A stretch of DNA of 13,736 nucleotides from a candidate division WOR-3 bacterium. GTDB taxonomy: Bacteria > Hydrothermota > Hydrothermia > JBDRYB01. Positions 1 through 13,736 of the stretch are shown one piece after another. Within the stretch, counting starts at the first letter, position 1; each line of letters begins with the position of its first letter. The notes under the pieces are model-generated. The model did not search any database. It worked only from the letters and a program-made list of their open reading frames with translations, and was not told the DNA's origin. The position numbers and the translations under genes are program-made. The stretch is from positions 1 through 13,736 of the forward strand of contig JBMFOM010000053.1 of assembly GCA_049969615.1 (NCBI GenBank). The letters run 5' to 3'.

Positions 1-19
1 CTGACCCATCCGGGCTTTC

Positions 20-781
20 TCAAACCAGGGGGGTATGCTGAGAATCAAAAATGAGCACATCCGGGGAAAGGATCACCTCCTTTTTAATCCACTCATTCGC
101 GTAGTCCTCAAGCGCGGCCATTTTGCCGCCCTTACCGAAAAGGGTTGTTCCCCTTATCTCAGCGCCCCGCACAATGGGTGTCCTGGTCATCCAGAAGGCT
201 ATTCCGCAGTTATTGGGATCGGGGTTAGTGATGCCCATGAGAACGAGTTTCGCTGGGTCAGGTATCTCAATGCTGTCAAAGATTATCCTGCCGTAAGTTG
301 GTTGACCTGTAGTTAATTCTGCACCCCTAAAATCCGCAAGCCCTGAGAAGATGGTGGACCTGAAGGACAATAAGGACGAGACGCTCGCTCCTATGAAAAT
401 CGCCCCTCCCTGGAATTTTGCCTCCCAGAAATCCGCCCCTCCCTGGAATTTTGCCTCCCTGAAAATCGCCCCTCCCTGGAATTCTGCCTCCCAGAAATCC
501 GCCCCTCCCTGGAATTTTGCCCCCTGGAAATCCGCATCGGGAAATATGAAATTGGAGAAGTCAAGTTTGCCTGATGGGTGGGTTATAGCGTTGCCTTTAT
601 GTGGCCTGAACTCCTCGTTGAATTCGGTCCAGAAATCGGTTTGCTTTGCCTCGTGATTCGGGTGGTGATATACGCAGAAATGCCCTCTTATTTTCTCCCT
701 CTTAAACTCGTGTCTCCACTCCCTCTCCGCCTCCTCGCCCCACGCGGGGCGTTTGCATATCGCGCAGGTTGGTCCCGACAT
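20..781 (-). CDS. Pentapeptide-repeat-containing protein with N-terminal Cys/His motif
   Basis: 253-aa ORF from ATG at 781, 5 bp after the lspA stop. Contains ADFQG-AKFQG-GADFWEAEFQG-GAIFREAKFQG repeats and later ADFRGAEL. The N-terminus has CAIC...HFCVYHH. Confidence 0.8.
   Translation of the reverse strand: MSGPTCAICKRPAWGEEAEREWRHEFKREKIRGHFCVYHHPNHEAKQTDFWTEFNEEFRPHKGNAITHPSGKLDFSNFIFPDADFQGAKFQGGADFWEAEFQGGAIFREAKFQGGADFWEAKFQGGAIFIGASVSSLLSFRSTIFSGLADFRGAELTTGQPTYGRIIFDSIEIPDPAKLVLMGITNPDPNNCGIAFWMTRTPIVRGAEIRGTTLFGKGGKMAALEDYANEWIKKEVILSPDVLIFDSQHTPLV
395..535. repeat. 33-bp coding tandem repeat, ~4.3 copies
   Basis: Units start at 395, 428, 461 and 494, with a partial unit at 527. 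Consensus gaaa(a/t)(t/c)cgcccctccctggaattttgcctccca. No spacers; each unit encodes 11 aa on the minus strand. Confidence 0.95.
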
Positions 782-786
782 TCAGC

Positions 787-1290
787 CTATTCGCCCTCCG
801 GTTCCTCCTCTTTCTTCCTGAACGAGAAAACGATTATGATGAGTATCCCGGTGATTATGGCGCTGTCCGCGAGGTTAAAGTAAGGCCAGCGTGCGTCCCC
901 TATCCCGAAGTTCAGGAAATCCACGACCCTGCCAATCCTGAACCGGTCCAGGAGGTTGCCGAGCGCGCCGCCCAGGATCATGCCGTAGGCGACGGTGTTC
1001 GGCCATGTCTTCTCAAAGATCAGCGCTGACAAAACCAGCGCCATTATCCCGATCATGACCGTCGGGTATAGCCAGGCCATTTCAGAGGGGAAGAGCCTGA
1101 TGCCGAAAAGGATTCCCTTGTTATAGACCAGGGTCAGCTTGAAGAAATTCCCGATGACCGGGTAATCCAGGTATGGCTTTAAGTTGCTCACAACCAGGAA
1201 CTTGATCAGCTGATCCAAGAGGGTTATCCCGGCCCAGAGCCCGGCCGCGGTCGCCAGGTATTTCCACCTAAGATTCGCGAAAAACCTCAT
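787..1290 (-). CDS. lspA: Lipoprotein signal peptidase (signal peptidase II)
   Basis: Motifs DQLIK, YNKG, GALGNLLDR, VVDF and FNLAD (both catalytic Asp present) in a 167-aa hydrophobic protein. Confidence 0.96.
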   Translation of the reverse strand: MRFFANLRWKYLATAAGLWAGITLLDQLIKFLVVSNLKPYLDYPVIGNFFKLTLVYNKGILFGIRLFPSEMAWLYPTVMIGIMALVLSALIFEKTWPNTVAYGMILGGALGNLLDRFRIGRVVDFLNFGIGDARWPYFNLADSAIITGILIIIVFSFRKKEEEPEGE

Positions 1291-1326
1291 TTCCAGTTTA
1301 ACTCATTCCCCGACCTTTAGCCCATT

Positions 1327-1355
1327 CCCAGGGCAGGTTGAAACCTGCCGTTGGG
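1327..1355. terminator. GC-rich hairpin directly after the last membrane-cluster gene (possible weak terminator or mRNA-stabilising stem)
   Basis: ggcaggt(1332-1338)-tgaa-acctgcc(1343-1349), extended by ccca/tggg. There is no U-tract on the minus strand, so terminator function is uncertain. Confidence 0.35.
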
Positions 1356-2012
1356 TTATATGATGCGTAGCCAGTCGTGGAGCAGGAAATAAATCCGGCC
1401 TATGAGCAGGGAGAGCCTCGCCATGACCGTGTATCCGAACATCGCGCCGAACGCGACCATCAGGAAGGTTATGCCAACCCGCAGGACAGCCCCAAGCCTG
1501 CCTTTGTATTGCGCCGAGAAGAAGAAATACATCAGCGCGAACACCACCCCCAGGACAATGATCCAGTTGTTCATCAGGGTGAGCCATGTGGCACCCTGAA
1601 TGTTGAACAGGGGCAGGAATGTGGCTTGGGTTTGGGGGAAAAGATACCCGTTCACTACATTTACCAGGGTCAGGCCAACGCCCATTCCTGTAACAAAGGC
1701 TATGGGATACCTAGACAGGAATGTCATGTTGGGTAGGTATGTCGCGAAGACCTCAAGCTTGAACAGAATGAGCGCGCCGAGGAAAACCGCTACCCAGGTT
1801 ATGAACTTAAACACGCCCGGAAAGGCCAGGGCTTCCCTAACTGCCGGCACTATGCTCTGGTCAAGCGTGGCATAGACGCCCAGCGCGGCCGAGACACCGA
1901 CAAAAAGGTGTTCCGCCCATTTGTAGATAGGGTTATCCCGATAAAGGAAAGAGAAAACCGCAAAGGTCAGCAAGGCGGCAAACCAGATACCTATTAGTTC
2001 CCATATGTTCAT
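1356..2012 (-). CDS. Uncharacterised polytopic membrane protein (~6-7 TM), last gene of the DUF6754-like cluster
   Basis: Start reassigned to ATG 2012 (MNIWEL...), preceded by AGGAGG and 1 bp after the upstream stop; 218 aa. Motifs SFLYRDNPIYKWAEHLFVGVSA and FLMVAFGAMFGYTVMARLSLLIGR. Confidence 0.85.
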   Translation of the reverse strand: MNIWELIGIWFAALLTFAVFSFLYRDNPIYKWAEHLFVGVSAALGVYATLDQSIVPAVREALAFPGVFKFITWVAVFLGALILFKLEVFATYLPNMTFLSRYPIAFVTGMGVGLTLVNVVNGYLFPQTQATFLPLFNIQGATWLTLMNNWIIVLGVVFALMYFFFSAQYKGRLGAVLRVGITFLMVAFGAMFGYTVMARLSLLIGRIYFLLHDWLRII

Positions 2013-2013
2013 T

Positions 2014-2895
2014 TCACTTCCTCCTTGCCAGGAAAAACCCAAGGTTGCCCAGGAAAATGAGGATAACTACCAGGATGTGGACTATGCTCTGGGAGAGCAT
2101 TCCTATGGAAGCCTGGCCCTTGAAGCCGGCCAACTGCTCGTATTCGGCCGCGCCCTTCAGGCCTCCCAGTATCCCAATTATCTGACCAGCCTCAAGGTAT
2201 GTGTAGTAGGAAGGCGTTACCACCGCAGTTGAACCGAGGGCCATGGGCCACCGGCCTTGTGCCTGGCCGTATATGACCCAAACATCTCCCGTGAAGCCAG
2301 CCTCAAGGCCTATGAGTATGCCCTTCGGGTTTTCAACCGTTCCGAGGTCACGGAGGTTTCTGAAACCCTGCATGGCCGGCAGGCTGTCAAGGAGTATGCC
2401 CCTAACATCGCGGGAGAACGCCATCCTTATGTCTGAGTTCATGAGGAGCATGACGGCCATTCCTCCTGGTCTGAAACCCCAGGATACATAGTCAACCCCT
2501 TCAATCAGGGTGTCCGTTCTTTCCGGGTGTTTTCCCTCTTTTATCTCCCTGTTGAAATCCCTAACCGCGCTCATTATACCGTCTTGGCCAGCTATGAGTC
2601 CCTGGTAGTTCCAGTGGGTGAGGAGATAAACCTTGTGGCCTTTCGTGAACGCGTGCTTGCATATCCCATATAGCATTGGCTGTATTTCTGGCATGGATGA
2701 GGGGCCATAATCAGCTGAGAGAACTATCCTTGAGCCGGGCGGGAGCTTGTCTATGAACCTATAGATCTTCTCAACCTCCGGCGTTATCTGGACAGAGGGG
2801 CTTTTCTTGAAGAGGAACGGCAGGGTTGTTGCCAGGAACACCAGGCCGTAGATTATACGCCTGTCTATAGTTGTTAGCAGGTAAAGGAATTTCAT
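2014..2895 (-). CDS. Uncharacterised membrane-anchored alpha/beta-domain protein
   Basis: 293 aa: N-terminal TM (IDRRIIYGLVFLA...), soluble domain (SADYGPSSMPE; GQIIGILGGLKGAAEYE) and C-terminal TM. ATGA overlap with the upstream gene. Confidence 0.85.
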   Translation of the reverse strand: MKFLYLLTTIDRRIIYGLVFLATTLPFLFKKSPSVQITPEVEKIYRFIDKLPPGSRIVLSADYGPSSMPEIQPMLYGICKHAFTKGHKVYLLTHWNYQGLIAGQDGIMSAVRDFNREIKEGKHPERTDTLIEGVDYVSWGFRPGGMAVMLLMNSDIRMAFSRDVRGILLDSLPAMQGFRNLRDLGTVENPKGILIGLEAGFTGDVWVIYGQAQGRWPMALGSTAVVTPSYYTYLEAGQIIGILGGLKGAAEYEQLAGFKGQASIGMLSQSIVHILVVILIFLGNLGFFLARRK

Positions 2896-3704
2896 CTCAT
2901 ATACCCCCTTTCTATTCCAACAAGGACCCTGAGCGCGAACGCCAGGGAACCCAGGGATATGCCGAGGTCAATTCCCCTTCTGGCGGCCATCTGCGGGACC
3001 TCCATGATCCAAGAGGCTAGGTGAGGGACGCTTTGAACGACGAACCGGAACGCGGGGAAAAGTCGGCCATCAAGCCCTATGGGCCAGAGTAGGGTAACGC
3101 CAATCAGCAAGAAGAGAAGGCCGACCAAGAGCCTTATTCCCCTTCCCCATCCCTCGTATTGCCTGAAGACCCTGAGGAAATAAAATGCAAGGAGAAGGGC
3201 AAAGGCTATGAATATCGGAGCCGCGGCCCAATCGCCGAACGGGACCCGACCCAGCATCACTATTCCGGCTGACAGCAAGAGAAGGGATGACGAGAAGTTC
3301 CTCGCCCTGAACGCCCTGTATGCCGCGGAAGCGATGAAAAACGCCAGCAATGAGAACATCGTTGCGTCCATGGGCACGACTATGTAGCGGAACAGCCAGA
3401 GGAAGGTGGACTGGGTGGCGAAAGGCCCTCCGTATCTCCACCAGGCAAACGCTCCCCAGGCTATAGTAACCCAGAACCCGATCAGCAGTGTCATGGAATA
3501 AAGGACATTCTGCCGGCGTTGAACGCGTCTTATATGATGCATTACCAGGGAGTCTATGCCCACAGCGAGCGCAAAAGCGGCTATGATAATATCCCACTTC
3601 AGGGCCCAGGTCTGCATCATGGGGAACGGGTCAACGGGTATGAAGAACGCTGAGGCCATAAACAGCCCCACTATGAAAACGAGCCAAACCGGTGCTCTAA
3701 ACAT
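2892..3704 (-). CDS. Uncharacterised polytopic membrane protein (~8 TM)
   Basis: 270 aa, strongly hydrophobic. Motifs ATMFSLLAFFIASAAYRAFRARN, MLGRVP, AARRGI and LRVLVGIER. GGAG RBS upstream. Confidence 0.85.
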   Translation of the reverse strand: MFRAPVWLVFIVGLFMASAFFIPVDPFPMMQTWALKWDIIIAAFALAVGIDSLVMHHIRRVQRRQNVLYSMTLLIGFWVTIAWGAFAWWRYGGPFATQSTFLWLFRYIVVPMDATMFSLLAFFIASAAYRAFRARNFSSSLLLLSAGIVMLGRVPFGDWAAAPIFIAFALLLAFYFLRVFRQYEGWGRGIRLLVGLLFLLIGVTLLWPIGLDGRLFPAFRFVVQSVPHLASWIMEVPQMAARRGIDLGISLGSLAFALRVLVGIERGYMR

Positions 3705-3716
3705 ATCTTTCTCTCC

Positions 3717-5357
3717 TTAGCTCAGGAAAATGAATGAGATGCCCAGGCTCACCAGCAGGCTGAAGAGCACTATTAAGCTGACGAAGGTGGCCTTGAAGAC
3801 ATCCTCGGCTTTCAGGGTTGCCATTTGAAGCGCGTTATGCGAGAGATAGGCTGACGCGGCGTATTCCTCCTCGCCTATGAGCACATAGTCGCACGCGGCG
3901 AGGAAAAACGGTGTCTGTAGCACGGAAGCAGTGCCCGCGACCTGTATCGCGCCGACCGAGTAGCCGGCCTCGGCTATGACCAGGGACTCCGCGGCATAAT
4001 ATCCTATCAGTAATGTAGCTCCGGGCTTTTCCCTGACGATGAGGCCGCTAACCGCTCCGGCAAAAGCAAACTGCTGGCTGGAGACATAGAACACATTGTC
4101 CTCGTTGTAGAGGTCTGGCCTCCCGGCCTCCGTGTAAGCCTCTTTTATGACCTCCTTCGCCGCGGCCGTGACCATTGGATCAGCGTTGGGCATTATGACC
4201 GCGGTCTCATATTCCGCGGCCTTCTTAGCCACATGTTTGAGTATGGTCAAAGAAGCGATGGTCTCTATATCAGCGATGGTCCCTATGCCGGGAACATAAA
4301 CTATGGGCCTTCCCATCTCGGTTGACCGGCCAACAGCGTTGTCCAGCTCCTCAAGTCCGGCTATCTTCCTTATGAACATGGGTTTGCCCCTTTTGGCCAT
4401 AAAAAGGAAGCCGAAGAACACACACGCGAACAGGATGTCAAAGATGAGGACCGGAAGCTTCAGGAAGTTAAAGGGTTGAGGCTTTATATCTCGGGAATAG
4501 AAGATCGTTGACCCGTCCTCAGAGACCAGGTAATACCTGTATATGCTCATGGGTGAACGGCTCCTCAGGAGCGCTATCACCTCTTTGGATGCGCCTCGGT
4601 CAACGAAACCAGATTCCTGTCCAGCAACCTGCGCTACCGGTTCAGGGGGCGTGTGTTCCACTGTCTTCATGTCCTGCTCCCTGGCCTCAGATGACCTCAT
4701 GAGGGTGAAACTTCCCTTGCCTATGTCCCAGGAGAGCGTCAGACCGCTAAAGTGCACGGCCTCCCACATTGCCCTTATGTTCGGGATTATTTCTTGGCCG
4801 GTGGTGGCGTCCCGGATCATATAGTCCTTCTGACCCACAACAGCCGAGGCATCAGTGAAGCTCTGTGTCCCTGGAGGCAGGGTGATGATGGTGTTTCCAC
4901 CCCTTATTACCTCAACGAATCCCTGGGGCCGGAAGCCCCATTCAAGCCTGTAGCCAGCAAAGCCAAAACCCTGCCACCTGTGCGATACCACTAGACCAGC
5001 CAGGGGTTCTATTCTGACCGGTTTCGCGTCAACATATCCTCCCTCTTTCCAGACCAGGAGAGGAAGCCTCATGCCCCAAACATCTATTTCTTTGATGTAT
5101 CTGGGGCCTCCGACTGCCCTCACCGTATATGTGTGAGAACCAGCGGCCTCTTTGTCCAGGAACTCGTGTTCGCCCATCCCGGCCTGACCGATCAGTTCGC
5201 CATCCCTGAAGACCTCATATCTCAGGACCAGGGATTCGGTGGGCGATGGTTCCCAGAGAACCCAGTAGCCATCAGACCTGACCCCCACCATCAAGTTCTG
5301 CGCGGGCGCCAGTTCTGGTGCCTGGGCTATAATGCAAAAAGTCAGAATGCCTGTCAT
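3717..5357 (-). CDS. Fibronectin-type-III-like ectodomain plus DUF6754-like membrane-associated domain (long paralogue)
   Basis: 546 aa: short signal-like N-terminus, about three Fn3-like modules (W...Y/F-x-V/L-x-R...F-x-D...Y-x-Y/V), a TM helix, then IRKIAGLEELDNAVGRSTEMGRP...AACDYVLIGEEEYAASAYLS and a terminal TM. AGGAGGA RBS. DUF6754 assignment is from recalled motifs. Confidence 0.82.
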   Translation of the reverse strand: MTGILTFCIIAQAPELAPAQNLMVGVRSDGYWVLWEPSPTESLVLRYEVFRDGELIGQAGMGEHEFLDKEAAGSHTYTVRAVGGPRYIKEIDVWGMRLPLLVWKEGGYVDAKPVRIEPLAGLVVSHRWQGFGFAGYRLEWGFRPQGFVEVIRGGNTIITLPPGTQSFTDASAVVGQKDYMIRDATTGQEIIPNIRAMWEAVHFSGLTLSWDIGKGSFTLMRSSEAREQDMKTVEHTPPEPVAQVAGQESGFVDRGASKEVIALLRSRSPMSIYRYYLVSEDGSTIFYSRDIKPQPFNFLKLPVLIFDILFACVFFGFLFMAKRGKPMFIRKIAGLEELDNAVGRSTEMGRPIVYVPGIGTIADIETIASLTILKHVAKKAAEYETAVIMPNADPMVTAAAKEVIKEAYTEAGRPDLYNEDNVFYVSSQQFAFAGAVSGLIVREKPGATLLIGYYAAESLVIAEAGYSVGAIQVAGTASVLQTPFFLAACDYVLIGEEEYAASAYLSHNALQMATLKAEDVFKATFVSLIVLFSLLVSLGISFIFLS

Positions 5358-5368
5358 TAAGTCCTCCT

Positions 5369-6442
5369 TCAGGTCATAAGAAGATCAAAGATGAACTTCC
5401 ATCCTATGGTCTCGGCCACTGATCCAACCGCTATGAGTATGACGGTGATCAGCTTGAAGATGTCCTCAGCTTTAATGGTCGCTATCTGCAGGGCGTCGTC
5501 GGAAAGGTATGCCGATGCCGCATATAGCTCTTCCCCTATGAGGGTGTAATCGCAGGACGCGACGAAAAACGGGAGCTGATCTGTGGCAGATGTTCCAGCA
5601 ACCTGTATCGCGCCAACGGATTGCCCCACCTCAGCGAACATCAGGCTTTCCGCATAAAAATACCCAAGGAGGAAGACCGCGCCCGCCTTTTCCCTTATTG
5701 CAACGCCGTTAACCGCGGCCGCATAGGCGAACTGCTCCGGCGAGACAAAGAATATGTCATCCTCGTTGTAGAGGTCTGGCCTTCCGGCCTCCGTGTATGC
5801 CTCCTTGACGACCTCCTGGCTCGCGGCCATCACCAGGGGGTCGTTATTTGGCACGAGGAGTTTGGTCTCATAATCAGCGGCCTTTCTGCCTATGTGTTTT
5901 AGGACCGTGAGGGCGGCAACCGTTGGCAATTCGCTTATGGTACTCAGGCCGTGGATGAAGAGTATCGGCCTACCCAGCTCGGTTGCCCTTCCCACCGCGT
6001 TATCTAACTCCTCAAGTCCGGCTATCTTGCGGATGGTCATGGTAACGCCCCCCCTCGCCGCGAAGAGATAGGCAAAGAATACGAGGCTGAATGCCAACAG
6101 GAAGATCAGGTTGTTGAGCCGTGTGAAATCAAACCACGCGGGCCTGAATGTGATTGAGCAGGGGGCTGATTCCGCTGTTTCTTCGCCCCTAACGGCGGAG
6201 ATGATGAAGGTGTAGGTTTTGCCGGGTTTTACATCAAAATGCTTGTAGCGGTTGTATTCCTGGCTGGTGGTCGCGAGATAAACCTTCTCTCCAGATGAAT
6301 CCACCAGGTATATATCGTAGAATTGTGCGCCCGGACTCCTGTTCCACATCACCATGAGGCCTGCCGTAGTGTCGCCCACACAGGTTAGCCCCCGGATTCC
6401 GGATGGCGCGGCCAGCGCAAGCACCTCCAAGAGAACGATCAT
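5369..6442 (-). CDS. Fibronectin-type-III-like ectodomain plus DUF6754-like domain (short paralogue)
   Basis: 357 aa: a single Fn3 module (VMWNRSPGAQFYDIY...VKPGKTYTFIISAV...ES), a TM helix, then IRKIAGLEELDNAVGRATELGRP...ASCDYTLIGEELYAASAYLS, clearly homologous to the adjacent gene. Confidence 0.85.
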   Translation of the reverse strand: MIVLLEVLALAAPSGIRGLTCVGDTTAGLMVMWNRSPGAQFYDIYLVDSSGEKVYLATTSQEYNRYKHFDVKPGKTYTFIISAVRGEETAESAPCSITFRPAWFDFTRLNNLIFLLAFSLVFFAYLFAARGGVTMTIRKIAGLEELDNAVGRATELGRPILFIHGLSTISELPTVAALTVLKHIGRKAADYETKLLVPNNDPLVMAASQEVVKEAYTEAGRPDLYNEDDIFFVSPEQFAYAAAVNGVAIREKAGAVFLLGYFYAESLMFAEVGQSVGAIQVAGTSATDQLPFFVASCDYTLIGEELYAASAYLSDDALQIATIKAEDIFKLITVILIAVGSVAETIGWKFIFDLLMT

Positions 6443-6460
6443 TTTCTCATCCCCTGTTTT

Positions 6461-7714
6461 TCATGTTCCCTCTCGCCAGTCCGAAAGATATTTCACCTGA
6501 TCAGGCCTCAGTTCCTCCAGGCCCATTTTCATATGCTTGAGCTTTGCCCTGGCAATCATCTCATCTATTTCCCTGGGCAGGGTATAGACCCTTTTTTCTA
6601 GCTTGCCCGCGTTGTCCTTCAAGTATTTTGCCGCGAGGAACTGGTTCGCAAAGCTCATGTCCATGACCTCAGCAGGGTGACCCTCCGCGCCAGAGAGATT
6701 GACCAGCCTGCCATCAGTAAGCAGATACACTTTCCGGCCGTCCTTGAGATTGAATTGCCTCACACCTGGCCTTACCTCGGTTTCGCCTACAGACATCCGC
6801 ACCAGGGCCGGTATGTTTATCTCAACATCAAAGTGACCTGAGTTCGCCAGGATTATACCATCCCTAGCGTGAACCAGGTGTTCCTCATCAACAACATGCT
6901 TGTCCCCGGTCGCGGTGACCAGTATATCAGCCCTGGAAATGGCCTCTGAGACGCTTACTGCTTCAAAGCCATCCATCACGGCCTCAAGCGCTCTCACCGG
7001 GTCTGACTCGCAGACCAGAACTCTCGCACCTGATCCCTTTGCCCTCTGGGCTATTCCCTTTCCGCACCAGCCATATCCGGCAACAGCAAAGGTCTTTCCT
7101 GCCAGTAGGATGTTCGTGAGCCTCAGGATGCCGTCTATGGTGCTTTGGCCAGTGCCATAACGGTTGTCAAACAGGCACTTCGTTAGGGAATCGTTGACCG
7201 CAATTATAGGATAAAGCAGAACACCCTCGCGCTCCATAGCCCTGAACCTTATGACTCCGGTCGTGGTCTCCTCGGTGCCACCGAGTGCATCCTTTGCCAT
7301 GGCTGGTGCCTCCCTGTGTATATAAGAGGTGAGATCTCCGCCGTCATCCATTGTGATGTGGGGTCCGTTACCCAGACATCTCTTTATATGGTCATAATAA
7401 GTCTCCCTGTCTTCGCCGTGGATGGCAAATACGGGTATTCTATGGTTTATCGCCAGGGCCGCCGCGACATCGTCCTGGGTTGAAAGGGGGTTGGAAGCGC
7501 AGAGCCGCACGCTCGCGCCCGCGGCCCGCAAGGCCAGAACAAGATTAGCGGTTTCGGTTGTGACATGGAGACAAAGGGAGAGCTCAAGGCCGCTCATCGC
7601 GCCCGCGTGTTCCTTTGCGAGGTTTGCCAGGACAGGCATGTGTTCGCCAGCCCAGGCTATTCTCTTCTCGCCCAGGTCTGCAAGTCCGGCATCGGCTATG
7701 TGATAATCTTCCAT
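6461..7714 (-). CDS. ahcY: Adenosylhomocysteinase (S-adenosyl-L-homocysteine hydrolase)
   Basis: Motifs CLHVT, SNPLSTQDDVAAAL, DDGGD, EETTTG, KCLFDNRYGTGQS, GYGWCGKG, GHFDVEI and GRLVNL...GHP; 417 aa. Confidence 0.98.
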   Translation of the reverse strand: MEDYHIADAGLADLGEKRIAWAGEHMPVLANLAKEHAGAMSGLELSLCLHVTTETANLVLALRAAGASVRLCASNPLSTQDDVAAALAINHRIPVFAIHGEDRETYYDHIKRCLGNGPHITMDDGGDLTSYIHREAPAMAKDALGGTEETTTGVIRFRAMEREGVLLYPIIAVNDSLTKCLFDNRYGTGQSTIDGILRLTNILLAGKTFAVAGYGWCGKGIAQRAKGSGARVLVCESDPVRALEAVMDGFEAVSVSEAISRADILVTATGDKHVVDEEHLVHARDGIILANSGHFDVEINIPALVRMSVGETEVRPGVRQFNLKDGRKVYLLTDGRLVNLSGAEGHPAEVMDMSFANQFLAAKYLKDNAGKLEKRVYTLPREIDEMIARAKLKHMKMGLEELRPDQVKYLSDWREGT

Positions 7715-7753
7715 AAGACTCTATCTCCACCCAACTGCTTCGCTCAGTTGTCA

Positions 7754-7783
7754 ATTATATCCGTCGGCCACGGGGTGGATCAA
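7754..7783 (-). promoter_or_regulatory. Sigma70-type promoter for the ahcY / membrane-cluster operon
   Basis: Minus strand reads TTGATC (7783-7778), 18-bp spacer, TATAAT (7759-7754), about 40 bp upstream of the ahcY ATG. A GGAG RBS lies in the leader. Confidence 0.7.
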
Positions 7784-7797
7784 ATAGGCCTTTCACC

Positions 7798-8145
7798 TTA
7801 CGGCCTGATCGCAACCCGGATCCTATGCTCCACTCTGGAGACAAAATAAACCCCTGGCCGCAGGCTTATCTCCGTATAACCAATATCCACGGCAGGGCAT
7901 CTGTTTCGCGGCCCATGACATCGTAAATGAGAATATCCGCAGGCCCCTTTGACCAACTGATTCGTAGGGTTCCCGGTGTCAGGTTAGGCCATACCTTCAG
8001 AAAAGCTTCCTCACGAGGCAATCTCCTCATCCTTGCCGACATTTGGTTCCAGGTATAAGTCAAGGCTGATACTATAGAAGTTATACGGAACGAGACCCCT
8101 GATAAAGCAATAATAACTTACTGGTTTGGTGAAGGAGCACTTTGT
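7798..8145 (-). pseudogene. Frameshifted remnant of a secreted protein with a T9SS type-A-like C-terminal sorting domain
   Basis: Three pieces joined by two frameshifts: ...YSISLDLYLEPNVGKDEE / LKVWPNLTPGTLRISW...ILIYDVMGRE / VDIGYTEISLRPGVYFV...AIRP* (stop 7798-7800). These are the PN, IYDxxGR and GVYFV motifs of the Por secretion tail. Upstream boundary is uncertain (in-frame stop just above 8145). Confidence 0.7.
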
Positions 8146-8283
8146 CTAAGAGAACGGGTTTCTAAGAGGGGCCACCTACAAAATCCCGCCACGGGGGCAT
8201 TTCCTCAAGGTTCCCTTCTGGCTATGATAAGGCTCCCGGATGGGGACCGAGGGCAAGCCGAAATTGTTCATGGGTTTCTATAC

Positions 8284-8310
8284 ATGATTTTGCGTGGGAA
8301 GTAGGTTATA
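8284..8310 (+). repeat. 27-bp direct repeat, upstream copy of the TonB-receptor promoter segment
   Basis: atgattttgcgtgggaagtaggttata (8284-8310) versus atgatcctgcgcgggaagtgggttata (8483-8509): 23/27 identical. Confidence 0.75.
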
Positions 8311-8311
8311 G

Positions 8312-8412
8312 CCCAGATTTTGCGGCAGGCTGTGAACCTTGAATTACCGATGGATCAGCTCACCTAAGATCGCTCAGTCTATCTTTGGAACTTAGACACC
8401 ACAAAATCTGGG
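8312..8412. mobile_element. MITE-like ~101-bp element with terminal inverted repeats, copy 1
   Basis: cccagattttgcgg (8312-8325) and ccacaaaatctggg (8399-8412) are a 13/14 inverted match. Region 8306-8422 aligns without gaps to 10713-10829. Confidence 0.65.
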
Positions 8413-8482
8413 TTTCATAAGAAACATCAAGACTTAGAACTGTTGCCTCGGGTATGCCCGGTCTTTCCAGCTACTCAGATAA

Positions 8483-8511
8483 ATGATCCTGCGCGGGAAG
8501 TGGGTTATAAT
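8483..8511 (+). promoter_or_regulatory. Sigma70-type promoter of the TonB-dependent receptor (probably leaderless)
   Basis: ATGATC (8483-8488), 17-bp spacer, TATAAT (8506-8511). GTG codons follow at 8514 and 8520. Confidence 0.55.
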
Positions 8512-8513
8512 TT

Positions 8514-10718
8514 GTGCTTGTGCTTATCTTGTGTCTCATCGCCGTCTCGGTTGCTGGTCGCGCAACTGACAGCGAGACATCCGAACCTGTCCCATTCGCG
8601 GGCGTCAAGGACCTGAACACCGGCCAGGGCACCATATCCGATGGGGATGGGTTCTTTTTTCTCGGAAAACTTTCGCCTGGCAGGCATAGTTTCGTTTTTA
8701 CCCAGGTGGGCTATGAGCCTGAGACCCTGACCGTTGTCCTCCCGGAAGATGGCGTTAAGGAGATATATCCGCGCCTCAAAGCCCAGGCCGTCACGGCGAA
8801 GGAGATAGTCACTACAACCAGACGGCAGGAATTTGAGCAGGAGCTTGCCCCAATCAGGATAGAAACGGAGGCAATCAGGACAATGCCAGTGTTCCTGGAG
8901 CCGGATGTGATGAGGATATTGCAGGCCCTTCCGGGCGTAGCGGCTCCAAATGACTTTACTACAGCGCTTTATGTCCGAGGTTCTTCGCCCTCCGAGAACC
9001 TCATCTTGATTGATGGTGCGCCGGTTCTCAATCCATTCCACATGGGTGGTCTCTTCTCAACCTTCTCAACGGACATCCTGTCAGGCCTTGAGTTCTGGAT
9101 GGGCGGTTTTCCCGCGAAATACGGCACCAGGATGTCATCGGTTCTTGATGTCCAGACAAAGGAAGGCGATACCTCCGGCTTACATGGCAACGCGGATATA
9201 TCCATGCTCGCGTCCTCGGTCTTTTTGGAGGGACCCTTGCCCCTCGGTTCCTCATTCGCCCTCTCAGCTAGGAGGACCTATTTTGACAAGGTTTTGCCCC
9301 TTTTCATAAAGGATTTTGAGTTCCCATATTACTTCTATGATCTGCATGGCCGGGCCAGGGTTCCCATAAACTTCCGGACATGGCTGAGCTACACCTATTT
9401 TAGGTCCGGGGATATCCTGGACTTCAACTTTCCGGAGGAATACTACAGGATAAAAATGCCCTGGGGAAATGTGGTCAACTCCGCGAACCTGACCTATCTC
9501 CATTCACCCGAGACATTCAGCAAGCTCCTCATATATCAGAGCTTTTTCAGGATGGACATGCAAGAGGGGTCCTCCCTGCCGTCCGCACCTCCATATGGCT
9601 GGTTCAGGAACGCGGTAACATGCAAGGGTGGCCAGTATTCTCTCAACTGGACCAGAAAAGACGAGGCACTCTCGTTTGGCATTGAGTTTCAGGAGATTGA
9701 TTATTTTTATCATTACTCCATGGGAAACTATGATTTCTCAGTCAGGGCTATACCATGGAGGGCTGGGACCTATGTCTCATACAAAAAGAAATACGGGAGG
9801 CTCATTTTTAACCCCGGAATTAGGCTTGATTATTACAAGGGGTTTTCGGATTTTCTCAGGCCAGACCCGCGTTTTTCGCTCAAGTATTTCCTCACGGATA
9901 ACCTGGCATGGCTCGCATCCGGCGGCGTCTTTCACCAGTATGAGATAGTGATAAACCAGCAGGAGGACATAATGCCTTTTGCTTATTTCTGGCTCCCGGT
10001 CCTGCAGGGTCATGTCCCGCAGAGGTCTTATCACCTGATAACCGGCCTTGAGCAGTGGCTCGGAGAAGCCCTCACCCTCAAGGGAGAGATATACTACAAG
10101 CGTACGCCCGTTTCCTATGATGCTCAATATTCCTATTATTCCCAAGAGGGGTATGAGATAGACGAAGGAGAGGATTTCGTCCTTTCGCCTGGCTACGCGT
10201 TCGGCGCGGACATCCTCCTCAAGAAAGACATTGGCTCTCTGGTTGGCTGGGTGGGCTATTCTTACTGTTATGCCCAACGCCACCAGGATGGGGTCGGCTG
10301 GTATTTTCCCTCATACGAGAAGCGCCATAACGCCAACCTGTTCCTCTCGTATAAACTTGGCAGGTGGAGTTTTGGGACACGCCACAACCTATCCTCTGGC
10401 ACGCCCTACACTGCCAGATTAGGAAGGTTCAGGCGTATTTACTGGACAGAGGATGGGGAAATGGAATACTGGTGGTTTTCGGTCTGGGGAAAGAAGAACA
10501 GCCTCCGGTATCCCATGTATCACAGGATGGACATATTCGTGGAGGTATCATTCCACATTTGGCGGATTCCACTGACAATAACCGGTACTGCGATAAACAT
10601 ATATAACCACGACAATGTCTTCTTCTACTACATGGATTATTCAAAGGAGCCTCCGGTTCGCGAGGTGATGAACCAACTCCCGAGGTTCTTTTCGGTGGGG
10701 ATAAGGAGCCAGTTCTAG
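8514..10718 (+). CDS. TonB-dependent outer-membrane receptor with N-terminal carboxypeptidase-regulatory-like domain
   Basis: Signal peptide; GTISDGDGFF...FTQVGYEP domain; plug motifs LQALPGV, LYVRGSSPSENLILIDG...NPFHMGGLFS and GGFPAKYG.RMSSVLDV; aromatic-rich barrel; C-terminal Phe. True start may be GTG 8520. Confidence 0.93.
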   Translation: MLVLILCLIAVSVAGRATDSETSEPVPFAGVKDLNTGQGTISDGDGFFFLGKLSPGRHSFVFTQVGYEPETLTVVLPEDGVKEIYPRLKAQAVTAKEIVTTTRRQEFEQELAPIRIETEAIRTMPVFLEPDVMRILQALPGVAAPNDFTTALYVRGSSPSENLILIDGAPVLNPFHMGGLFSTFSTDILSGLEFWMGGFPAKYGTRMSSVLDVQTKEGDTSGLHGNADISMLASSVFLEGPLPLGSSFALSARRTYFDKVLPLFIKDFEFPYYFYDLHGRARVPINFRTWLSYTYFRSGDILDFNFPEEYYRIKMPWGNVVNSANLTYLHSPETFSKLLIYQSFFRMDMQEGSSLPSAPPYGWFRNAVTCKGGQYSLNWTRKDEALSFGIEFQEIDYFYHYSMGNYDFSVRAIPWRAGTYVSYKKKYGRLIFNPGIRLDYYKGFSDFLRPDPRFSLKYFLTDNLAWLASGGVFHQYEIVINQQEDIMPFAYFWLPVLQGHVPQRSYHLITGLEQWLGEALTLKGEIYYKRTPVSYDAQYSYYSQEGYEIDEGEDFVLSPGYAFGADILLKKDIGSLVGWVGYSYCYAQRHQDGVGWYFPSYEKRHNANLFLSYKLGRWSFGTRHNLSSGTPYTARLGRFRRIYWTEDGEMEYWWFSVWGKKNSLRYPMYHRMDIFVEVSFHIWRIPLTITGTAINIYNHDNVFFYYMDYSKEPPVREVMNQLPRFFSVGIRSQF

Positions 10719-10819
10719 TCTAGAGTTTGCGCCAGGTTGTAAGCCCTGAATTATCTGGGGTTCGCCCCGCATAGCATTGCTCAGCCTATCTTAGGAATTC
10801 GGTCGCCGCAAAATCTCGG
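10719..10819. mobile_element. MITE-like element, copy 2 (more degenerate left end)
   Basis: Begins right after the receptor stop codon. Its right end gccgcaaaatct is the exact reverse complement of the copy-1 left end agattttgcggc. Hand count gives 83/117 ungapped identity to copy 1 including flanks. Confidence 0.62.
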
Positions 10820-10848
10820 TTCTCTAAGACCTGGGCAGAGCCTTTCGG

Positions 10849-10878
10849 TTGTTCCTGTTTCCCCCATGCCGCTATACT
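10849..10878 (+). promoter_or_regulatory. Sigma70-type promoter, leaderless arrangement
   Basis: TTGTTC (10849-10854), 18-bp spacer, TATACT (10873-10878). ATG at 10885 sits at the expected +1. Confidence 0.5.
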
Positions 10879-10884
10879 TTACCA

Positions 10885-11469
10885 ATGATCCATGATCTTT
10901 TCCTCTGTCTCGGCCTGGTTTCAAAAGCTCCCCCGGCCATAATCACCGGAGATGTCCAGAGCATTAAAAATTTTGATCTCATTGCTTTTTCCGGAGTCAT
11001 ATGCTCGCTGGATGTTGATCGGAACGGGAAAACAGAGACATTCTTTGTATCCGAGGCCAGGGGTTGGCGGGACGAATGGATTGATGGGCAATGGGTTGCT
11101 TATGAGGTTCTTTCAAAGCGCATAAACAAGATAGTCGGCGACGATACCATACAGGTCACCTCTTATTACTTCTCTTTCTCCACAAAGGAAAATACTCCCG
11201 TGTTTTTCGTTTCAGTGGGTTTTCTGGATGTTATCAGGGATAGCGTTATGGACATAGCTGTCGCTTCCTGGAATGATGAGGGTTTTTCCCGGCTTGTGTT
11301 ATATGACCTGTCTGGCATTGAAGGCCGCGAGAGACCAGAGATTGCCGAGCTTGTGCCAGGGCTAAAATGGGCCAGTTATGAGATTGTCTGGCCTCTCGTG
11401 AAGGCCAAAAGCCCTTATGGAACGCGGGAATATGTCTGGGAAAACGGTGATTGGGTTGAGCTTGAGTAG
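10885..11469 (+). CDS. Hypothetical, possibly exported protein with DxDxNG-type motifs
   Basis: ORF 10849..11469 with preferred start ATG 10885 (MIHDLFLCLGLVS..., 194 aa). LDVDRNGKTE and LDVIRDSVMD resemble FG-GAP/VCBS-like loops; ends in YVWENGDWV. Confidence 0.7.
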   Translation: MIHDLFLCLGLVSKAPPAIITGDVQSIKNFDLIAFSGVICSLDVDRNGKTETFFVSEARGWRDEWIDGQWVAYEVLSKRINKIVGDDTIQVTSYYFSFSTKENTPVFFVSVGFLDVIRDSVMDIAVASWNDEGFSRLVLYDLSGIEGRERPEIAELVPGLKWASYEIVWPLVKAKSPYGTREYVWENGDWVELE

Positions 11470-11474
11470 CATAG

Positions 11475-11504
11475 TTGATCCTCAACGGCTCACTGCGCAA
11501 TAAT
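11475..11504 (+). promoter_or_regulatory. Sigma70-type promoter of the dehydrogenase-transketolase-ftsE operon
   Basis: TTGATC (11475-11480), 18-bp spacer, AATAAT (11499-11504; an overlapping TAATAT is also present). GTG start at 11512 has no SD sequence. Confidence 0.5.
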
Positions 11505-11511
11505 ATCTCTC

Positions 11512-12468
11512 GTGAGGATTTGCGTTAGCCGGCCCATTCCCGAATCCGGGCTTTCCATGCTCGTTGACAGAGGGTTCCATGTTACCGTAAGGCGCGATGA
11601 ATTGCCCCCGTCAGAAGGCGAGCTTGTCCAGATGGCTTCGGAATTCCCAATTCTGGTCACCCTCCTGAGCGATCCTGTGACCGAACGTGTCATATCAGCC
11701 GGCGTGAGGATGATCGCTCAGATGTCAGCGGGTTATGACAACATTGATCTGGCCGCGGCTACCAAGCATGGCGTCCTCGTGACCAATACGCCCGGTGTCC
11801 TCACCGATGCTGTAGCGGAATTGACCTGGGCGCTCATCCTCGCTGTTGCCAGACATATCGTTGTCGCGGATTCCTACACTAGGCGGGGATGTTTTAAGGC
11901 ATGGGGTCCTACCCTTTTCCTGGGAACCGAGCTCTACGGAAAAACCATCGGTATCCTCGGGGCTGGCAGGATAGGGACCAGGGTCGGCGAGATAGCCCAC
12001 GCTTTTAGCATGAGGATCCTTTATTTTGACAGGATGCCTTCGGAGAGGCTCAATTCCCTTGGCGGTAGACAGGTTGATCTGCAAACCCTTCTCCAGGAGG
12101 CTGACATTGTGTCCCTGCATCTCCCCCTCAACTATGAGACCCGCGGCCTGATGGGCGCTGATGAGATCCGGCTCATGAAACCCACTGCCATACTCGTGAA
12201 TACTGCCCGCGGCCCCATCTTGGATGAATCTGCGCTCGCGAGCGCTCTACGGGAGGGCAGACTCGCAGGCGCGGGGCTTGATGTTTATGAAAAAGAGCCA
12301 CAGGTTCATCCGGATCTCCTTTGCCTTGAGAATGTGGTTTTGCTACCGCACATTGGCTCTGCTACTTGTGAGGCCAGACAGGCCATGTCCAGGGTTATTG
12401 CCGAGAACATAATCGCCTTTGCTGCTGGCCATAAACCGCCGAACGCGCTTAACCCGGAGGTAATATGA
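11512..12468 (+). CDS. gyaR: D-isomer-specific 2-hydroxyacid dehydrogenase (glyoxylate/hydroxypyruvate reductase, D-glycerate dehydrogenase-like)
   Basis: Motifs AGYDNID, VTNTPGVLT, GAGRIG, VNTARG, AGLDVYEKEP and LPHIGSAT (catalytic Arg/Glu/His present). Family is certain; substrate and symbol are inferred. Confidence 0.9.
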   Translation: MRICVSRPIPESGLSMLVDRGFHVTVRRDELPPSEGELVQMASEFPILVTLLSDPVTERVISAGVRMIAQMSAGYDNIDLAAATKHGVLVTNTPGVLTDAVAELTWALILAVARHIVVADSYTRRGCFKAWGPTLFLGTELYGKTIGILGAGRIGTRVGEIAHAFSMRILYFDRMPSERLNSLGGRQVDLQTLLQEADIVSLHLPLNYETRGLMGADEIRLMKPTAILVNTARGPILDESALASALREGRLAGAGLDVYEKEPQVHPDLLCLENVVLLPHIGSATCEARQAMSRVIAENIIAFAAGHKPPNALNPEVI

Positions 12469-13376
12469 GATACATGCGAGATGCTGTTGGAGAGGTCCTT
12501 TGTGAGCTTGGTGAGCGTGATGAACGGGTTGTGGTCCTGGATGCTGATCTCGGCCACAGCACCCGGGCCGCGGCATTCGGGGACCGCTTTCCGGACAGAT
12601 ACTTTCAGATGGGCATAGCCGAACAAAACATGGTCGGTGTTGCGGCGGGCCTAGCGGCTGAGGGCAAGATACCTTTTGTTTCAACCTTCGCCATATTTGG
12701 AGCGAGGGCCTGGGAGCAGGTTAGGCTCTCGGTAGCGTATTCCGGCCTGCCCGTCAAGTTCATCTTCACCCACGCTGGCCTCGCTACCGGCCCTGATGGC
12801 GCGTCACACCAGATGACCGAGGACATCTCCTTGATGGCCTCGGTCCCGGGCATGACAGTTTTCTCCCCCTCGGATTATGCTTCCGCGAAGTGGGCCCTCC
12901 GCGAGGCTTACACATCCCCTGGCCCTGCTTATGTCCGGATGACCAGGCCAAAAGGTCCGGATGTGTATCCGGAGGATCATCCTTTTGCCCCCACCATTAT
13001 CCATGGAGAACCTGCCGATTTGGCCATAATCTCAACAGGACTATTGACCCCTGTTGCCCTTGAGGCGCAGAGGCTACTCGCTTCAAGGGGAGTGCTATCA
13101 ACCCTTTATGATGTCCTCAGGATCAAACCACTTGAGGCCCTATGGCTCTCTGAGGGACATAGGGCTGTCTTGGTCGTGGAGGATCATGTTCGTCATGGCG
13201 GGCTTTTCTCGTTGGTGGCTCAGTCCCTCGTGGAGTTAGGTTTGCCGGTTCTCGTCAGGTCCATTAACATGGGCGATGGTTTTGGCGAGAGCGGCGAGAC
13301 CGGCGAGCTATACGAGAAATATGGTTTTGCTCCCGAAAACCTTGCCCGGTTGGCCGAGGAGGCCATAAAAGGCTAG
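12465..13376 (+). CDS. Transketolase C-terminal subunit (pyrimidine-binding plus C-terminal domains)
   Basis: Motifs LDADL..ST, GIAEQNMVGVAAGLA, RAWEQVR, GPDGASHQ..ED, GPAYVR, VEDH...GGL and FGESG; 303 aa; ATGA-type 4-bp overlap with the upstream gene. Confidence 0.93.
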   Translation: MRYMRDAVGEVLCELGERDERVVVLDADLGHSTRAAAFGDRFPDRYFQMGIAEQNMVGVAAGLAAEGKIPFVSTFAIFGARAWEQVRLSVAYSGLPVKFIFTHAGLATGPDGASHQMTEDISLMASVPGMTVFSPSDYASAKWALREAYTSPGPAYVRMTRPKGPDVYPEDHPFAPTIIHGEPADLAIISTGLLTPVALEAQRLLASRGVLSTLYDVLRIKPLEALWLSEGHRAVLVVEDHVRHGGLFSLVAQSLVELGLPVLVRSINMGDGFGESGETGELYEKYGFAPENLARLAEEAIKG

Positions 13377-13380
13377 ATCT

Positions 13381-13736
13381 ATGGGAAATGTCCTTGAGTT
13401 TAAAGGAGTTTCAAAGAGTTATCTCGGCAAGGAAGTCCTTTTATCCGCAGATATGGCTGTTCGGGAGGGAGACTTTGTTTTTCTCATAGGGCCGACAGGA
13501 ATCGGGAAGACCACCACTATAAGGCTCTCTTATCTTGATGAGAGGCCTGACGAGGGCAGGGTTATTGTTCTAGGCCATGAGTCCGTGGGCCTAAAAGCCA
13601 GGGATATTCAGATGATAAGGCGCAAGATAGGCGTCATATTCCAGGATTTTAAACTACTGACTGATCGCTCTGTTCTGGACAACGTGGCTTTCGGCCTTGA
13701 GCTCACCGGCGTTCGCTCCCAGGTCGCGCGGCAGAG
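13381..13736 (+). CDS. ftsE: Cell-division ABC ATPase FtsE (5' partial; runs off window)
   Basis: Not in the ORF track. Manual translation gives MGNVLEFKGVSKSY...DFVFLIGPTGIGKTT...RRKIGVIFQDFKLLTDRSVLDNVAFGLE, with a Walker A motif and the FtsE-typical Q-loop FQDFKLL. Confidence 0.85.
   Translation, partial: MGNVLEFKGVSKSYLGKEVLLSADMAVREGDFVFLIGPTGIGKTTTIRLSYLDERPDEGRVIVLGHESVGLKARDIQMIRRKIGVIFQDFKLLTDRSVLDNVAFGLELTGVRSQVARQ

Follow-up and report, generated by a model that had tools for sequence, protein, structure and literature searches.

Several described membrane systems share features with the locus presented here. ECF-type vitamin transporters rely on a shared energiser, in which one cytoplasmic ATPase module serves several membrane modules. 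In the mechanotransmission ABC systems MacB, LolCDE and FtsEX, a periplasmic domain lying between transmembrane (TM) helices is coupled to a cytoplasmic ATPase, and in the PilM-PilN-PilO-PilC and GspL-GspM-GspF platforms an actin-fold protein is placed on bitopic membrane proteins beside a polytopic subunit. The GlmL/MutL and reactivase-type ASKHA ATPases and the Pfam family DUF6754 (PF20539), a catalogue entry only, are also relevant. The locus itself is a run of membrane protein genes from a candidate division WOR-3 bacterium (Hydrothermota), carried on a 13,736-nucleotide stretch of DNA that was analysed as a whole and is called the window below. Two of its proteins match the whole DUF6754 model, whereas the partner families, named B, C and D here, have no model. 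The initial annotation had regarded DUF6754 as uncharacterised, and this holds, as the Pfam entry is without a function and a full-text literature search for DUF6754 by name found no paper.

The system is like the ECF-type transporters in its logic, with one ATPase, encoded in trans, and one to three diverged cassettes per genome. It is unlike them in that Pfam and NCBIfam scans detected no ABC ATPase, EcfT or S-component family, the presumed energiser is an actin-fold protein, and every module comprises four subunits, with domains predicted to lie on either side of the membrane. MacB, LolCDE and FtsEX are similar in having a TM-held domain, here probably periplasmic, and a cytoplasmic ATPase (the coupling here being predicted), however, no FtsX, MacB or ABC_tran match was obtained, and they differ in the fold of the ATPase, in the number of subunits and in the folds of the domains. 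The likeness to the Pil and Gsp platforms lies in an actin-fold protein, whose docking is predicted here, on membrane proteins beside a polytopic subunit, but the PilM-PilN-PilO-PilC and GspL-GspM-GspF families were not matched. No secretion ATPase, pilin or secretin genes were found in the window or, by eye, in ten listed operons. Finally, the trans-encoded ATPase resembles GlmL/MutL and reactivase-type ATPases in its full-length MutL match and in both phosphate motifs, yet it scores below the cut-offs for GlmL proper (NF040745, 241.7 vs. 475 bits) and for the GlmL family (NCBIfam glmL_fam, 171 vs. 204). It also has about 130 extra C-terminal residues compared with GlmL and is linked to membrane proteins, not to a B12 enzyme; the glutamate mutase E subunit (PF06368) was not found in the 98%-complete host genome. 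A paper that treats GlmL together with glutamate mutase appears to concern the classical pathway. Searches for PF13941 by accession and for GlmL with membrane returned no relevant paper, and none was found for the cassette/ATPase system. A match to a characterised complex was sought in Pfam, NCBIfam, the PDB and PADLOC and none was found, in keeping with the uncharacterised complex first proposed.

Organization of the locus

The five genes run in one direction on the minus strand and encode proteins of 357, 546, 270, 293, and 218 aa, here termed g1 to g5. Gaps of 11 bp and 12 bp separate g1 from g2 and g2 from g3, g3 and g4 overlap by 4 bp, and 1 bp lies between g4 and g5, so that the spacing given in the initial annotation was reproduced from the gene coordinates. 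The longest frame of g5 has a TTG start at 2042, while an alternative ATG at 2012 is preceded by AAGGAGG; we took the latter as the start, which gives the 218-aa product and the 1-bp junction to g4. Ribosome binding sites had been described as mostly clear, and purine-rich Shine-Dalgarno-like motifs were indeed found 5' of all five starts, including a GGGGA motif upstream of the g1 ATG and a strong GAAGGAGG site ahead of the g2 start. The closing hairpin reported earlier is also present as a stem-loop at 1327..1355 (minus strand) adjoining the g5 stop codon, with a 7-bp GC-rich stem, a 4-nt loop and an additional outer 4-bp stem; the 66-nt segment holding it has a folding energy of -19.6 kcal/mol. 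Its assignment as an intrinsic terminator is unsupported, as it lacks a T-run, and it was absent from the list produced by a terminator scan. Directly 3' of the genes in the window lies lspA (lipoprotein signal peptidase), which also follows the long-form cassette in eight further loci, namely seven fetched loci of the class, spanning six families (the host's own, f4, f8, f9, f11, and f12), and one Hydrothermota MAG.

A TM or polytopic assignment holds for each of g1-g5, so that all five are membrane proteins as first described. Family scans also agree with the reported lack of ATPase, kinase, cofactor and transporter signatures: no ABC, kinase or cofactor family was matched by any of the five proteins in Pfam, NCBIfam and PADLOC scans, and with an E-value limit of 0.01 neither ABC_tran nor any permease family was hit. 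None of the anti-phage defence models in PADLOC matched one of the five proteins, the GlmL-like ATPase or its barrel-sandwich partner.

A conserved four-gene cassette

The conserved unit is four genes, A-B-C-D, and not five. A is the DUF6754 protein, with an exported and variable ectodomain followed by a probably Rossmann-like domain between two TM helices, B is polytopic, C consists of a TM helix, a Rossmann-like domain and a second TM helix, and D is polytopic. Homologues of DUF6754, g3, g4, and g5 are each present in 41/41 genomes of the class, and the 21 cassettes in the 20 class loci that were fetched are all ordered A-B-C-D. Beyond the class, a search with g4 yielded 79 loci, counted as other-phylum loci although many records carry no phylum name, and 72 of these hold a complete A-B-C-D run on one strand. 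Phylum labels among these records include Hydrothermota, Zixibacteria, Ignavibacteria, Planctomycetota, Neomarinimicrobiota or Fidelibacterota, Latescibacterota, Poribacteria, Cloacimonadota, Nitrospirota, and others, with Nitrospira, anammox Planctomycetota (Scalindua, Anammoxibacter), Marinimicrobia, Poribacteria, and many candidate phyla represented. Recurrence of the same order in 72/79 loci places the arrangement far beyond chance. The partner families co-occur and cluster with DUF6754 across phyla, and this supports the single multi-subunit complex proposed in the initial annotation; the five genes belong together, and their products are very probably the subunits of a single complex in the membrane.

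In the window the order is A, A', B, C, D, gene A being tandemly duplicated, and the host genus has one cassette with two A subunits that differ in their ectodomains, g1 bearing one Fn3 domain and g2 beta modules that span about 290 aa. Taking the DUF6754 gene count as a proxy for diverged cassettes, there are 1-3 cassettes per class genome, and up to six DUF6754 genes per genome occur in other phyla. The two DUF6754 proteins had been described as paralogues in a five-gene complex. They are related, with 61% identity over the DUF6754 region and a sister position in the tree (support 98/93), however, they are not two conserved subunits, and the phylogeny points to a lineage-specific tandem duplication of the single subunit A. 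The idea that g2 is the remnant of a second, short-form cassette was rejected, as g1 and g2 are sisters within the long-form clade.

Subunit A

The first copy, g1 (5369..6442, minus strand; 357 aa), has a signal-like N-terminus, one Fn3 domain, a TM helix, a DUF6754 domain predicted to be cytoplasmic, and a second TM helix. Its DUF6754 region comprises residues 101-352 (5387..6142, minus strand), with TM1 at 106-130, an alpha/beta domain at about 141-300 and TM2 at 317-346. The second copy, g2 (3717..5357, minus strand; 546 aa), has an ectodomain of residues 1-292 (4482..5357, minus strand), with a signal-like start and beta modules, followed by a DUF6754 region of residues 293-541 (3735..4481, minus strand). 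Both proteins lie far above the PF20539 gathering score of 27 bits, with 363.1 bits for g1 (E 8e-109) and 336.9 bits for g2 (E 8e-101) over about 250 of the 257 model positions each.

Fn3-like modules had been proposed on both proteins, and for g1 the fold bears this out. In the AF2 model (pLDDT 75.9) the predicted extracytoplasmic module, residues 17-98 (6149..6394, minus strand), has an Fn3 fold, a seven-strand beta sandwich: in VIA, residues 11-101 superpose on 7jgu_A with a Z of 14.0 and an rmsd of 1.4 A for 88 aligned positions, and Foldseek returned 88 matches at E 1e-3 or better, with 49 of 50 rows among the matches listed spanning the about 90-110 columns of this module. Sequence falls just under the Pfam fn3 (PF00041) cut-off of 25, at 20.6 bits with the whole protein and 24.5 bits with the N-terminal 101 aa. 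Fn3 domains also filled both the Foldseek and VIA wide lists obtained with the full g1 model, and a PDB sequence search with g1 matched only Fn3 chains. The most conserved stretch of g1 (253-297) has a pLDDT under 50 in the monomer model. For g2 there was no Pfam fn3 match, and only its first module, residues 22-83, resembles the Fn3-like beta domain of RG-I lyases (Pfam RGI_lyase 27.8 bits over residues 28-83, equal to the cut-off; PDB 2z8r, E 1e-4). Two unassigned beta-rich stretches make up the rest of the ectodomain, whose portion nearest the membrane can be aligned with the Fn3 domain of homologues. Among loci, the A-subunit ectodomain may be absent, a single Fn3 or up to about 800 aa, so that it is the variable part of the protein, as the variable Fn3 arms of the initial annotation implied.

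Subunits B, C, and D

Subunit B is encoded by g3 (2892..3704, minus strand; 270 aa), a polytopic protein with seven hydropathy peaks. It is the long form, containing a two-helix insertion that is missing from short paralogues of about 205 aa, and its family has twenty invariant residues across 21 sequences, including a SAAYRAFRAR-type motif. Subunit D, encoded by g5 (1356..2012, minus strand; 218 aa from the ATG at 2012), is polytopic with five hydropathy peaks, and thirty residues are invariant across 20 sequences, including an FGASFGYT.MAR motif. Subunit C, encoded by g4 (2014..2895, minus strand; 293 aa), is a TM helix, a Rossmann-like alpha/beta/alpha domain and a second TM helix with a basic tail, modelled by AF2 with a pLDDT of 95.6 and a pTM of 0.91; clustering of its family at 50% identity leaves 5,491 representatives. 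Invariant polar residues are abundant in all four families.

No Pfam or NCBIfam family was found for g3, g4, or g5, and a Pfam scan of every member of their alignments up to E 5 gave nothing recurrent. Profile searches of the PDB with the three proteins yielded nothing meaningful, and in the ESM Atlas g3 led to unnamed clusters only, g4 to no usable named cluster, and neither to a structure. With the g4 model, Foldseek found no match at E 1e-3 or better, and in VIA just 3 of 48,161 chains reached Z 8 or more: 1kjn_B at Z 9.2, followed by transhydrogenase dIII and KtrA at Z 8.2. All are generic Rossmann-like folds, and model-based matches of this kind are too generic for any functional reading. 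A duplication origin of DUF6754 and g4 was not supported, as their profile-profile comparison was not significant (E 0.064, probability 0.9%); despite that score, 153 columns are co-linear with matching secondary structure. The same comparison of g3 with g5 gave no match.

The initial annotation gave subunit A and g4 the same TM-alpha/beta-TM arrangement. This architecture stands, with the two domains probably on opposite sides of the membrane. In subunit A, K+R averages 4.5 directly after TM1 vs. 1.5 before it (22 sequences), with a net charge of +3.55 after TM1, and the two short tails of subunit C are likewise rich in basic residues, with a K+R of 3.96 for each and a net charge of +3.5 on the C-tail. 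On this charge bias, the DUF6754 domain is probably cytoplasmic and the g4 domain periplasmic.

A GlmL-like ATPase encoded in trans

No ATPase gene is present in the window or on its contig, and the earlier statement that an ATPase is lacking is true to that extent. It does not hold for the genome, in which other contigs encode a GlmL-like actin-fold ATPase with a full-length PF13941 (MutL) match (C109:3118-4962, E ~1e-130 to 7e-130) and a barrel-sandwich partner (C48:9507-10625). The latter has weak barrel-sandwich family matches and is 48-50% identical to operon-encoded partners. As the ATPase, partner, and cassette lie on three different contigs, their linkage in the host genome is inferred from other lineages only, and cassette and ATPase are unlinked throughout the class. 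In other phyla the ATPase and partner are found directly upstream of the cassette: 28 of the 79 g4-search loci have the ATPase in the flanking 4 kb, the genes of the 10 such loci with listed ORFs run ATPase, partner, (small protein), A, B, C, D, and Nitrospira MAG records hold the whole seven-gene operon. The small protein belongs to the operon in Marinimicrobia, and its host homologue adjoins an LptC-like gene.

The ATPase is matched in 41/41 class genomes, apparently as a single copy, extra matches being pieces of one split gene. Identity among 19 aligned class homologues is 67-91%, and the phosphate-binding motifs D-x-G-S-T-x-x-K and D-I-G-G-A-T-T-D are invariant in 21 sequences. Its distribution follows that of DUF6754. 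In a Nitrospirota sample of 151 genomes, DUF6754 occurs in 25, all of which (25/25) also have PF13941, while 1 of the 126 genomes without DUF6754 has a PF13941 fragment. Within the host's own phylum (n = 151, DUF6754 present in 135), 133 genomes have both, 15 neither, two DUF6754 only and one the ATPase only; the pattern-breaking genomes are G215 (87% complete), G245 (94%), and G225 (77%). All of the "neither" cases come from one genus, in which both genes are missing from 15/15 genomes. The partner, C, and D were each found in 0/5 of its most complete genomes (93-95%), while in sister genera the partner and C were each present in 5/5. These co-occurrence counts are not independent and amount to approximately one clade-level presence (Nitrospirota) and one loss event (own phylum).

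Complex prediction of the ATPase with g1 residues 128-318 scored 0.70, 0.67, and 0.66 (median 0.67), and the best of three controls scored 0.00. The runs had at least 96% of contacts in common and a partner pLDDT of at least 81. This score is the model's own confidence, obtained from shallow alignments of 21-22 related rows, and its calibration mark, reached by 116/157 solved complexes and 2/215 mismatched pairs, is rough here as our own alignments were used. The predicted docking surface on g1 is formed by residues 141-158, 190-192, and 274-300. Invariant residues at the interface are G161-H170 and K393-Q396 on the ATPase and G142-G157, G277-I279, and D298-T300 on g1. Operon linkage, co-occurrence, co-loss, and complex prediction together suggest that the DUF6754 domain, on the cytoplasmic side, is where the ATPase docks, and the cassette probably works with this actin-like ATPase encoded elsewhere in the genome.

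Possible function and mechanism

Fold and family searches of the five proteins gave no match indicating function, and we weigh several readings. At about even odds, the locus encodes the membrane components of an uncharacterised but widespread machine that works with the GlmL-like ATPase and moves a substrate across the inner membrane. An ATP-driven transporter is favoured, with uptake preferred over export. The cytoplasmic domain of DUF6754 would dock the single-copy, extremely conserved ATPase, which would act together with its barrel-sandwich partner. Its ATP-driven movements would pass through A to the helices of B and D, and on to the periplasmic C domain and the Fn3 arms, thereby carrying substrate across the inner membrane. 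One ATPase could serve one to several cassettes, with specificity set by the ectodomains. A more ambitious form of this proposal, which we hold tentatively and consider rather doubtful, is a new class of primary active transporter in which a shared ASKHA motor plugs into several four-subunit modules whose outward Fn3 and Rossmann-like domains choose the cargo. If this is true, the duplicated A of the host genus would be one module with two different capture arms.

The rival that survives best, in our opinion still unlikely, is an ATP-driven machine for envelope biogenesis or export, which would move a lipoprotein, surface protein, lipid, or polymer outward or deliver force to the periplasm, its Fn3 arms touching the wall or outer-membrane partners. 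The lspA gene next to the long-form cassette makes an envelope-biogenesis role fit as well as uptake, however, outside the class this linkage was seen in a single Hydrothermota MAG, and it may reflect a gene order passed on by descent. An LptC-like gene beside the host homologue of the Marinimicrobia small protein, the periplasmic C domain between two TM helices, an exported Fn3 typical of surface proteins on A, and housekeeping-level conservation of the ATPase also speak for such a role, but the multiple DUF6754 genes per genome with differing ectodomains are more typical of substrate-specific uptake.

More improbable is that the window genes form a stand-alone, ATP-independent secondary transporter or channel and that the ATPase is a frequent neighbour with a separate job. 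The ATPase-free window and contig, the unlinked genes throughout the class and the two genomes with DUF6754 and no PF13941 match would fit this. Against it stand the joining of ATPase, partner, and cassette in one operon in at least 28/79 loci, matching presence in 25/25 and 133/135 genomes, co-loss of the whole set in one genus, a predicted docking surface built of invariant residues, and the large near-invariant cytoplasmic domain of A, which would have no obvious use in a simple carrier. An uptake system, channel, or sensor had been suggested initially; the single membrane complex is retained, but linkage, co-occurrence, co-loss, and predicted docking make a passive channel or stand-alone secondary carrier less likely than an ATP-coupled machine. 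A transmembrane sensor or transducer, in which the ectodomains of A and C sense a cue and the DUF6754 domain regulates the ATPase or partner, would suit the variable ectodomains and an invariant cytoplasmic domain predicted to contact a soluble protein, but it is very improbable, as kinase, cyclase, HAMP, PAS and DNA-binding families were not found in any component and a sensor would not need as much as two polytopic subunits, each with 20-30 residues that are invariant.

Implications

The cassette belongs to a very widespread system, with the 5,491 representatives of the g4 family, 41/41 class genomes, and 135/151 genomes sampled from the phylum, and its carriers include groups of importance to nitrogen and carbon cycling. 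Of the four membrane families, three are without a Pfam or NCBIfam model. Genomes of 1.4-2.4 Mb retain up to three cassette copies and, together with the ATPase identity of 67-91%, this suggests a function that is central and probably essential. Nitrospira isolates exist and, with the whole seven-gene operon in Nitrospira MAGs, the question is directly testable. To our knowledge, an actin-fold ATPase is not known as the motor of a membrane transporter. If the ATPase coupling is real, an actin-fold ATPase would drive the machine that these families form in the membrane, which may then represent a novel type of ATP-driven machinery.

Cassette organization, conservation and spread

The locus lies on a complete 13.7-kb contig (C53) of a 2.06-Mb genome that is 98% complete. 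The initial annotation described five co-directional genes with very short junctions and mostly clear ribosome-binding sites, and all of this was recovered: g1 (5369-6442, 357 aa), g2 (3717-5357, 546 aa), g3 (2892-3704, 270 aa), g4 (2014-2895, 293 aa) and g5 (1356-2012, 218 aa) lie on the minus strand, separated by 11 bp, 12 bp, a 4-bp overlap and 1 bp, with purine-rich motifs before all five starts. The longest frame of g5 begins at TTG 2042, whereas the ATG at 2012 follows an AAGGAGG motif and yields the 1-bp junction with g4 that had been proposed. The hairpin said to end the set is present: folding places a stem-loop at 1327-1355, directly 3' of the g5 stop codon, which has no T-run and is absent from the terminator scan output.

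The conserved unit comprises four genes and not five. Homologues of DUF6754 (subunit A; g1 and g2), g3 (B), g4 (C) and g5 (D) were each found in all 41 genomes of the class (12 families, 18 genera), at one to three copies per genome, and the order A-B-C-D held in all 21 cassettes of 20 fetched class loci. A search of one-genome-per-species contigs with a pattern from the g4 alignment gave at least 567 relatives, from which 79 loci were kept. Their labels include Hydrothermota, Zixibacteria, Ignavibacteria, Planctomycetota (including Scalindua and Anammoxibacter), Latescibacterota, Neomarinimicrobiota or Fidelibacterota, Poribacteria, Cloacimonadota, Nitrospira and several candidate phyla. A-B-C-D is complete at least once in 72/79, so the partner families do cluster with DUF6754, and 11 loci carry two or more cassettes; the other seven are three contig-end cuts, two ORF-calling artefacts, one lone C and one array of C paralogues. 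The g4 family is large (5,491 members among 1.84 billion cluster representatives searched with a profile), and alignments of each of the four families contain many invariant polar residues. We thus have a conserved four-subunit membrane gene set, and the proposed five-gene complex stands insofar as the genes belong together, with g2 an extra member through duplication of A. In one family of the class (f2; G003, G030, and G038) the cassette is split, A and B being adjacent and C and D on other contigs. In two loci, L053 and L095 (the latter from Coatesbacteria), three C-type genes stand in tandem after the cassette while A, B, and D are not repeated, so that only C, the subunit with the predicted periplasmic domain, is expanded.

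Duplication of subunit A

Both A proteins matched Pfam DUF6754 across the entire model (g1, E 8e-109; g2, E 8e-101), as the initial annotation had anticipated. The AF2 model of g1 (mean pLDDT 75.9) contains an Fn3 sandwich modelled with confidence (residues 17-98), a first TM helix (106-130), a domain of alternating helices and strands (141-251), a stretch of low confidence yet extreme conservation (253-297) and a second TM helix (317-346). A VIA search superposed 88 residues of the sandwich on solved Fn3 domains (Z 14.0, rmsd 1.4 Å). Of the Fn3 modules suggested for both proteins, the one in g1 is supported by its predicted fold; in g2 the first module of the ectodomain is similar to the N-terminal domain of RG-I lyases, which is Fn3-like. 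The two proteins are 61% identical across the DUF6754 region and differ mainly in the ectodomain, which is one Fn3 domain in g1 and about 290 aa in g2. In the tree they are mutual closest relatives (support 98/93) within the clade of long-form cassettes, those whose B has a two-helix insertion, and g2 is therefore read from the sequences as a lineage-specific tandem duplicate of A. The same sisterhood rules out g2 as a relic of a second cassette. Subunit A is duplicated throughout the sampled genus of the window, where one cassette carries two A genes and both copies also occur in the two other genomes.

Subunit folds and predicted topology

No match to g3, g4, or g5 was found in Pfam, NCBIfam, PADLOC, or PDB sequences. 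An AF2 model of g4 from 56 sequences is very confident (pLDDT 95.6, pTM 0.91) and has a three-layer Rossmann-like alpha/beta/alpha domain between a first TM helix and a long one at the C-terminus. The structural comparison proposed earlier for this domain did not single out a relative: Foldseek matched no structure at E 1e-3 or better, and in the VIA fold search the top Z was 9.2, Z 8 was attained by just 3/48,161 chains and the neighbours were generic Rossmann-like folds. In A proteins (n = 22) the 15 residues after TM1 contain 4.5 K+R (net +3.55) vs. 1.5 (net -0.4) before it, while C proteins (n = 56) have 3.96 K+R in each short tail, with a C-tail net charge of +3.5. By the positive-inside rule, this bias would place the DUF6754 domain in the cytoplasm with the Fn3 arm outside, and the Rossmann-like domain of C in the periplasm. 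A and C are alike in layout, and a profile comparison aligned 153 co-linear columns at E 0.064, which is not significant.

A GlmL-like ATPase and its partner

The earlier view that the five genes show no Walker motif needs to be set beside the rest of the genome, as a GlmL-like actin-fold ATPase (PF13941, Pfam MutL) and a partner protein are encoded on other contigs. The single PF13941 gene (C109:3118-4962, 614 aa, E 1e-130) falls under the NCBIfam cut-offs for true GlmL, and no glutamate mutase was found in this 98% complete genome. It adjoins a gene whose translation, judged by eye, is sigma-factor-like, and the same neighbour is seen in 8/19 fetched loci. The ATPase was matched in 41/41 class genomes and appears to be single-copy, because double matches are pieces of one split gene; 19 aligned class homologues share 67-91% identity with the protein of this genome, and both phosphate-binding motifs are invariant in the alignment. 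Some genomes of the phylum (e.g., G214, G199, G211, G224, and G274) have second or third PF13941 paralogues in frames of 476-966 aa, and the one on G214:C3 matches Pfam MutL much more strongly (E 2e-164) than ATPases of the cassette-linked type do (E about 1e-130).

The ATPase lies inside the 4-kb cassette flank in 28/79 loci from other phyla, and all 10 linked loci with listed ORFs (including Marinimicrobia, Nitrospira, and anammox bacteria) share the order ATPase, 375-aa partner, A-B-C-D. The partner has weak matches to the barrel-sandwich hybrids Biotin_lipoyl, RnfC_N, and NqrA_N, and its homologue here is at C48:9507-10625 (48-50% identity). Marinimicrobia operons encode an additional protein of roughly 100 aa between partner and A, with a homologue at C19:12641-12847. 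This small-protein gene (C19:12636-12899; L135:2636-2899) sits between LptC-like and Rce1-like CAAX protease genes.

The association of cassette, ATPase and partner is genome-wide. In a Nitrospirota sample (n = 151), DUF6754 occurs in 25 genomes, and PF13941 in 25/25 of those, on the same contig at a distance of about 3.5 kb; the 126 genomes that lack DUF6754 gave a single PF13941 match, a fragment at the end of a contig. In our sample of the phylum of the window (n = 151), both occur in 133 and neither in 15, with DUF6754 alone in two (87 and 94% complete) and PF13941 alone in one (77% complete). The 15 double negatives are every sampled member of one genus (g29, family f21; G205, G217, G235, and others). 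The partner, C and D were each found in 0/5 of the most complete genomes of this genus (93-95%), whereas both the partner and C were found in 5/5 sister genera within the family. It should be noted that these counts are non-independent and come down to a single presence at clade level and a single loss of the whole system. That loss is still informative, as the genes for cassette, ATPase and partner lie apart from one another in at least part of the phylum, a state seen in the class of the window.

Complex prediction was run with the ATPase (alignment of 21) and g1 residues 128-318 (alignment of 22). Docking scores, which are the model's own confidence, were 0.70, 0.67, and 0.66 vs. 0.00 for three controls, with at least 96% of contacts in common and partner pLDDT of at least 81. 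The tool's mark is met by 116/157 solved complexes and 2/215 mismatched pairs, a rough guide here as our own alignments were used. The predicted interface involves invariant residues on both the ATPase (loop G161-H170, K393-Q396) and g1 (G142-G157, G277-I279, D298-T300). In this model the ATPase binds the DUF6754 domain, which is predicted to be cytoplasmic.

Neighbouring genes

An adenosylhomocysteinase gene (ahcY; 6461-7714, minus strand, TIGR00936 E 2e-175) lies only 18 bp upstream of g1 on the same strand. Since the region's best promoter-like site (7754-7783, minus strand, TTGATC-18-TATAAT, 10/12) precedes ahcY, ahcY and g1-g5 may be transcribed together as one unit. Downstream of g5 is lspA (signal peptidase II; 787-1290, minus strand), followed directly by a pentapeptide-repeat protein (20-781, minus strand, 253 aa, Pentapeptide_3 E 1e-15) with an N-terminal stretch rich in Cys/His. 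On the plus strand, a 734-aa ORF with a GTG start (8514-10718) has CarboxypepD_reg-like and TonB Plug domains and matched no barrel family at E 0.01 or better; it probably encodes a divergent TonB-dependent outer-membrane receptor. Next comes a 206-aa ORF without a family (10849-11469).

Possible functions and significance

We infer that A-D form one inner-membrane complex. With the ATPase docked on DUF6754 on the cytoplasmic side, ATP-driven movements would be relayed across the membrane, reaching the helices of B and D, the C domain in the periplasm and the Fn3 arms. A genome has a single ATPase but one or several cassettes, whose ectodomains differ, much as in uptake systems that share an energiser, and by this analogy we favour an ATP-driven transporter, with uptake more likely. 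A role in export or envelope biogenesis is a serious rival, as lspA lies directly 3' of D, on the same strand, in the long-form cassettes of the window and eight other loci: seven fetched class loci from six families (that of the window, f4, f8, f9, f11, and f12) and one Hydrothermota MAG (together L015, L016, L017, L021, L022, L024, L025, and L037). This adjacency may be inherited gene order or hint at a tie to lipoprotein processing. A stand-alone channel or carrier, or a sensor, as the channel and transmembrane-sensor readings of the initial annotation would have it, is less likely than an ATP-driven transporter.

The cassette matched no characterised system in any library used, no paper naming DUF6754 or PF13941 was found, and a literature search on GlmL gave the classical pathway alone. 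The locus itself adds seven components dispersed across the genome and a tandem duplication of A, and the comparisons add the lspA linkage and the whole-system loss in one genus. A further addition is the docking prediction for a bacterium that encodes its ATPase away from the cassette. The genus that lost the system is a natural knockout, which can be compared for other accompanying changes.
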